From an uncultured Burkholderiaceae bacterium (GTDB lineage Bacteria; Pseudomonadota; Gammaproteobacteria; Burkholderiales; Burkholderiaceae_D), in the NCBI GenBank assembly GCA_964498835.1, contig CAZCIX010000004.1:1541-65540 (forward strand): a DNA stretch of 64,000 nt. The letters are read 5' to 3'. The notes under the pieces are model-generated. The model had not been told where the DNA came from. It made no database searches and was given only the letters and a program-made list of their open reading frames with translations. Of this stretch, positions 1-64,000 are shown in pieces (positions within the stretch are counted from its first letter, which is position 1; the number at the start of each line of letters is the position of its first letter). A program made the translations under genes and the position numbers.

Positions 1-664
1 CATAGGTTTTCCCAACCTTATCGGCTGACAACCGTTCACTAAGCATACCTATACTCCAATAGCGAAACCATTTAACCAGCAATTTGTAGCTGGAAGCGGG
101 ATCCAGACAATCTTTGTAACCAATTGTGCGCGAGGTTCCCTTTTGTTCTTCGTCTCTGAGTTTCTTCTGTTGCCATAAGCGATTGGTACCGTAATACGCT
201 AAGAGTGATAGAACAACATCCGTTCCCTTCGTGCGCACGGCTTCTTGTTGGCGCTTGCCATAATCGATCAGCGCTTTGGCATGCTTAATAGTCGTCTTGG
301 CTTTAATAGGATTAGAGAGATGACGCTTCCAATGGGATAGCTCACCAAGTGCATCCAACTTACTGCCTGGAATCCATCCCGTCGCTTCCAAATGCACGCC
401 ATTAACGGCATATTCCATATCGTTTGTGCGCGTTTCCCTGACACGCGACTGACGAATATCAGTAGACTGAAAATGCTTACCAACTCCCTCATCAAACGCA
501 CCAATATAAGGGCCAAAAGCAACAGCAATCGCATCCAGAATAGAGGTCTTACCAGCACCGTTTGATGCCACAAGAACGGTTAACTGCTCATGGAAATCAA
601 TCTCAATCGATTCAAAGCAACGGTAATCTGTCAATATCAGTTTTTTAATATTCAAATTCGACAT
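1..664 (-). CDS. AAA/ABC-type ATPase with an SMC/RecF-like N-terminal head (COG3950-like). Only the 5' part is present; the C-terminus lies beyond the window start
   Basis: Absent from the ORF track because it runs off the edge. Hand translation of the minus strand from ATG at ~664 gives MSNLNIKKLILTDYRCFESIEIDFHEQLTVLVASNGAGKTSILDAIAVAF..., with a Walker A (SNGAGKTS) about 35 aa in. The frame stays open to position 1. Confidence 0.7.
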   Translation of the reverse strand, partial: MSNLNIKKLILTDYRCFESIEIDFHEQLTVLVASNGAGKTSILDAIAVAFGPYIGAFDEGVGKHFQSTDIRQSRVRETRTNDMEYAVNGVHLEATGWIPGSKLDALGELSHWKRHLSNPIKAKTTIKHAKALIDYGKRQQEAVRTKGTDVVLSLLAYYGTNRLWQQKKLRDEEQKGTSRTIGYKDCLDPASSYKLLVKWFRYWSIGMLSERLSADKVGKTY

Positions 665-781
665 GGAGCCTTCTCTCTGCTCGTTTCAAAATTTTGTGTA
701 AATCAAATTAATGCCGAATTGGCAAAAGCGGCAATGATACCGCGCCCATAAAACGCGTGAATACTATTTCCACAAGCAAAC

Positions 782-1189
782 TCAAAACCACCCACTCCGC
801 CCCTTCAAATCCACCAAGGTCTCATCCAAACAAAACCGAATCAACGCCACCATTTCATCAGCCAGCAAAGGCACACCGTGTCGCAAAGCACTCAATATCA
901 AAGGTAAGGTAGTGGTATCACGCACCGCATCCAACGGTAAACGTGGATCACGCACAGTCTGATCAAAATAGTGGGGGTGCACATTGGAAGATGATCCGGT
1001 TAGCAAAATACCGTCGGCCAAGGCAAACAAAGCGTCGCTATCAACTTGGTCACCGACAGCTGGCAATATCAGCGGCATGCAACCAGCACCTGATAACACG
1101 GCTGCTATGTATTTGTGATGCGCAGTATGGGAAAAATGCGTCCCAATATCCTTGCTGCAAGCGGAGATGATGACAATGGGACGACTCAT
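782..1189 (-). pseudogene. Truncated class-I glutamine amidotransferase (PuuD / peptidase C26-like gamma-glutamyl-GABA hydrolase family)
   Basis: 135-aa ORF. The first ~105 aa resemble PuuD-family proteins up to ...RHGVPLL. The nucleophile elbow (G-I-C-R-G) that should follow is missing, and the ORF stops 30 aa later. A possible out-of-frame C-terminal relic (EFACGNSIHAFYGRGI) lies at ~700-780. Confidence 0.6.
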
Positions 1190-1361
1190 GATGTGGTCTT
1201 TGTAAAAATTGTGCGTGAAAGCTACAAGATTTAAGACCGATTTTATACCTAATAACGAATTACTTTAATGCATTAATTTGAATAAAAAACTTGCCAATAA
1301 CATCCATAATTGCGCTTTTAGAATCGAGGCTATCAATACACAAAAAATGATAATTTTACAA

Positions 1362-1928
1362 CTACGATAGTATTTCTTCTTTTTTCAACCACGCCGCCAA
1401 TTGCTCTGGACGCAGGTTGTCGTATATTTCGAATGGCTGATGTATCCACAGATTGTTATCCAGATAATCCACATAAAAATCCGGACGAATGGGAGAACAC
1501 GCTTTGTACCAAATCACGGCGGATTTGAGTTCAGTGACGGTGGGGAAATTTTTAGATACGTGACTGAGGACTTGCTCCATCGTCACGCCGGAATCGACTA
1601 AATCATCCAACACCAGCACTTTGCCACCCAATGTGCCTTGGCTGATGGTGATGCTATCGCCGATTTCCAACTCACCACGCTGCGTGCCGGATTGTTCGCG
1701 ATACGAACTGCTGGCGAGGATCGCCAAAGGAAGGTTGAAGATGCGAGAAAAAACATCACCTAGTCGCAAACCACCACGCGCCAGGCACAAGATTTGATCA
1801 AATTGCCAACCGGACTCATAAACTTGCAATGCCAGTTGCTCAATTGCGCGGTGGTAGGCATCCCAAGTTACCCATAAATCATCCTTACTGGATTTGCTAG
1901 ATTCACTAAATTCATTGGAAACAAGCAT
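1362..1928 (-). CDS. Phosphoribosyltransferase family protein (purine PRT-like)
   Basis: 188-aa ORF with the PRPP-binding loop VLVLDDLVDSGVT. It lies directly downstream of purA. Confidence 0.75.
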   Translation of the reverse strand: MLVSNEFSESSKSSKDDLWVTWDAYHRAIEQLALQVYESGWQFDQILCLARGGLRLGDVFSRIFNLPLAILASSSYREQSGTQRGELEIGDSITISQGTLGGKVLVLDDLVDSGVTMEQVLSHVSKNFPTVTELKSAVIWYKACSPIRPDFYVDYLDNNLWIHQPFEIYDNLRPEQLAAWLKKEEILS

Positions 1929-1972
1929 TCACCACCCGCTTTGTATATTTTTTTATTGATTGAGCTATTTCA

Positions 1973-3289
<1,317 letters not shown>

Positions 3290-3369
3290 TTAACCTAACT
3301 TAGCTTAATTTTTAATGTAAATTTTTTATTTGTTTTTAACTTGTTTTTTACTTTTCAACTTCGAATTTA

Positions 3370-4530
3370 TCAAAGCAAGGGTTCAATAACCCAATCCTGA
3401 TTATTAGGCACCAGTACACGATCGCAATCAAACTCATCCTGATCATTTTCATGGCCAGGCAAGCTTTGTATGACAACCTCACCAGCCTGCCGCAACTGAG
3501 CAATCTTGCTACGTAATGCTTCTTCTTTCCCCCATGGTGCTCGAATGGCGCGCTTGCGCTCTGCACCGGGCAAAAGACGGGCTAATTCACGCAGATCCAT
3601 AGAAAACCCAGTCGCAGGACGCGCGCGGCCAAATGCTTCGCCAACATGATCGTAACGCCCCCCTCGCAAAACCGCATTCGGCAAACCCTGCACATACAAG
3701 GCAAACATGGCACCACTTTCGTACTGATAACCACGCAAATCAGCCAAATCAATCGCAACCTGGGTATTGCCCGCTGACATTGCCAAATCAGCTAAACACG
3801 CCAATTCATCCAAGGCAGTCGTAATACCTGGCAAGGTCGGCAAAATAGAGCGTGCACGATCGAGCACTGTTTCATCGCCATACAAAGTAGGCAACGCCAA
3901 CAACGCTGCACGTGTTTGCTCAGCGTAATCAGCTGTCATAACCTGCAAAGCCGGCACATCTTTAGCGCCCAATAAAACCGTCAATTCAGCCAGATTTTTT
4001 TGCGCCTTGACATCCGTAGCAACAATCGCGCGCAATACTCCGACATGGGATAAATCCAAACGCATTTCCGAAAAACCCGCCAGTTTCAAAGAAGCGCAGG
4101 CTAATTCCTGTATTTCAGCATCAGCTTCCAAGCCAGCATGACCGTAAATTTCCACGCCAATCTGCAACGGTTCACGCGTTGCATGTAAGCCAGAAGGACG
4201 TGTGTGTAACACACTACCAGCGTAACAAAGCCTCGTCACAGAATGACGATTCAACAAATGCGCATCAATCCGTGCCACTTGCGTGGTCATATCGGCACGC
4301 AAACCCAAAGTATGGCCAGATAATTGATCGATTAATTTGAACGTGCGTAAATCAGTATCCTTCCCTGCTCCAGCCAATAAGGAGTCTAGGTATTCCAACA
4401 TAGGTGGCATGACTAATTCATAGCCATATAGACGAAAATGATCCAAGATAGTGCGACGCAAATCTTCTATCTTGCGCGCTTCAGACGGCAAAATATCGGC
4501 AATGCTTTCGGGAAGTAGCCAATTTGGCAT
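3370..4530 (-). CDS. hisZ: ATP phosphoribosyltransferase regulatory subunit
   Basis: 386-aa HisRS-like paralogue without an anticodon-binding domain. It sits between hflC and purA, as is usual in beta-proteobacteria. Confidence 0.9.
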
Positions 4531-4620
4531 GAAATTAGACAGTAAGAAAATGAATAATAAAAACTAATGATGATGAAACGCATCTAATCTAACAATGAAA
4601 GATGCAAAATCATCATCACA

Positions 4621-5538
4621 CTATTTTTTGGCACCAGCAGAAGTTTTGGAAGAAGAAGGTGCAGATGCACTAGCACCGGAATTTTTAAAATACTTGAAAA
4701 ATTCGCTGCTAGGATCTAACACCATCACATCGTTATTGGTTTTAAAGCTAGCCCGATAGGCCTCCAAGCTACGATAAAACTTATAAAACTCAGGGTTTTT
4801 AGAAAAAGCATCGGCATAAATCTTCGCTGCTTTTGCATCGCCTTCACCACGGATAGTTTGAGCCTCACGATACGCCTCGGCCAAAATCACTGTGCGCTGT
4901 TTGTCAGCATCAGCCCGAATTTTTTCAGATTCTGCAGAACCAGTCGAGCGCAACTCATTCGCCACTCGTGTACGCTCTGCTTTCATTCTGTCGTAGACGG
5001 AATTATTAATTTGTTCGACATAATCAACACGCTTTAAACGCACATCAATAATGCTGACGCCCATCTGTCTTGCCTCTTCTGCTACTTTTTTACGAATGGC
5101 ATCCATGACTTTACCGCGTTCACCAGAAATCACTTCGCGCACCGTACGTTTGGTAATTTCATCATTCAGAGCAGCTTTGATAATTTGCAACATACGATCA
5201 CGCGCACGACGCTCATCACCACTAAAATTCACAAAATACACTTTGGGGTCAGCAATACGCCATTTGACAAATGCATCAACCAAAACATTCTTTTTTTCGG
5301 CAGTAATAAAACGATCTGAATCAGGCGTATCGAGCGTCAAAATACGTTTATCCAAATACAACACATTTTGAAAAGGACGCGGTAATTTGAAGTGCAAGCC
5401 TGGTGTGCTAATCACTTCTTTGACGCTACCAAAAGCAAACAAAATAGCGTATTGACGTTGATCCACAACAAATAATGTTGAAGACAAAAACATTAAACCC
5501 ATCAATCCGGTTAGAAGAATAGAAAATAGTCGGTTCAT
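4621..5538 (-). CDS. hflC: FtsH protease modulator HflC
   Basis: 305 aa with an N-terminal TM helix and an SPFH/band-7 domain. The start overlaps the hflK stop (TAATG). Confidence 0.93.
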   Translation of the reverse strand: MNRLFSILLTGLMGLMFLSSTLFVVDQRQYAILFAFGSVKEVISTPGLHFKLPRPFQNVLYLDKRILTLDTPDSDRFITAEKKNVLVDAFVKWRIADPKVYFVNFSGDERRARDRMLQIIKAALNDEITKRTVREVISGERGKVMDAIRKKVAEEARQMGVSIIDVRLKRVDYVEQINNSVYDRMKAERTRVANELRSTGSAESEKIRADADKQRTVILAEAYREAQTIRGEGDAKAAKIYADAFSKNPEFYKFYRSLEAYRASFKTNNDVMVLDPSSEFFKYFKNSGASASAPSSSKTSAGAKK

Positions 5539-6896
5539 TATCGCGCCTCCCGATCACGTGAATCACGGCTACGAATATCTTTGGACCGTGGCACATCCAC
5601 TGCTTGCAAAGCATCCTGTAAAGAATTAGCAGCAGCTGTATTTGGCTGCATCAATATATTCGATTTCATATTGGGATTACCAACTCCATTTGCACCATCA
5701 TTTACTGTTGATGGTGCAGATTGGACTGATGATGTTGATGCCGCTGATTGCGATATCAATTTATCAAGGGGCAAATAAATCATATTGCTACCATTTTTAG
5801 CATCAACCATGACTTTGGTTGTACTAGTAAAAATTTGCTGCATCGTTTCCAAATACATACGATCACGCATCACAGCAGGGGCTTTTTGATACTCGGTCAA
5901 TACTTGTTTAAAGCGTGCCGCATCACCCTGTGCATTGGCGATTACACTGGCACGATAGCCCTCTGATTCCTGCATCAAACGAGACGCAGCACCGCGTGCT
6001 TTAGGAATCACATCATTGGCATAAGCCTGACCTTCATTTTTCTGACGCTCTTTATCCTGCCCAGCTTTCACTGCATCATCAAAAGCAACTTGCACTTGCT
6101 CAGGTGGTTGCACCCCCTGCATCGTAACGTTGACAATTTGCACGCCAGATTTGTAGCGATTCAAAATTTGTTGCATGAGTTGCGCAACATCAAGAGCGAC
6201 CTTTTCCCGTCCTTCATACAGCACAAAATCCATTTTGCTTTTACCTACAATTTCTCGAATCGAGGTTTCCGCAACTTGTCGAATTGTCTCGTCTTGATCA
6301 CGATTATTGAAAATCCATTCCGATGCGCTGCTTAATTTATATTGCACCGCAAATTGAATATCAATGATGTTTTCATCATCGGTCAACATCAATGACTCTT
6401 TGGCTTGCTTGTTTTTGACAGAGGAGCGATAACCAATTTCTGCGGTACGTACCTGAGAAAAATTCACGACCTCATGATCTTGAATCGGATACGGCCAACG
6501 CCAATTGAAGCCAGCAGGTGCATCGTAACTATATTTACCAAAAGTCATAACAACGCCGGTTTGACCTTCCTGAATGATGAAGAAACCACTTGCCAACCAT
6601 AAAAAAAGCACAACAACGGCAATCGCACCAACGCCTAATCCAGCTTCTTTCATACCAGAATTTTGATTGCCGTTAGTACCAGAATTGTTATTATTAGAAC
6701 CATTCTTGCCGCCAAGAAAACGTCCCCAACGCTGATTAAAATCACGCCAGAGTTGATCTAAATCTGGGGGAGCATCATTGGGCTTTTTGCCATTTCCCGT
6801 TTGTTGTTGATTCTTCTCGTCCTGAGAACTGCGCCCCCAACCAGGGTCGCCTAGCGACAACATCACACCAATTTTCTTCAATAATGGAACAAACAT
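5538..6896 (-). CDS. hflK: FtsH protease modulator HflK
   Basis: 452 aa with a PPDLDQLWRDF motif, a G/N-rich linker, a TM helix and an SPFH domain. The start could instead be Met12 (6863). Confidence 0.93.
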   Translation of the reverse strand: MFVPLLKKIGVMLSLGDPGWGRSSQDEKNQQQTGNGKKPNDAPPDLDQLWRDFNQRWGRFLGGKNGSNNNNSGTNGNQNSGMKEAGLGVGAIAVVVLFLWLASGFFIIQEGQTGVVMTFGKYSYDAPAGFNWRWPYPIQDHEVVNFSQVRTAEIGYRSSVKNKQAKESLMLTDDENIIDIQFAVQYKLSSASEWIFNNRDQDETIRQVAETSIREIVGKSKMDFVLYEGREKVALDVAQLMQQILNRYKSGVQIVNVTMQGVQPPEQVQVAFDDAVKAGQDKERQKNEGQAYANDVIPKARGAASRLMQESEGYRASVIANAQGDAARFKQVLTEYQKAPAVMRDRMYLETMQQIFTSTTKVMVDAKNGSNMIYLPLDKLISQSAASTSSVQSAPSTVNDGANGVGNPNMKSNILMQPNTAAANSLQDALQAVDVPRSKDIRSRDSRDREAR

Positions 6897-6959
6897 TCTT
6901 TGTGATCCGATTAGGCAATGATAATAATGACAAAACTAACAAAGACCTCAACAACGAGC

Positions 6960-8060
6960 TCAGCAAGAAAGAGAGGGAGTGTCAGCGGTATGATTAATTT
7001 GGGCGAATTCAACAATAGCCTGGCGCAATAAATCCAAACCAGCACCAGTTTTTGCACTCAAAAAAACGCGGTGGATTTTACCACACTCATCTCGCTCCAA
7101 AGAAGGAGCGAGATCGGCCGCATCGATTTTATTCCACACCAATATTTGAGGGATATGATCGGCACCAATTTCTTTTAATACCAGATTAACTTGCTCGATT
7201 TGCTCCATGCGCACTGGACTATTTCCATCTACTACGTGCAACAACAAATCGGCGTGATTGGTTTCTTCCAGCGTGGTACGAAAAGCAGCGACCAATTGAT
7301 GTGGCAGTTCGCGCACAAAACCAACTGTATCGGATATCACGACGCTGCCCACTTGATCACCCAAATAAATCCGGCGTGAAGTGGTATCCAGCGTGGCAAA
7401 AAGTTGATCCGCTACATAGGCTCCCGTTTTGGCAAGCGCATTAAAGAGACTGGATTTACCAGCGTTGGTATAGCCAACCAACGAAATAGAAAAAGTGTGA
7501 TTACGCGCTCTTGCTCGACGTTGGGTTTCGCGTTGACGGTGTAGCTTATCCAATTGAGCACGTAGGGCTTTGACTCTGACACCAAGTAAACGACGATCGG
7601 TTTCAAGCTGGGTTTCGCCTGGACCACGCAAACCTATCCCACCTTTTTGACGCTCTAAATGGGTCCAGCCACGAATTAAACGCGTAGCAAGATGTTGCAA
7701 CTGCGCCAACTCCACTTGCACTTTACCCTCGTGACTCTTGGCACGTTGGGCAAATATATCGAGAATCAAGCTGGTTCTATCAATGACGCGGGTAGCAAAA
7801 CGACGTTCAAGATTTCGCTGTTGCGCTGGCGACAAGGCGTGATTAAAAATCACAAGATCCAGCTTGCTTTCCTGCACGACGGAAATAATTTCATCGGCCT
7901 TACCTGTCCCAACAAAATACGCCGGATCAGGACTAGAACGCTTGCAACTAAACACGATGACTGGTTCTGCGCCTGCCGATTTGCAAAGTAACGATAATTC
8001 TTCCAAGCTAGCAAGAAAATCCTCTTTGCCAAAATCGACACCAACCAACGCTGCACGCAT
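6960..8060 (-). CDS. hflX: GTPase HflX
   Basis: 366 aa with G motifs GYTNAGKSSLFN, DTVGF and NKID. It sits in the hfq-hflX-hflK-hflC order. Confidence 0.93.
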   Translation of the reverse strand: MRAALVGVDFGKEDFLASLEELSLLCKSAGAEPVIVFSCKRSSPDPAYFVGTGKADEIISVVQESKLDLVIFNHALSPAQQRNLERRFATRVIDRTSLILDIFAQRAKSHEGKVQVELAQLQHLATRLIRGWTHLERQKGGIGLRGPGETQLETDRRLLGVRVKALRAQLDKLHRQRETQRRARARNHTFSISLVGYTNAGKSSLFNALAKTGAYVADQLFATLDTTSRRIYLGDQVGSVVISDTVGFVRELPHQLVAAFRTTLEETNHADLLLHVVDGNSPVRMEQIEQVNLVLKEIGADHIPQILVWNKIDAADLAPSLERDECGKIHRVFLSAKTGAGLDLLRQAIVEFAQINHTADTPSLSC

Positions 8061-8107
8061 ATGCTTCTGAATTTAAATTTTACAATCTTGCACTTAATTT
8101 AATGCAC

Positions 8108-8353
8108 TTACTCTTGCTCTGCTTCGGTACCGAGATTTAACGTCACAGCACGTCCGGGAACAACGGTGGAAATCGCATGTTTATAAACCATTTGCGTCAC
8201 GGTATTACGCAAAAGAATGACGTATTGATCGAACGATTCAATATGACCTTGGAGTTTGATTCCATTAACGAGATAAATTGAGACAGAGATATGCTCTTTG
8301 CGCAAAGTATTGAGGAAAGGATCTTGCAACAATTGCCCTTTATTATTATTCAT
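8108..8353 (-). CDS. hfq: RNA chaperone Hfq
   Basis: 81 aa with the Sm-fold sequence [39 protein letters not shown]. Confidence 0.97.
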
Positions 8354-8525
8354 AGCAGTTCCGTTATGTTGTTATAGTGATATGTTGAATTGTTATTATT
8401 TTTGCATTTCGCATTACATTTAAAATGAGAACGTTGCTTTTAATCTACAAGCAATTTATAGGCAATGTGAAAATTTTCAAACCTTGAAAGTGTATCTTTT
8501 TGTAATATTGTCAGTAAATTCTCTG

Positions 8526-9899
8526 TCAACCTTGTTTTTGCCCCTTGGCAAAAGGGTTCTTCCCTGTCCGCAACTCAATTCGCAAAGGCGTCCCCAATAG
8601 AGAAAAGGTGTCGCGGAAATGTTTTTCAAGATAACGCTTATACGTTTCCCCAATTGCATCTAATGCATTTCCATGAATCACAATGATAGGCGGATTCTGG
8701 CCTCCCTGATGTGCATAACGCAATTTTGGTCGAATTGAGCCCTTACGACGCGGCTCTTGGCGTTCCACCGCTTCAATCAAAGCACGCGTTAATTTTGGCG
8801 TAGATAAATCAATCATTGCTGCCGCATAAGCCGCATCGACTGACTTCATTAAGGGCGTAATCCCCGATGCATTTAAAGCTGAAATAAAATGAAACTTAGC
8901 AAATGAGAGGAAATTCAACTTACGCTCTAAATCCATTTTGATTTCATCGCGTCGGTCTGACTGCAAACCATCCCACTTATTCACTCCCACAACCAGCGCC
9001 CTACCCGTTTCAAGAATAAATCCTGCAATATGGGCATCTTGCTCAGAAATATCCTGCTGCGCATCTAACAATAAGATGACAACATTAGCCTCAGAAATAG
9101 ATTGCAAAGTCTTCACTACTGAAAACTTTTCAATAGCCTCAAATACCTTACCGCGACGACGAATACCAGCCGTATCGATCAAGGTATATTGTCTACCGCC
9201 ACGTTCAAACTCAATTTCAATCGAATCGCGTGTCGTACCAGGCATATCAAATGCGATGACTCGCTCCTCACCTAACAAGGTGTTGACCAAGGTTGATTTA
9301 CCGACGTTAGGACGACCAACAATGGCGATTTTGACCTTACGTGCATCTTGTTCTAACACTTCTTCAGCATCGTCACCCTTCAGCTCGTTCATATCAGCAT
9401 GGCGTGCAAAAGCTAAATCCAATGCTTCATCCAACATATCATGCACGCCATCACCATGCGCGGATGAAATAGCAAGCGGATCCCCCCAACCGAGCTCATA
9501 AAAATCCGCTGCTACTGCGGTGTATTTCATACCTTCTGATTTATTGACGACTAAGACAACGGGGCGACCGGCTTTGCGTAAAAATTCGGTGATAGTTTTA
9601 TCATGCGGCGTCAAACCTTGACGACCATCCACAATAAATACGATGACATCCGCTTCTGCCACAGCTTGCTTGGTTTGCCGCGCCATTTGATGCACGATGC
9701 CCTCTTTGGCAACGGGTTCGAATCCACCAGTATCAACGACTAAAAACGGGCGCTCGCCCATTCGACCTTCACCATAATGACGATCACGCGTCAACCCTGG
9801 CAAATCTGCCACTAATGCATCACGCGAACGCGTCAGACGGTTGAACAAAGTGGATTTACCGACGTTAGGTCGGCCTACAAGTGCAATAACGGGTTTCAT
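8526..9899 (-). CDS. der: Ribosome-associated GTPase Der (EngA)
   Basis: 457 aa with two tandem GTPase domains, each containing [10 protein letters not shown], plus a KH-like C-terminus. Confidence 0.96.
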
Positions 9900-9915
9900 T
9901 CAATACTTACGCAGA

Positions 9916-11091
9916 TTACTCGGACGCTAATGCGGCCACTGTCCCTGATTGGGTTTGGAAAATCAAATTCGCACCAGCAACCAATGGCGTACCAATCACT
10001 GGGCTACCATCAATAGCGATGCGACCTATAAAAGTACCATCTTCACGTGAAAGAAAATGGATCAATCCTTGGCCATCGCCAACAACAACAGCACGTCCAA
10101 ACGAAATCGGGACAGATAAACGACGATTTTCGAGCTTATCGTTAGACCAGCTGCTCAAACCCGTGTCACGGGCTAAAGCATGTACGGTGCCACGTTCGTC
10201 GGCAGCAAACACAAAACGTTCATCACCGCCTAAACCCACATCACTGGATAAATCTTTCGTCCAACGCACTACGCCATTGCTCACATCGAAGCAGGCTAAA
10301 CGTCCTTGATACGTAATGGCACAAACTGAGCGGCCTAATACAAGAGGCAGGCCAGAAACATCCGCAATACGCTCTAACTCCGTAGCACCACGTGGATTAC
10401 TGACAGCTGCTTCCCAACGCACGGCACCATTTGCTAGCGCCACAGCCAACAATTTTCCACCTGGCAATGCTGCAATCAGATTGGGACCAGCAATCACCAA
10501 TCCTGGTGCGCTGCGTAAGCTAAGCGATGGTGTGATACGTTGCACTGACCAACGGCGAGCGCCTGAAGAAGCATCAAAAGCAGTGATGCGATTATCCAAA
10601 CTACGCACAATCACCAATCCACTTCCTACAACAGGAGCAGATAAAACCTCGCTAGAGGCTTGTGCTTTCCAACGCAATTTTCCAGCATCATTAAAAGCCA
10701 AAACACTGCCTTTTTCACCAGCAACTGCGACGACATTACCATCACTACCCACACCAGCAGTCAACACCGTGCCCGCATTGATACGCCACAATGGCTGCCC
10801 ATTTTTAGCATTTAAACGTGCAACAGAACCATCTGCTGCAGCCACGAAAAGACTATCTTCCGCTAACGCTGGGGAAAAAGAATAATTACTTGCCTTACCT
10901 ATCGTAGTTGACCAGGCCGAACGCAATGCCAAGGTTTGCTTAAAATCACTTAAGGGGGCGGGCCTATTGCGTGCCGTAGTAGAACTTGCAAAAGGATTGA
11001 GTGAAGAACATCCTGTTACAGTCAAACCAGCCACACCAACCAAAAAAATCAAGCTGCTTAATAAGCTCAATCGCACTACAAAAACCCGCAT
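9916..11091 (-). CDS. bamB: Outer-membrane protein assembly factor BamB
   Basis: 391 aa with a lipoprotein signal (lipobox LTVTGC) and repeated beta-propeller (PQQ-like) blades. It lies between der and yfgM. Confidence 0.9.
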   Translation of the reverse strand: MRVFVVRLSLLSSLIFLVGVAGLTVTGCSSLNPFASSTTARNRPAPLSDFKQTLALRSAWSTTIGKASNYSFSPALAEDSLFVAAADGSVARLNAKNGQPLWRINAGTVLTAGVGSDGNVVAVAGEKGSVLAFNDAGKLRWKAQASSEVLSAPVVGSGLVIVRSLDNRITAFDASSGARRWSVQRITPSLSLRSAPGLVIAGPNLIAALPGGKLLAVALANGAVRWEAAVSNPRGATELERIADVSGLPLVLGRSVCAITYQGRLACFDVSNGVVRWTKDLSSDVGLGGDERFVFAADERGTVHALARDTGLSSWSNDKLENRRLSVPISFGRAVVVGDGQGLIHFLSREDGTFIGRIAIDGSPVIGTPLVAGANLIFQTQSGTVAALASE

Positions 11092-11132
11092 ATTTTTCCT
11101 TTATTAATTGCTTTATTGAACCTTATTTAGCT

Positions 11133-11807
11133 TTATTTAGCTTGCTCATTCTTTTCAGCAATTTTGACAACTTCTCCACCCAGCGCATCCAATTTCAATT
11201 GAATCAATTGGTGACCAGGATTTTTTTGATCTATTTTTTGCAGCGCTGCCTGATATGCCAAACGCGCCTCTGCTGTTTTATTTTGCGCAAATAAAATATC
11301 ACCACGACGATCTTCAACCGCACCGGAAAATTGAGCTGGGTAATTTTTCGCATCACCTAACAATTTCAGACCAGCATCATAGGCTTTCTCGTCTAGCAAA
11401 ATACCGGCCAAACGTATTTTTGCCACCGCTTTGTATTCGTCATCCAAACCAAAGTCAATCACCCATTGCAACTGTGTTTTAGCCAGCTTTAAATCATGCG
11501 CATCGAACGCTGCTTTTGCCGCAGTCAACGCACTCATTTGTGCATAAGTTGTTTTACCAAATTTGCTTTGCATGTCTGCTGCTGCACGTTGTACTTTGGC
11601 TTGATCCTTTAGCATCACAGCTCTTTGCAATTCTTCATATAACTGTGAGGCTTGAATAGATTGCGTACGTTGATAATAATTCCAACCCGTCCATCCGCTA
11701 TAAGCAGCCAAGACGACGATTAATAACCAGGTTAAAAGATTACCAAATCGATTCCACCACGCTTTGAGTGCATCTATTTGCTCTTGCTCTTCGAGATCGT
11801 ATGCCAT
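11133..11807 (-). CDS. YfgM-like TPR membrane protein (ancillary SecYEG partner family)
   Basis: 224 aa with an acidic N-terminus, one TM helix and a TPR-like periplasmic part. It holds the conserved position between hisS and bamB. Confidence 0.75.
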   Translation of the reverse strand: MAYDLEEQEQIDALKAWWNRFGNLLTWLLIVVLAAYSGWTGWNYYQRTQSIQASQLYEELQRAVMLKDQAKVQRAAADMQSKFGKTTYAQMSALTAAKAAFDAHDLKLAKTQLQWVIDFGLDDEYKAVAKIRLAGILLDEKAYDAGLKLLGDAKNYPAQFSGAVEDRRGDILFAQNKTAEARLAYQAALQKIDQKNPGHQLIQLKLDALGGEVVKIAEKNEQAK

Positions 11808-11858
11808 AGTTAATTGAGTTAAATTGAGGTTTTAGTTAAAAGTTAAATTAATTATTTA

Positions 11859-13229
11859 TTAATGATGAGTATGGTTATGATTATGACTGTGGTCATGCTC
11901 ATCAGCACCCACAATTTGATCAACAACATAATCAACCAAGGAATCAAATGGAACGCTAGTTTGATTGTTTTGATTATCATCAACGCGATCAGCACGCATT
12001 GCTTTCACAACCACCGTATTTTGAGCAATCTCATCCTCACCAATGATGAGCGCAAAAGCCGCGCCGCTAGCATCAGCCCGCTTCATTTGCGATTTAAAAC
12101 TGCCGCTACCACTTGAGGTGGCGCAATGTAACACAACATCCAAACCAGCATCACGCAATCTTTCTGCCAACACAGATGACTGCAATTGCGCATCTTCTCC
12201 TTGATGCACCAAATACACATCACATTGATTAGGTTGATAGGGCTCGCCAGACGCTTTCATCAATTCAATCAAACGTTCCACACCCATCGCAAAACCACAC
12301 GCAGGCGTTGGCTTGCCGCCAAATATTTCTATCAAAGGATCGTAGCGACCACCGCCGCACACCGTACCTTGCGATCCCAACTGGTCACTCACCCATTCAA
12401 AGACCGTGCGATTGTAGTAATCCATGCCACGTACCAAACGTGGATTGATAGTGAAAGGAATATTGTTATGGCGCAAAATTTTCTGTACGCCATCAAAATG
12501 CGCCTGCGACTCTTTGCCCAAATACGACAACAGTTGAGGTGCAGCATTCACCAAATCCTGCATAGCAGGATTTTTAGTATCCAAAATCCGCAATGGATTG
12601 GTATACAAACGTCGTTGCGCATCGGCATCCAACACCTCTTTATGCGCCTCAAAATACGCAATCAAATCAGCTCGATGTTGCTGACGCTCTTCTGCATTGC
12701 CAATCGAATTCAACTCCAATCGAATCTTGTCCAAACCAAGGTCATCCCACAAACGCTGGCATAACATGATTAATTCAGCATCAATATCTGGCCCACTGAA
12801 ACCGACGGCTTCCGCACCTATCTGATGAAATTGGCGATAACGACCACGTTGTGGCTTTTCATGACGAAACATGGGGCCAGCATACCAAAGACGTTTGGGG
12901 GCATCGTACGTTAAGTTATGCTCCAACACCGCACGTACCGCACCGGCAGTTCCTTCCGGACGTAGGGTCAAATGATCACCATTCATGGCATCAACAAAAG
13001 AATACATTTCCTTTTCAACAATATCACTCACCGTTCCCAAACCACGAGAAAATAACGCGGTTGCTTCAACGATAGGTGTGCGGATTTGCTGAAATCCATA
13101 GCTTTTCAAGACGGATTGAACGGTATTTTCAAACAATTCCCATAATGCTGCGTCAGCAGGCAAAAGGTCATTCATTCCTTTGACACCAACTATTTTTTCG
13201 TTCTTCTCGTTCTTTTTATTTTCTGACAT
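11859..13229 (-). CDS. hisS: Histidine--tRNA ligase, carrying an unusual His-rich C-terminal tail
   Basis: Class II aaRS motifs are present ([30 protein letters not shown]). The track ORF opens with TTG at 13241; the first ATG (Met5) is at 13229. Confidence 0.95.
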
Positions 13230-13288
13230 GCTGTAATCCAATATCCAATTCGCTTATTAATGCTTATTAATACTTGTTTAGCTGATAT

Positions 13289-14557
13289 TTATTTGGCGTA
13301 ACGTGTCTGTACATAATCCAACACGATAGCCTGAAACTCTTCTGCGATGCGCTCTCCGCGCAAGGTGACCTTCTTTTCCCCATCAACAAATACTGGCGCC
13401 GCAGGTGATTCTCCTGTACCGGGCAAACTAATACCGATATTGGCATGTTTGGATTCACCAGGACCATTGACGATACACCCCATGACCGCGACATTCATGC
13501 CCTCCACACCGGGATATTGCTTTTTCCACACCGGCATTTGATCACGCAAATACGTTTGTATTTTGTCAGCCAATTCCTGAAAAACGGTAGAAGTCGTGCG
13601 ACCACAGCCTGGACAAGCAATCACCATAGGGGCAAATTTTCTCAAACCCATGGTCTGTAAAATTTCTTGTGCAACAACGACCTCTTTCGTCCGATCGCCA
13701 CCCGGTTCTGGTGTTAATGAAACACGGATAGTGTCACCAATGCCCTCTTGCAACAAAACAGATAAAGCAGCCGTTGATGCCACAATCCCCTTGCTACCCA
13801 TGCCTGCTTCTGTCAATCCAAGATGCAAGGGATAATCACAGCGATGGGCCAGCTCACGATAAACAGCAATCAAATCCTGCACGCCAGAAACCTTGCACGA
13901 CAAAATAATCTTATCGGCCGCCAAGCCCAATTCCTCTGCCCGCACAGCATTTTCAATCGCAGAAGTCACCAGCGCTTCATACATCACCGCTTGCGCAGTC
14001 CATGGTTCAGAACGTTGCGCATTTTGATCCATCAAACGCGCCAATAAACTCTGATCCAAACTGCCCCAATTCACACCTATACGCACTGGTTTATCGTAAG
14101 TACAAGCTGCCTCTATCATCTGAGCAAACTGCGTATCACGCTTTGCGCCTTGTCCCACGTTTCCTGGGTTAATACGATATTTCGATAAGACTTTGGCGCA
14201 CTCAGGATAATCTTTTAACAATGTGTGCCCGTTATAGTGAAAATCACCCACCAAAGGCACATCGACGTCCATTTTCTGGAGTTGCTCATAAATCGCTGGG
14301 ACAGCGCTTGCCGCTTCCGGGCTATTGACAGTAATACGCACCATTTCAGAGCCAGCGCGTGCTAATTCTTTAATTTGAATCGCCGTTGCGATCACATCTG
14401 CCGTATCGGTATTAGTCATGGATTGCACCAACACAGGCGCGCCACCACCAATCACAACCACACGTGCACCATTACGCACTGAAACAGAACGGGCCTGACG
14501 CCGCGCTAGAGGACCAGAACAAATAGGGGACAAACTGGAAGAAGTGAATGACGACAT
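13289..14557 (-). CDS. ispG: 4-hydroxy-3-methylbut-2-en-1-yl diphosphate synthase
   Basis: Typical IspG/GcpE sequence with C-terminal Fe-S cysteines (ACPGCGRT...GCIVNGPGE). The track ORF starts at TTG 14575; the first ATG (Met7) is at 14557. Confidence 0.95.
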
Positions 14558-14596
14558 AAATGATGACTTAAACAATTACTTAAGGAGTACTTCAAA

Positions 14597-15604
14597 TTAC
14601 TTCAAATTTATCCGCGCTATTTTGCTGTTACTAGCACGCTTCATTTCCAATTGCACACCACGGAAACTCGCATCAACACCTGTTGGATTACCGACCACCA
14701 TAAACATGGGCTCCTCAACATTGAAAGTTTCACTAGTCCCCGCTTTAAACAAACGAGAAACTACAGTGCCACTTCTATTCATTTTTCTAATTTCTATCCA
14801 TGAATCTTCGCGTATCTTCAAAACTAAAGAATTTTTCGAAGAGTTATCCACTGCATTATTCGCTAAGTTATTCACTAAATTTTTGACAATATTTTCTGGA
14901 GGATTTTCCCCAAGACCTTCCGCAAAACTTTTTGACGCAGCTTCCGAATCAACAACATTTTTCTTTAAAGAAACCAATGCATCAGCAGGAGCCAATTGTA
15001 GTGATTCACTTGCACTCGCGGCATCGACAGACGATGAAGGTGAGGACGATGCAAAAGCAGAGGAAGCAAACGATGTCCACTCTTTACCAAAGTCAGCTAC
15101 TTTGGCGAAGGCAATTCCAAAAGTTTGCGCTATGCCACCTACTCCATGCTGCACAAAAAAGACTATCACCAATAAAAAAACAACCGAACTTATCACCCAA
15201 CGCAAGGAGGTATTGCGGCGATTAATAAACAAAGAGGGCAAACGACGCAAATCAAGCAATGGCGTCGATAATGTACGAGGAGACGCCATCGGCGTCACTG
15301 GCTCAACAGGCTCAGGTGCCACCATTGCAATCAAAGGTGCGGGATCCACCTTAAGAATTTTTGCATACGCGCGGATAAAGCCACGCACAGTTGCCAAAGC
15401 TGGCCACAAAGCATAATCATCTGCTTCAAGCGCCAAAATTTGTCGAGGTGTTAGTTTTAATAAATTCGCAATCTCTTCTATCGATCGTCCTTGTGCATGC
15501 CGATAAGTGGCCAACTGATTACCAGGCATTTGTCGGCTTTTTTGCGGCTGCGATTTCGAGATACTTGCGGGTGTATCGACATCGTTTGTTTCATTTTCAT
15601 TCAT
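14597..15604 (-). CDS. rodZ: RodZ-like cytoskeleton protein (HTH, TM helix, DUF4115)
   Basis: It has an N-terminal XRE-type HTH, one TM helix, a Ser/Ala-rich linker and a C-terminal DUF4115-like beta domain. Met10 (15604) has a GGAG 7 nt upstream and overlaps the pilW stop (ATGAATGA); Met1 is at 15631. Confidence 0.75.
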   Translation of the reverse strand: MNENETNDVDTPASISKSQPQKSRQMPGNQLATYRHAQGRSIEEIANLLKLTPRQILALEADDYALWPALATVRGFIRAYAKILKVDPAPLIAMVAPEPVEPVTPMASPRTLSTPLLDLRRLPSLFINRRNTSLRWVISSVVFLLVIVFFVQHGVGGIAQTFGIAFAKVADFGKEWTSFASSAFASSSPSSSVDAASASESLQLAPADALVSLKKNVVDSEAASKSFAEGLGENPPENIVKNLVNNLANNAVDNSSKNSLVLKIREDSWIEIRKMNRSGTVVSRLFKAGTSETFNVEEPMFMVVGNPTGVDASFRGVQLEMKRASNSKIARINLK

Positions 15605-16424
15605 CAAATGCTCCGCGTTGGAAAGCCGCATATTCAGAAGAATTTGGATAACGCCGGAATAATTGCGTGACTAAACTTGCTTCAGTAGCTTTATCACCTA
15701 ATTTGCGTTCAATTTTGATGGCGAGCCACAATACATCAGCGGTCAAAACATCCATTTTTATCACACGATCAACATAAAAACGTGCGCGCGTGTAATCGTG
15801 TGTGTCGTAATATATTTTTGCCAAATTGATATTGGTAACCGGATTAGCAGAATCGTATTGAAATGCCTGTAAAAAATACCGTTCCGCAGCAGAACGATTT
15901 CTTAACTTCAAACTACAAATACCCGCATTATTTAGGGCTTTATTTGGCGATGAATAAGTAGGATTTTTGATTGCTGCTTCAAACTGTGCAATAGATGATG
16001 TTTCTGCCCCGGTTTGGCATAAAAACCAACCGTAATTATTCATCAACTCTGGATTACTAGGTGCCAGCTTTAAGGCAAGTAAGAAATTATCCCTTGCCAG
16101 CTGCATTTCACCCATGTTCATATAAATCAAAGCTTTGACGCCATATGCATCGGCAAAATCAGACCTGGCCTGCAATGATTGCTTAATTTCATCCAAGGCA
16201 AATGACAGCTGACCTTGTTCATAATAACTAATCGCCAATTGCAAGCGAATGCTGGCACGCTTATGCGCATCAGCTTGATCAGAATTGGTAGGCAATTCAT
16301 TGCGCTGCTCGGCAGTCTTCAATTGCGCGGATTGACATCCTAACAACATAAACATTGCCGCCGTAAAAATAAAAGCAATGCGTCCTCTTATTCGGGATTT
16401 TTTTATTTTTTTGATTTTTATCAC
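15597..16424 (-). CDS. pilW: Type IV pilus biogenesis/stability TPR lipoprotein PilW (PilF-like)
   Basis: 275 aa with lipobox MLLGC followed by TPR repeats. It has a GTG start overlapping the rlmN stop (GTGA). Confidence 0.75.
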
Positions 16425-17599
16425 TCAGCAATCTCCACGATGCGACCGAAATTGCTACCGAATTTCTTTTGATATTCGGCCATCTTTTCCATCCGAGCTT
16501 GTACTTGCGTGCGATCCTGCACTTCACCAGCCAATTGACCACAAGCAGCATCAATATCATCCCCACGCGTCTTACGCACTGTGGTGACAATACCGGCATT
16601 ACTCAAAATACGGGCGAAGGCTTTGATGCGTTCATCGTGCGAGCGTTTTAAACCAGACTCTGGAAAGGGATTAAATGGAATGAGATTAAACTTGCACGAC
16701 ACCGACTGCGCTGGATCATGTGGGTTTTTCACCAATGCGATCAATTCACGGGCATGTGCATCCGTATCATTCACACCATCCAACATGCAATATTCAAACG
16801 TCACAAAATCTCGCGGCGCATAGTCCAAATAACGCCTGCAGGCCGCAATCAGCTCATGCAGAGGATATTTTTTATTTAGTGGTACCAAACCATTACGCAA
16901 TTCATCGTTAGAAGCATGCAAAGAAACCGCCAACGCCACTGGACACTCTTGCGACAATTTATCCATCATAGGCACAACGCCGCTGGTGGAAAGGGTCACG
17001 CGGCGACGCGATAGACCATAAGCATTATCATCCAACATCAATTTTAAAGCCGTGACGGTAGGCTCAAAATTCAACAAAGGTTCGCCCATACCCATCATCA
17101 CAACGTTGGTGATTTGGCGTTCACCTTTGGGACCGGGTTCGATTCCTTTGCTTTTACGCAATTCAAATTCAGCCATCCATAACTGGCCGATGATTTCAGC
17201 AACGGAGAGATTACGATTAAATCCCTGCTTGCCAGTCGAACAAAATCGACAATTGACAGCACAACCAGCTTGGGTAGAAATACAGAGCGTGCCACGATTT
17301 TCTTCCGGTATAAAAACCGTTTCAACCGCATTACCCTGCCCAACATCCAACAACCATTTTCTGGTGCCGTCTCGTGCTGTGTGATCTTTTAATACTTTTG
17401 GAGAAACAATCATTGCTCGCGTTGCGAGCTTGTCGCGCAGTGACTTTGCTAAATCGGTCATAGCATCGAAATCACTGGCGCCAAATTGATGTATCCAGCG
17501 CTGCAATTGTTTTGCACGAAATGGCTTCTCACCCAACTCATTACAATAAGCGATGAATTGGGCGGAATCAAAATCAAGCAAATTGGTCAGCGCTGTCAT
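16421..17599 (-). CDS. rlmN: 23S rRNA/tRNA (adenine-C2)-methyltransferase RlmN
   Basis: 392 aa with the radical-SAM motif CAVNCRFC and a conserved C-terminal Cys (DIDAACGQL). Confidence 0.95.
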
Positions 17600-17660
17600 T
17601 GATACACTTCATTGATTTATTGGCTAAAAGCAACTAAAACTAGTTAGTTAATTAAGCAAA

Positions 17661-18086
17661 TTAACGTGAATACACGTTCAAAGATGGGAAGAAATAAGCA
17701 ACTTCAACCGCTGCCGTTTCTGCAGCATCAGAACCATGCACCGCATTAGCATCGATAGAATCAGCAAAATCAGCGCGGATTGTGCCTTTGTCGGCTTTCT
17801 TAGGATCGGTTGCACCCATCAAATCACGATGTTTAGCAATCGCATTTTCACCTTCCAACACTTGCACAATGACTGGACCAGAAATCATGAATGCAACCAA
17901 ATCATTGAAGAAAGGACGCTCACGATGCACAGCATAAAAACCTTCGGCTTCAGCACGTGACAAATGCATCATGCGAGCAGCAATGATCTTCAAACCAGCG
18001 CCTTCAAAACGGGAATAAATTTGACCGATTACATTTTTTGCCACTGCATCAGGTTTAATAATCGACAGGGTACGCTCAATTGCCAT
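17661..18086 (-). CDS. ndk: Nucleoside-diphosphate kinase
   Basis: 141 aa with the canonical [15 protein letters not shown] and NAVHGSD motifs. Confidence 0.97.
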
Positions 18087-18358
18087 CTGTAAAACTCCAA
18101 TAAAAAATTAACAAAAAGATTAATATAATCAACCTTGGATTTTAACATGAAACACCAAGTGCAATTACGCATCAAAATGCACCAAAAAGATGGTAACAAT
18201 TCAATGAGACGAGGTCATAAAAAGACGACTATTCTGGATGAGCATGATACGGACATCGCCTAACTTTTCAGTCATACTACGGTGACAACAAAATTAATAA
18301 CAAAAAAGTGCGATTGTTTTGAAATTTTGGTTTTTTTGATAACGCCACAGGAGGCAAT

Positions 18359-19063
18359 ATGAGTCAAAACTTGCAGCAAAACTATGGTTACACAGCGGTA
18401 GAATCAGCAAATTTTGTAACAGTACGTCATCGTGTATTACGTAATACTTATTACCTGCTCGCTCTTTCCATGATTCCCACCATTTTAGGCGCATGGCTGG
18501 GCGTGCAAATGCAATTTAGCTTCTTCGCTGGCTCGCCAATGATGGGCTTCATTGCTTTTATGGCGATTACATTTGGCTTTTTTTATGCGATTGAGAGAAC
18601 CAAAAACTCCGGCATCGGTGTCGTCGTACTACTGGGTTTTACGTTTTTTATGGGCTTGATGCTGTCACGCTTAATCGGTCACACCTTGGGTTTTTCTAAC
18701 GGCGCTTCGCTCATTACCATGGCGTTTGGCGGCACGGCAACTGTTTTTGCTGTGATGGCAACCATTGCAACTGTTTCAAAACGTGATTTTTCCGGTTTGG
18801 GAAAATGGCTGTTTGCCGGCATGTTGGTGGTGTTGGTAGCAAGCGTAGCAAATATTTTCTTGCAAATGCCTGCGCTCTACCTTGCAATGTCAGTTATTGC
18901 TATTGCGATTTTTTCTGCTTACATCTTGTTTGACGTACAGCAAATAATAAATGGTGGCGAAACAAATTACATTTCCGCCACGCTGCGTATTTATTTGGAT
19001 GTCTATACGATTTTCAGCAACTTGCTGAGTTTGCTGGGAATCTTTGGCGGCAACCGAAATTAA
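18359..19063 (+). CDS. BAX inhibitor-1 / YccA family membrane protein
   Basis: 234 aa with about 7 TM helices and the typical C-terminal LDVYTIFSNLL region. An AGGAGG RBS lies just upstream. Confidence 0.85.
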   Translation: MSQNLQQNYGYTAVESANFVTVRHRVLRNTYYLLALSMIPTILGAWLGVQMQFSFFAGSPMMGFIAFMAITFGFFYAIERTKNSGIGVVVLLGFTFFMGLMLSRLIGHTLGFSNGASLITMAFGGTATVFAVMATIATVSKRDFSGLGKWLFAGMLVVLVASVANIFLQMPALYLAMSVIAIAIFSAYILFDVQQIINGGETNYISATLRIYLDVYTIFSNLLSLLGIFGGNRN

Positions 19064-19112
19064 ATAAACAAAAAGTAGCATTACGTTATTACTGCGCTGC
19101 TGCAACCTGCAA

Positions 19113-19149
19113 ATCTGGCCATGATCCTCAAATCATGGCCAGATTTTTA
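19113..19149 (+). terminator. Rho-independent terminator after the BI-1 family gene
   Basis: Perfect 13-bp stem atctggccatgat / atcatggccagat with a 6-nt loop, followed by TTTTT. Confidence 0.8.
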
Positions 19150-20517
19150 TTATTTAGAGTAATCAAACACCGCAATCGACTCCACATGCGCTGTATGCGG
19201 AAACATATTCACAATCCCAGCCTTTTTCAGTACATATCCGGCTTCATGCACCAACACACCCGCATCACGCGCTAGCGTGGATGGACTGCAGGACACGTAC
19301 ACGAGACGTTTGGGTTTTAACGTTTGATTTAACCCGACCAAAGCCTGACACACGGCTGCAGCACCGTCGCGTGGTGGATCGATCAGCATGCGATCAAATT
19401 TACCCAATGCAATCAAATCTTCTGTGGTCACATCAAATAAATTCCGGCTACTGAATGATGTTTTTGCAGCCAAACCATTCACCACAGCATTGCCCAAAGC
19501 ACGTTCGACTAAGGCATCGCTGCCTTCAATGCCAACGACGGCAGCAGCTTGAGTCGCAATCGGCAAAGTGAAATTACCCAAACCACAAAACAAATCCGCT
19601 ACACGCTCATCCGCTTGTGCTTCCAGCAAACGCAATGCACGTGCGACTAAGACACGATTGATATGGTAATTGACCTGAGTAAAATCGGTCGGCTTGAAAG
19701 GCATTTTGATGCCAAATTCTGGCAACAAATAATGCAATGGTTGATCCATTTCATCCGCCTGATCGTATGGATAAAAAGGCACCGCCGTATCCGGCCCACC
19801 AGTCTGCAACCACCACTGCACCTTGTACTCGTCGGCGAAAGACTTCAGTTTGACTTCGTCATCGGCAGTGAGTGACTCCATAATGCGTAGCACCATGACT
19901 GTTTTATTCTGTCCTACGGCTAATTCAATTTGCGGTAATTTTTCAACAATCGAGAGCGATCCCACCAAACCACGCAATGGCAACAACATGGCAGAAACAT
20001 GCTCTGGCAAGATGACGCAACTTTGCATATCCGCCACAAAAGCGGATTTCTTTTCATGAAAGCCAACCAGCACCGTGCCTTTTTTACGCACATAACGCAC
20101 CGACAATCTGGCGCGATAACGATACGCCCAGGTTGGCCCAGCAATCGGGCGCATCATGGTTTCAGCCCGTACTTTGCCGATATGCCACAGATTGTCTTCC
20201 AAGACACGCTGTTTGATGGCAACTTGCCCAGCAGGATCCAGATGTTGCATCGCGCAACCACCGCATACATTGAAATGTTGGCACTTAGGTTTGGTGCGCA
20301 ACACAGATTCGCGATGCAGCGCCGTCATGTTGGCAGCTTCCCAATTATTTTTCTTGCGGAATGAGCTAAAACTCACTCTCTCACCTGGTAACGCCCCTTC
20401 TACAAATACCACTTTTCCTGGTGTACCATCTTCATTCGCCAAATGACCGATGCCACGCGCATCAGCATCTAGCGATTTAATTTCGATTTGATTGTCCTGC
20501 ATCACTCTCGTTGTCAT
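19150..20517 (-). CDS. rlmD: 23S rRNA (uracil1939-C5)-methyltransferase RlmD (RumA)
   Basis: 455 aa with a TRAM-like N-terminus, an Fe-S Cys cluster (CQHFNVCGGC), the SAM motif DLFCGLGNF and the catalytic VSCSP. Confidence 0.9.
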   Translation of the reverse strand: MTTRVMQDNQIEIKSLDADARGIGHLANEDGTPGKVVFVEGALPGERVSFSSFRKKNNWEAANMTALHRESVLRTKPKCQHFNVCGGCAMQHLDPAGQVAIKQRVLEDNLWHIGKVRAETMMRPIAGPTWAYRYRARLSVRYVRKKGTVLVGFHEKKSAFVADMQSCVILPEHVSAMLLPLRGLVGSLSIVEKLPQIELAVGQNKTVMVLRIMESLTADDEVKLKSFADEYKVQWWLQTGGPDTAVPFYPYDQADEMDQPLHYLLPEFGIKMPFKPTDFTQVNYHINRVLVARALRLLEAQADERVADLFCGLGNFTLPIATQAAAVVGIEGSDALVERALGNAVVNGLAAKTSFSSRNLFDVTTEDLIALGKFDRMLIDPPRDGAAAVCQALVGLNQTLKPKRLVYVSCSPSTLARDAGVLVHEAGYVLKKAGIVNMFPHTAHVESIAVFDYSK

Positions 20518-20544
20518 CCTTACTTTGCTGCATGTAATGTAACT

Positions 20545-21576
20545 TCACAACACAGCCTCTTTTTTTACACCGTTGGCCGTCAAAACACGTCTGAGTTTAG
20601 CCAACGCTTCTTGTTGAATTTGTCGTACACGCTCACGTGTTATCCCCATTTCATCCGCCAACACCTCCAAAGTGACCATCTCACCTTCTTCTAATCCAAA
20701 ACGACGCCTGATGACCAAACGCTGTTTGTCAGTCAAAGTCAAAAGCCAGTCATTGACTAAGCCAGTCATTTCATGCGATTGCGCCTGTGAATCAGGACCA
20801 TGCTCAGTATTGTCAGGCAACATATCCATCAAACTGGATTGCGGATCATTGTCCAGCGGTGCATCTAAAGAACTAGCATGTTCGGACAAAGCGAGAATAT
20901 CTTGTACTTCCTCAGCTGGCCGATCAATCAAATGGGCAATGTCTTCCAGCGTGGCATCTTTACCATCCTGACGTTGCTTTTCAAGATAATATTTGGCACG
21001 TAACACTTGGTTTAATTCACGTACCATGTGTATTGGCAAACGCACTGTGCGTGCTTGATTCATGATCGCACGCTCAATACTTTGACGTATCCACCAAGTG
21101 GCATAAGTAGAAAAGCGGAAGCCACGCTCAGGCTCGAATTTCTCAATTGCATGGATTAAACCAAGATTACCTTCTTCTATCATGTCCAATAAAACAAGGC
21201 CGCGATTGATGTAATGCTTTGCAATTGAGACAACCAAACGCAAATTGTGTTCGATCATTTTTTGGCGGGCATCAAAATCACCCTGCTTCGCTAAAGTTGC
21301 AAAATGAATTTCTTCCGGAACAGTCAACAATGCACGCGTGCCAATTTGACTCAGGTAATACTGCGTCGCATCGGTGGTTAGCTCTGCGGCCAACACCGCT
21401 TTTAACTCATCAATGCCCCCCAGTGCAGTGGTACTGTTATCAAGACTATCAACAACATTCCCAGATTTATCCAGTGTATCCAATGTTTCATTTGCTTCAT
21501 TTGTTTCATTTGCCTCATCTGGAAAATCGTCTGACGCTATTTCATCATTCAAATACTTGCTGGATTTTTGGTTCAT
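20545..21576 (-). CDS. rpoS: RNA polymerase sigma factor RpoS
   Basis: 343-aa sigma-70 family protein with regions 1.2-4. It sits in the canonical surE-pcm-nlpD-rpoS context. Confidence 0.9.
21487..21513 (-). repeat. In-frame 9-bp tandem repeat (3 units) inside the rpoS N-terminal region
   Basis: The coding strand reads gcaaatgaa acaaatgaa gcaaatgaa, encoding ANE-TNE-ANE (aa 22-30). Confidence 0.8.
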
Positions 21577-21656
21577 GATTAGCTCGATTAATAATTAGAA
21601 TAATTAAATTTCTTAAATTAAATCAATTACTTAAACCACAACCCAAATCAGGTTGC

Positions 21657-22685
21657 TTAATTAGCTAAACCAGGGGCAGAACTGGGTAAAAACTTAGATG
21701 GATCGACCGGCTTTCCTTGCAGACGAATCTCAAAATGCAATTTCACTGTATCCGCATCAGAACTTCCCATTTCCGCAATCACTTGCCCTTTAGCAATAGC
21801 CTGCCCTTCTTTTACCATAATAGTTTTGTTATGGGCATAGGCTGACAGCAAATTATTTGTATGTTTCAAGATGACCAGGTTCCCATAACCACGAATCCCA
21901 CTCCCCGCATACATGACTTTACCTCCGCTGGCTGCGCGTACTTTCTGCCCAACTTTGCCGGCGATATCAATTCCTTTGCTTTTACCCTCTTCAAAAGTAG
22001 CCGTGATCTTGCCCTCCGCTGGCCAAACCCACGTCAATACATCGTCATTGACCGTGAAGCTTGCACTTCCATTCGCCGCAGGTGCTTTGGAAACAGCACC
22101 ATCTGCTTTATCGGCTTTAGGAATAAGTGACGGAGGAGCAATAGTTGAGTCAGGTTTCTGTAATTCAAGCATCGCCGCCTCAGAATACGGCTGCTTATTG
22201 CCGCGTGGCCCGACTTTTATATTGGCAGAAGCGGTGGAAGATGAAGAGGGTCTCACCTCAATTTCTGGTGTCATATTGACATTAAAAGTTTTCACCTCTT
22301 TCGACCCTATCGGTGCAGATGCCGTTGGTACAGCAGGCACTATTGGTGCTTTCGCGTCTGGTGGAGCGATACGCAATACCTGATCAACCTTAATGTCGTT
22401 GGGATTGCTTAAATTATTCCAAGCCACAATATCGCGATAATTGAGACCATAGTCCAACGCAATATGTAAAAGCGTGTCCCCCTTCTTTACGGTGTAATAA
22501 GGCCCATCTGGCTTGCTTACTGATATCGTCTTTGCTGCATCTTTCACATCGTTCGTTTTGGCTACAGGAGCGGGAATCCCGGCATGGTCAATGACTGGAG
22601 CTAAATGATGTGTTGAGCTACAAGCGGTCGTTAGTCCACATACCGCCACCAAAATTAAATTTAAATAACAATTCTTCGTTTTCAT
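21657..22685 (-). CDS. nlpD: LysM / M23 peptidase lipoprotein NlpD
   Basis: Met21 of the track ORF gives [22 protein letters not shown] (lipobox). It has a LysM domain (YTVKKGDTLLHIAL) and a C-terminal M23 domain. The ATG overlaps the pcm stop. Confidence 0.9.
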   Translation of the reverse strand: MKTKNCYLNLILVAVCGLTTACSSTHHLAPVIDHAGIPAPVAKTNDVKDAAKTISVSKPDGPYYTVKKGDTLLHIALDYGLNYRDIVAWNNLSNPNDIKVDQVLRIAPPDAKAPIVPAVPTASAPIGSKEVKTFNVNMTPEIEVRPSSSSTASANIKVGPRGNKQPYSEAAMLELQKPDSTIAPPSLIPKADKADGAVSKAPAANGSASFTVNDDVLTWVWPAEGKITATFEEGKSKGIDIAGKVGQKVRAASGGKVMYAGSGIRGYGNLVILKHTNNLLSAYAHNKTIMVKEGQAIAKGQVIAEMGSSDADTVKLHFEIRLQGKPVDPSKFLPSSAPGLAN

Positions 22686-23536
22686 TACACGATTCCTGAA
22701 CGCAAAGGAACAAAATGACAATGTTCTAAAGTGGAGTGCTGCCAATCGGATGGCCCCACTCTTTCTATCAATTGCAATACTTGCTCACGCGCACCAACTG
22801 GTGCGATCAATCTGCCACCAATAGCCATTTGTTGTAATAACTCAGATGGCACTTCTAAACCAGCGGCGGCAAGAATAATTCCATCAAAAGGCGCGCAATG
22901 CGGTAAACCCATCATGCCATCACCGTAATACAACGATAAATTGGCAAAAGACACAGTTTGAGAATTGATCCGAGCAAGTGTCTGCAAATTATTGGCCGCT
23001 AATTCATGTAAAGCATGGATGCGCTCAATCGAATGCACTTCTCGCGCAATTTGTGACAATACCGCTGCTTGATAACCACACCCCGTCCCAATTTCTAATA
23101 CACGATTCAGGACACCACCATTGCGCAGCACTGCCATCATGCGTGCCACAATATATGGTTGCGAAATCGTTTGATGATGTCCGATGGGCAAAGACGCATC
23201 AATATAAGCCTGACTAGCCAAGCCAGAATCCACAAAGGCATGACGCGGCACAGCCATCATTGCAGCAAGAACAATAGGATCCTTCACCCCCTGCTTTTCA
23301 AGCCGCTGCACCATAGCACGCCGCACTGCATCTGATACCAAAGGATTGGAACGATCAGATTCGACTAACGCAGATACATGCTTATTTGCTGCGTTCTGCG
23401 TGGCCGTTTGTGGCATGACAACCTTACCCAAGGAACGCGCAGCAAAAGAAGGCGACTTATCCTTAGCAAACTCAGAAGAATTGCTGCGAATAGCAGAGAG
23501 TGACAATGGAAACTTTTGCTTCTTCTCCGTCGTCAT
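22685..23536 (-). CDS. pcm: Protein-L-isoaspartate O-methyltransferase
   Basis: 283 aa with the SAM-binding [15 protein letters not shown] motif and an N-terminal extension of about 70 aa. The start overlaps the surE stop (ATGA). Confidence 0.9.
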
Positions 23537-24270
23537 AACAAACCTTCTTTGAGTGCATTCAATTGCGTGGTATGTGTCAAATCTATCTGTAAAGGCGTAA
23601 TTGATACCTTACCCTGCGCTGTCGCATAAAAATCGGTTCCCTCACTCGCATCTTTCGCTGCACCAGCTGGCCCTATCCAAAAAATCTCCCGTCCATGCGG
23701 ATCCTGCGATTTAATGATCGCTTCAGATTGATGACGTTTGCCTAAGCGCGTGGCAACAATCTCTTCCAAATCATCATAAGGGCGGTTGGGGATATTCACA
23801 TTTAACAAATACGGTTTTTGCAAAGTATCAAAACGCTGCTCCACAATCCGACGTGCCATTTTTGCCGCTGATTCCAATTGACTCCAACCAGGTTCGACTT
23901 GTGAAAAGGCAATGGAAGGAATACCAAATAAAAACCCTTCTGTCGCTGCAGCCACCGTGCCAGAGTACAAGGTATCGTCTCCCATATTCTGACCTTGATT
24001 AATCCCCGAAACAACCAAATCTGGTTTGTAAGACAACAAACCCGTTAAAGCTAAATGCACACAATCAGATGGCGTACCATTCATAAAATAAAAACCATTG
24101 GCAGCACGATACAAAGACAGTGGACGATCCAAGGTTAGAGAATTGGAAGAGCCAGATCGATTACTATCCGGTGCCACCACCACAATCTCCGCAATAGGTG
24201 CCAACGCCTCAGCCAGCGCCACAATACCTGGTGCTAAATAACCATCGTCGTTACTGATAAGAATACGCAT
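23533..24270 (-). CDS. surE: 5'/3'-nucleotidase SurE
   Basis: 245 aa with the N-terminal [11 protein letters not shown] motif. Confidence 0.95.
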
Positions 24271-24276
24271 AAATAA

Positions 24277-26388
24277 TTACAAATCCTTGATAGAAAAAAA
24301 TTCCTGTACTACTGCCAAGTCACGCGTTCTTTTAAACGCCGGTAGGCTTTGCCAAATTCTCTTGCCATATGGCTTTGAAATCAACCGAGGGTCACAAATC
24401 ATTAAGACACCACGATCAGTTTCATTACGAATCAAACGTCCGGCACCTTGCTTCATGTTAATAATCGCTTCCGGCAATTGATGATGAACAAATCCATTCA
24501 ACCCCTGTTTTTCCATCACCTCAATCCGCGCGGCAAGCACTGGATCATCTGGCGGAGCAAAAGGCAATTTATCAATAATCACTAAGGAAAGCGCTTCTCC
24601 ACGCACATCCACGCCCTCCCAAAAACTTTGGCTACCTATCAATACTGCATTGCCAGCCAAGCGAAAACGATCCAGCAATTCTGTGCGGCCACTTTCACCC
24701 TGCACCATCAATGGAAAAGAAAGTTGTTGGTTAGCAAATTCTGCACGCAAACGCTCTGCGGTTTGTTTCACCGCACGTAGCGTGGTGCACAAGAAAAAAG
24801 CACGCCCGCCAGCAGCTTTCAACACTGGCAACGCGGCATCAACCACCGCATCGGTATATGCCGGTGAATTGGGCTGTGGCAAATTATTAGGAACGTACAG
24901 CAAACCTTGTTGTTCATAATTAAAGGGACTGGGCCAAGAACGCGCTAACTCATGCTGCAATCCCATTTGCGACGTGAAATGATGGAAATTGTTCTTCACC
25001 GCCAACGTAGCAGAAGCAAAAATCCAGGAGCGTGGCACGCCCTCGCGTTGTTTGTTAAAAATAGGCGCAATCGATAATGGTGTGCGATTTAATTGCAAAG
25101 AAACGGAAAAAGCTTCGACCCAAAATATCGTATCGGCGTTTTCTAGGTTTTCTTTATTTTCGTTGTTTTTGTTGGCGTTATTGGGAATCTGATTATTCGA
25201 ACTTTTAGTCGAATTTTTATCCCAATTTTTACTATTCCAACACTGCAAACGCAGATCTAACTCAATCGCTCTTGTTCGGCATTGCTCAATGGTTTCAGCA
25301 CGTTCAGCCTGTGCTTCCAACACTGCGATCATGCCGGCCAATTCAACTTTTAATTTTTCTAAAGCAGGGAAAAACTCAGAAGAAGGTGCAATCTGATGAA
25401 TCGATAAACGCACGTTATCTTGTGGAAATGTCAAACGCAGATCCCGTGCCGCACGCTCAACAGGTGTCACCACTTTCACCCATTCTGCTCCATCGCGCGC
25501 ATGCGATAACCCTTCTGCCAACACATCACGGCACAACTCCAACACTTGCGAAGTCGAAATCGTATCGCCAAAAAAGAGCGAAGCAACGTCGGGTAATTGA
25601 TGCGCCTCATCAAAAATAATCGTATTCGCTGATGGCAATAATTCGGCGACGCCATTGTCTTTCAGAGCAACATCAGCAAAAAACAAATGGTGATTAACCA
25701 CCACCACATCCGCTTTTTGCGCTTCCTTACGCGCTTTCATGACGAAGCAATCTTGCGCATACTGACAATCGGAACCCAAACACGTATCACGCGTCGAGGT
25801 CACTAAATTCCAGATTGGCGCCGTTTCCGGCACTTTCAGCAATTCGGATTTATCACCCGACATGGTGGTTTTGATAAAGCGGGAAATTTCACGCAAATAT
25901 CCCACATCATCACGTGACGTTAAACGACCATTTTGCAGCGTGCGCTCTAAATGAAAATGGCAGACATAATTAGCTCGCCCTTTCAGCAAAGCGATCGATA
26001 CCGGGACATTCAGCGCCTTGCGTACCGTGGGGATATCGCGTTGATACAACTGATCCTGTAAGTTTTTTGTTCCCGTAGAAACAATCACCTTACCTCCCCA
26101 CAATAAAGCGGGAACCAGATAAGCAAAAGTTTTTCCGGTACCAGTACCAGCTTCGGCAATCAGGGTTTTTTGTTCCGCCACCGCTTGCGCAATCGCCTTA
26201 GCCATTTCAGTTTGCGCCTGACGTGGGCGATAGTCTGCCACCGCAAGGTTTAACAAACCGCCGCTACCAAATAATTGCTCAACCTCAACGTCATGCGCTC
26301 CTGACGAAAAAGAAGGAGAAGCTGAAGTCAATGCGGATTCTGACGTTAGCGTTGGTGAAATAGAGGTTTCTTGAGTCAAAGTAGCCAC
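24277..26388 (-). CDS. dinG: ATP-dependent DNA helicase, DinG/YoaA (XPD-like) family
   Basis: 703 aa with Walker A AGTGTGKT and the DEAH box FDEAHQL. Cys residues fit an XPD-type Fe-S insertion. I read a GTG start, located 5 nt after the upstream small gene. Confidence 0.85.
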   Translation of the reverse strand: MATLTQETSISPTLTSESALTSASPSFSSGAHDVEVEQLFGSGGLLNLAVADYRPRQAQTEMAKAIAQAVAEQKTLIAEAGTGTGKTFAYLVPALLWGGKVIVSTGTKNLQDQLYQRDIPTVRKALNVPVSIALLKGRANYVCHFHLERTLQNGRLTSRDDVGYLREISRFIKTTMSGDKSELLKVPETAPIWNLVTSTRDTCLGSDCQYAQDCFVMKARKEAQKADVVVVNHHLFFADVALKDNGVAELLPSANTIIFDEAHQLPDVASLFFGDTISTSQVLELCRDVLAEGLSHARDGAEWVKVVTPVERAARDLRLTFPQDNVRLSIHQIAPSSEFFPALEKLKVELAGMIAVLEAQAERAETIEQCRTRAIELDLRLQCWNSKNWDKNSTKSSNNQIPNNANKNNENKENLENADTIFWVEAFSVSLQLNRTPLSIAPIFNKQREGVPRSWIFASATLAVKNNFHHFTSQMGLQHELARSWPSPFNYEQQGLLYVPNNLPQPNSPAYTDAVVDAALPVLKAAGGRAFFLCTTLRAVKQTAERLRAEFANQQLSFPLMVQGESGRTELLDRFRLAGNAVLIGSQSFWEGVDVRGEALSLVIIDKLPFAPPDDPVLAARIEVMEKQGLNGFVHHQLPEAIINMKQGAGRLIRNETDRGVLMICDPRLISKPYGKRIWQSLPAFKRTRDLAVVQEFFSIKDL

Positions 26389-26393
26389 AGGAT

Positions 26394-26600
26394 TTAAGCA
26401 GGGACATCTGGAATCAATTGCATTCTCAGCAATGTAATATGATCTTTTAATTGCAGGCGTCGTTTCTTCAAACGTTGCAATTGCAGCTCATTATGCGGCA
26501 GATTACGCATCAAAGTATCGATCACAAGATTCAAATCCTGGTGTTCAATTTCTAATTCAGTAATCCGATCCTGTATCTGCTCTACACTCATCTTGTCCAT
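26394..26600 (-). CDS. Small DUF465 (YdcH-like) coiled-coil protein
   Basis: Met46 of the track ORF gives a 68-aa protein, MDKMSVEQIQDRITELEIEHQDLN...RLKKRRLQLKDHI, which is typical of the DUF465 family. Confidence 0.6.
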   Translation of the reverse strand: MDKMSVEQIQDRITELEIEHQDLNLVIDTLMRNLPHNELQLQRLKKRRLQLKDHITLLRMQLIPDVPA

Positions 26601-26652
26601 TTTATGGCAATCGAAAAATTGATTAAGGTAAGAAAATTTACAAAACCTAAGA

Positions 26653-27060
26653 CTAAGGCTCCGGCTGATTTGCCAACTTTTTGTCACGCTCTTCAACACG
26701 AGCACGGCGCTTGAATAAATTCGCCTCATTTTCAAGCAATTTCACATTGGCCAACATAGTCCGACGCTGCTCTTTTGCACGATCTAAACAGGATGTAGCG
26801 AAAAATCTTTCATAGCAAGCACGCTCATCTTTGTCAAATTGCGCAGCAATACGAACTCGCCGACCAGCCGCCTCCTCTAAAGCCATATCGGCATCAGCAA
26901 CGGAATGTAGTGTTCCAGATGCAGAAGACATAAACGACGAAGCTTGTCCACAATCTACAGAAGGGAAAGCAGAAGCTGCATCATGCTGCGCACAAGCTTG
27001 GGCAATAGAAAATTGCATTAATAACAACAGCAAGATCAATGTTTTAACCATTTGATTCAT
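26653..27060 (-). CDS. Hypothetical secreted protein
   Basis: 135 aa with a signal peptide (LLLLLMQFSIAQACA), several Cys residues and a basic coiled-coil C-terminus. No recognisable domain. Confidence 0.5.
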   Translation of the reverse strand: MNQMVKTLILLLLLMQFSIAQACAQHDAASAFPSVDCGQASSFMSSASGTLHSVADADMALEEAAGRRVRIAAQFDKDERACYERFFATSCLDRAKEQRRTMLANVKLLENEANLFKRRARVEERDKKLANQPEP

Positions 27061-27151
27061 ATTTCATATGCATTTAATTTAAATCCAAACTTTCCACCAC
27101 CGATCGTTGTTCCACGCGTTTCGGCCGGAATCCAGTGACTTTTTCAATCAA

Positions 27152-28249
27152 CTAAACAAGATCAGTCATCACTTCACGCCTTTGCGCTTCCATATACTTT
27201 TTAGACTGCATTTCAATAATGCGTGAAGCGGTACGATGAAACTCATTTGCCAAGATGCCCTGCGTGTAAAGTGCTTCGGGCACCACAGCGGCGGACATGA
27301 ATAATTTCACGTTGTAGTCATAAAACACATCAATAAGCCAAGTAAAACGCCGCGCTTCGGAAGACATAGCAGCAGACATAGCAGGAACGTCAGACAAGAT
27401 AACAACGTGAAAACGACTAGCTATTTCAAGATAATCATTTTGCGAGCGTGGCCCGCCACATAATGTCGCAAAATCGAACCAAACCACGGTACCCGCACGA
27501 CGCAAAGCCCTGATTTCACGTGCCTCGATATGAATACACACATCCTCATCATTTGTTTCTGCCACACTAGAAAAAATGTGGCGCAAAGCACTATCTGCAT
27601 TTGCGCCCAGCGGCGTGTAATACGCACTCACTTGCTCCAACGCACGCCGACGATAATCAATGCCTGCATCCACATTCAAAATATCCATTTTTTCTTGCAA
27701 CAAAGCGATGCAAGGCAAAATACGATCACGATGCAAACCATCTGGATACAAGGCTTCTGGCGCATAATTTGAGGTGATGATGAATGAGATACCTTGCTTG
27801 AATAAAGCCGAAAATAAATTATAAAGTATCATCGCATCCGCAATATCGCAGACATGGAATTCGTCAAAACAAATCAGACGGTATTTTTTTGCAATCAAAC
27901 GTGCAATTTCATCCAAGGGATTCGCGACCCCTTTCAACTCATCCAATTGTCTATGGATTTCGCGCATAAACTCATGAAAATGCAAGCGCGTCTTACGCAC
28001 AATCGGGACAACGGAATAAAAGCTGTCCATGAGAAAAGACTTCCCACGTCCAACACCACCCCACATGTACACACCACGCGGCACCTCCGGCCGATGCAAC
28101 CAGCGTTTTAGCTTATTGGAACGTTGCGACTTGAAAACTTGCCATTCTTCATAAGATTGTTGCAAACGCGAGATGGCAAGGCGCTGTGCTTCATCAGCTT
28201 TAAAATCACGCTTCGACAAAGCATGCGCATAAAATTCTTGGACATTCAT
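27152..28249 (-). CDS. zapE: Cell division protein ZapE (AFG1-like ATPase)
   Basis: 365 aa with Walker A GGVGRGKSFLMD and Walker B LICFDEF. It lies downstream of lpdA. Confidence 0.9.
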   Translation of the reverse strand: MNVQEFYAHALSKRDFKADEAQRLAISRLQQSYEEWQVFKSQRSNKLKRWLHRPEVPRGVYMWGGVGRGKSFLMDSFYSVVPIVRKTRLHFHEFMREIHRQLDELKGVANPLDEIARLIAKKYRLICFDEFHVCDIADAMILYNLFSALFKQGISFIITSNYAPEALYPDGLHRDRILPCIALLQEKMDILNVDAGIDYRRRALEQVSAYYTPLGANADSALRHIFSSVAETNDEDVCIHIEAREIRALRRAGTVVWFDFATLCGGPRSQNDYLEIASRFHVVILSDVPAMSAAMSSEARRFTWLIDVFYDYNVKLFMSAAVVPEALYTQGILANEFHRTASRIIEMQSKKYMEAQRREVMTDLV

Positions 28250-28282
28250 TGATATCCGATGTAACTAAGATGATGTACAAAC

Positions 28283-28314
28283 AAAAAAAGGGACGAAAAC
28301 TTCTCGTCCCTTTT
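28283..28314 (-). terminator. Rho-independent terminator after lpdA
   Basis: On the minus strand, the hairpin gggacga-N7-tcgtccc is followed by TTTTTTT. Confidence 0.7.
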
Positions 28315-28328
28315 ATCATTTCAGATGA

Positions 28329-29768
28329 TTAAAAATTCAACGCCCGTTTATCTACAGCCAAAGCAGCTTCTTTAGTTGCTTCTGACAAAGATGGGTGAGC
28401 ATGGCAAATACGTGCAATGTCTTCTGAAGAAGCACGGAATTCCATTGCAACGACTGCTTCCGCAATCAATTCAGACGCTACGGGCCCAACGATATGCACG
28501 CCCAAAATTTCATCGCTTTTCGCATCAGCTAAGAATTTGACCATACCAGAAGTATCACCCAATGCGCGCGCACGTCCGTTTGCCAGGAAGGGGAATGTAC
28601 CTGCTTTGTAAGCAACACCTTCGGCTTTCAATTGCTGCTCAGTTTTGCCAACCCAAGCGATTTCTGGCGAGGTATAAATGACCCATGGCACGGTGTTGAA
28701 ATTGACATGTCCATGCTGACCTGCAATACGCTCAGCCACGGCAACGCCTTCTTCTTCCGCTTTATGCGCCAACATAGGGCCACGCACCACGTCACCAACT
28801 GCCCATACGTTTGGCAAATTGGTTTTGCAATCGTCATCCACCGCTACAAAGCCGCGATCATCTAGCTTCAAGCCTACGCTTTCACCATTCAAACCATTGG
28901 TATTTGGTGTGCGACCGATGGAAACGATCAATTTATCGAATACAGTTTTTTGTGCATCGCCCTTCGCATCCACGTACTCAACTGTCACGCCTTTTTTACC
29001 AGCGGTGATCACACCGATCTTGACGCCCAAATTGATGTTCAAACCTTGCTTGGTGAACAATTTGTGCGCTTCTTTGGAGATTTGATCATCCACCGCAGCC
29101 AAAAATGTAGGCAAGGCTTCCAGCACCGTCACTTCTGCCCCCAAACGACGCCATACGCTACCCATTTCAAGGCCGATCACGCCAGCACCGATTACACCCA
29201 ATTTTTTAGGCACAGCATCAATGGTTAAAGCACCGGTATTGGAGAGAATTTGTTTTTCATCAAATTCTGCACCTGGCAATGCACGCGCATTGGAGCCAGT
29301 TGCAATAATGATGTGCTTACCAGTAATCGCTTCTGTACCTTTGTCCTTACCTACCAACGCTACTTGAATCTGATAAGCGCCACCTTCCGCTTTAGCGAAA
29401 GAACCACGGCCATGGAAGAAAGTAATTTTGTTCTTTTTCAACAAATACAAAATACCGTCATTGTTTTGTTTGATAACGGAATCTTTACGCGCCAACATCT
29501 TCTTGAGATTCAGGCTTAAACCCTTCACATCAATGCCATGATCAGCAAAAGCGTGATTCGCATGCTCGTAATGCTCGGAAGATTGCAATAAAGCTTTAGA
29601 TGGAATACAACCGACGTTGGTACAAGTACCACCTGGCGCAGGACCACCCTGTGCATTTTTCCATTCATCGATACAAGCAACAGAAAAACCCAATTGCGCA
29701 GCGCGTATCGCAGCCACATAACCGCCTGGGCCGCCACCAATAACAACCACATCAAAATTTTTCGACAT
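28329..29768 (-). CDS. lpdA: Dihydrolipoyl dehydrogenase (E3)
   Basis: 479 aa with the FAD motif GGGPGGY and the redox-active disulfide [10 protein letters not shown]. Confidence 0.96.
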
Positions 29769-29804
29769 ATTTAAACCTAGTCAGTAAAAGGTCAGGAATT
29801 GAAG

Positions 29805-29851
29805 AATAAAAAATAGAGCGCTTAGGCACACAAAAGCACCTAATACGCTCT
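29805..29851 (-). terminator. Hairpin plus T-run between sucB and lpdA (possible partial terminator or attenuator)
   Basis: The minus strand reads agagcgtattaggtgc-ttttgt-gtgcctaagcgctct, followed by ATTTTTTATT. Confidence 0.5.
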
Positions 29852-29866
29852 ACCTCTATCTCTGTT

Positions 29867-31123
29867 TTATATATTCAACAATAAACGTGCTGGATCTTCC
29901 AACGCCTCTTTCATCGCTACCAAGCCCAATACCGCTTCACGGCCATCGATAATACGATGATCGTAAGACATGGCGAGATAGTTCATAGGACGAATAACGA
30001 TTTGGCCATTTTCAACGACAGGTCTTTCTTTCGTCGCATGAACGCCAAGAATCGCAGATTGTGGTGGATTGATGATAGGTGTCGACAACATGGAACCAAA
30101 AGTACCACCGTTGGAAATCGAGAAAGTACCGCCAGTCAAATCATCCATCGTCAACTTACCATCTTTGGCTTTAGCACCAAATTCAGCAATCGTTTTTTCG
30201 ATTTCAGCAATCGACAATTGATCCGCATTACGCAAAATTGGTACTACCAAACCACGTGGTGAACCAACAGCGATACCGATATCAAAATAACCATGATAAA
30301 CAATATCGTTGCCATCTACGGATGCGTTGATGATGGGATATTTCTTGAGTGCAGCAACTGCAGCTTTGACAAAGAAGGACATGAAACCAAGCTTCACGCC
30401 ATGTTCTTTTTCAAATTTGTCTTTGTATTTGTTACGCAAATCAATCACTGGCTGCATATTGACTTCATTGAACGTCGTCAAAATAGCATTGGTTGATTGG
30501 GATTCCACCAAACGCTCAGCAACACGTGCACGCAAACGACTCATAGGCACGCGCTCCTCTGGACGTTCGCCCAAATTCAATGCTTTAGGAGCAGCGACTT
30601 GTTGCAACGCTGGTTTAGCTGCCGCTGCAGGACGAGCTGCTACTGCTGCAGGTGCTGCTTTGGCGTCGACTGCATTGATCACATCGCCCTTGGTCACGCG
30701 TCCATCTTTGCCAGTACCCGTTACTTGTGAAGCGGACATATTATTGTCAGCCAACATCTTGGCGGCCGCAGGCATTGCAATCGTGCCCACATTGGTAGCA
30801 CTAGCAGCACTACTTGCAGCAACTTGTGCTGGTGCAGCTGCTGGTGCAGGTGCCGCAGCTGCGGACGTAGCACCTGCTTTTGCTTCGGTATCGATGAGCG
30901 CAATGACTTCACCAGCAACGACAGTGCTGCCTTCAGCTTTGATAACTTGAGTGATCACGCCAGCACTAGGCGCTGGTAATTCAAGCACCACTTTATCTGT
31001 TTCGACGTCGATCAAATTTTCGTCACGAGCAACAGCTTCGCCCACTTTTTTATGCCACTGCAGCAAGGTCGCTTCTGCGACGGATTCGGATAACTGAGGG
31101 ACTTTGACTTCAATAATTGCCAT
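29867..31123 (-). CDS. sucB: Dihydrolipoyllysine-residue succinyltransferase (E2o)
   Basis: 418 aa with a lipoyl domain (VETDKV), an Ala/Pro linker and the catalytic DHRIIDG motif. Confidence 0.96.
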
Positions 31124-31154
31124 GTAAACTCCATGTCTGGTGATTCATACTGAT

Positions 31155-31180
31155 ATGGCGTACCTTTTCTAGTACGCCAT
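31155..31180 (-). other. Intercistronic hairpin between sucA and sucB
   Basis: A 9-bp inverted repeat, atggcgtac-N8-gtacgccat, with no T-run. Confidence 0.35.
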
Positions 31181-31213
31181 GATTAGTTTATTAATTTATA
31201 AAATTATTAATGA

Positions 31214-34069
31214 TTATTTGGTCAAAACAAAACCTTTGAGCTTAGCAAAGGCGCCATCCAACAACGCTTTTTGCTGCGCATAATGTTTGTCATAGTAACC
31301 AACAGCAGGAGCAGCGCTAGCAGGACGCCCCACATAAGCCAGTTTTTGGCCTTGCTCCATATTTTCAAATATATTGTGCTGAATTTGGAACCATGGACCT
31401 TGATTTTGCGGCTCATCCTGCGCCCACACCACTTCTAACAAATTGGGGAATTTTTTCAATTCAGCAGCAAATGCTTTGTGTGGGAATGGATACAATTGTT
31501 CAACACGGATAATCGCTGTATCGTTTTGACCACGTTCTTTACGCGCATTGACCAAGTCAAAATAAACCTTACCGGAACAAACCAAGACACGTTTTACTTT
31601 CTTTGCATCGATTTTTTCATCGGTTTCACCAATCACGGTCTGGAATGCCCCCTTCGCCAATTCAGACAAAGGTGATCCTGCATCTTTGTTACGCAACAAG
31701 GATTTTGGCGTAAAAATAACCAAAGGCTTACGGAACATACGAACCATTTGACGGCGCAACACATGGAAAATCTGCGCTGCGCTAGTTGGTTGTACGACTT
31801 GCATATTGTGATCTGCACACAACTGCAAGAAACGCTCAATACGTGCGGAAGAATGCTCTGGACCTTGGCCTTCATAACCATGTGGCAACATCATCACGAG
31901 ACCAGAAGCACGACCCCATTTGACTTCGCCGGAGCTAATAAACTGATCAATCACCACTTGCGCGCCATTAGCAAAGTCACCAAACTGCGCTTCCCAAATC
32001 GTCAATGTATTGGGCTCAGTAGTGGAATAGCCATATTCAAAACCCAATACAGCTTCTTCTGACAAAACAGAGTCAATAACAGTAAATGGTGCTTGTTTAT
32101 CAGAAACATTTTGCAATGGAATATACGTACCCGCATCCCAACGTTCACGTTTTTGATCATGCAGTACAGCATGACGATGAACAAAGGTACCGCGGCCAGC
32201 ATCTTGACCTGTCAAACGCACCGCATAACCTGATGCTACCAAGGAAGCATAGGCCAAATGTTCACCCATCCCCCAATCCAGATTCATATCGCCACGTCCC
32301 ATGCTGGCACGATCACCAATGACCTTTTCAACCAAAGCATGCGCTTTAAAGTTTTCAGGAACAACTGTAATACGAGCAGCCAAACGCTTTAATTCTGCCA
32401 AAGGTACGGCTGTATCAGCAGCATCATTCCATTTGCGATTGAGGAAAGGCATCCAATCAACGGCATATTTGCTCTTGAAATTGGAAAGAACAGGATCAAC
32501 GGTATGTTTACCAGAATCCATCGCATCACGGAACACTTTGACCATCGCATCACCATCATCGGATGCGATTGTTCCTTGGGCAACCAATTTATCTGCATAC
32601 AACTTACGTGTACCAGGATGGACCGCAATTTTTTTGTACATCAACGGCTGTGTCAGCGCTGGTGTATCTTGCTCATTATGACCAAGCTTACGGTAGCAAA
32701 TGATGTCAACAACGATGTCTTTCTTAAACGCCATGCGGTAATCCAATGCTATTTGCGTCGCCAGCACTACCGCTTCTGGATCATCTGCGTTCACATGAAA
32801 TACAGGCGCTTCAATCATCTTGACCACGTCGGAGCAGTACAAAGTAGAACGTGAATCACGTGGATCGGAAGTAGTAAAACCAATCTGATTATTGATGACA
32901 ATATGAACAGTACCACCTGTGCCATAACCACGAGTTTGCGCCAAATTCAACGTTTCCATGACGACGCCCTGTCCTGCGAATGCAGCATCACCGTGTACCA
33001 AAATTGGCAAAACTTGTGACCCATCTTTATCATCACGCCTATCCATACGCGCTTTGACTGACCCTTCTACAACAGGATTGACGATTTCCAGATGGGATGG
33101 ATTAAACGCTAAGGACAAATGCACAGGGCCGCCAGGAGTAGACACATCACTGGAAAACCCTTGGTGGTATTTGACGTCGCCAGAAGGCAAATCATCACCA
33201 TGTTTGCCTTCAAATTCTTCAAACAAGTCTTGTGGTGCTTTACCCAATGTATTGACCAGCACATTCAAACGACCACGATGGGCCATACCGATAACGATTT
33301 CCTGTACACCTTTTTCACCAGCACGTTGAATCAACTCGTCCATGGAAGCGATAAAACTCTCACCACCCTCCAAAGAAAAACGCTTCTGACCGACATATCT
33401 GGTATGTAAATAACGCTCTAGACCTTCTGCTGCGGTCAAACGTTCCAAGATATGCTTTTTCTTTTCAGCTGAAAAAGTGGGGGTGGAACGGATTGATTCC
33501 AAATTTTCTTGCATCCAACGCTTTTCAGCAGGATTGCCAACGTACATGAATTCTGCGCCGATGGAACGACAATAAGTATCACGCAAAGCGTTCAACAAAT
33601 CACGCAGGGAAGCAGTTTCAATTCCAAAATAAGTATTACTGACATTGAATTGGATATCCATATCCGCATCAGTAAAGCCATAAAATGCTGGATCCAACTC
33701 AGGAATATTAGGACGCTCTTGGCGTTGCAAAGGATCAAGATTGGCCCAATAACTACCCAAAAAACGATAAGCAGAAATCAATTGCTGAACAGCAACTTGT
33801 TTGCGACCCATTTCAGCATCTTCTGCTGCATTAACGGTACGGATTGGGCCTTGCTTGGCACGTTCTGCAAATGAAGCGATCACTGGTGCATGTGGCACGT
33901 CGGATTTGTTCGATCCATCAACAGCAGGCACATTTTGCATCGCATCGAAATAAGCGCGCCAGTTGTCACTGACTGAACCAGGATTGTCGAGGTAGGCTTC
34001 GTACAATTCTTCAACGTACGGCGCATTCCCTCCGAATAAATAGGAATTGGCGTTATATTGCTGCATCAT
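31214..34069 (-). CDS. sucA: 2-oxoglutarate dehydrogenase E1 component
   Basis: 951 aa with the typical N-terminus MMQQYNANSYLFGGNAPYVEELYE and ThDP-binding regions. Confidence 0.97.
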   Translation of the reverse strand: MMQQYNANSYLFGGNAPYVEELYEAYLDNPGSVSDNWRAYFDAMQNVPAVDGSNKSDVPHAPVIASFAERAKQGPIRTVNAAEDAEMGRKQVAVQQLISAYRFLGSYWANLDPLQRQERPNIPELDPAFYGFTDADMDIQFNVSNTYFGIETASLRDLLNALRDTYCRSIGAEFMYVGNPAEKRWMQENLESIRSTPTFSAEKKKHILERLTAAEGLERYLHTRYVGQKRFSLEGGESFIASMDELIQRAGEKGVQEIVIGMAHRGRLNVLVNTLGKAPQDLFEEFEGKHGDDLPSGDVKYHQGFSSDVSTPGGPVHLSLAFNPSHLEIVNPVVEGSVKARMDRRDDKDGSQVLPILVHGDAAFAGQGVVMETLNLAQTRGYGTGGTVHIVINNQIGFTTSDPRDSRSTLYCSDVVKMIEAPVFHVNADDPEAVVLATQIALDYRMAFKKDIVVDIICYRKLGHNEQDTPALTQPLMYKKIAVHPGTRKLYADKLVAQGTIASDDGDAMVKVFRDAMDSGKHTVDPVLSNFKSKYAVDWMPFLNRKWNDAADTAVPLAELKRLAARITVVPENFKAHALVEKVIGDRASMGRGDMNLDWGMGEHLAYASLVASGYAVRLTGQDAGRGTFVHRHAVLHDQKRERWDAGTYIPLQNVSDKQAPFTVIDSVLSEEAVLGFEYGYSTTEPNTLTIWEAQFGDFANGAQVVIDQFISSGEVKWGRASGLVMMLPHGYEGQGPEHSSARIERFLQLCADHNMQVVQPTSAAQIFHVLRRQMVRMFRKPLVIFTPKSLLRNKDAGSPLSELAKGAFQTVIGETDEKIDAKKVKRVLVCSGKVYFDLVNARKERGQNDTAIIRVEQLYPFPHKAFAAELKKFPNLLEVVWAQDEPQNQGPWFQIQHNIFENMEQGQKLAYVGRPASAAPAVGYYDKHYAQQKALLDGAFAKLKGFVLTK

Positions 34070-34189
34070 TACTGCTCACCTTTCTTCGCGCTTCGCGAGA
34101 TTAGCGGGTTCATCTAACCTTCCGCGACACGGCCTGACCGGTTAGCGGATTGCACCTCAAGATGTGGGGAAGGACTTATATTTTTTAAT
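34070..34189 (-). promoter_or_regulatory. Structured sucA 5' leader, a candidate sucA RNA motif (Burkholderiales-specific cis-regulatory RNA)
   Basis: About 120 nt lie between the gltA terminator and the sucA ATG. CCUUCC...GGAAGG and CUAACC...GGUUAG pairings compete for the segment GGAAGGUUAG. A UCGCG-AAG-CGCGA hairpin sits just 5' of the SD-like AAAGGUGAG. Confidence 0.5.
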
Positions 34190-34229
34190 AAAAAAAACGC
34201 CTGCAAGGATAACATATTTGCGCGGCGTC
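34190..34229 (-). terminator. Rho-independent terminator after gltA
   Basis: The minus strand reads acgccgcgcaa-N-ttgcaggcgt followed by TTTTTTTT. A separate perfect 12-bp hairpin (tttccatcacct/aggtgatggaaa) lies at ~34278-34303. Confidence 0.75.
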
Positions 34230-34345
34230 AAAAACGTTTGTAATTGTTTATTTATACACAATATTATTGAACAACTTTTCCATCACCTAGACAGGTGATG
34301 GAAATACATACAAGATCAAACTCAAACAAGGGAAAACAAGAAAAA

Positions 34346-35659
34346 TTAACCGCGCGCATTCATCGGCTTAACATCCCGTGGTTTCGCACCAACAAACAGC
34401 TGACGAGGACGACCAATTTTTTGCTCTGGATCAGAAATCATTTCGTTCCACTGCGCAATCCAGCCCACTGTGCGCGCCATGGCAAAAATACCAGTAAACA
34501 ACGATACCGGAATGCCTAACGCTGATTGAACAATACCGGAATAAAAATCCACGTTTGGATAAAGCTTACGCGATACAAAATATTCGTCTTCTAATGCAAT
34601 TTTCTCCAACGCCATCGCCAATTTAAATAACGGATCATCTTGAAGACCCAACTCGTTCAAAACTTCATAACAAGTTTCACGCATCAATTTTGCTCGTGGA
34701 TCATAATTTTTATACACCCGATGCCCGAAGCCCATCAACCTTACGCCTGAATTTTTGTCTTTGACTTGCTTGACGAACTCAGGAATTTTATCGACAGAGC
34801 CAATTTCTTTCAGCATATTCAATGCTGCTTCATTAGCACCACCATGTGCCGGCCCCCACAAACAAGCAATCCCAGCTGCAATACAAGCAAACGGATTCGC
34901 ACCTGACGATCCAGCCAAACGCACAGTGGAAGTCGAGGCATTTTGCTCATGATCAGCATGCAAAATCAAAATACGATCCAAAGCACGTACCAAAACCTCG
35001 TTAACTTTGTATTCTTCACATGGATTAGAAAACATCATGCGCAAGAAATTCGCGCTATAGGACAAATCATTACGTGGATAAACAAAAGGCTGACCAATCG
35101 AATATTTATATGCCATCGCCACCAATGTTGGCATTTTCGCAATCAAACGAATCGCTGATACTTCACGATGATGCGGATCATTGATATCAAGTGAATCGTG
35201 GTAAAACGAGGCCAAAGCGCCAACCGTCCCCACTAAAACGGACATCGGATGCGCATCACGACGAAAACCACGATAAAAGAATTGCATCTGTTCATGCACC
35301 ATAGTGTGGTGCGTTACCGTATTCACAAACTTGTGTTTTTGCTCAGCGTTCGGCAATTCTGCGTTCAACAACAAATAACAAGTTTCAAGAAAATCGCAAT
35401 TCAGTGCCAGTTGATCGATCGGGTAACCTCGATAAAGCAACTCCCCTTTATCGCCATCAATATAAGTAATCGATGAGTTACAAGAGGCAGTCGACATAAA
35501 ACCTGGATCGTATGTAAATTTACCAGTACTACCGTACAGTTTACGAATATCAATCACATCTGGGCCAACCGTCCCTTTGTAAATGGGAAAAGTAATGGAT
35601 GGTTCACCATTTGAAAAAGATAGCGTAGCTTGATTTTCAGAATTTTCAGGGGTATTCAT
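34346..35659 (-). CDS. gltA: Citrate synthase (type II)
   Basis: 437 aa with conserved catalytic regions ([23 protein letters not shown]). Confidence 0.97.
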
Positions 35660-35695
35660 GACTCTTCTTTCTTAAGATAGAGAGATGGTTCATAT

Positions 35696-35962
35696 TCATC
35701 CACGCAATTTGATGAGCAACGCATGGACATGCGGTAAATCCATATTTCCTTCCGGCTCCTTGCGTGCCAATATCAAATCCATTAAATCTTGATCGCTCAA
35801 ATCCAACAAAAGCGTCAATGCATCGACTTCTTCATCGGTCATGGATGTTTCATACACATCAAGAAAACGCGTCAGAATCAAATCATTTTCCAATAACCCA
35901 CGACGCGCACGCCAACGCAAACGGGCACGATTGGCTGGATCAGTTTGATGGTTTGATGTCAT
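35696..35962 (-). CDS. sdhE: FAD assembly factor SdhE (succinate dehydrogenase assembly factor 2)
   Basis: RLRWRARRGLLENDLIL contains the RGxxE motif. The track ORF opens at TTG 35980; the first ATG (Met7) is at 35962. It lies between sdhB and gltA. Confidence 0.85.
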   Translation of the reverse strand: MTSNHQTDPANRARLRWRARRGLLENDLILTRFLDVYETSMTDEEVDALTLLLDLSDQDLMDLILARKEPEGNMDLPHVHALLIKLRG

Positions 35963-36033
35963 AAAAGTGTTAAAACCCAAATAAGATTGAAAATATCAAT
36001 AAACAAAATACAAAAAGGAGTCATGTAATGTAA

Positions 36034-36063
36034 TAAAGGGCGCAGCATGCTGTCGCCCTTTTT
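36034..36063 (-). terminator. Hairpin/terminator after sdhB
   Basis: The minus strand reads gggcgacagcatgctgcgccc followed by TTTATT. Confidence 0.55.
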
Positions 36064-36089
36064 ACACTTTTTTACACTTTACACAGTAT

Positions 36090-36800
36090 TTATACTGTGC
36101 GACGCAGCATCAACTCTTTGATTTTACCGATGGCCTGAGTTGGATTTAAGCTCTTAGGACACACATCAACGCAATTCATAATCGTGTGACAACGGAACAG
36201 GCGATATGGATCTTCCAGATTATCCAAACGCTCGCCAGTTGCTTGATCACGACTATCTGCAATAAAGCGATACGCTTGCAGCAAACCAGCAGGACCAACA
36301 AATTTGTCCGGATTCCACCAGAACGATGGGCAAGAAGTCGAACAGCATGCGCATAAAATACATTCGTACAAACCATCCAATTCTTCGCGCTCTACTGGAG
36401 ATTGCAGACGCTCTTTTTCTGGTGGAATCGTATCGTTGATCAAGAAAGGTTTGATCGAATGATATTGCTTGAAAAACTGCGTCATATCCACGATCAAGTC
36501 ACGAATCACTGGTAAACCAGGCAAAGGTCGCAACACGATGGGCTCAGTCAAATCGTTCAGATTGGTCGTGCAAGCCAAACCGTTTTTGCCATTGATATTC
36601 ATAGCATCGGAACCACACACGCCTTCACGGCAAGAACGACGCAAGGAAAGCGTGTCATCAACATCAGCCTTAATCCGCTGCAAAGCATCCAACAACATCT
36701 TGTCAGTGTCTTTTAATTTCACTGTCAAATGCTGCATATAAGGTTTGGCATCCTTATCAGGATCGTAACGATAAATTTGAAATTTAAGAGTTTGGGACAT
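36090..36800 (-). CDS. sdhB: Succinate dehydrogenase iron-sulfur subunit
   Basis: 236 aa with three Fe-S Cys clusters ([21 protein letters not shown]; [12 protein letters not shown]; [12 protein letters not shown]). Confidence 0.97.
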
Positions 36801-36839
36801 ATTAAAACCTTAATAAATCTTAATGAACCTGAATTAATC

Positions 36840-38618
36840 TTAGAAAGTACGTGCTTTAGGCGCGAATGTTTCCACCGTTAATGGCTTAGTCACCACAGGC
36901 TTGTACTCCAAACGGTTACCCTCAGAGAACCACAAAGTGTGCTTCATCCAATTCACATCATCACGATTTTCATAATCACGATGCGCGTGTGCACCACGAG
37001 ATTCTTTCCGTGCCACAGCTGATGTGATGGTCGCCTTTGCTGTTTCAATCAGATTATCCAACTCCAACGCTTCTACACGCGCAGTGTTGAATACTTTGGA
37101 TTTATCAGTGTATGAAACATTCTTGCAACGCTCGTTCAATTCCATGATGGCTTTATAGCCCTTTTGCAACAATTCGTCCGTACGGAATACACCGCAATAT
37201 TGTTGCATCGCACTACGAATATCATTAGCCACTGTCTGTACGCGCTCACCACCGGTGCTTGATTCCAATTTAGCCAAACGCTCTCTTGCCATATCAGCTG
37301 CATCGGCCGGCAGAGGTTTGTTATTTTTGGTTTTGAGATTGCTTTGCACCACGTGGTTACCCGCAGCACGACCAAATACCACCAGATCCAATAAAGAATT
37401 GGTACCCAAACGGTTAGCACCGTGGACTGATACGCAAGCACATTCACCAATCGCGTACATACCATTAACAATTTCATTTGGATTGCCATTCTTGGGCGCA
37501 ACCACTTGACCGTGGATGTTGGTAGGAATACCGCCCATTTGATAATGAATGGTTGGAACCACAGGAATTGGCTCTTTAGTCGCATCCACATTGGCGAATT
37601 TATGACCAATTTCAAGAATGGATGGCAAACGTTTTTGAATCACTTCTGCACCGATATGACGCAAATCCAACAAGACGTGATCTTTGTTTGGTCCACAGCC
37701 GCGACCTTCTTTGATCTCTTGATCCATAGAACGAGAAACAAAGTCACGTGGCGCCAAATCTTTATACTGCGGCGCATAGCGTTCCATGAAGCGTTCGCCA
37801 TTGGCGTTAATCAACAGACCACCTTCGCCACGTACGCCTTCGGTAATCAACACACCCGCACCCGCCACGCCGGTTGGGTGAAATTGCCAGAATTCCATAT
37901 CTTCCAAGGGCAAACCAGCCCGTGCTGCCATACCCAAACCGTCACCAGTATTGATAAAGGCGTTGGTGGAAGCAGCAAAAATACGACCTGCACCACCAGT
38001 AGCAAAAATCGTGGTTTTGCCTTCTAAAATCATGATTTCGCCAGTTTCCATCTCTAACGCAACCACGCCCAACACATCGCCATCAGCATCACGGATGATG
38101 TCAATTGCCATCCACTCCACAAAGAAATGGGTTTTGGCACGCACGTTACGTTGATACAAGGTATGCAATAAAGCATGGCCAGTTCTATCCGCTGCTGCGC
38201 AAGCACGTTGCACGGCTTTTTCACCGAAATTGGCGGTATGACCACCAAATGGACGTTGGTAAATCGTACCATCCGCATTGCGGTCAAATGGCATACCGAA
38301 ATGTTCCAATTCGTAAACGACCTTCGGTGCTTCGCGACACATAAACTCAATCGCATCTTGGTCACCTAGATAGTCACCACCTTTAACGGTATCGAACATA
38401 TGCCAATACCAGTTATCTTCAGCCATATTGCCCAATGAAGCGCCAATTCCACCTTGCGCTGCCACGGTATGTGAGCGGGTAGGAAACACTTTAGACAAAA
38501 CAGCAACGTTTAAACCTGCTTCAGCCAATTGCAATGAAGCACGCATGCCGGAACCACCGGCGCCAACAATAACCGCGTCAAAACGGCGAGATGGTATGGT
38601 GGATTTGATTGCCGCCAC
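36840..38618 (-). CDS. sdhA: Succinate dehydrogenase flavoprotein subunit
   Basis: FAD motif VIVGAGGSGMRA and covalent-FAD histidine region RSHTVAAQGG. The likely start is the GTG at 38618 (VAAIKSTIPSRRFD), 2 nt after the sdhD stop. The 38-codon extension in the track ORF overlaps sdhD. Confidence 0.95.
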   Translation of the reverse strand: MAAIKSTIPSRRFDAVIVGAGGSGMRASLQLAEAGLNVAVLSKVFPTRSHTVAAQGGIGASLGNMAEDNWYWHMFDTVKGGDYLGDQDAIEFMCREAPKVVYELEHFGMPFDRNADGTIYQRPFGGHTANFGEKAVQRACAAADRTGHALLHTLYQRNVRAKTHFFVEWMAIDIIRDADGDVLGVVALEMETGEIMILEGKTTIFATGGAGRIFAASTNAFINTGDGLGMAARAGLPLEDMEFWQFHPTGVAGAGVLITEGVRGEGGLLINANGERFMERYAPQYKDLAPRDFVSRSMDQEIKEGRGCGPNKDHVLLDLRHIGAEVIQKRLPSILEIGHKFANVDATKEPIPVVPTIHYQMGGIPTNIHGQVVAPKNGNPNEIVNGMYAIGECACVSVHGANRLGTNSLLDLVVFGRAAGNHVVQSNLKTKNNKPLPADAADMARERLAKLESSTGGERVQTVANDIRSAMQQYCGVFRTDELLQKGYKAIMELNERCKNVSYTDKSKVFNTARVEALELDNLIETAKATITSAVARKESRGAHAHRDYENRDDVNWMKHTLWFSEGNRLEYKPVVTKPLTVETFAPKARTF

Positions 38619-38620
38619 GA

Positions 38621-38995
38621 TTACACTCTCCACAAAATCTGTACCGCCCAGCCGGCACAAGCGATTAACCACAACAGTGTGGCAACTTGCAATGTCAAAC
38701 GAATAGCCATCGGTTTGACATAATCCATCCAAATATCACGCACACCAACCCAGGCGTGATAAAACAAGGCCATCAAAGCAACAAAAGTCGCCATCTTGAA
38801 CCATTGCATAGCAAACATGCCAGCCCAACCCTCATAGCTGAAGTTATTGCCAGTCAAAAATGTGATCAACAAAATAATGGTGTAAATCGCCATCACAACC
38901 GCTGTGACGCGCTGCGCCAACCAATCTTTTAAACCATAATGCGCCCCAACAACCAAACGTTTGGGGCCAACATTGTTTTTGATGTTATTTGCCAT
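38621..38995 (-). CDS. sdhD: Succinate dehydrogenase hydrophobic membrane anchor
   Basis: 124 aa with 3 TM helices, immediately after sdhC. Confidence 0.9.
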   Translation of the reverse strand: MANNIKNNVGPKRLVVGAHYGLKDWLAQRVTAVVMAIYTIILLITFLTGNNFSYEGWAGMFAMQWFKMATFVALMALFYHAWVGVRDIWMDYVKPMAIRLTLQVATLLWLIACAGWAVQILWRV

Positions 38996-39418
38996 TTAAA
39001 ACACTCCAAACAATTTCAATCCAACCAAAATAGTCAGCAATATGCTCACCACCAGCACTTTGGCAGCAGATTTACGCGCGCAATCTTTGCTCAAACCGAT
39101 ATGGTTATCCATCATCAAGTGGCGCAATCCTGCGCAAAAATGATGTAAATAAGCCCAGCAAAGCGCCAAAATCACTAGTTTGGCAAACCAACCTGATGTC
39201 AATCCTTTGAAATGCGAAAAGGAGATTTCAGACGTCAAGCTTTTATCCAACAAAAACAGGATAAAAGGCAGTAGTAAAAACAAAAACATCCCGCTGACAC
39301 GATGCAAAATCGATACCCAACCTGCTAAGGGCAAACGATAGTTCGACAGCTGCGTAATATGGATATTACGAAACTCCGGTCTGTCGCTTTTGCTGACTGG
39401 CTTGGCAGCTTCAGACAT
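38996..39418 (-). CDS. sdhC: Succinate dehydrogenase cytochrome b556 subunit
   Basis: 140 aa with 3 TM helices and the heme-ligand region SILHRVSG. Confidence 0.9.
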   Translation of the reverse strand: MSEAAKPVSKSDRPEFRNIHITQLSNYRLPLAGWVSILHRVSGMFLFLLLPFILFLLDKSLTSEISFSHFKGLTSGWFAKLVILALCWAYLHHFCAGLRHLMMDNHIGLSKDCARKSAAKVLVVSILLTILVGLKLFGVF

Positions 39419-39571
39419 AAAAACACCTCCATTTATTTAACAAATCTTTTAAGAAATCTTCTTTTTAATCGAAAAAACGCGTAATTCTCTCTTATTTTCG
39501 TATCTCGCACCAGTAGTGTTGTCGCGAGTGTCCGGTTAATGTCCGATTTTGTCTTTGATTTCGTATGCATT

Positions 39572-39591
39572 AAACGGTATCAAACGGTATC
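39572..39591. repeat. Perfect tandem decamer aaacggtatc x2 in the sdhC/mdh divergent region
   Basis: The sequence is gcattAAACGGTATCAAACGGTATCattacg. The same 9-mer AAACGGTAT recurs at ~44131, just after acnA. Confidence 0.7.
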
Positions 39592-39605
39592 ATTACGAAT
39601 TCGCA

Positions 39606-39680
39606 GTTTTTACGCATTTTTACGTATTTTTTCGTTTTTCCTCATTATTTTTTCAACCTTGCATTTTTATTCCCTTTTTG
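39606..39680 (+). promoter_or_regulatory. Phased T-tract array (about 10-bp period) covering the mdh promoter/leader
   Basis: The sequence TTTTTACGCA TTTTTACGTA TTTTTTCG TTTTTC ... TTTTTT ... TTTTT ... TTTTT ends at the GGAG RBS of mdh. Confidence 0.5.
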
Positions 39681-39690
39681 GAGATTTACT

Positions 39691-40680
39691 ATGACTAAAG
39701 CACCTATGCGTGTTGCTGTGACTGGCGCTGCTGGCCAAATTGGCTACTCTTTGTTGTTCCGCATTGCCAATGGCGACATGTTAGGCAAAGACCAGCCTGT
39801 TATTTTGCAATTGCTTGAAATTGCTGACGAAAAAGCGCAAAAAGCACTCAAAGGCGTGATGATGGAAATCGACGACTGCGCATTTCCTTTGCTGGTTGGT
39901 ATGAGCGCGCATTCCGATCCAATGACTGCATTTAAGGATATCGATGTTGCATTGTTGGTTGGAGCACGCCCACGTGGACCAGGCATGGAGCGCAAGGATT
40001 TGTTGGAAGCCAATGCGCAAATTTTTACCGTACAAGGCAAGGCATTGAATGCCGTAGCATCACGCAACGTTAAAGTTTTGGTCGTTGGCAATCCAGCCAA
40101 TACCAATGCGTATATCGCCATGAAATCTGCACCTGATTTGCCTAGCAAAAATTTTACCGCCATGTTGCGTTTGGATCACAACCGCGCTTTATCGCAAATC
40201 GCTGCTAAAACTGGCAAGCCCGTTACGTCAATTGAGAAATTGTGCGTTTGGGGCAATCACTCCCCAACCATGTATGCAGACTATCGCTACGCCACCATCG
40301 ATGGCCAATCCGTCAAAGACATGATTAATGACGAAGCCTGGAACAAAGATACCTTCCTGCCAACCGTAGGTAAACGCGGCGCGGCCATCATTGAAGCACG
40401 CGGCTTGTCTTCCGCTGCATCTGCTGCCAATGCAGCGATTGATCATGTACGCGATTGGGTACTTGGCACCAATGGAAAATGGACCACGATGGGTATTCCA
40501 TCAGATGGTTCTTATGGCATTCCCAAAGATACTATTTTTGGTTTTCCAGTGACTACGCAAAATGGCGAATACACCATCGTACAAGGTCTATCGATTGATG
40601 CTTTCTCGCAAGAACGCATTCAAATTACGTTAAATGAATTACAAGAAGAGCGTAATGGTGTAAAGCATTTGGTTGGTTAA
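39691..40680 (+). CDS. mdh: Malate dehydrogenase (LDH-like, NAD-dependent)
   Basis: 329 aa with the N-terminal sequence [27 protein letters not shown]. Confidence 0.96.
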
Positions 40681-40698
40681 CTTAATCCAACAGAGCGC

Positions 40699-40740
40699 GG
40701 CCGGGCCCCTTTGTAGGTGCTCGGCGGTTTGTTTTTTGCT
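40699..40740 (+). terminator. Possible terminator after mdh
   Basis: An imperfect 7-bp GC-rich stem (gccgggc / gctcggc, with one G-U pair) and a 12-nt loop, followed by GGTTTGTTTTTT. Confidence 0.4.
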
Positions 40741-40770
40741 TCTCCCAAGTTATTCAAGCAAGGTTTTTCG

Positions 40771-41307
40771 ATGAAAAAAATTACCTGCATCCTGCTTTCG
40801 ATGCTAACAAGCATCAGCATCAACCTCCTTCCCTCATTGGTTCAAGCTCAAAATCAAACGCAGTTGCCACAACAAACACCAACACAATTACAAGACCAAA
40901 ATCAAGCAACAACGCTCACGCTTGCCATGCTGCAAAAGAACACAAAGAAAAAAATTTCCAAAACAGATTCACATGACGCACACGATTTAAACAATACCAA
41001 TGAAGATGCCAATGAATCAGACATCAAAACTTCTACGGTGACCGAATATCGCTGTGAATTGGGAAATAATGTCTCAATTTACAACAACATCAACGACGAT
41101 CAATATATTGCGCTGCGTTGGAAAAAACGCCTGCACAAATTAACTCGTATTCCAACGTCAACTGGCGCACATCGTTTTGAAAACCGAAAATATGGTCTGC
41201 TTTGGATCAATATTCCCTCCAAAGGAATACTGCTCGATTTAAAAAAAGGCCAGCAATTAGCCAATGAATGCCATACGCCCGAACAAATGGCACAAAGTAC
41301 GAATTAG
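40771..41307 (+). CDS. Secreted protein with a Gln-rich linker and a C-terminal MliC-like (lysozyme-inhibitor fold) domain
   Basis: Met19 of the track ORF gives the signal peptide MKKITCILLSMLTSISINLLPSLVQA. The C-terminal pattern Y-x-C...STGAHRF...LLW...KG...C resembles the MliC family. Confidence 0.5.
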   Translation: MKKITCILLSMLTSISINLLPSLVQAQNQTQLPQQTPTQLQDQNQATTLTLAMLQKNTKKKISKTDSHDAHDLNNTNEDANESDIKTSTVTEYRCELGNNVSIYNNINDDQYIALRWKKRLHKLTRIPTSTGAHRFENRKYGLLWINIPSKGILLDLKKGQQLANECHTPEQMAQSTN

Positions 41308-41363
41308 TGAAATTCACTCACTCCAAGTAAATTACCAAACATTACTAAGACCACGAGGATGCC

Positions 41364-44120
41364 ATGTCTCACACCCCATTAAATACAGCGTTTGATCCTT
41401 CGCAAACCGTGCAGGATTTTTCACTTTCTGATACACAAAAAGGCAAGTTCTACTCCCTGCCAGCGCTGGAAAAATGTCTGGGCATTTCTCTTTCCCGCTT
41501 ACCGGTTTCTATCCGCCTAGTGCTGGAATCTGTGTTACGCAATTGTGATGGCAAAAAAATTACGCCAGAACACGTCAAACAACTCGCTAATTGGTCACCC
41601 AACGCCCCCCGTCTTGATGAAATCCCGTTCGTCGTAGCGCGCGTGGTACTGCAGGATTTTACTGGCGTGCCATTGCTAGCAGATTTAGCAGCCATGCGCA
41701 GCGTGGCGGCTAAGATGAAATTCAATCCTAAAAATATCGAACCATTGGTTCCGGTAGACTTGGTAGTCGATCACTCAGTGCAAGTCGATCACTTCCGTGA
41801 ACAAGGCGCACTCGATTTAAATATGAAGCTGGAATTCTCACGGAATAATGAGCGTTATCAGTTTATGAAATGGGGCATGCAAGCATTCGACACCTTTAGT
41901 GTCGTGCCACCTGGCTTTGGCATCGTGCATCAAGTCAATCTGGAATACTTAGCACGCGGTGTACACAAGCGCACCAATAACGATGGTGATGATATTTATT
42001 ATCCTGACACTTTAGTCGGTACAGACTCTCATACCACCATGATCAACGGTATCGGCGTCGTTGGTTGGGGTGTGGGTGGTATTGAGGCAGAAGCTGGCAT
42101 GCTGGGACAACCGGTCTATTTCTTAACGCCAGACGTCATCGGTGTCAATTTCACCGGCCAGTTACGCGAAGGCTGCACTGCCACGGACTTGGTACTGGCC
42201 GTGACTGAAATGCTGCGCAAAGAAAAAGTCGTCGGCAAGTTTGTCGAATTTTTCGGTGAAGGCGTGGCATCACTCTCCTTAACCGATCGCGCCACTATCG
42301 CCAATATGGCGCCTGAATATGGCGCTACCATGGGCTTCTTTCCTGTCGATGACGCCACAATTGCGTATTTCAAAGGAACGGGACGTAGCGAATCTGAAAT
42401 TCAAGCATTTGGAACCTATTTCAAAGCGCAAAAACTATTTGGCATTCCAAAATCAGGGGACATTGATTACACCCGTGTAGTGGAACTTGATCTGGATACA
42501 GTAGCACCGTCTCTGGCTGGCCCAAAACGACCACAAGACCGGATTGAGTTAGGCACAGTGAAATCACATTTCATTGAATTACTCGGCAAACCTAGCACCG
42601 AAAATGGTTTTAATAAAAAAGAACAGGATATTAACGCCGTCTATCCAAGCACCGATGGTGTCAAGGTCAAAAATGGCGACATCCTAATTGCTGCCATCAC
42701 ATCCTGCACCAACACTTCCAATCCTAGTGTCATGCTGGCAGCTGGCTTGCTAGCAAAAAAAGCTGTCGAAGCCGGCCTTAAGGTGGCACCGCACATCAAA
42801 ACTTCACTTGCTCCAGGCTCGCGTGTCGTAACTGAATATTTGGCGGCAGCTGGTTTGCTTCCTTACCTGGAGCAACTCGGCTTTGGCGTCACCGCGTATG
42901 GTTGTACAACTTGTATCGGCAATGCTGGCGATTTAACACCAGAAATAAACCAAACGATTGTGCAAAACGATATTGTGGCATCAGCTGTTTTGTCAGGTAA
43001 TCGTAACTTTGAAGCACGTATTCATCCCAATATTCGTTCCAACTTCCTCGCATCGCCACCGTTGGTCGTTGCCTACGCGATTGCAGGTAGCATGATGCGT
43101 GACTTGATGACAGAACCAGTGGGGAAAGGTACGGACAAAAATGGCGTTACACGTGATGTTTTCCTACGTGACATTTGGCCTAGCAGCACAGAAATTGCTG
43201 AATTGATGCAATTTGCCCTCAATGCAGAAACCTTTAAACAAAACTACGCTGATGTGAAAGGCAATCCCGGTAAATTATGGGAAAACGTGAGCAGCGTAGC
43301 CGGTCAAGTCTACAACTGGCCAGACTCTACCTACATCGCAGAACCGCCTTTCTTCGACAATTTCACGATGCAACCCGAAGCAGTTGCCAACGGCATACAA
43401 GGTGCGCGCGCTTTAGGTGTGTTTGGTGACTCCATCACGACGGATCATATTTCTCCCGCAGGTGCAATCAAGGAATCCAGTCCAGCAGGCTTGTGGCTGA
43501 CACAGCATGGTGTGATGAAAGCCGACTTTAATTCCTACGGTTCACGTCGCGGCAATCATGAAATCATGATGCGTGGCACATTTGCCAATGTGCGTATCAA
43601 AAATCGCATGATTCCACCAGCAGCCGATGGCTCCAGCGTCGAAGGTGGTATCACCATTCACCAGCCATCCGGTGAAGTCATGCCTATCTACGACGCTGCC
43701 ATGCGTTACATCCAGGATGGCACGCCCACGATGATTTTTGCTGGTGAAGAATACGGCACAGGCTCATCACGCGATTGGGCAGCTAAGGGAACGTATTTAT
43801 TAGGCGTAAAGGCCGTCATTACACGCTCATTTGAACGCATCCATCGCTCTAATCTGATCGGCATGGGCGTCTTGCCACTGCAATTTATTGGTGAAGACAG
43901 TGTGCAAACCCTGAGCATCAAAGGCGATGAAATATTCGACTTGAAAGGTATAGAAGGCGAAATCAAACCACAACAGGAAGTGACACTGGTTATTCATCGT
44001 CGAGATGGTAAGAAGGACGAAGTGCAAGTCTTGTTACGGATTGATACGCCTATTGAGGTCGATTATTACAAACACGGTGGCATTCTGCCTTTTGTGTTGC
44101 GTCAGTTGTTAGCGGCATAA
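41364..44120 (+). CDS. acnA: Aconitate hydratase A
   Basis: 918 aa with Fe-S ligand cysteines in [10 protein letters not shown] and [16 protein letters not shown] is present. Confidence 0.97.
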
Positions 44121-44231
44121 ATCGATAGCAAACGGTATAAACGCGCTACCTCACACACATAATAAAACGTCGTTCCCGCCTAAAAACGTGGAACGATGAT
44201 AATTTTCTTTGATCACGTTTTGAATACCAAC

Positions 44232-45566
44232 ATGCATCGTCCATCCAAAAATTCTCCCAAAAAAATATCTTCAGATAGCCAGCGCCTGATTGCTTTTGCA
44301 CAAGCCATCGTACAAGCCTCCAGCAGGATGGAAGAACGCACCTGGGAACAAGGTTTGGATAAATTGCTGCAAAAATTACTCAAAAATTCTCATCAAGATG
44401 CAATAGATGCTGCGCTGGGCTATCTTTTTCAGGAAGAGTTAACTGCTTACGAGGTTTTAATCACATCACTAGAAGCAACCAGTACATCTTGCAGCATCAC
44501 GCGAGAAGAAAATGGGGAAAAGGTGGAATACAAAGCGCTACTCATCGCCGTTCCCATTTTAGCCTGGACACGCTTCTCGATTGCGTCCGGGCCTCTTTCG
44601 GCAGATACGATGGCGGTACTCAGTAGCGATTTATCTGAGCACCTATTGGCGCCTCACACCCAACTTGCTATCGCACCCACTTTGTTTGCCATTGATCAAT
44701 TGCCACGCACTCCAGCCGAGGTGTTCACTTTTACGCAACGTTTGGCGCAAACAGCATTGAACAATGTACCATTCAAAACGCCTGCACAAACAACGGAAAC
44801 GGCACCTTTTCTAGCTGACATTCGCTATGTAATTGCCATTGTTGCTGCACCTGCCCAAGCCCCCTTGTTTCGCTGGCAAACCAATACCAATTTGCTGCAT
44901 TTGAACAAAGATCGTGCTGCCGCTCTGCAACAATGGCGGACACAAGTGACGCCACATATCACAGGTATTTTGCCCGGTTGTGGTCTTGAATTGCTACTAC
45001 CCGACGCCTACTTCGCTGCTTGTCGCGAGGCTGACAAGCAAATTCGCCCGCTTTCTATCCATGCTGCTGTTAATTACTTAACCCAAGCCTTGCAAGTCGA
45101 TCCATCCAAACTCCATGCAATCATCGGCAGTTTTGGCGAAGAAAATTCAGAAGGTCAAATCGACGAATATCGCATCAGTTTCACCGTTCACGATAACCCT
45201 GATGTCGTGTATGGAATAGTCTGGCCACTCTATGAATTAGAAAATGGTGACAATGACGACAATGACATGCGCATCATCAATGACTTAAACGACATAAATG
45301 AGAATAACAACGTCACACAAGACTTGATGCAAACAACGAGCTTGACACAAACTAACAATGCCACCAGCACCCATAAAACACCGTTACAGGAAATCCTGAT
45401 CCTATTACGCAAAGCAGGAATCATCCACATCGTGCATCACAATGAACGCTTTTTCACCGAATATTGCGATGACTGTGGTGTACCTTTGTTCCTGGATAAA
45501 GAAGCAGAGCTGGTTCATGCCGAAATGCCAGAAGAGTCCTATCCTGGCAATGAGCATTTTCATTGA
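44232..45566 (+). CDS. Conserved hypothetical protein (possibly DUF2863 family) with an Asn/Asp-rich insert
   Basis: A 444-aa ORF from Met13 of the track ORF, with no catalytic motif recognised. The C-terminal YCDDCGVPLF is reminiscent of DUF2863 proteins of Burkholderiales; this is from memory and unverified. Confidence 0.55.
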   Translation: MHRPSKNSPKKISSDSQRLIAFAQAIVQASSRMEERTWEQGLDKLLQKLLKNSHQDAIDAALGYLFQEELTAYEVLITSLEATSTSCSITREENGEKVEYKALLIAVPILAWTRFSIASGPLSADTMAVLSSDLSEHLLAPHTQLAIAPTLFAIDQLPRTPAEVFTFTQRLAQTALNNVPFKTPAQTTETAPFLADIRYVIAIVAAPAQAPLFRWQTNTNLLHLNKDRAAALQQWRTQVTPHITGILPGCGLELLLPDAYFAACREADKQIRPLSIHAAVNYLTQALQVDPSKLHAIIGSFGEENSEGQIDEYRISFTVHDNPDVVYGIVWPLYELENGDNDDNDMRIINDLNDINENNNVTQDLMQTTSLTQTNNATSTHKTPLQEILILLRKAGIIHIVHHNERFFTEYCDDCGVPLFLDKEAELVHAEMPEESYPGNEHFH

Positions 45567-45570
45567 CGAC

Positions 45571-47154
45571 TCAGGATTTGGTTTTAGTGGACGAAACGAC
45601 CAAATCAAACAAAGCAAATAATTCTTTTTCCAAAGCGCGGGTAAATCCCTTCACATCACACAAAGAGGATGCCCGCATAAGAGACCTCAAATCACGACGC
45701 AAGGTTTGCAGATATGCCACATCGTTCGCCAGCTTGACTGCAATTCGTACATAATCATCCTCATCACGCGCCGCCAGCTCAGGCAAACCAATCGCAGATA
45801 AAAACGCCAATGTCTGCCGACTCACCACCCGGCTTTGTGGCCACGTCACCACTGGGACACCCATCCACAATGCCTCGCAACTAGTCAACCCACCGGTAAA
45901 TGGAAAAGAATCCAGCGCAATATCAACATCGGCGTATTCCTTCAATACCTGACCGTGGAATGACGCGCCGCGCAAGATGATGCGCTCCGCCTCAATCCCC
46001 GCCGCGACAAAAAAGTCGCGCACAGATTGCGAAAAAGCCGGGTCCTGCAAAGTACGCCATTTCAATATCAACCGAGAATTCGGCACCGCCGCCAATATCC
46101 GTGCCCAAGTTGCATACACGCCAACATGCAACTTGGCAGTGTTATTAAAGCAGCCAAAAGTAATACAACCCTGCTGCAAACAAGGCAAAGGTGCCACTTC
46201 AGCTGGCGCAAAAGGCGCAGGCGTATAGCAAAAACGCCCGCCCCGCAATCGGATAATCGGCTCAACAAACTGCGCCTCAGTCCCCGCTGGCGCATGCCAC
46301 TCATCCAACAACACCGCGTCGATGACCGACAAACCAGTGCTGGCAAAATACCCCAACCAACTCACTTGCACTGGTGCTGGCCGATGAGCAAACACACTTA
46401 AACGCGAACCGGCGGTATGGCCAGACAAATCAACCAGCACATCAATCTGATCTTGCTGTATCAACGCCGCCAGCGCCGCATCATCCAATGCAGCCACATC
46501 GCGCCATACACAGCTAGCACGAATGGCATCGCTAATCCAATCACGCACCCGACCGGCGCTATAAGCAAAAACCTGCACCCGCTCAACATCATGCGCAGCG
46601 AGTACATCTTTAATAAACCACCCAACCGTATGCTGACAAAAATCTGCCGACACATAGCCTATCCGCAACAAGCGCCCCGACAATGGCAGCAAAGCAGGCC
46701 GGGCACGCATCCCACCCGCTTTCTCTATCGCCCACTTCCCCCAAGCCTGCGCCCGCTGCAAACGTTCAGCATCCGACGCTGCGGGGTCATATTCCAAACT
46801 CAACAACGCATTGCGCCGTATCACAGGATGATCCGGCAAGCGCGCCAGCAATGCTTCATCAATCCGCCGCGCAGCCTCATGCCGCCCCGCATCACGCGCC
46901 ACATTCGCCAAATTAAGCAATGGCCGCACATCATTCGGCAGCAATTCACGAACACGTGCAAAACACGGATGCGCAATCGATAAAAAACCAAACGCAAGCA
47001 ACAAAGAACCAATACTCAACAGCGCTTCAGGATCTTCGTTGTGGGTACTCATCATTTGCTGACAATGCAGCAAGAAGTCATCAAAACGGCCTTGGCCGGC
47101 TAGTTGGCGTGCTTGGGTTAGGGATGAGGATGCGTGCATTAGTGTGTGAATCAA
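45571..47154 (-). CDS. TPR-repeat protein fused to a GT41 (SPINDLY/O-GlcNAc-transferase-like) glycosyltransferase domain
   Basis: 527 aa with N-terminal TPR-like helices. The C-terminal part has the GT41 hallmark HTAGSRLSVFAHRPAPVQVSWLGYFASTG and FGCFNNTAKL. A 100-nt sample is ~62% GC. The track start is TTG 47154; the first ATG is at 47139. Confidence 0.8.
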   Translation of the reverse strand: MIHTLMHASSSLTQARQLAGQGRFDDFLLHCQQMMSTHNEDPEALLSIGSLLLAFGFLSIAHPCFARVRELLPNDVRPLLNLANVARDAGRHEAARRIDEALLARLPDHPVIRRNALLSLEYDPAASDAERLQRAQAWGKWAIEKAGGMRARPALLPLSGRLLRIGYVSADFCQHTVGWFIKDVLAAHDVERVQVFAYSAGRVRDWISDAIRASCVWRDVAALDDAALAALIQQDQIDVLVDLSGHTAGSRLSVFAHRPAPVQVSWLGYFASTGLSVIDAVLLDEWHAPAGTEAQFVEPIIRLRGGRFCYTPAPFAPAEVAPLPCLQQGCITFGCFNNTAKLHVGVYATWARILAAVPNSRLILKWRTLQDPAFSQSVRDFFVAAGIEAERIILRGASFHGQVLKEYADVDIALDSFPFTGGLTSCEALWMGVPVVTWPQSRVVSRQTLAFLSAIGLPELAARDEDDYVRIAVKLANDVAYLQTLRRDLRSLMRASSLCDVKGFTRALEKELFALFDLVVSSTKTKS

Positions 47155-47162
47155 CGTAAGTT

Positions 47163-47459
47163 CTACGCATGCGCAAACGAATGCACTTTGATAAGGCGCT
47201 CACCAACGCTTACCTCTGCGGTTTTTAAATCGTAAGAAGCTTGCAAACTAAGCCAGTATTGCGGTGATTGATCAAAAGCACGGCCAAATAACAAAGCCAG
47301 CTCCGCAGTCACAGGACGCGTCCCTTTAATCACATGCGAAATCCGCATTGCCGATATACCAATCGCTCGAGCGAATTCAGCTTGAGAAATGCACATTTCT
47401 TCCAAGATTTCTCCCAAAAACTCGCCAGGATGAATTGCAGATAAGCCATTTTTTGGCAT
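47163..47459 (-). CDS. higA: HigA-family XRE-type HTH antitoxin
   Basis: Met32 of the track ORF has an AGGAG RBS. The 98-aa protein reads MPKNGLSAIHPGEFLGEILEE...ISQAEFARAIGIS..RISHVIKGTRPVTAELALLFGRAF..SPQYWLSLQASYDL, which is the classical HigA signature. Confidence 0.85.
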   Translation of the reverse strand: MPKNGLSAIHPGEFLGEILEEMCISQAEFARAIGISAMRISHVIKGTRPVTAELALLFGRAFDQSPQYWLSLQASYDLKTAEVSVGERLIKVHSFAHA

Positions 47460-47470
47460 ATTTTTCTCCT

Positions 47471-47836
47471 TCATTTTTGATCTTCGGCATCCTGGCGCAC
47501 CGCTGACAATTGTTCGAGCAATGCCGGTAGCCATTTTTGTATCGTCTCCCACACCACGTCGAGGTCGATGTCGAAATAGCCATGAGCCATGCGATTACGC
47601 ATGTTACGCATGCTGCGCCACGGCACTTCGGCATGCGTCTGCGTAAACTCGGCATAGCCGTCCATTATTTTCGTAGCTGCTTCGCCGATGATGATGAGAC
47701 TCATGATGACTGCCTGTTGAGTACGCTTATCAACCAAAAAATCATCCTTGGCCAACCCTTCCACGAAAATACGCGCATCAGTCGCAGCCTGCTGTATGTG
47801 GTCAAGATAATCGGGCAATCGGTGATTCTCGCTCAT
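47471..47836 (-). CDS. hepT: HepT (DUF86) HEPN-domain toxin
   Basis: 121 aa with the Rx4H HEPN motif RNRMAHGY near the C-terminus. The start overlaps the mntA stop (ATGA). Confidence 0.9.
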   Translation of the reverse strand: MSENHRLPDYLDHIQQAATDARIFVEGLAKDDFLVDKRTQQAVIMSLIIIGEAATKIMDGYAEFTQTHAEVPWRSMRNMRNRMAHGYFDIDLDVVWETIQKWLPALLEQLSAVRQDAEDQK

Positions 47837-48123
47837 ACCGGTTGCGCCTCCGCGAGCACCTTGGCCCGAAACTTCAAAGGCAAGTCACCGGGGGTCAGTA
47901 AATCAACATTGATGCCGAGTAGCGATTTCAGCTCTTCTTCCAAATCGCCCAAATCCAGCAACGTGGCACCAGGTAACGCATCGACCAACAAATCAAGGTC
48001 GCTACCATCCTGGTCAGTGCCATGCAGTACCGATCCAAAAACGCGAGGATTCGCCGTGCGAAAACGGCCTACCGCTTCACGCACTGCAATTCGCTTCATA
48101 TCAAGCACAACGGAAGGTCGCAT
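47833..48123 (-). CDS. mntA: MntA minimal nucleotidyltransferase antitoxin
   Basis: 96 aa with the GSx10DxD motif (GSVLHGTDQDGSDLDLLVD). A GAAAGGA RBS is present. Confidence 0.9.
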   Translation of the reverse strand: MRPSVVLDMKRIAVREAVGRFRTANPRVFGSVLHGTDQDGSDLDLLVDALPGATLLDLGDLEEELKSLLGINVDLLTPGDLPLKFRAKVLAEAQPV

Positions 48124-48233
48124 GGTTATCCTTTCTTATCGAAATTTGTTGAAGTGGTAAACGATAGGTAAGCCATATTTTAAACGAGGCATTATCAAAG
48201 CCTCACACCCAGATTGTTCATACTCAATTGTAC

Positions 48234-49514
48234 TTACTCCTCCCCCAAATCCACCGACTCCCCACCCAACAACAACTGCGCCATATCAGAAGGCAACGCT
48301 TCCACTGATTTCAGTTTGCGCACCATTTGACGGCTGCGCACCTCGGCACTGTCGATGTTTTTGGCGGCGCGTTCTAGGGTCATTTTGGTGGCGGCTAGGA
48401 CTTCGCCGAATTTGCCGAATTCGGTTTTGACTGCACCCAGCACTTGCCATACTTCAGAAGAGCGTTGCTCCAATGCCAACGTGCGGAAGCCCATTTGTAG
48501 GCTGTTTAATAAAGCAGACAGAGTTGACGGTCCGGCGATACTGATGCGTTGGGTGCGTTGCAATTCATCGGCTAAACCAGGGCGACGCATGACTTCGGCG
48601 TATAAGCCTTCGGTAGGTAAAAACAAAATGGCAAAGTCGGTGGTCAATGGTGGGGAGAGATATTTGCTGGCAATTTTCTTGGCTTCCAAACGCACGGCAC
48701 GTTCCAATTCACGACCTGCTGCAGCGACGGCTTCAGCATCGGCGTGATCGGCAGCTTCGAGCAGGCGTTCGTATTGCTCACGTGGGAACTTGGCATCAAT
48801 CGGCATCCAGACTGGTGCGTCATTATTTTTGTTGCTATTGCCGGGCAATTTGATGGCGAATTCCACCCGTTCGCCTGAACCAGGGATGGTTTCTACGTTT
48901 TTACTGTATTGCTCAGGCGTCAAGACTTGTTCCAATAGCATTTCCAACTGTACTTCGCCCCAAGTACCGCGCGTTTTGACGTTGCTTAATACGCGTTTTA
49001 AATCGCCGACGCCGATGGCTAATTGCTGCATTTCACCCAAGCCTTGATGTACTTTTTCCAGTCGATCTGACACCAGTTTGAACGAGGCGCTCAAGCGTTG
49101 TTCCAGCGTGGCATGTAGTTTTTCATCCACCGTTTTACGCATTTCTTCCAACCTGATGCCATTATCGGTTTGCAAATCCCTGATTTTGGTTTCCAGCGTG
49201 GTGCGTATTTCACTCATGCGCTGGGCGTTGGATTCCGTCAGCGCATGCAAAGTTTGGTTCAAGGTATCGCCAAAGCGCTTCAAACTCAGAGATTGCTCCT
49301 CCCGCCCGCTGTGCGATTGCTGCGTGATGGTAAGGCGGATATTGTCCAATTGCTGCTGCATGTTTTGCTGTAATTGCAGCAATAAAGGCGCCATATCCGG
49401 CACATCCACTTCTTTCTGCGCTCGGCTACGCATCAAACTCGTGATTTGCAAAACTAGAACCACTACCAAAACAATGGCGATAGAAAGCATCATAAAAAAT
49501 TCAATTTGGCTCAT
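48234..49514 (-). CDS. rmuC: DNA recombination protein RmuC
   Basis: It has an N-terminal TM helix, a long coiled coil and a C-terminal RmuC nuclease-like domain (FAILFLPTEGLYAE). The start is taken at Met18 (MSQIEFFMML...); the track ORF extends to 49565. Confidence 0.9.
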   Translation of the reverse strand: MSQIEFFMMLSIAIVLVVVLVLQITSLMRSRAQKEVDVPDMAPLLLQLQQNMQQQLDNIRLTITQQSHSGREEQSLSLKRFGDTLNQTLHALTESNAQRMSEIRTTLETKIRDLQTDNGIRLEEMRKTVDEKLHATLEQRLSASFKLVSDRLEKVHQGLGEMQQLAIGVGDLKRVLSNVKTRGTWGEVQLEMLLEQVLTPEQYSKNVETIPGSGERVEFAIKLPGNSNKNNDAPVWMPIDAKFPREQYERLLEAADHADAEAVAAAGRELERAVRLEAKKIASKYLSPPLTTDFAILFLPTEGLYAEVMRRPGLADELQRTQRISIAGPSTLSALLNSLQMGFRTLALEQRSSEVWQVLGAVKTEFGKFGEVLAATKMTLERAAKNIDSAEVRSRQMVRKLKSVEALPSDMAQLLLGGESVDLGEE

Positions 49515-49569
49515 GATTAATCCAGATTTCCGATTAGCATCCATCGTTTCCGCAGGGGTAAGCAAGAAT

Positions 49570-49630
49570 CCAGTGTCTTTCGTTGTTTACGACTAAAAGA
49601 CACTGGGTCCCCGACTAAAGCACTCGGGGA
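49570..49630. repeat. Two adjacent hairpins between greB and rmuC that share a CGACTAAA(A)G(A)CACT core
   Basis: The first is ccagtgtcttt-N15-aaagacactgg (11-bp arms). It is immediately followed by gtccccga-N9-tcggggac (8-bp arms). Confidence 0.55.
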
Positions 49631-49706
49631 CGACGGTTTTGAGAGGGGAGTATAAATTAATTAACTTCAATCAAAAGTTGGGGATAGAACAAATAGGACA
49701 GATAAG

Positions 49707-50270
49707 TCATGCAGGATAACGAACATCAAGAATATCCAATTCCTCTATCCCAGCAGGAGTTTTTAAGGTGACCGTATCGCCTACCCGTGCTTTGATTAAC
49801 GCTCTTGCCACTGGTGAAATCCAGCTGATCAACCCATGCAAAGGATCCAGTTCATCAATCCCTACGATGGTGACAGTGCGCTCTTCCCCTGAACCATCGG
49901 CATACGTCACTTGCGCGCCAAAGAAAATCTGATCGCTACCGACATGCACACCAGGATCCACCACTTCCGCCAAATCCATGCGTTTGGTCAAAAAACGGAT
50001 GCGCTTGTCGATTTCACGCAAACGCCGTTTGCCGTAAATGTAATCGCCATTTTCCGACCGATCACCATTCGAAGCCGCCCACGACACAATGCGCACCACT
50101 TCCGGCCTGGCTTCATCAATCAATTGCAGCAATTCATCCTTGATGCGCTGATAGCCTTGTGGCCGGATATAGTTTTTCATCCCGGCCGGGATTTGTAGAG
50201 CGGCTGGTTCATCGTCATCGTCATCGTGATCGTTGCCAGCGTTGGTTGGGTGCATAGAGGTCGTATTCAT
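49707..50270 (-). CDS. greB: Transcription elongation factor GreB
   Basis: The Gre coiled-coil and FKBP-like domains are present (WAASNGDRSENGDYIYGKRRLREID). A 30-aa acidic N-terminal extension may or may not be translated; an alternative ATG lies at 50180. Confidence 0.88.
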   Translation of the reverse strand: MNTTSMHPTNAGNDHDDDDDEPAALQIPAGMKNYIRPQGYQRIKDELLQLIDEARPEVVRIVSWAASNGDRSENGDYIYGKRRLREIDKRIRFLTKRMDLAEVVDPGVHVGSDQIFFGAQVTYADGSGEERTVTIVGIDELDPLHGLISWISPVARALIKARVGDTVTLKTPAGIEELDILDVRYPA

Positions 50271-50373
50271 AGCCGATCATTTTAATATGGGTTCGTCGGA
50301 AATCATTTTGCATCCCTTGGAATAACATTTTCAACACATTACAATGGGAAAGAGTTTCAACAAGGAGTCAAAC

Positions 50374-50604
50374 ATGGATCAATTAAATCGTATTACGCAA
50401 CAACCTGATGTAATGGGCGGCAAAGCGTGTATTCGTGGAATGCGCGTCACAGTCGGGATGATTTTGGGGCAAATCGGCACCGGGCAAAGCGTAGACGAAA
50501 TTCTACTGGACTACCCCTATTTAGAGCGTGAAGACATCATGCAAGCACTGCGCTACGCCTCATGGAGAGCCGAAGAACGCGAGGTCGTATTGGCCACAGC
50601 ATGA
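50374..50604 (+). CDS. DUF433 domain protein (putative antitoxin)
   Basis: Met11 of the track ORF has an AGGAG RBS 7 nt upstream. The 76-aa protein contains PDVMGGKACIRGMRVTV...DEILLDYPYLEREDIMQALRYA, typical of DUF433. Confidence 0.85.
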   Translation: MDQLNRITQQPDVMGGKACIRGMRVTVGMILGQIGTGQSVDEILLDYPYLEREDIMQALRYASWRAEEREVVLATA

Positions 50605-50975
50605 AGTTACTGCTTGATATGAACCTATCACCGCGCTGGGTAGGCACTCTGACAAACGCCGGTTTTGAGGCAGCACACTGGTCCATGCTTGGTGCAAAAA
50701 ACGCACCTGATTCTGAAATCATGATTTATGCCAAGGAAAATAATTATGTGGTTCTTACGCATGATTTAGATTTCAGTGCAATCCTCGCCGCTACGCATGG
50801 TGAAAAACCCAGCGTCGTACAAATCCGCTCAGATGACGTCAATCCAGACGTAATTGGTCAACAAACTATTATCGCCTTGCGACAAATGGAATCCGAACTC
50901 GCAGAAGGTGCGTTGCTCACCATTGACCAAAGCCGTACACGCTTACGTGTGCTTCCGTTGAGACCAAAAGAATAG
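50601..50975 (+). CDS. DUF5615 (PIN-like / Mut7-C-like) protein (putative toxin)
   Basis: The start overlaps the DUF433 stop (ATGA). The 124-aa protein reads MKLLLDMNLSP...DSEIMIYAKENNYVVLTHDLDF, typical of DUF5615. Confidence 0.8.
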   Translation: MKLLLDMNLSPRWVGTLTNAGFEAAHWSMLGAKNAPDSEIMIYAKENNYVVLTHDLDFSAILAATHGEKPSVVQIRSDDVNPDVIGQQTIIALRQMESELAEGALLTIDQSRTRLRVLPLRPKE

Positions 50976-51033
50976 TGATCTAACTTGTCATCCCCCCACC
51001 TCGCCTTACCCCAAACCACTGATTTACATTCGC

Positions 51034-53043
51034 ATGGCAACCAAAAAACCCTCCTCCCCTTCCTCCTCCGACTACAGCGAATCATCCATCAAGGTATTAA
51101 AAGGACTAGAACCCGTCAAGCAACGGCCTGGTATGTATACGCGTACCGAAAACCCGCTGCATATCATTCAAGAGGTGATCGACAATGCCTCGGATGAGGC
51201 GTTGGGTGGGTATTGCAAGCACATTGTTGTGACGCAGAATACGGATGGCAGTATCAGCGTGGAGGATGATGGGCGCGGGATTCCGATTGGGTTGCATCCG
51301 GAAGAAAAAATCCCTACGGTTGAAATCGTCTTCACCCGTTTGCATGCTGGTGGTAAGTTCGACAAACAAGCTGGCGGTGCGTATGCCTTTTCTGGTGGTT
51401 TGCATGGCGTTGGCGTATCGGTGACGAATGCGCTGGCGACACGATTGGAAATCACGGTGTGGCGTGAGGGTGGCATCCATACTCTTGCGTTTGCTGATGG
51501 CGAGGTGATCGAAGCGCTGCAGTCGACTAAGGCGCCCAGAGACATCAGCAAAAAAACCGGTACCCGCGTCACAGTGTGGCCAGATCCCAAATATTTCGAT
51601 TCTCCTGTCATTCCGCCTTTAGATTTACAGCGTTCACTGCATTCCAAAGCGGTTTTGTTGCCCGGTGTCAAAGTCACGCTGCAGAATCAAAAAACGGGAG
51701 ATAGTCAAACCTGGCAATACGAACAAGGTTTGCGGGATTATTTGAATGAATCGCTGGCTAAAGCATCCGATCAAGGCGCGTTGATTCCACTGTTTGAAGG
51801 CGCGCAATACATGAGCGCGGGAAGCAGCAACGCAGAAGGATTTGCTGAAGGAGAAGGCGCGGCCTGGGTGGTGGCGTGGACGCAGGAAGGCGCGACGGTG
51901 CGTGAGTCGTATGTCAACTTGATTCCCACGTTTAACGGCGGCACGCATGAATCCGGTTTGCGCGAAGGCTTGTTTGGCGCCATCAAAAGCTTTATCGAAA
52001 TGCATGCGTTATTACCCAAAGGGATTAAGTTGCTACCGGAAGACGTATTCGCACGCGCGTCTTTCGTCTTGTCCGCTAAAGTTTTGGACCCGCAATTTCA
52101 GGGTCAAATCAAAGAGCGCTTAAACTCACGCGATGCCGTCCGCTTGGTTTCTACCATCGTGAAACCCGCGTTGGATTTATGGTTAAATCAGCACATCAAT
52201 GATGGCAAAAAACTGGCCGAACTCATCATCAAACAAGCACAATCCCGCTTGCGTTCGGCACAAAAGGTCGAAAAAAAGAAATCCTCTGGCGTGGCTGTTT
52301 TACCAGGTAAATTAACCGATTGTGAATCCAGCGATATCAGTCGCAACGAATTGTTTTTGGTAGAAGGTGATTCCGCCGGCGGTTCAGCCAAAATGGGGAG
52401 AAACAAAGAATTCCAGGCCATTCTGCCCTTGCGCGGCAAAGTCTTGAATTCCTGGGAAACCGAACGCGACCGCTTGTTTGCTAATAATGAAATTCACGAT
52501 ATTTCCGTCGCCATCGGTATCGATCCACACGGCGAACATGACACAGTGGATTTGAGCAATTTACGCTACGGCAAAATCTGCATCCTGTCCGATGCGGACG
52601 TTGATGGTTCGCATATCCAGGTACTGCTACTGACTTTGTTTTTCAAACATTTTCCGCAACTCATCAAACACGGCCATATCTGCATCGCCCGCCCACCTCT
52701 CTATCGGGTTGATGCACCGGCACGTGGCAAAAAACCTATTCAAAAAATGTACGCCCTAGATGACGATGAGTTGGCGGTCATCGAAGACAAATTACGTAAA
52801 GAAGGAGTTAAAAACGGCGCTTGGTCAATTTCACGCTTCAAAGGTTTGGGTGAAATGAACGCCGAACAATTATGGGAAACCACCATGAATCCCGACACCC
52901 GCCGTCTGTTACCGATCAATCTGGGCGATTACGATCAACAATTCTCAGAACAACGCTTCAACATGCTGATGGGTAAAACCGAAGCTGCCGCCCGGCGTGC
53001 GTGGATGGAAGAAAATGGCAATGTGACTGAGGCGGATATTTAA
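51034..53043 (+). CDS. parE: DNA topoisomerase IV subunit B
   Basis: 669 aa with a GHKL ATPase N-terminus (VIDNASDEA), TOPRIM (EGDSAGG) and the PLRGKVLN motif. Confidence 0.96.
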   Translation: MATKKPSSPSSSDYSESSIKVLKGLEPVKQRPGMYTRTENPLHIIQEVIDNASDEALGGYCKHIVVTQNTDGSISVEDDGRGIPIGLHPEEKIPTVEIVFTRLHAGGKFDKQAGGAYAFSGGLHGVGVSVTNALATRLEITVWREGGIHTLAFADGEVIEALQSTKAPRDISKKTGTRVTVWPDPKYFDSPVIPPLDLQRSLHSKAVLLPGVKVTLQNQKTGDSQTWQYEQGLRDYLNESLAKASDQGALIPLFEGAQYMSAGSSNAEGFAEGEGAAWVVAWTQEGATVRESYVNLIPTFNGGTHESGLREGLFGAIKSFIEMHALLPKGIKLLPEDVFARASFVLSAKVLDPQFQGQIKERLNSRDAVRLVSTIVKPALDLWLNQHINDGKKLAELIIKQAQSRLRSAQKVEKKKSSGVAVLPGKLTDCESSDISRNELFLVEGDSAGGSAKMGRNKEFQAILPLRGKVLNSWETERDRLFANNEIHDISVAIGIDPHGEHDTVDLSNLRYGKICILSDADVDGSHIQVLLLTLFFKHFPQLIKHGHICIARPPLYRVDAPARGKKPIQKMYALDDDELAVIEDKLRKEGVKNGAWSISRFKGLGEMNAEQLWETTMNPDTRRLLPINLGDYDQQFSEQRFNMLMGKTEAAARRAWMEENGNVTEADI

Positions 53044-53046
53044 CCC

Positions 53047-53550
53047 TCAAAACAAACCGGCTGCCTTTTGCTCCAACGACAACAGCAAAGCCTTCGCTTC
53101 CAAACCACCCGCAAAACCCGTTAACGCCCCTGATGCGCCGATCACGCGGTGACATGGTGCGATGATGGAAATCGGATTACGTCCATTAGCCGCACCCACT
53201 GCACGCACGGCTTTTTTATTCCCAATTGCGGTCGCGATGTCTAAATAACTACGCGTTTCGCCATAGGGAATTTGCAACAAAGCTTGCCAAACCTGTTTTT
53301 GGAATTCTGTACCGTTAAATTCCATCGGAAGATCAAATTGTTGCCGTTTTCCTTGGAAATATTCCTGCAATTGTCGCTCGGCTTCTAACAACGTTGAATC
53401 GTTATCCTCTTGCTCCATTTCGCCCAAACGAACGCGATTGGGTTGATCGTTTTCCCACAATATCGCTACCAACTTGGATGATTGAGCGACGATGGTTAAT
53501 TTTCCTAATGGAGAATCGATCAATTTATAGACAAATTTCATACTATTCAT
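53047..53550 (-). CDS. ogt: Methylated-DNA--protein-cysteine methyltransferase
   Basis: Active site IIAPCHRV. The start is taken at Met21 (a GAGG lies 9 nt upstream); the track ORF opens at TTG 53610. Confidence 0.92.
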   Translation of the reverse strand: MNSMKFVYKLIDSPLGKLTIVAQSSKLVAILWENDQPNRVRLGEMEQEDNDSTLLEAERQLQEYFQGKRQQFDLPMEFNGTEFQKQVWQALLQIPYGETRSYLDIATAIGNKKAVRAVGAANGRNPISIIAPCHRVIGASGALTGFAGGLEAKALLLSLEQKAAGLF

Positions 53551-53638
53551 ACTCAATACCTCATCACAATCGCAATTAGCATCATCCAAAGCAACATTGT
53601 AGACCGCCAAACATTTTAAAAAAGCGCCTTAATTCCGC

Positions 53639-56068
53639 TCAACGGATTTTTGGCAGATCAGTGGCAGACGCCGCACCTCGCCAGCGACGCAACATCAAAG
53701 CATTAGTGACGACACTCACGCTACTGAAAGCCATGGCTGCACCTGCAATAACAGGACTTAGCATGCCAAATGCTGCTAGAGGAATACCTAGTACGTTGTA
53801 CGCAAATGCCCAACATAGGCCCTGTTTAATTTTTGAATAAGTACGGCGCGAAACATCAAATGAATCCGCCACCAAACGCGGATCACCACGCATGAGGGTG
53901 ATACCTGCCGCTTCCATCGCCACATCAGTACCAGTCGACATCGACAAGCCAACGTCCGCCGCCGCCAGAGACGGCGCATCGTTCAGTCCATCACCCACCA
54001 TTGCCACAATGTGCCCCTGCTTGCGCAATTCCTGCACGATACCCACCTTATCACCCGGCAACAATTCTGCATGGATGTCATTGATACCAAGTTCACGCGC
54101 CACAATATGAGCACTACCACGATTATCACCGCTCAACATCACCGTCTGAATACCAAGCTTGCGCAACCGTGCAACAGCAGCATAAGCCGCTGGTTTAATC
54201 ATGTCACCAAAGGCTAACAAACCTAGTACATAAGCCCGATTGTTCTCGCGTGCCAGCAACCAAGAGATGGTTCGACCTTCACGCTCAAGGCGCTCAGCCG
54301 TGGCCAGCAGCGCACCCGGATCAGCATGTTCCTCGTTCATCAAGCGCGTGCTGCCCAGCAATAGGTGCCGGCCATCGACCACTGCTTGTACTCCCCGCCC
54401 CGGCAGCGCCCGAACCTCATGTGCCTGCGGCACAGTAAAATGCTGATCCCTGACCTTCTCCATCACCGCATGTGCAAGCGGATGGTCACTACTCTTCTGC
54501 AATGCGGCAGCAAGTTGTAACACTTCTTCCGAATCGTTTCCATCAATTGCCTCGATTACGACCAACGACGGCTTACCTTCAGTCAATGTGCCTGTCTTAT
54601 CGAAAGCCACGGTAGTCACCAAATGTGCCACTTCCAACGCCTCAGCATCCTTGATGAGGATACCCTGGCGAGCAGCTACACCTGTACCAACCATGATGGC
54701 AGTGGGTGTAGCCAGACCAAGTGCACAAGGACAAGCAATCACTAGAACAGCGACAGCATTAATCAAGGCCTGCTCTGTACTGGCACCAGCAAGAAGCCAG
54801 CCACTGAAAGTCAATAATGCAAGGCCAATAACAATGGGGACAAAAACCGCACTCACTCGGTCGACAATACGCTGAATAGGAGCCTTCGCCACCTGTGCTG
54901 ATTCCACCATACGAATGATCCTGGCCAACATGGTCTCCGTACCAATCGCCACAGTGCGAACTTGCATTACGCCTTCCTCATTGACGGATCCACCGGTTAC
55001 CTTATCGCCAACGTCCTTGGTCACTGGCAAGCTTTCGCCAGTGATGAGTGATTCATTGACATGACTGCGACCAACAACGACTTCGCCATCTACCGGTACC
55101 CGCTCTCCTGGGCGAATAACCACAATGTCACCAACCGCAACCTGTTCGACAGGTGTGGAAACCTCCATACCATCGACCATAACCCGAGCGATGGTCGGCC
55201 GCAACCCATTCAGCGAATTGATCGCGTCGGCAGTCTGCCGTTTAGCCCGCGTTTCAAGCCACTTGCCGAGCAACACCAACGTGATAACCGCGGCCGAAGC
55301 CTCGAAGTACACATGCGGCATGCCATGTTCGGCATGCTTCCACAGCAAATACACCGAAAGCCCATATGCCGCGCTTGTGCCAAGCACAACCAACAAATCC
55401 ATATTGCCAGTCCCTGCCTTCATGGCTTTCCAGCCAGCGCGGTAAAAGCGCGCGCCAAGACAAAACTGCACCGGTGTCGCCAAAGCAAGCTGCACCCAAC
55501 CGTCCAGCATCCAGTCGATGCCAAACAAGTTCAACAACATCGGCAGCACCAACGGAAGCGTTAGCAACGTGCTGACAAGAACCGGCCACCATTGAGGCAA
55601 CCCTGTATTAGCAGGTACAGCAGGGGCAATCTCGACTGGTTTGGCAACGTATCCCGCCTTGTTAACAGCCGCTGCCAGCGTTGCGAAAGAAACGGTAGCG
55701 AGCGCCAAGACGGTAGCCTTCTCAGTCGCAAGGTTCACCGTCGCAACCAATACACCAGGGATAGACAGTAGCTTTTTTTCCACTCGACCAACACACGAGG
55801 CACAGGTCATCCCTTGGATCAAAAACTCGGTCTGCTCGGTGCGAATCTCATAGCCAGCCTTGCGCACGACTTCTACAAGCACCCGGACATCTACATCACT
55901 TGAAGTACGCACAGTCACTTCCTCGGTTGCGAGATTGACCGAAGTGCGCTCTACGCCTGGCACCTCCTGTAACGCTTTCTCAACGCGAAAAACACAACTC
56001 GAACAAGTCATGCCTTTAACAGGAAGCGTGAACTCCAAAGTAGTGGTTGGCATAATCGTTGTATTCAT
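53639..56068 (-). CDS. copA: Copper-translocating P1B-type ATPase
   Basis: It has two N-terminal HMA domains (GMTCSSC, GMTCASC), the TM CPC motif ([11 protein letters not shown]), DKTGTLT and GDGLNDAP. A 100-nt sample is ~60% GC. The track ORF opens at TTG 56080; the first ATG is at 56068. Confidence 0.95.
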
Positions 56069-56220
56069 AAGAATATCCAATTCGTTGGTTTATTAATAAA
56101 TCGCCATTTTTGCCCTTTTCATTATTATGAGGGGAAAGCGATTTACAAAAAATTTTCTAATCTGTATTAGTTCAGATAATATCTGCCAGATACCCTATAA
56201 AAACTGGCCACTGTCAGATC

Positions 56221-56550
56221 GGGGCTGTGCTAGTACAAATAAAATCCCCGCAAAATGGCATCGTCAAAGACGTCGCTACGACTTCCATCGGTGCCGTCGT
56301 ATAACCCTGCAGCGTGTTAATCACTTTGGTACCGCAGAACGAAAAATTGTTTGTCGATGTCACGATTAAAAACGAAGACGTTAGTTTTGTGCACGCTGGC
56401 CAAACTGCGCAAATCAAACTAGCGGCTGATCCTTTCAAAAAATACGGCATGCAAATTGTTGCGAAAATCAACCAAGGAAAACACAGCGTGCTGGAATATT
56501 TTCTGTCGCCAGTGCAGAAGGTGTTGCAGGAGGCTGGGCATGAACGATAA
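56221..56550 (+). pseudogene. Relic of an HlyD-family (type I secretion / efflux) membrane-fusion adaptor, C-terminal fragment only
   Basis: One frame reads GAVLVQIKSPQNGIVKDVATTSIGAVV*PCSVLITLVPQNEKLFVDVTIKNEDVSFVHAGQTAQIKLAADPFKKYG...SVLEYFLSPVQKVLQEAGHER. It has an in-frame TAA (~56302). About 300 N-terminal aa are missing, and roughly 50 aa are apparently deleted before the SVLEY motif. Confidence 0.7.
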
Positions 56551-56585
56551 CCTAAATGGCGCTACGCGAAAAATGAATGAACTAG

Positions 56586-56605
56586 ATTCCCGCTTACGTG
56601 GGAAT
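56586..56605. repeat. ATTCCC-N8-GGGAAT palindrome (dRS3/NIME-like repeat unit)
   Basis: The sequence is ctagATTCCCgcttacgtGGGAATgac. It can fold as an 8-bp stem (one G-U pair) with a 4-nt loop. Only one copy occurs in the window. Confidence 0.45.
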
Positions 56606-56674
56606 GACTGTACTAATACTTAGTAATTTTTATTGAATCATTTTTGTAAATTAAAAACTGAACCCATCCCCACC

Positions 56675-59080
56675 ATGTACGAACAAGCCAATCTATTTGA
56701 CTCACAACCCGAGCCCGAACCAAGTCCGAGTGAAATCCTCACCCTCGCCACCTTTGCTGAACGCGCTTATCTGGATTACGCCATTTCTGTCGTCAAAGGC
56801 CGCGCGCTGCCGGATGTGTCGGATGGGCAAAAACCGGTGCAGCGGCGTATTTTGTATGCCATGCATGAATTGGGATTGCATGCTGGCGCCAAACCCCGCA
56901 AATCCGCCGCAGTCGTTGGTGATGTGCTGGGTAAACTCCATCCACATGGCGATCAATCGGTGTATGACGCGCTGGTGCGGATGACGCAGGACTTTTCGTT
57001 GCGTTATCCATTAATTGATGGCCACGGCAATTTTGGCTCGCGCGATGGCGATGGTGCGGCGGCGATGCGGTATACCGAAGCGCGCCTGACGCCAATTTCC
57101 ACCCTGTTGTTGGACGAAATCAATTTAGACACGGTCGACTTCCAACCCAATTACGATGGTTCTTATCAAGAACCTAAGTTGCTGCCAGCACGTTTGCCTA
57201 TGGTGCTGCTGAATGGTGCATCCGGTATTGCGGTCGGCATGGCAACGGAAATCCCTTCTCACAATTTGCGGGAAGTGGCACAAGCAGCAATTGCCATGAT
57301 CCGTAATCCAGATATGACGCAGGATGAATTGATGGCTTTGATGCCTGGGCCGGATTTTCCTGGCGGCGGTCAAATCATTACCCCGCTTTCGACCATTGCC
57401 GAGATTTACAACACAGGTCGTGGCAGCGTAAAAGTACGGGCACGCTGGAAAATAGAAGACATGGCGCGCGGTCAATGGCAAGCAGTAGTAACAGAATTGC
57501 CACCTGGCACCTCGGCGCAAAAGGTGTTGGAAGAAATTGAAGAACTCAGCAATCCCAAAATCAAGCTAGGCAAAAAAACGCTATCAGCCGAACAAATCGC
57601 GATGAAGCAATTGATTTTGGCCAATCTGGACAGTATTCGTGATGAATCAGGCCGCGAAGCATCGGTGCGCTTGGTGTTGGAGCCCAAATCCAAAAACCAG
57701 GATCCGACCGAATTCATGCACCTGTTGCTAGCGCACACATCGTTGGAATGTAGCAATTCCATCAACCTGGTCATGATAGGTGGCGATGGGCGCCCACGGC
57801 AAAAGGGCTTAAGCGCCATCCTGCGCGAATGGATCAATTTCCGCTTCACCAGCGTCACTCGTAGAACGCAATGCAAGCTGCGCAAGGTCAATGAGCGCAT
57901 CCATATTCTGGAAGGCCGTGCCACCGTTTTGCTCAACATTGATGAGGTTATCCGCATCATCCGTGAATCAGATGAACCCAAACCGGCGTTGATCGATGCG
58001 TTTTCGCTCTCAGATCGGCAGGCGGAAGACATTTTAGAAATCCGCCTACGCCAATTGGCACGGTTAGAAGCCATCAAAATCGAGCAGGAATTGACCGCAT
58101 TGCGAGCTGAAAAGGACCACTTGCAGGATTTGCTAGATCATCCCGCTTCCATGAAAAAATGTATCATCAAGGAAATCGAAGCCGATCAAAAACAATTTGG
58201 CGATGGGCGCAGAACTCTGATCGAAGAAGCACAAAAAGCCGTCGTTGATCAAAAAGTGGTTGATGAACCCGTCACCGTCATCATTTCCCAACAAGGCTGG
58301 CTGCGCGCCCGCACTGGGCATGGGCATGATGCGACGCAATTCACCTTCAAAGCAGGCGACACGCTATACGCCGCTTTTGAAGTACGCACCGTCGATCATT
58401 TATTGGCATTTGGCAATAATGGAAAGGTGTATTCCGTCCCCGTCTCCACCTTACCCGGTGCACGTGGCGATGGCGTACCGATTACCACGTTGATTGAATT
58501 ATCCAAAAATACCCGCATCACACATTATTTTGCCGGCGCTGCCGACACCACGTTATTACTCGCCTCCAGCGCAGGTCTGGGCTTTACCGCCAAAATCACC
58601 GACATGCTGAGTCGAATCAAAGGTGGAAAAAACTTTATCACCTTACAGTCCGATACAGATACCGATGCAGAACCAGTTCTGCTCGCCCCACGTATGATTC
58701 CCAGCCATGCCACCGCCATCGCCTGCTTATCAGGAAACGGCCGCCTGCTGGTATTTGATGTCACAGAAATCAAATCCTTATCCAACGGCGGACGCGGCAC
58801 CACGCTGATGCAATTGGAAGAGAATGAAAAGTTACTAGCCGCCCAAGCCATCACCGCCAAAGGTGTAATCGTCTCCGGCACCGGGCGTGGCGGCAAAGCG
58901 CAAGAAGTCACGCTATCAGGTGCTGCATTGGTCGTACACACCAGCAAACGCGCCCGCAAAGGGAAGGCGTTGCAGGCGAAGTTGAAGCCTGATAATTTGG
59001 CGATGGTGGATGCCAGCCCCCTCTCCACAACATTACAAACCGTTACAACTTTTACCAAATCAACAAGAGATATTGTGTAA
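56675..59080 (+). CDS. parC: DNA topoisomerase IV subunit A
   Basis: GyrA/ParC family with the active-site region AAMRYTE. The start is taken at Met15 (MYEQANLFD); the track ORF starts at 56633. Confidence 0.96.
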
Positions 59081-59139
59081 AAAGACATACACTTCGAGAT
59101 ACTCACTCCAAGCTGACAAGAGGAAACAGGAGACACGCG

Positions 59140-59484
59140 ATGAAAGCACTGAACATAAAGCTTCATCCATGGATTGCGCCTTTACTTATATTAATCATGA
59201 CTGGAACGAGCAATGCGTACGCAAGCCGTGACACCCTGTTTCCTTCAGATTTGCCTTATACAAGTGATGAACCCAATCCTCGTGAGGCTCACATACCACC
59301 GCCCAAAGGGCGGCGTCACCCCCGATTTGCCCCACACGCAGAAAATGACGTGCGCAATGCGGATTTTTATTCACCCGCCAGAAAAAAAAATCGCAACCGG
59401 ATGACGCCCGAAGAGCGGCGAGATTTACGCCGTCAAATCAATGAAGCTGGATCGCATTTGTATCCTCATGAGTTTCGGCATTAA
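59140..59484 (+). CDS. Hypothetical secreted protein
   Basis: 114 aa with a signal peptide, a basic C-terminal helix (RMTPEERRDLRRQINEA) and a GGAG RBS. Confidence 0.5.
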   Translation: MKALNIKLHPWIAPLLILIMTGTSNAYASRDTLFPSDLPYTSDEPNPREAHIPPPKGRRHPRFAPHAENDVRNADFYSPARKKNRNRMTPEERRDLRRQINEAGSHLYPHEFRH

Positions 59485-59503
59485 TCACTACCAATTCACA
59501 CCA

Positions 59504-60280
59504 CTAATTATCACCAAACAAAGTAAAAAAATTCTCACTAGTCTGCTGCGCAACTTGCGCTAGCGGAATGCCTTTCAAATCTGCCAAATATTCCGCCACA
59601 TGGCGCACAAAACCCGGCTCGTTGGTTTTACCACGATGTGGCATGGGAGCTAAATATGGGGAATCGGTTTCGATCAAAATGCGCTCCAGCGGTACCGCAC
59701 GCGCCACGGCTTGCAAATCCTTGGCACTTTTAAACGTCACGATTCCAGAAAATGAAATATAAAACCCCATCGCCATCGCGGCTTCTGCTACTTCCAATGA
59801 CTCAGTAAAACAATGCATCACGCCAGCAGGGCCACCTTGATCCACTCCGGCACCCTCTTCTTGCATGATGCGTATCGTGTCAGCAGAGGCTTGTCTGGTA
59901 TGAATAATCAAAGGCTTACCAGTCGCTCTGGCAGCACGTATATGCACCCTAAATCTCTCACGCTGCCATTCCAAATCCCCTTGCAGACGGAAATAATCTA
60001 GGCCGGTTTCACCAATCGCAATAATCCTGGGATGACGCGCTAATTCCACCAAACCTTCTACCGTAGGTTCGGGCGTGTCTTCGTAATCTGGATGCACCCC
60101 CACCGAAGCGTAGATATTCGGATATTGCTCAGCCAAGGCCAACACCTGCGGAAAATCCGGCAAATTCACGGACACGCATAAGGCATGACTGACTTTGTTT
60201 TCCTGCATTTTGTTAAAAATCTCAGGCAAACGTGCCGCCAATTCCGGAAAATTAATGTGGCAATGAGAGTCGATATACAT
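59504..60280 (-). CDS. tatD: TatD-family metal-dependent hydrolase/DNase
   Basis: 258 aa starting MYIDSHCHINF, with conserved His/Glu/Asp metal ligands. Confidence 0.92.
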   Translation of the reverse strand: MYIDSHCHINFPELAARLPEIFNKMQENKVSHALCVSVNLPDFPQVLALAEQYPNIYASVGVHPDYEDTPEPTVEGLVELARHPRIIAIGETGLDYFRLQGDLEWQRERFRVHIRAARATGKPLIIHTRQASADTIRIMQEEGAGVDQGGPAGVMHCFTESLEVAEAAMAMGFYISFSGIVTFKSAKDLQAVARAVPLERILIETDSPYLAPMPHRGKTNEPGFVRHVAEYLADLKGIPLAQVAQQTSENFFTLFGDN

Positions 60281-60303
60281 ATTATTTTTATTTATTTAAT
60301 TAA

Positions 60304-61104
60304 TTATTTAAAACCATACACATCCATCGCCAACACGCCATATTGATAACTGGTATGTAATCGCTCTGCTTTGGCGTCATCACCCGCCGCGCCCATGGCG
60401 ACAAACAAGGGCAACAAATGCTCTTCAGTCGGATGATTACGCACAGCAGAAGGTGCTTGGGTACGATAATTCAACAAGGCTGAGCGTTGGTTACTATCCA
60501 GTTTATCTTTCACCCAATCACCAAAATCACTTACCCAAGATGGCACATCGGCATTAACTGCCTGGCCGCGTACTTCATACAAATTATGCGTGAGTGAACC
60601 AGAACCAATAATCAACACACCTTCGTTGCGTAAGGTCTGCAAAACTTGGCCTATTTTCTCATGCGCGGCAGGTGATACGTTGTGCACCACAGATAACTGC
60701 ATGACGGGAATATTCGCGTCGGGATACATCAATCGCAATGGCACCCATGCGCCATGATCCAAGCCGCGTGTGGCGTCACGTGTAACTGCGTAGCCTGCTT
60801 GTTCGAGCAAATCAGCAGTACGCATCGCCAGTGTGGGTGCGCCTAGTACAGGATAGTCAATCTCAAACAAAGCACGCGGAAAACCACCAAAATCATGTAT
60901 CGTCTCAGGCTGCTCAGCCAAGCTGACGGCGAGATGATGCGTCGTTTCCCAATGCGCAGAAACCACTAAAATTGCCTGAGGACGCGGTAAGCTAGCACCC
61001 AACTGGCGTAAAAAACTATGCGCTGGGCTATCTTGAATCGCCAACATAGGCGAGCCATGCGAGATAAATAATGTGGGTAATGTAGATACCATTGCGCTGT
61101 GCAT
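60304..61104 (-). CDS. ygiD: 4,5-DOPA dioxygenase extradiol (YgiD family, class III extradiol dioxygenase)
   Basis: The N-terminus contains TLFISHGSPM, and the His ligands are conserved. The start is taken at Met9 (a GGAG lies 8 nt upstream); the ORF extends to 61128. Confidence 0.85.
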   Translation of the reverse strand: MHSAMVSTLPTLFISHGSPMLAIQDSPAHSFLRQLGASLPRPQAILVVSAHWETTHHLAVSLAEQPETIHDFGGFPRALFEIDYPVLGAPTLAMRTADLLEQAGYAVTRDATRGLDHGAWVPLRLMYPDANIPVMQLSVVHNVSPAAHEKIGQVLQTLRNEGVLIIGSGSLTHNLYEVRGQAVNADVPSWVSDFGDWVKDKLDSNQRSALLNYRTQAPSAVRNHPTEEHLLPLFVAMGAAGDDAKAERLHTSYQYGVLAMDVYGFK

Positions 61105-61188
61105 TTGACTTCTCCGAAACAATGTCATGATCGATTTGTATTAATTTTTAATTTATTAATTAGCCAACTTAATTTTATTTTATCCGCC

Positions 61189-61788
61189 ATGCAGCGCAAT
61201 CACACGACGTACATAACACACGCCACACAAAAGACACATATCCCATCACGATTAATCCTTTTTAACAAACCATATGGGGTACTTAGCCAATTTCAAGCGG
61301 AAGGACGCTGGCAAGGGTTAAAAAATTTTATTGACGTGCCCGATGTCTATGCGGCAGGCAGATTAGATGCGGACAGCGAAGGATTGTTGCTGCTGACCAA
61401 CGATGGCAAACTGCAAGCACGCATTGCGGATCCGCGCTTCAAAATGGAAAAAACTTATTGGGTGCAAGTGGAAGGCATACCTGATGAAATTGCCCTGAAA
61501 CAACTACGTCAAGGTGTGATGCTCAAAGACGGATTGACCAAACCAGCCAAAGCACAACTACTGCCACAAGCGCCCAACATCTGGGAACGACAACCACCGA
61601 TTCGCGTACGGCAAACCATTCCCACCGCGTGGCTGGAATTAACAATTAGCGAAGGCCGTAACCGCCAAGTACGACGGATGACAGCCGGAGTTGGATTTCC
61701 GACTTTGCGCTTGATACGCATAAGAATTGGCCCTTATGCCATTGGCAATTTGGCACCAGCTTGCTGGACGGAAATTATTTCTTCCTAA
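61189..61788 (+). CDS. rluE: 23S rRNA pseudouridine synthase RluE
   Basis: LILFNKPYGVLSQF...YAAGRLDADSEGLLLLTNDG...EGRNRQVRRMTAGVGFPTLRLIR closely resembles E. coli RluE. The start is taken at Met31 of the track ORF. Confidence 0.88.
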   Translation: MQRNHTTYITHATQKTHIPSRLILFNKPYGVLSQFQAEGRWQGLKNFIDVPDVYAAGRLDADSEGLLLLTNDGKLQARIADPRFKMEKTYWVQVEGIPDEIALKQLRQGVMLKDGLTKPAKAQLLPQAPNIWERQPPIRVRQTIPTAWLELTISEGRNRQVRRMTAGVGFPTLRLIRIRIGPYAIGNLAPACWTEIISS

Positions 61789-61848
61789 CAAAAACATTGC
61801 TGTATCCTTTCCAAACAATATAGGACGCAACCACAGGAGGAACACATT

Positions 61849-63054
61849 TTGGCAAACAATAAAATGATCACCTGGCTACGCAGTTTTCTTCCTTCTCTCA
61901 TCCAAATCAACCACTTAGAACGTTTACGCAGCAGCATGGGCGCATTGATCGGCCTAATGGTGACGGCCGGCTTTAGCAGCATACTATTCGGTCCTGTAAG
62001 CAACATACCATTATTAGTTGCACCGATAGGTGCTTCTGCCGTGTTGTTATTTGCCGTGCCAGCTAGTCCATTGGCACAACCTTGGTCATTGATTGGTGGG
62101 AATTTGATTGCCGCCACAATAGGCGTGACCTGCGCACATTTCATCATCAGCAATTCCATCCTTGCAGCCGCCGTGGCGCTGGCTTTATCCATCATCGCCA
62201 TGTTTTTCTTCCGCTGTATCCACCCCCCTTCCGGCGCCGTCGCCTTGACTGCTGTACTGGGCGGGCCAACGATTCACGCTTTAGGCTACCAATTTGTCTT
62301 GGCGCCGATTGGCATCAACTCACTAGTCTTGCTTGGTATAGCAATCTTTTATCACCGACTCACGGGCCACTCTTATCCTCATTCGCCGCATGCTTCTACC
62401 TTTACTCCCACTCCAAAAACCTCTTTCACTCCTAAAATGACGCCTGATAGCAATGAAATATCAGCCCTAAAAGCCGATTTACAAGCAGTATTAAAAAAGC
62501 GTAATGAGATGCTGGATATTGATATTGATGATCTTGAGGCGGTGCTGAAAGAAGTGGAAACGCATACCTATCAACGCCATATGCGTGGCCTGGATTGTGG
62601 CAGTGTGATGAGCACTAATGTCAAATCCGTCACACCAGACATGACGGCTGCAGCTGCCTGGAATGTATTACATCAGCATAAAATCAAAGCAGTTCCGGTC
62701 ATCGATGAACAACAACACGTGATTGGCATCGTGACACAAATGGATTTTGTACAACGGACGATTGTGCACGAATTTACCGATTTGGCGAAGTTCCAATCTT
62801 TGGACACCCACGTTACTGCATCTGGCACAGCAGGCAATACGCTATTGGTCAAAGACATCATGAGCACACCTGTCAAAACTGCGTTCGTCACACAACCCCT
62901 GGCCGATCTGGTGCCTTTATTTTCTTATTACGGTCACCATCATCTGCCCGTCGTTGATACAGAACAAAAATTAGTAGGCATCGTTACTCAAGCAAATATC
63001 GTGCAAGGCTTGTATCAAAAGACTTTGGATAAAACGAGGATAATAAGAAGTTAA
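61849..63054 (+). CDS. HPP-family membrane protein fused to a CBS-pair domain
   Basis: 401 aa with the HPP motif (CIHPPSGA) in the TM region and two C-terminal CBS domains. I read a TTG start with an AGGAGG 8 nt upstream. Confidence 0.85.
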   Translation: MANNKMITWLRSFLPSLIQINHLERLRSSMGALIGLMVTAGFSSILFGPVSNIPLLVAPIGASAVLLFAVPASPLAQPWSLIGGNLIAATIGVTCAHFIISNSILAAAVALALSIIAMFFFRCIHPPSGAVALTAVLGGPTIHALGYQFVLAPIGINSLVLLGIAIFYHRLTGHSYPHSPHASTFTPTPKTSFTPKMTPDSNEISALKADLQAVLKKRNEMLDIDIDDLEAVLKEVETHTYQRHMRGLDCGSVMSTNVKSVTPDMTAAAAWNVLHQHKIKAVPVIDEQQHVIGIVTQMDFVQRTIVHEFTDLAKFQSLDTHVTASGTAGNTLLVKDIMSTPVKTAFVTQPLADLVPLFSYYGHHHLPVVDTEQKLVGIVTQANIVQGLYQKTLDKTRIIRS

Positions 63055-63125
63055 ACCGAAATATCACGCAATAACATCAACCAATCATTCCAAACTGAAA
63101 TTCATTCACTGTATAAAGGAAAAAC

Positions 63126-63734
63126 ATGAAGCTGTATTACTCTGCTGGCGTTTGCTCATTATCCCCACACATTGCATTAGAAGAAGCCGGTTTAAGCTAT
63201 GAAGCTATTTCTGCACCGACTAAAACCCACCAACTACCAGACGGTAGTGATTATTACAAAGTCAATCCACTAGGATACGTACCGCTGTTGGTACTGGATG
63301 ATGGCCGACAACTGCGCGAAGGCCCAGCTATCGTGCAATACATTGCCGACCAGGTGCCCGAGAAAAAATTAGCTCCCGCCAACGGTACGTTTGAGCGCGC
63401 CAAACTGCAAGAATGGTTAAATTTTATCAGTACCGAATTACACAAAAATTTTAGCCCGCTGTTTAATCCTGCCACACCAGCAGAATACAAAACCATGATG
63501 ATAATCAAACTGCAAGACCGCTTGAAATTTACCGATGGCGAATTGGCTGGCAAACAATACGTAATGGGCGATCACTTTACGGTTGTCGACGGTTATCTCT
63601 TCACCGTGACCAACTGGGCACCACTTGTTGGTCTTGATTTAACACCATTTACCCACCTCAATGCCTTACGCACGCGCATCGCAGCACGTCCGGCAGTAAT
63701 TGCAGCCATGAAAGCGGAAGGTTTATTGAAATAA
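63126..63734 (+). CDS. gstA: Glutathione S-transferase (beta class, GstA-like)
   Basis: 202 aa starting MKLYYSAGVCSLSPHIALEEAGL, with a GST N/C fold. Confidence 0.9.
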   Translation: MKLYYSAGVCSLSPHIALEEAGLSYEAISAPTKTHQLPDGSDYYKVNPLGYVPLLVLDDGRQLREGPAIVQYIADQVPEKKLAPANGTFERAKLQEWLNFISTELHKNFSPLFNPATPAEYKTMMIIKLQDRLKFTDGELAGKQYVMGDHFTVVDGYLFTVTNWAPLVGLDLTPFTHLNALRTRIAARPAVIAAMKAEGLLK

Positions 63735-63736
63735 CA

Positions 63737-63769
63737 ATAAAAAAGGCGGGTGATTGCACAGAGCCCGCC
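63737..63769 (-). terminator. Rho-independent terminator after the SMR gene
   Basis: The minus strand reads ggcggg-N13-cccgcc followed by TTTTTTATT. Confidence 0.65.
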
Positions 63770-63791
63770 ATGATGAAGTTACATCAAGTAA

Positions 63792-64000
63792 TCAATGGGA
63801 TGCCATCTTCAAACCAACAATTCCTATCCCAATCAACGCAATACACAACAATCTGGGCCAAGCCGTTGATTCACCCATCAAAAATATGCCTGCAATTGCC
63901 GTACCTACGGCACCTATTCCAGTCCAGATAGCATAAGCCGTGCCAACGGGTAAGGTACGTAAAGAATAAGACAGCAACCCCACACTGATCACCATAGCCA
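63792..64000 (-). CDS. sugE: SMR-family (SugE/Gdx-like) small multidrug/guanidinium exporter. Only the 3' part is present; the N-terminus lies beyond the window end
   Basis: The C-terminal 67 aa, ...[33 protein letters not shown]...[11 protein letters not shown], match the SugE pattern. Confidence 0.85.

Follow-up and report, generated by a model that had tools for sequence, protein, structure and literature searches.

Probable toxin-antitoxin gene turnover between rmuC and a resident GT41 glycosyltransferase gene

The run of genes mntA-hepT-higA-GT41 in the 64,000-nucleotide stretch of DNA analysed here (the window) is very probably a strain-specific patchwork, formed at a hotspot of toxin-antitoxin accretion and turnover that lies between rmuC and a resident GT41 gene in one small lineage. 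The higA gene would have arrived as one half of a normal higB-higA pair, and an mntA-hepT block would later have displaced higB together with the higB promoter, the junction falling just past the old higB stop. The hepT gene would then have come to end in the former higB-higA spacer, and the tight spacing of the genes would be a by-product of insertion and deletion. Expression of GT41 and higA probably relies on read-through that comes either from rmuC or from the promoter of mntA-hepT.

The locus is ordinary and offers little new biology; it is a clean, datable natural case of toxin-antitoxin turnover. The mntA-hepT block appears to have displaced the toxin gene of higBA in a way that can be resolved to the base pair; what remains is a solitary antitoxin next to a toxin gene with a borrowed stop. 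It also holds a caution for genome scans, in that insertion and deletion can yield tight, co-directional, terminator-free packing, which on its own is no proof of a functional operon.

Gene layout and signals

The four genes run head to tail (Table 1), with spacings of -4, 11 and 23 nt. Reading from 48123 to 47833, mntA ends in a TGA that forms an overlapping ATGA with the ATG of hepT. After the hepT stop at 47471 come an 11-nt spacer containing AGGAG and then the higA ATG at 47459. Past the higA stop at 47163 there are two candidate GT41 starts, TTG 47154 (after 8 nt) and ATG 47139 (after 23 nt). The ATG is kept in three related alleles, where the protein opens MH[A/T], and it agrees with a 522-aa database protein. 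At the far end the convergent stops of the DUF2863 gene (45566) and GT41 (45571) have 4 nt between them. The original prediction gave the same four packed co-directional genes, the same coordinates and the same junctions (the 4-nt overlap, the 11-nt gap, a gap of 8-23 nt according to the GT41 start, and the 4 nt separating the GT41 stop from that of a conserved neighbour), and all of these are borne out, with ATG 47139 as the conserved start. The gene identities and the family background quoted for them also hold, with profile matches to PF01909, PF01934, TIGR02607 and PF13844 plus TPR.

Table 1. Positions of the genes and junctions of the locus in the window
Feature	Position	Strand	Description
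DUF2863 gene	44196..45566	+	Conserved right neighbour, convergent with GT41; PF11062, 490 bits
TPR + GT41, SPINDLY-like protein glycosyltransferase	45571..47139	-	522 aa; conserved anchor gene of the locus
higA	47163..47459	-	Solitary HigA-family XRE antitoxin, 98 aa; higBA remnant
hepT/higA recombination scar	47471..47482	-	mntA-hepT block meets higA block; blastn breakpoints
hepT	47471..47836	-	Predicted HEPN RNase toxin, 121 aa
mntA	47833..48123	-	MntA, 96-aa minimal nucleotidyltransferase, type VII antitoxin
rmuC-mntA spacer	48124..48233	-	Holds the sole minus-strand promoter-like site
rmuC	48234..49565	-	Conserved flank on the left side of the variable slot; PF02646, 259 bits

None of the three gaps between the genes has a predicted terminator-like site, in keeping with the earlier statement that no hairpin plus T-run separates the genes. 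The only promoter-like site on the minus strand of the locus lies upstream of mntA (48220-48191, TGAACA-18-GATAAT); as a match to the consensus alone, with a -10 hexamer that the related allele L004 does not keep, it is not relied on here. The spacer in which it lies is common to the window and L004 and is absent in L001. In every allele GT41 is without its own promoter signal or ribosome-binding site.

Two kinds of mobile structure were considered and rejected. A mobile island was sought through tRNA genes (none in the whole 64-kb window), Rfam families (none in 44.0-51.2 kb) and flanking repeats, with a negative outcome at the locus in each case: no direct or inverted repeats flank the block or occur at its junctions. 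Att sites and an integrase are likewise absent from the locus, and no integrase ORF is found among the larger ORFs of the window. An integron gene-cassette array does not fit either: an attC site would need more room than the gaps of -4, 11 and 23 nt offer, and the junctions are without repeats.

Alleles of the slot and the hepT-higA junction

Close relatives have a common frame, greB-rmuC-[variable]-GT41-DUF2863-acnA, and differ in what fills the slot. The relatives compared are MAGs or short metagenome contigs, the nearest of them labelled Oxalobacteraceae and Burkholderiaceae. The slot holds mntA-hepT-higA in the window and in L108-L110, and mntA-hepT without higA in L004. In L001 it holds a higB stump followed by higA, DUF433, DUF5615 and DUF2442, without mntA-hepT, so that 970 nt of other toxin-antitoxin genes lie between higA and GT41. 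An intact higB-higA pair stands directly before GT41 in L111, a contig of only 976 nt whose upstream 118 nt match nothing else. GT41 itself is found in all related alleles, DUF2863 is syntenic in L004 and L001, and homology of rmuC to L001 stops exactly at the rmuC stop codon. This comparison matches the caveat in the original prediction that the cassette might be a mosaic of separate acquisitions.

The limits of homology, as given by blastn, converge on the end of hepT. The match to L004 ends at 47482 and that to enterobacterial plasmids (see below) at 47477, and the matches to L001 and L111 begin at 47477 and 47478, respectively. At the scar, L111 reads CAC TGA followed by AAAATGAAGGAG, whereas the window reads GAT CAA AAA TGA AGGAG. 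Homology to the higBA loci thus starts right past the stop of higB, and hepT takes its last codons and its stop from the former higB-higA spacer; because of this, HepT is 121 aa long and not 128. The junctions of the window recur in three other samples at 97-100% nucleotide identity and therefore are not an assembly artefact.

Two observations run against a patchwork. The first is that two alleles, the window and L111, have higA directly before GT41, and that L001 also has both genes. Since higA and GT41 are shared across these three (with a higA dS of 0.43 between the window and L001), the higBA-GT41 neighbourhood is old, and this could hint at a functional link. The second is that higA is intact after what seem to be two independent losses of higB.

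The GT41 gene

The product of GT41 matches PF13844 at 177 bits (cut-off 25) and TPR_14 at 28.2 bits (cut-off 23.5). Its best solved relative is Arabidopsis SPINDLY (SPY, 7y4i), with 294 bits over residues 24-505. SPY, the Thermobaculum terrenum enzyme (5djs) and Xanthomonas XcOGT (2jlb) have the same plan, a short TPR region and then a GT41 catalytic domain; compared with SPY/OGT-like enzymes, the window protein is set apart by its small number of TPRs and its length of 522 aa. Its segments GYVSADFCQH and FGCFNNTAKL align with GYISPDFFTH and FGSFNNLAKI of SPY. The blocks DFCQH (residue 166) and FNNTAK (residue 331), facing DFFTH and FNNLAK in SPY, presumably hold the His and Lys equivalent to human OGT H498 and K842.

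The divergence of GT41 keeps step with that of its flanks. For the comparisons with L004 and L001, dS is 0.18 and 0.52 in GT41, 0.20 and 0.35 in DUF2863 and 0.38 and 0.56 in rmuC, which argues for vertical inheritance of GT41 while the toxin-antitoxin genes turned over. On sequence grounds, then, GT41 is a gene inherited together with its flanks and unrelated to the toxin-antitoxin genes.

It is unlikely that GT41 is instead horizontally acquired cargo, beside which toxin-antitoxin modules persist because they stabilise the island against deletion. Base composition would suit such an origin. Gene-wide GC is 53.2% for GT41, 53.6% for mntA, 50.8% for hepT and 45.8% for higA, against 46.2% for the window, and GT41 falls within the top 1.6% of same-length windows. 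(Three earlier hand counts of 62%, 54% and 47% are exact on recount, but the figure of about 60% given for GT41 as a whole was overstated.) The company kept by the close GT41 clade elsewhere points the same way. Three of its seven unrelated contigs have toxin-antitoxin genes of other families nearby, VapBC, MqsRA and CcdAB in L002, a PIN pair in L048 and another in L049, and in L050 the gene stands beside an integrase; a generic association of toxin-antitoxin genes with GT41 islands is thus possible, as is a generic stabilising effect on GT41 as cargo, the weaker alternative in the original prediction. In addition, a metagenome scan with DUF2863 found 51 more distant loci (50-55% identity) that retain acnA-DUF2863 and have no GT41 downstream. 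Nothing downstream of acnA-DUF2863 in these loci matches the window, which makes them uninformative for dating an acquisition of GT41. Against cargo stand the agreement of dS with the flanks, the lack of repeats, att sites, tRNA genes and integrase at the locus, and L006-L008, which have no toxin-antitoxin genes nearby. Moreover, the toxin-antitoxin content of the slot changes freely, loss of a toxin included, without loss of GT41. A resident GT41 beside a changing slot remains the better account of these features.

For P0001, the exact GT41 protein, there is no contig on record. In unrelated genomes, GT41 homologues have no HigA, HepT or MntA nearby. The survey of neighbours took in every ORF of 55-250 aa that lies in the 1.5 kb upstream and runs in the direction of the GT41 gene, since greedy longest-ORF calling is unsuited to the purpose: a spurious 207-aa antisense ORF hides mntA-hepT. 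At the GT41 loci of 40 other genomes, none of 139 such ORFs matches HTH_3, HepT, NTP_transf_2 or other toxin-antitoxin Pfam families.

Separately from these questions, the close GT41 clade is elsewhere usually found near type I secretion genes and genes for trypsin-like RTX/Calx-beta proteins, both of which are missing in the window. This link of the clade with type I secretion and trypsin-like RTX proteins may merit separate study.

The toxin-antitoxin genes

HigA of the window matches TIGR02607 at 80 bits (cut-off 47.7) and aligns end to end with the solved HigA/GraA proteins 7csv and 6f8s (~1e-17). It shares this family with the antitoxins of the type II HigBA and GraTA systems (Pseudomonas aeruginosa HigA, 7csv and 6jpi; P. 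putida GraA, 6f8s). The canonical toxin-first order of HigBA, with an intact cognate HigB (PF05015) directly upstream of higA, is seen in L111. In L001 only a stump is left, which matches positions 54-91 of the HigB Pfam model (E 4e-5, with the in-frame stop swapped for W in the query) and is 88% identical to residues 53-93 of the L111 HigB. Unlike these systems, the window has neither the toxin gene nor the promoter and putative operator belonging to it, so that the antitoxin alone is left: tblastn with the L111 HigB finds no higB in the window, and hepT abuts higA instead. The palindrome ATAAAC-N5-GTTTAT, a putative HigA operator, occurs in two higB promoters, those of L111 and L103; a search of the window that tolerated up to one mismatch found no copy. 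Placed beside its relatives, higA appears to be a leftover antitoxin whose toxin gene has been lost.

In its HigA protein the window is 100% identical to L111, where higB is retained, and 94% identical to L001, where the gene adjoins the stump; the first of these indicates that the loss of higB in the window is recent. This bears on the idea, here judged distinctly unlikely, that a solitary HigA has been co-opted, either as a transcription factor for the operon and GT41 or as an anti-addiction antitoxin against HigB paralogues, whether encoded elsewhere in the genome or on incoming plasmids. Co-option would be in line with the survival of an intact higA in two lineages with different higB deletions, and with a dN/dS of 0.06 for higA against L001; the literature also treats solitary antitoxins (PMC7354431). 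However, with so recent a loss the low dN/dS would mostly reflect the period in which higB was present. The absence of the palindrome from the window and the existence of L004, which manages without higA, also speak against it. That HigA has been domesticated, as regulator or anti-addiction factor, and that GT41 in addition owes its expression solely to read-through from promoters of toxin-antitoxin genes, is very unlikely; were it true, the read-through would couple protein glycosylation to toxin-antitoxin autoregulation. A higA left behind by turnover is the preferred reading.

The mntA-hepT block, by its profiles and relatives, is an ordinary mobile toxin-antitoxin pair, seemingly intact and self-contained. 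MntA matches PF01909 (35.4 bits, cut-off 21) and PF18765 (32.1 bits), is 98% identical in amino-acid sequence to its L004 homologue and finds PDB 1wot at 4.5e-12. HepT matches PF01934 at 93.8 bits (cut-off 23.5), and its search against PDB sequences gave no match. Type VII pairs are defined by an RX4HXY motif in HepT and a GSX10DXD motif in MntA (PMC7641770). HepT carries the former as RNRMAHGY (residues 80-87) and MntA the latter as GSVLHGTDQDGSDLD (residues 30-44), so that both proteins agree with the motif-plus-Pfam definition of the founding paper (PMC7641770). The NCBIfam equivalogs NF047751 (HepT, 38 bits) and NF047752 (MntA, 32.8 bits), which are narrow models, are missed at cut-offs of 60. 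By analogy with the family, oligo-AMPylation of Tyr87, the tyrosine of the HepT RX4HXY motif, by MntA through its GSX10DXD motif would keep the HepT RNase inactive.

That the four genes form one co-evolved toxin-antitoxin or defence system, with GT41 as a second effector held by HigA, is highly improbable. Their co-directional, tight, terminator-free packing, the stability of the arrangement in three other samples and a match of MntA to the PADLOC candidate defence family PDC-S09 (83 bits) would favour it; in PADLOC, HepT has no match, and what HigA and GT41 return amounts to noise. Against it, GT41 has no meaningful PADLOC match, a deletion scar marks the point where hepT meets higA, and L004, L001 and L111 each keep GT41 with a different subset of toxin-antitoxin genes. 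Both parts of this proposal came from the original prediction. The composite module gives way before a slot that varies among the nearest relatives, and the effector role before a GT41 that stands without higA in L004, 970 nt from it in L001 and next to a normal higBA in L111. Recurrent co-occurrence, set beforehand as the check, is not found: none of 1,466 plasmid records joins the mntA-hepT block to higA, nor does any of the 139 ORFs at the 40 other GT41 loci supply such a partner. A co-evolved unit, or a new four-gene system, is therefore not supported by the sequence comparisons.

Counterparts of mntA-hepT are also known outside the lineage. The Shewanella oneidensis HepT/MntA pair SO_3166/SO_3165 (PMC7641770) shares the mntA-first order, the 4-nt overlap, PF01909 and PF01934 and both motifs; the window sequences are distant from it, and the HepT tail has been swapped at the recombination junction, giving 121 aa against 128. 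HepT homologues are in general mostly 128-130 aa long, with variable tails. Much closer is a two-gene nucleotidyltransferase/DUF86 module in the same 1,466 plasmid records (>1,400 enterobacterial plasmids, conjugative ones among them), which has 84% nucleotide identity to the block along its full length, a 96-aa MntA and the 4-nt overlap. In plasmid LC735981.1 (p6BC1_mcr-9) the 96-aa and 128-aa pair lies between IS26 copies, without adjoining higA or GT41. Unlike this plasmid-borne pair with its full-length HepT, the pair of the window is chromosomal, and its HepT is fused into the higA leader.

Packing and identity of the four genes

Pfam and NCBIfam bear out the four gene identities given in the original prediction, and re-reading of coordinates and junctions confirms its tight, co-directional packing of four head-to-tail minus-strand ORFs over 45571-48123. 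The mntA stop and hepT start overlap as ATGA, and an 11-nt spacer containing AGGAG separates hepT from higA. GT41 could start at TTG 47154 or ATG 47139; the latter is common to three related alleles and a 522-aa database entry. The convergent DUF2863 gene stops 4 nt from the GT41 stop. As predicted, none of the gaps between the four genes contains a terminator-like hairpin. The only minus-strand promoter-like site lies upstream of mntA; higA and GT41 would lack their own promoters here and be transcribed by read-through. No recognisable Shine-Dalgarno sequence precedes the conserved GT41 ATG (window 47140-47162; L111 716-721; L004 5908-5952; L001 3078-3098).

Features of the window and of related loci
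Locus	Feature	Coordinates	Strand	Identity or remark
Window	mntA	48123-47833	minus	NTP_transf_2 (Pfam)
Window	hepT	ends 47471	minus	HepT-like (Pfam)
Window	higA	ATG 47459, end 47163	minus	TIGR02607, 80 bits (NCBIfam)
Window	GT41	45571-47139	minus	522 aa; Glyco_transf_41, 177 bits, and TPR (Pfam)
Window	Antisense ORF	47537-48160	plus	207 aa
Window	DUF433 gene	50344-50604	plus	First ORF of pair past greB
Window	DUF5615/PIN_10 gene	50562-50975	plus	Second ORF of pair past greB
Window	813-aa ORF	53639-56080	minus	
L111	Palindrome	about 92-108		Overlaps higB promoter
L103	Palindrome	about 1016-1032		Overlaps higB promoter
L112	mntA-hepT	2501-3174		Plasmid LC735981.1
L002	GT41 neighbourhood	6553-9731		
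L049	GT41 neighbourhood	4219-6938		
L050	GT41 neighbourhood	4336-8817		
L006	GT41 neighbourhood	7564-9183		
L008	GT41 neighbourhood	8313-9518		
L048	GT41 neighbourhood	8602-9831		

The window belongs to the core chromosome and carries TCA-cycle genes, hfq and der; the four-gene block is not marked by any tRNA gene, Rfam family, repeat or att-like site. The three 100-nt hand counts of GC were exact, but the ~60% ascribed to GT41 falls to 53.2% gene-wide (mntA 53.6%, hepT 50.8%, higA 45.8%; window mean 46.2%). The antisense ORF covering mntA-hepT, which has an equivalent in L004, has the look of a spurious shadow; because of it, gene callers that favour the longest ORF skip both small genes.

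By its motifs and domains, mntA-hepT is a type VII HepT/MntA pair of known kind. MntA carries GSX10DXD at residues 30-44 and HepT carries RX4HXY at residues 80-87, satisfying the motif and Pfam definition of type VII, while the pair falls below the narrow NCBIfam equivalog cut-offs; among the four proteins PADLOC matches MntA only (candidate PDC-S09). In this family MntA oligo-AMPylates the RX4HXY tyrosine of HepT, blocking its RNase activity (PMC7641770). The window MntA would thus modify HepT Tyr87 through GSX10DXD and block the HepT RNase.

Turnover between rmuC and GT41

Scanning genomes with GT41 brought up two MAGs with a syntenic locus, and a look-up of the exact HigA protein added further contigs. 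The window and the MAGs share the frame greB-rmuC-[slot]-GT41-DUF2863-acnA. In L004, an Oxalobacteraceae MAG (GT41 93% identical), the slot holds mntA-hepT (98% amino-acid identity to the window) and 114 unrelated nt, with no higA. In L001, a Burkholderiaceae MAG (GT41 87%; the same contig as L005), it holds a higB stump, a higA 94% identical to that of the window, DUF433, DUF5615 and DUF2442, with no mntA-hepT. Three short contigs from other samples (L108-L110) are arranged like the window and 97-100% identical to it in nucleotides. The fourth allele, L111, has an intact 93-aa HigB (PF05015), a HigA 100% identical to the window's and, after 6 nt, GT41; its higA-GT41 stretch is 96% identical in nucleotides to window 47478-46885. 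Comparison of these alleles thus shows toxin-antitoxin content that varies beside a constant GT41. A metagenome scan with DUF2863 showed no more than that more distant relatives lose synteny at the DUF2863 3' end.

Upstream of GT41, sequence beyond about -20 differs between all alleles, and the L111 higA-GT41 gap is 17 nt shorter than the window's. Just past greB the window has a second toxin-antitoxin-like pair of overlapping ORFs, DUF433 and DUF5615/PIN_10, which L004 keeps at 97-99.6% nucleotide identity; the DUF433-DUF5615 pair in the L001 slot is a different one.

Synonymous divergence of GT41 is 0.18 from L004 and 0.52 from L001, compared with 0.20 and 0.35 for DUF2863 and 0.38 and 0.56 for rmuC, and GT41 has therefore been passed down along with the flanking genes as the slot contents changed. 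These comparisons mark GT41 as resident at the locus and without relation to the toxin-antitoxin genes.

Separate origins of mntA-hepT and higA

A blastn search of PLSDB with window 47163-48123 matched 1,466 plasmid records at ~84% nucleotide identity, mostly conjugative plasmids of Klebsiella and Enterobacter. Among the matches listed, all span query 1-647, that is, mntA-hepT to window 47477; none of the 1,466 covers at least 80% of the query, and so the plasmid matches never reach higA. One of them, the mcr-9 plasmid LC735981.1, is annotated, between IS26 copies, with genes for a 96-aa nucleotidyltransferase and a DUF86 protein of 128 aa that share 4 nt. By these matches mntA-hepT is a travelling two-gene module, and its likeness to the enterobacterial pairs points to wide horizontal spread across proteobacterial classes.

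Plasmid homology stops at the same base where homology of the higA block starts. Homology with L004 runs from rmuC through hepT, ends at 47482, 11 nt ahead of the hepT stop, and returns at 47132 inside GT41, while homology with L001 and L111 begins at 47477/47478. In L111 this point falls directly past the higB stop (CAC TGA, followed by AAAATGAAGGAGAAAAATATG), and the window here reads GAT CAA AAA TGA AGGAG. It follows that hepT takes its last codons and its stop from what used to be the higB-higA spacer. The window HepT has 121 aa compared with 128-130 in typical homologues; the tail it lacks shows little conservation, and some homologues stop there too, so function is probably retained.

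The L001 stump corresponds to HigB residues 53-93 (88% identical to L111 HigB) with an in-frame stop. Taken with the breakpoints and the L111 pair, it indicates that higA arrived as a canonical higBA pair. The two lineages apparently lost higB separately: in L001 part of it was deleted, and in the window it was replaced. The palindrome ATAAAC-N5-GTTTAT, present at two independent higB-higA loci (L111 and L103), may well serve as the HigA operator. The 64-kb window has no copy of it anywhere, and thus HigA has no evident target there. That the solitary HigA has taken on another role is conceivable but improbable.

GT41 relatives and the composite module

GT41 is one of a very large family with ~65% identity throughout Proteobacteria and Desulfobacterota, and many members have a fused SAM methyltransferase domain. 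Its best solved relative is Arabidopsis SPINDLY (294 bits), ahead of Thermobaculum terrenum 5djs (256 bits), human OGT (166 bits) and XcOGT (140 bits), and by homology it is a SPINDLY-like enzyme of known kind. Close homologues (62% identity or more) on unrelated contigs usually adjoin either type I secretion genes (ABC transporter, AprE/HlyD-type fusion protein, OEP) or genes for trypsin-like proteins that bear RTX, Calx-beta, He_PIG or DUF4214 domains. In this clade, glycosylation and secretion may thus work in partnership; the 64-kb window contains neither type of partner.

Three of the unrelated contigs also bear toxin-antitoxin genes, of other families (VapBC, MqsRA and CcdAB in L002, one PIN pair in L048 and another in L049); that such genes generically stabilise GT41-bearing islands has a low probability. 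At 40 further genome loci, where most homologues are distant (24-64% identity), the 1.5 kb upstream of the GT41 homologue contained 139 co-directional ORFs of 55-250 aa in all, and not one matched HTH_3, HepT-like, NTP_transf_2 or another toxin-antitoxin family.

The original prediction put mntA-hepT-higA-GT41 forward as a candidate composite module and proposed co-occurrence as its test; across the alleles, plasmids and GT41 loci compared, the four genes do not recur together outside the window's own allele, and the composite fails that test. The prediction's own caveat, that the cassette may be a mosaic of separate acquisitions, correctly describes the four alleles, the breakpoints and the plasmid module. 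What the genes and motifs are, where the junctions lie and how the alleles vary are direct observations, and every part of the locus is of a known kind: a type VII pair, a HigA antitoxin without its toxin and a SPINDLY-like GT41.

The only other stretch of the window as GC-rich as GT41 is the 813-aa ORF (~54%), which may be another acquired gene; its N-terminal sequence allows a guess at a heavy-metal-transporting P-type ATPase.
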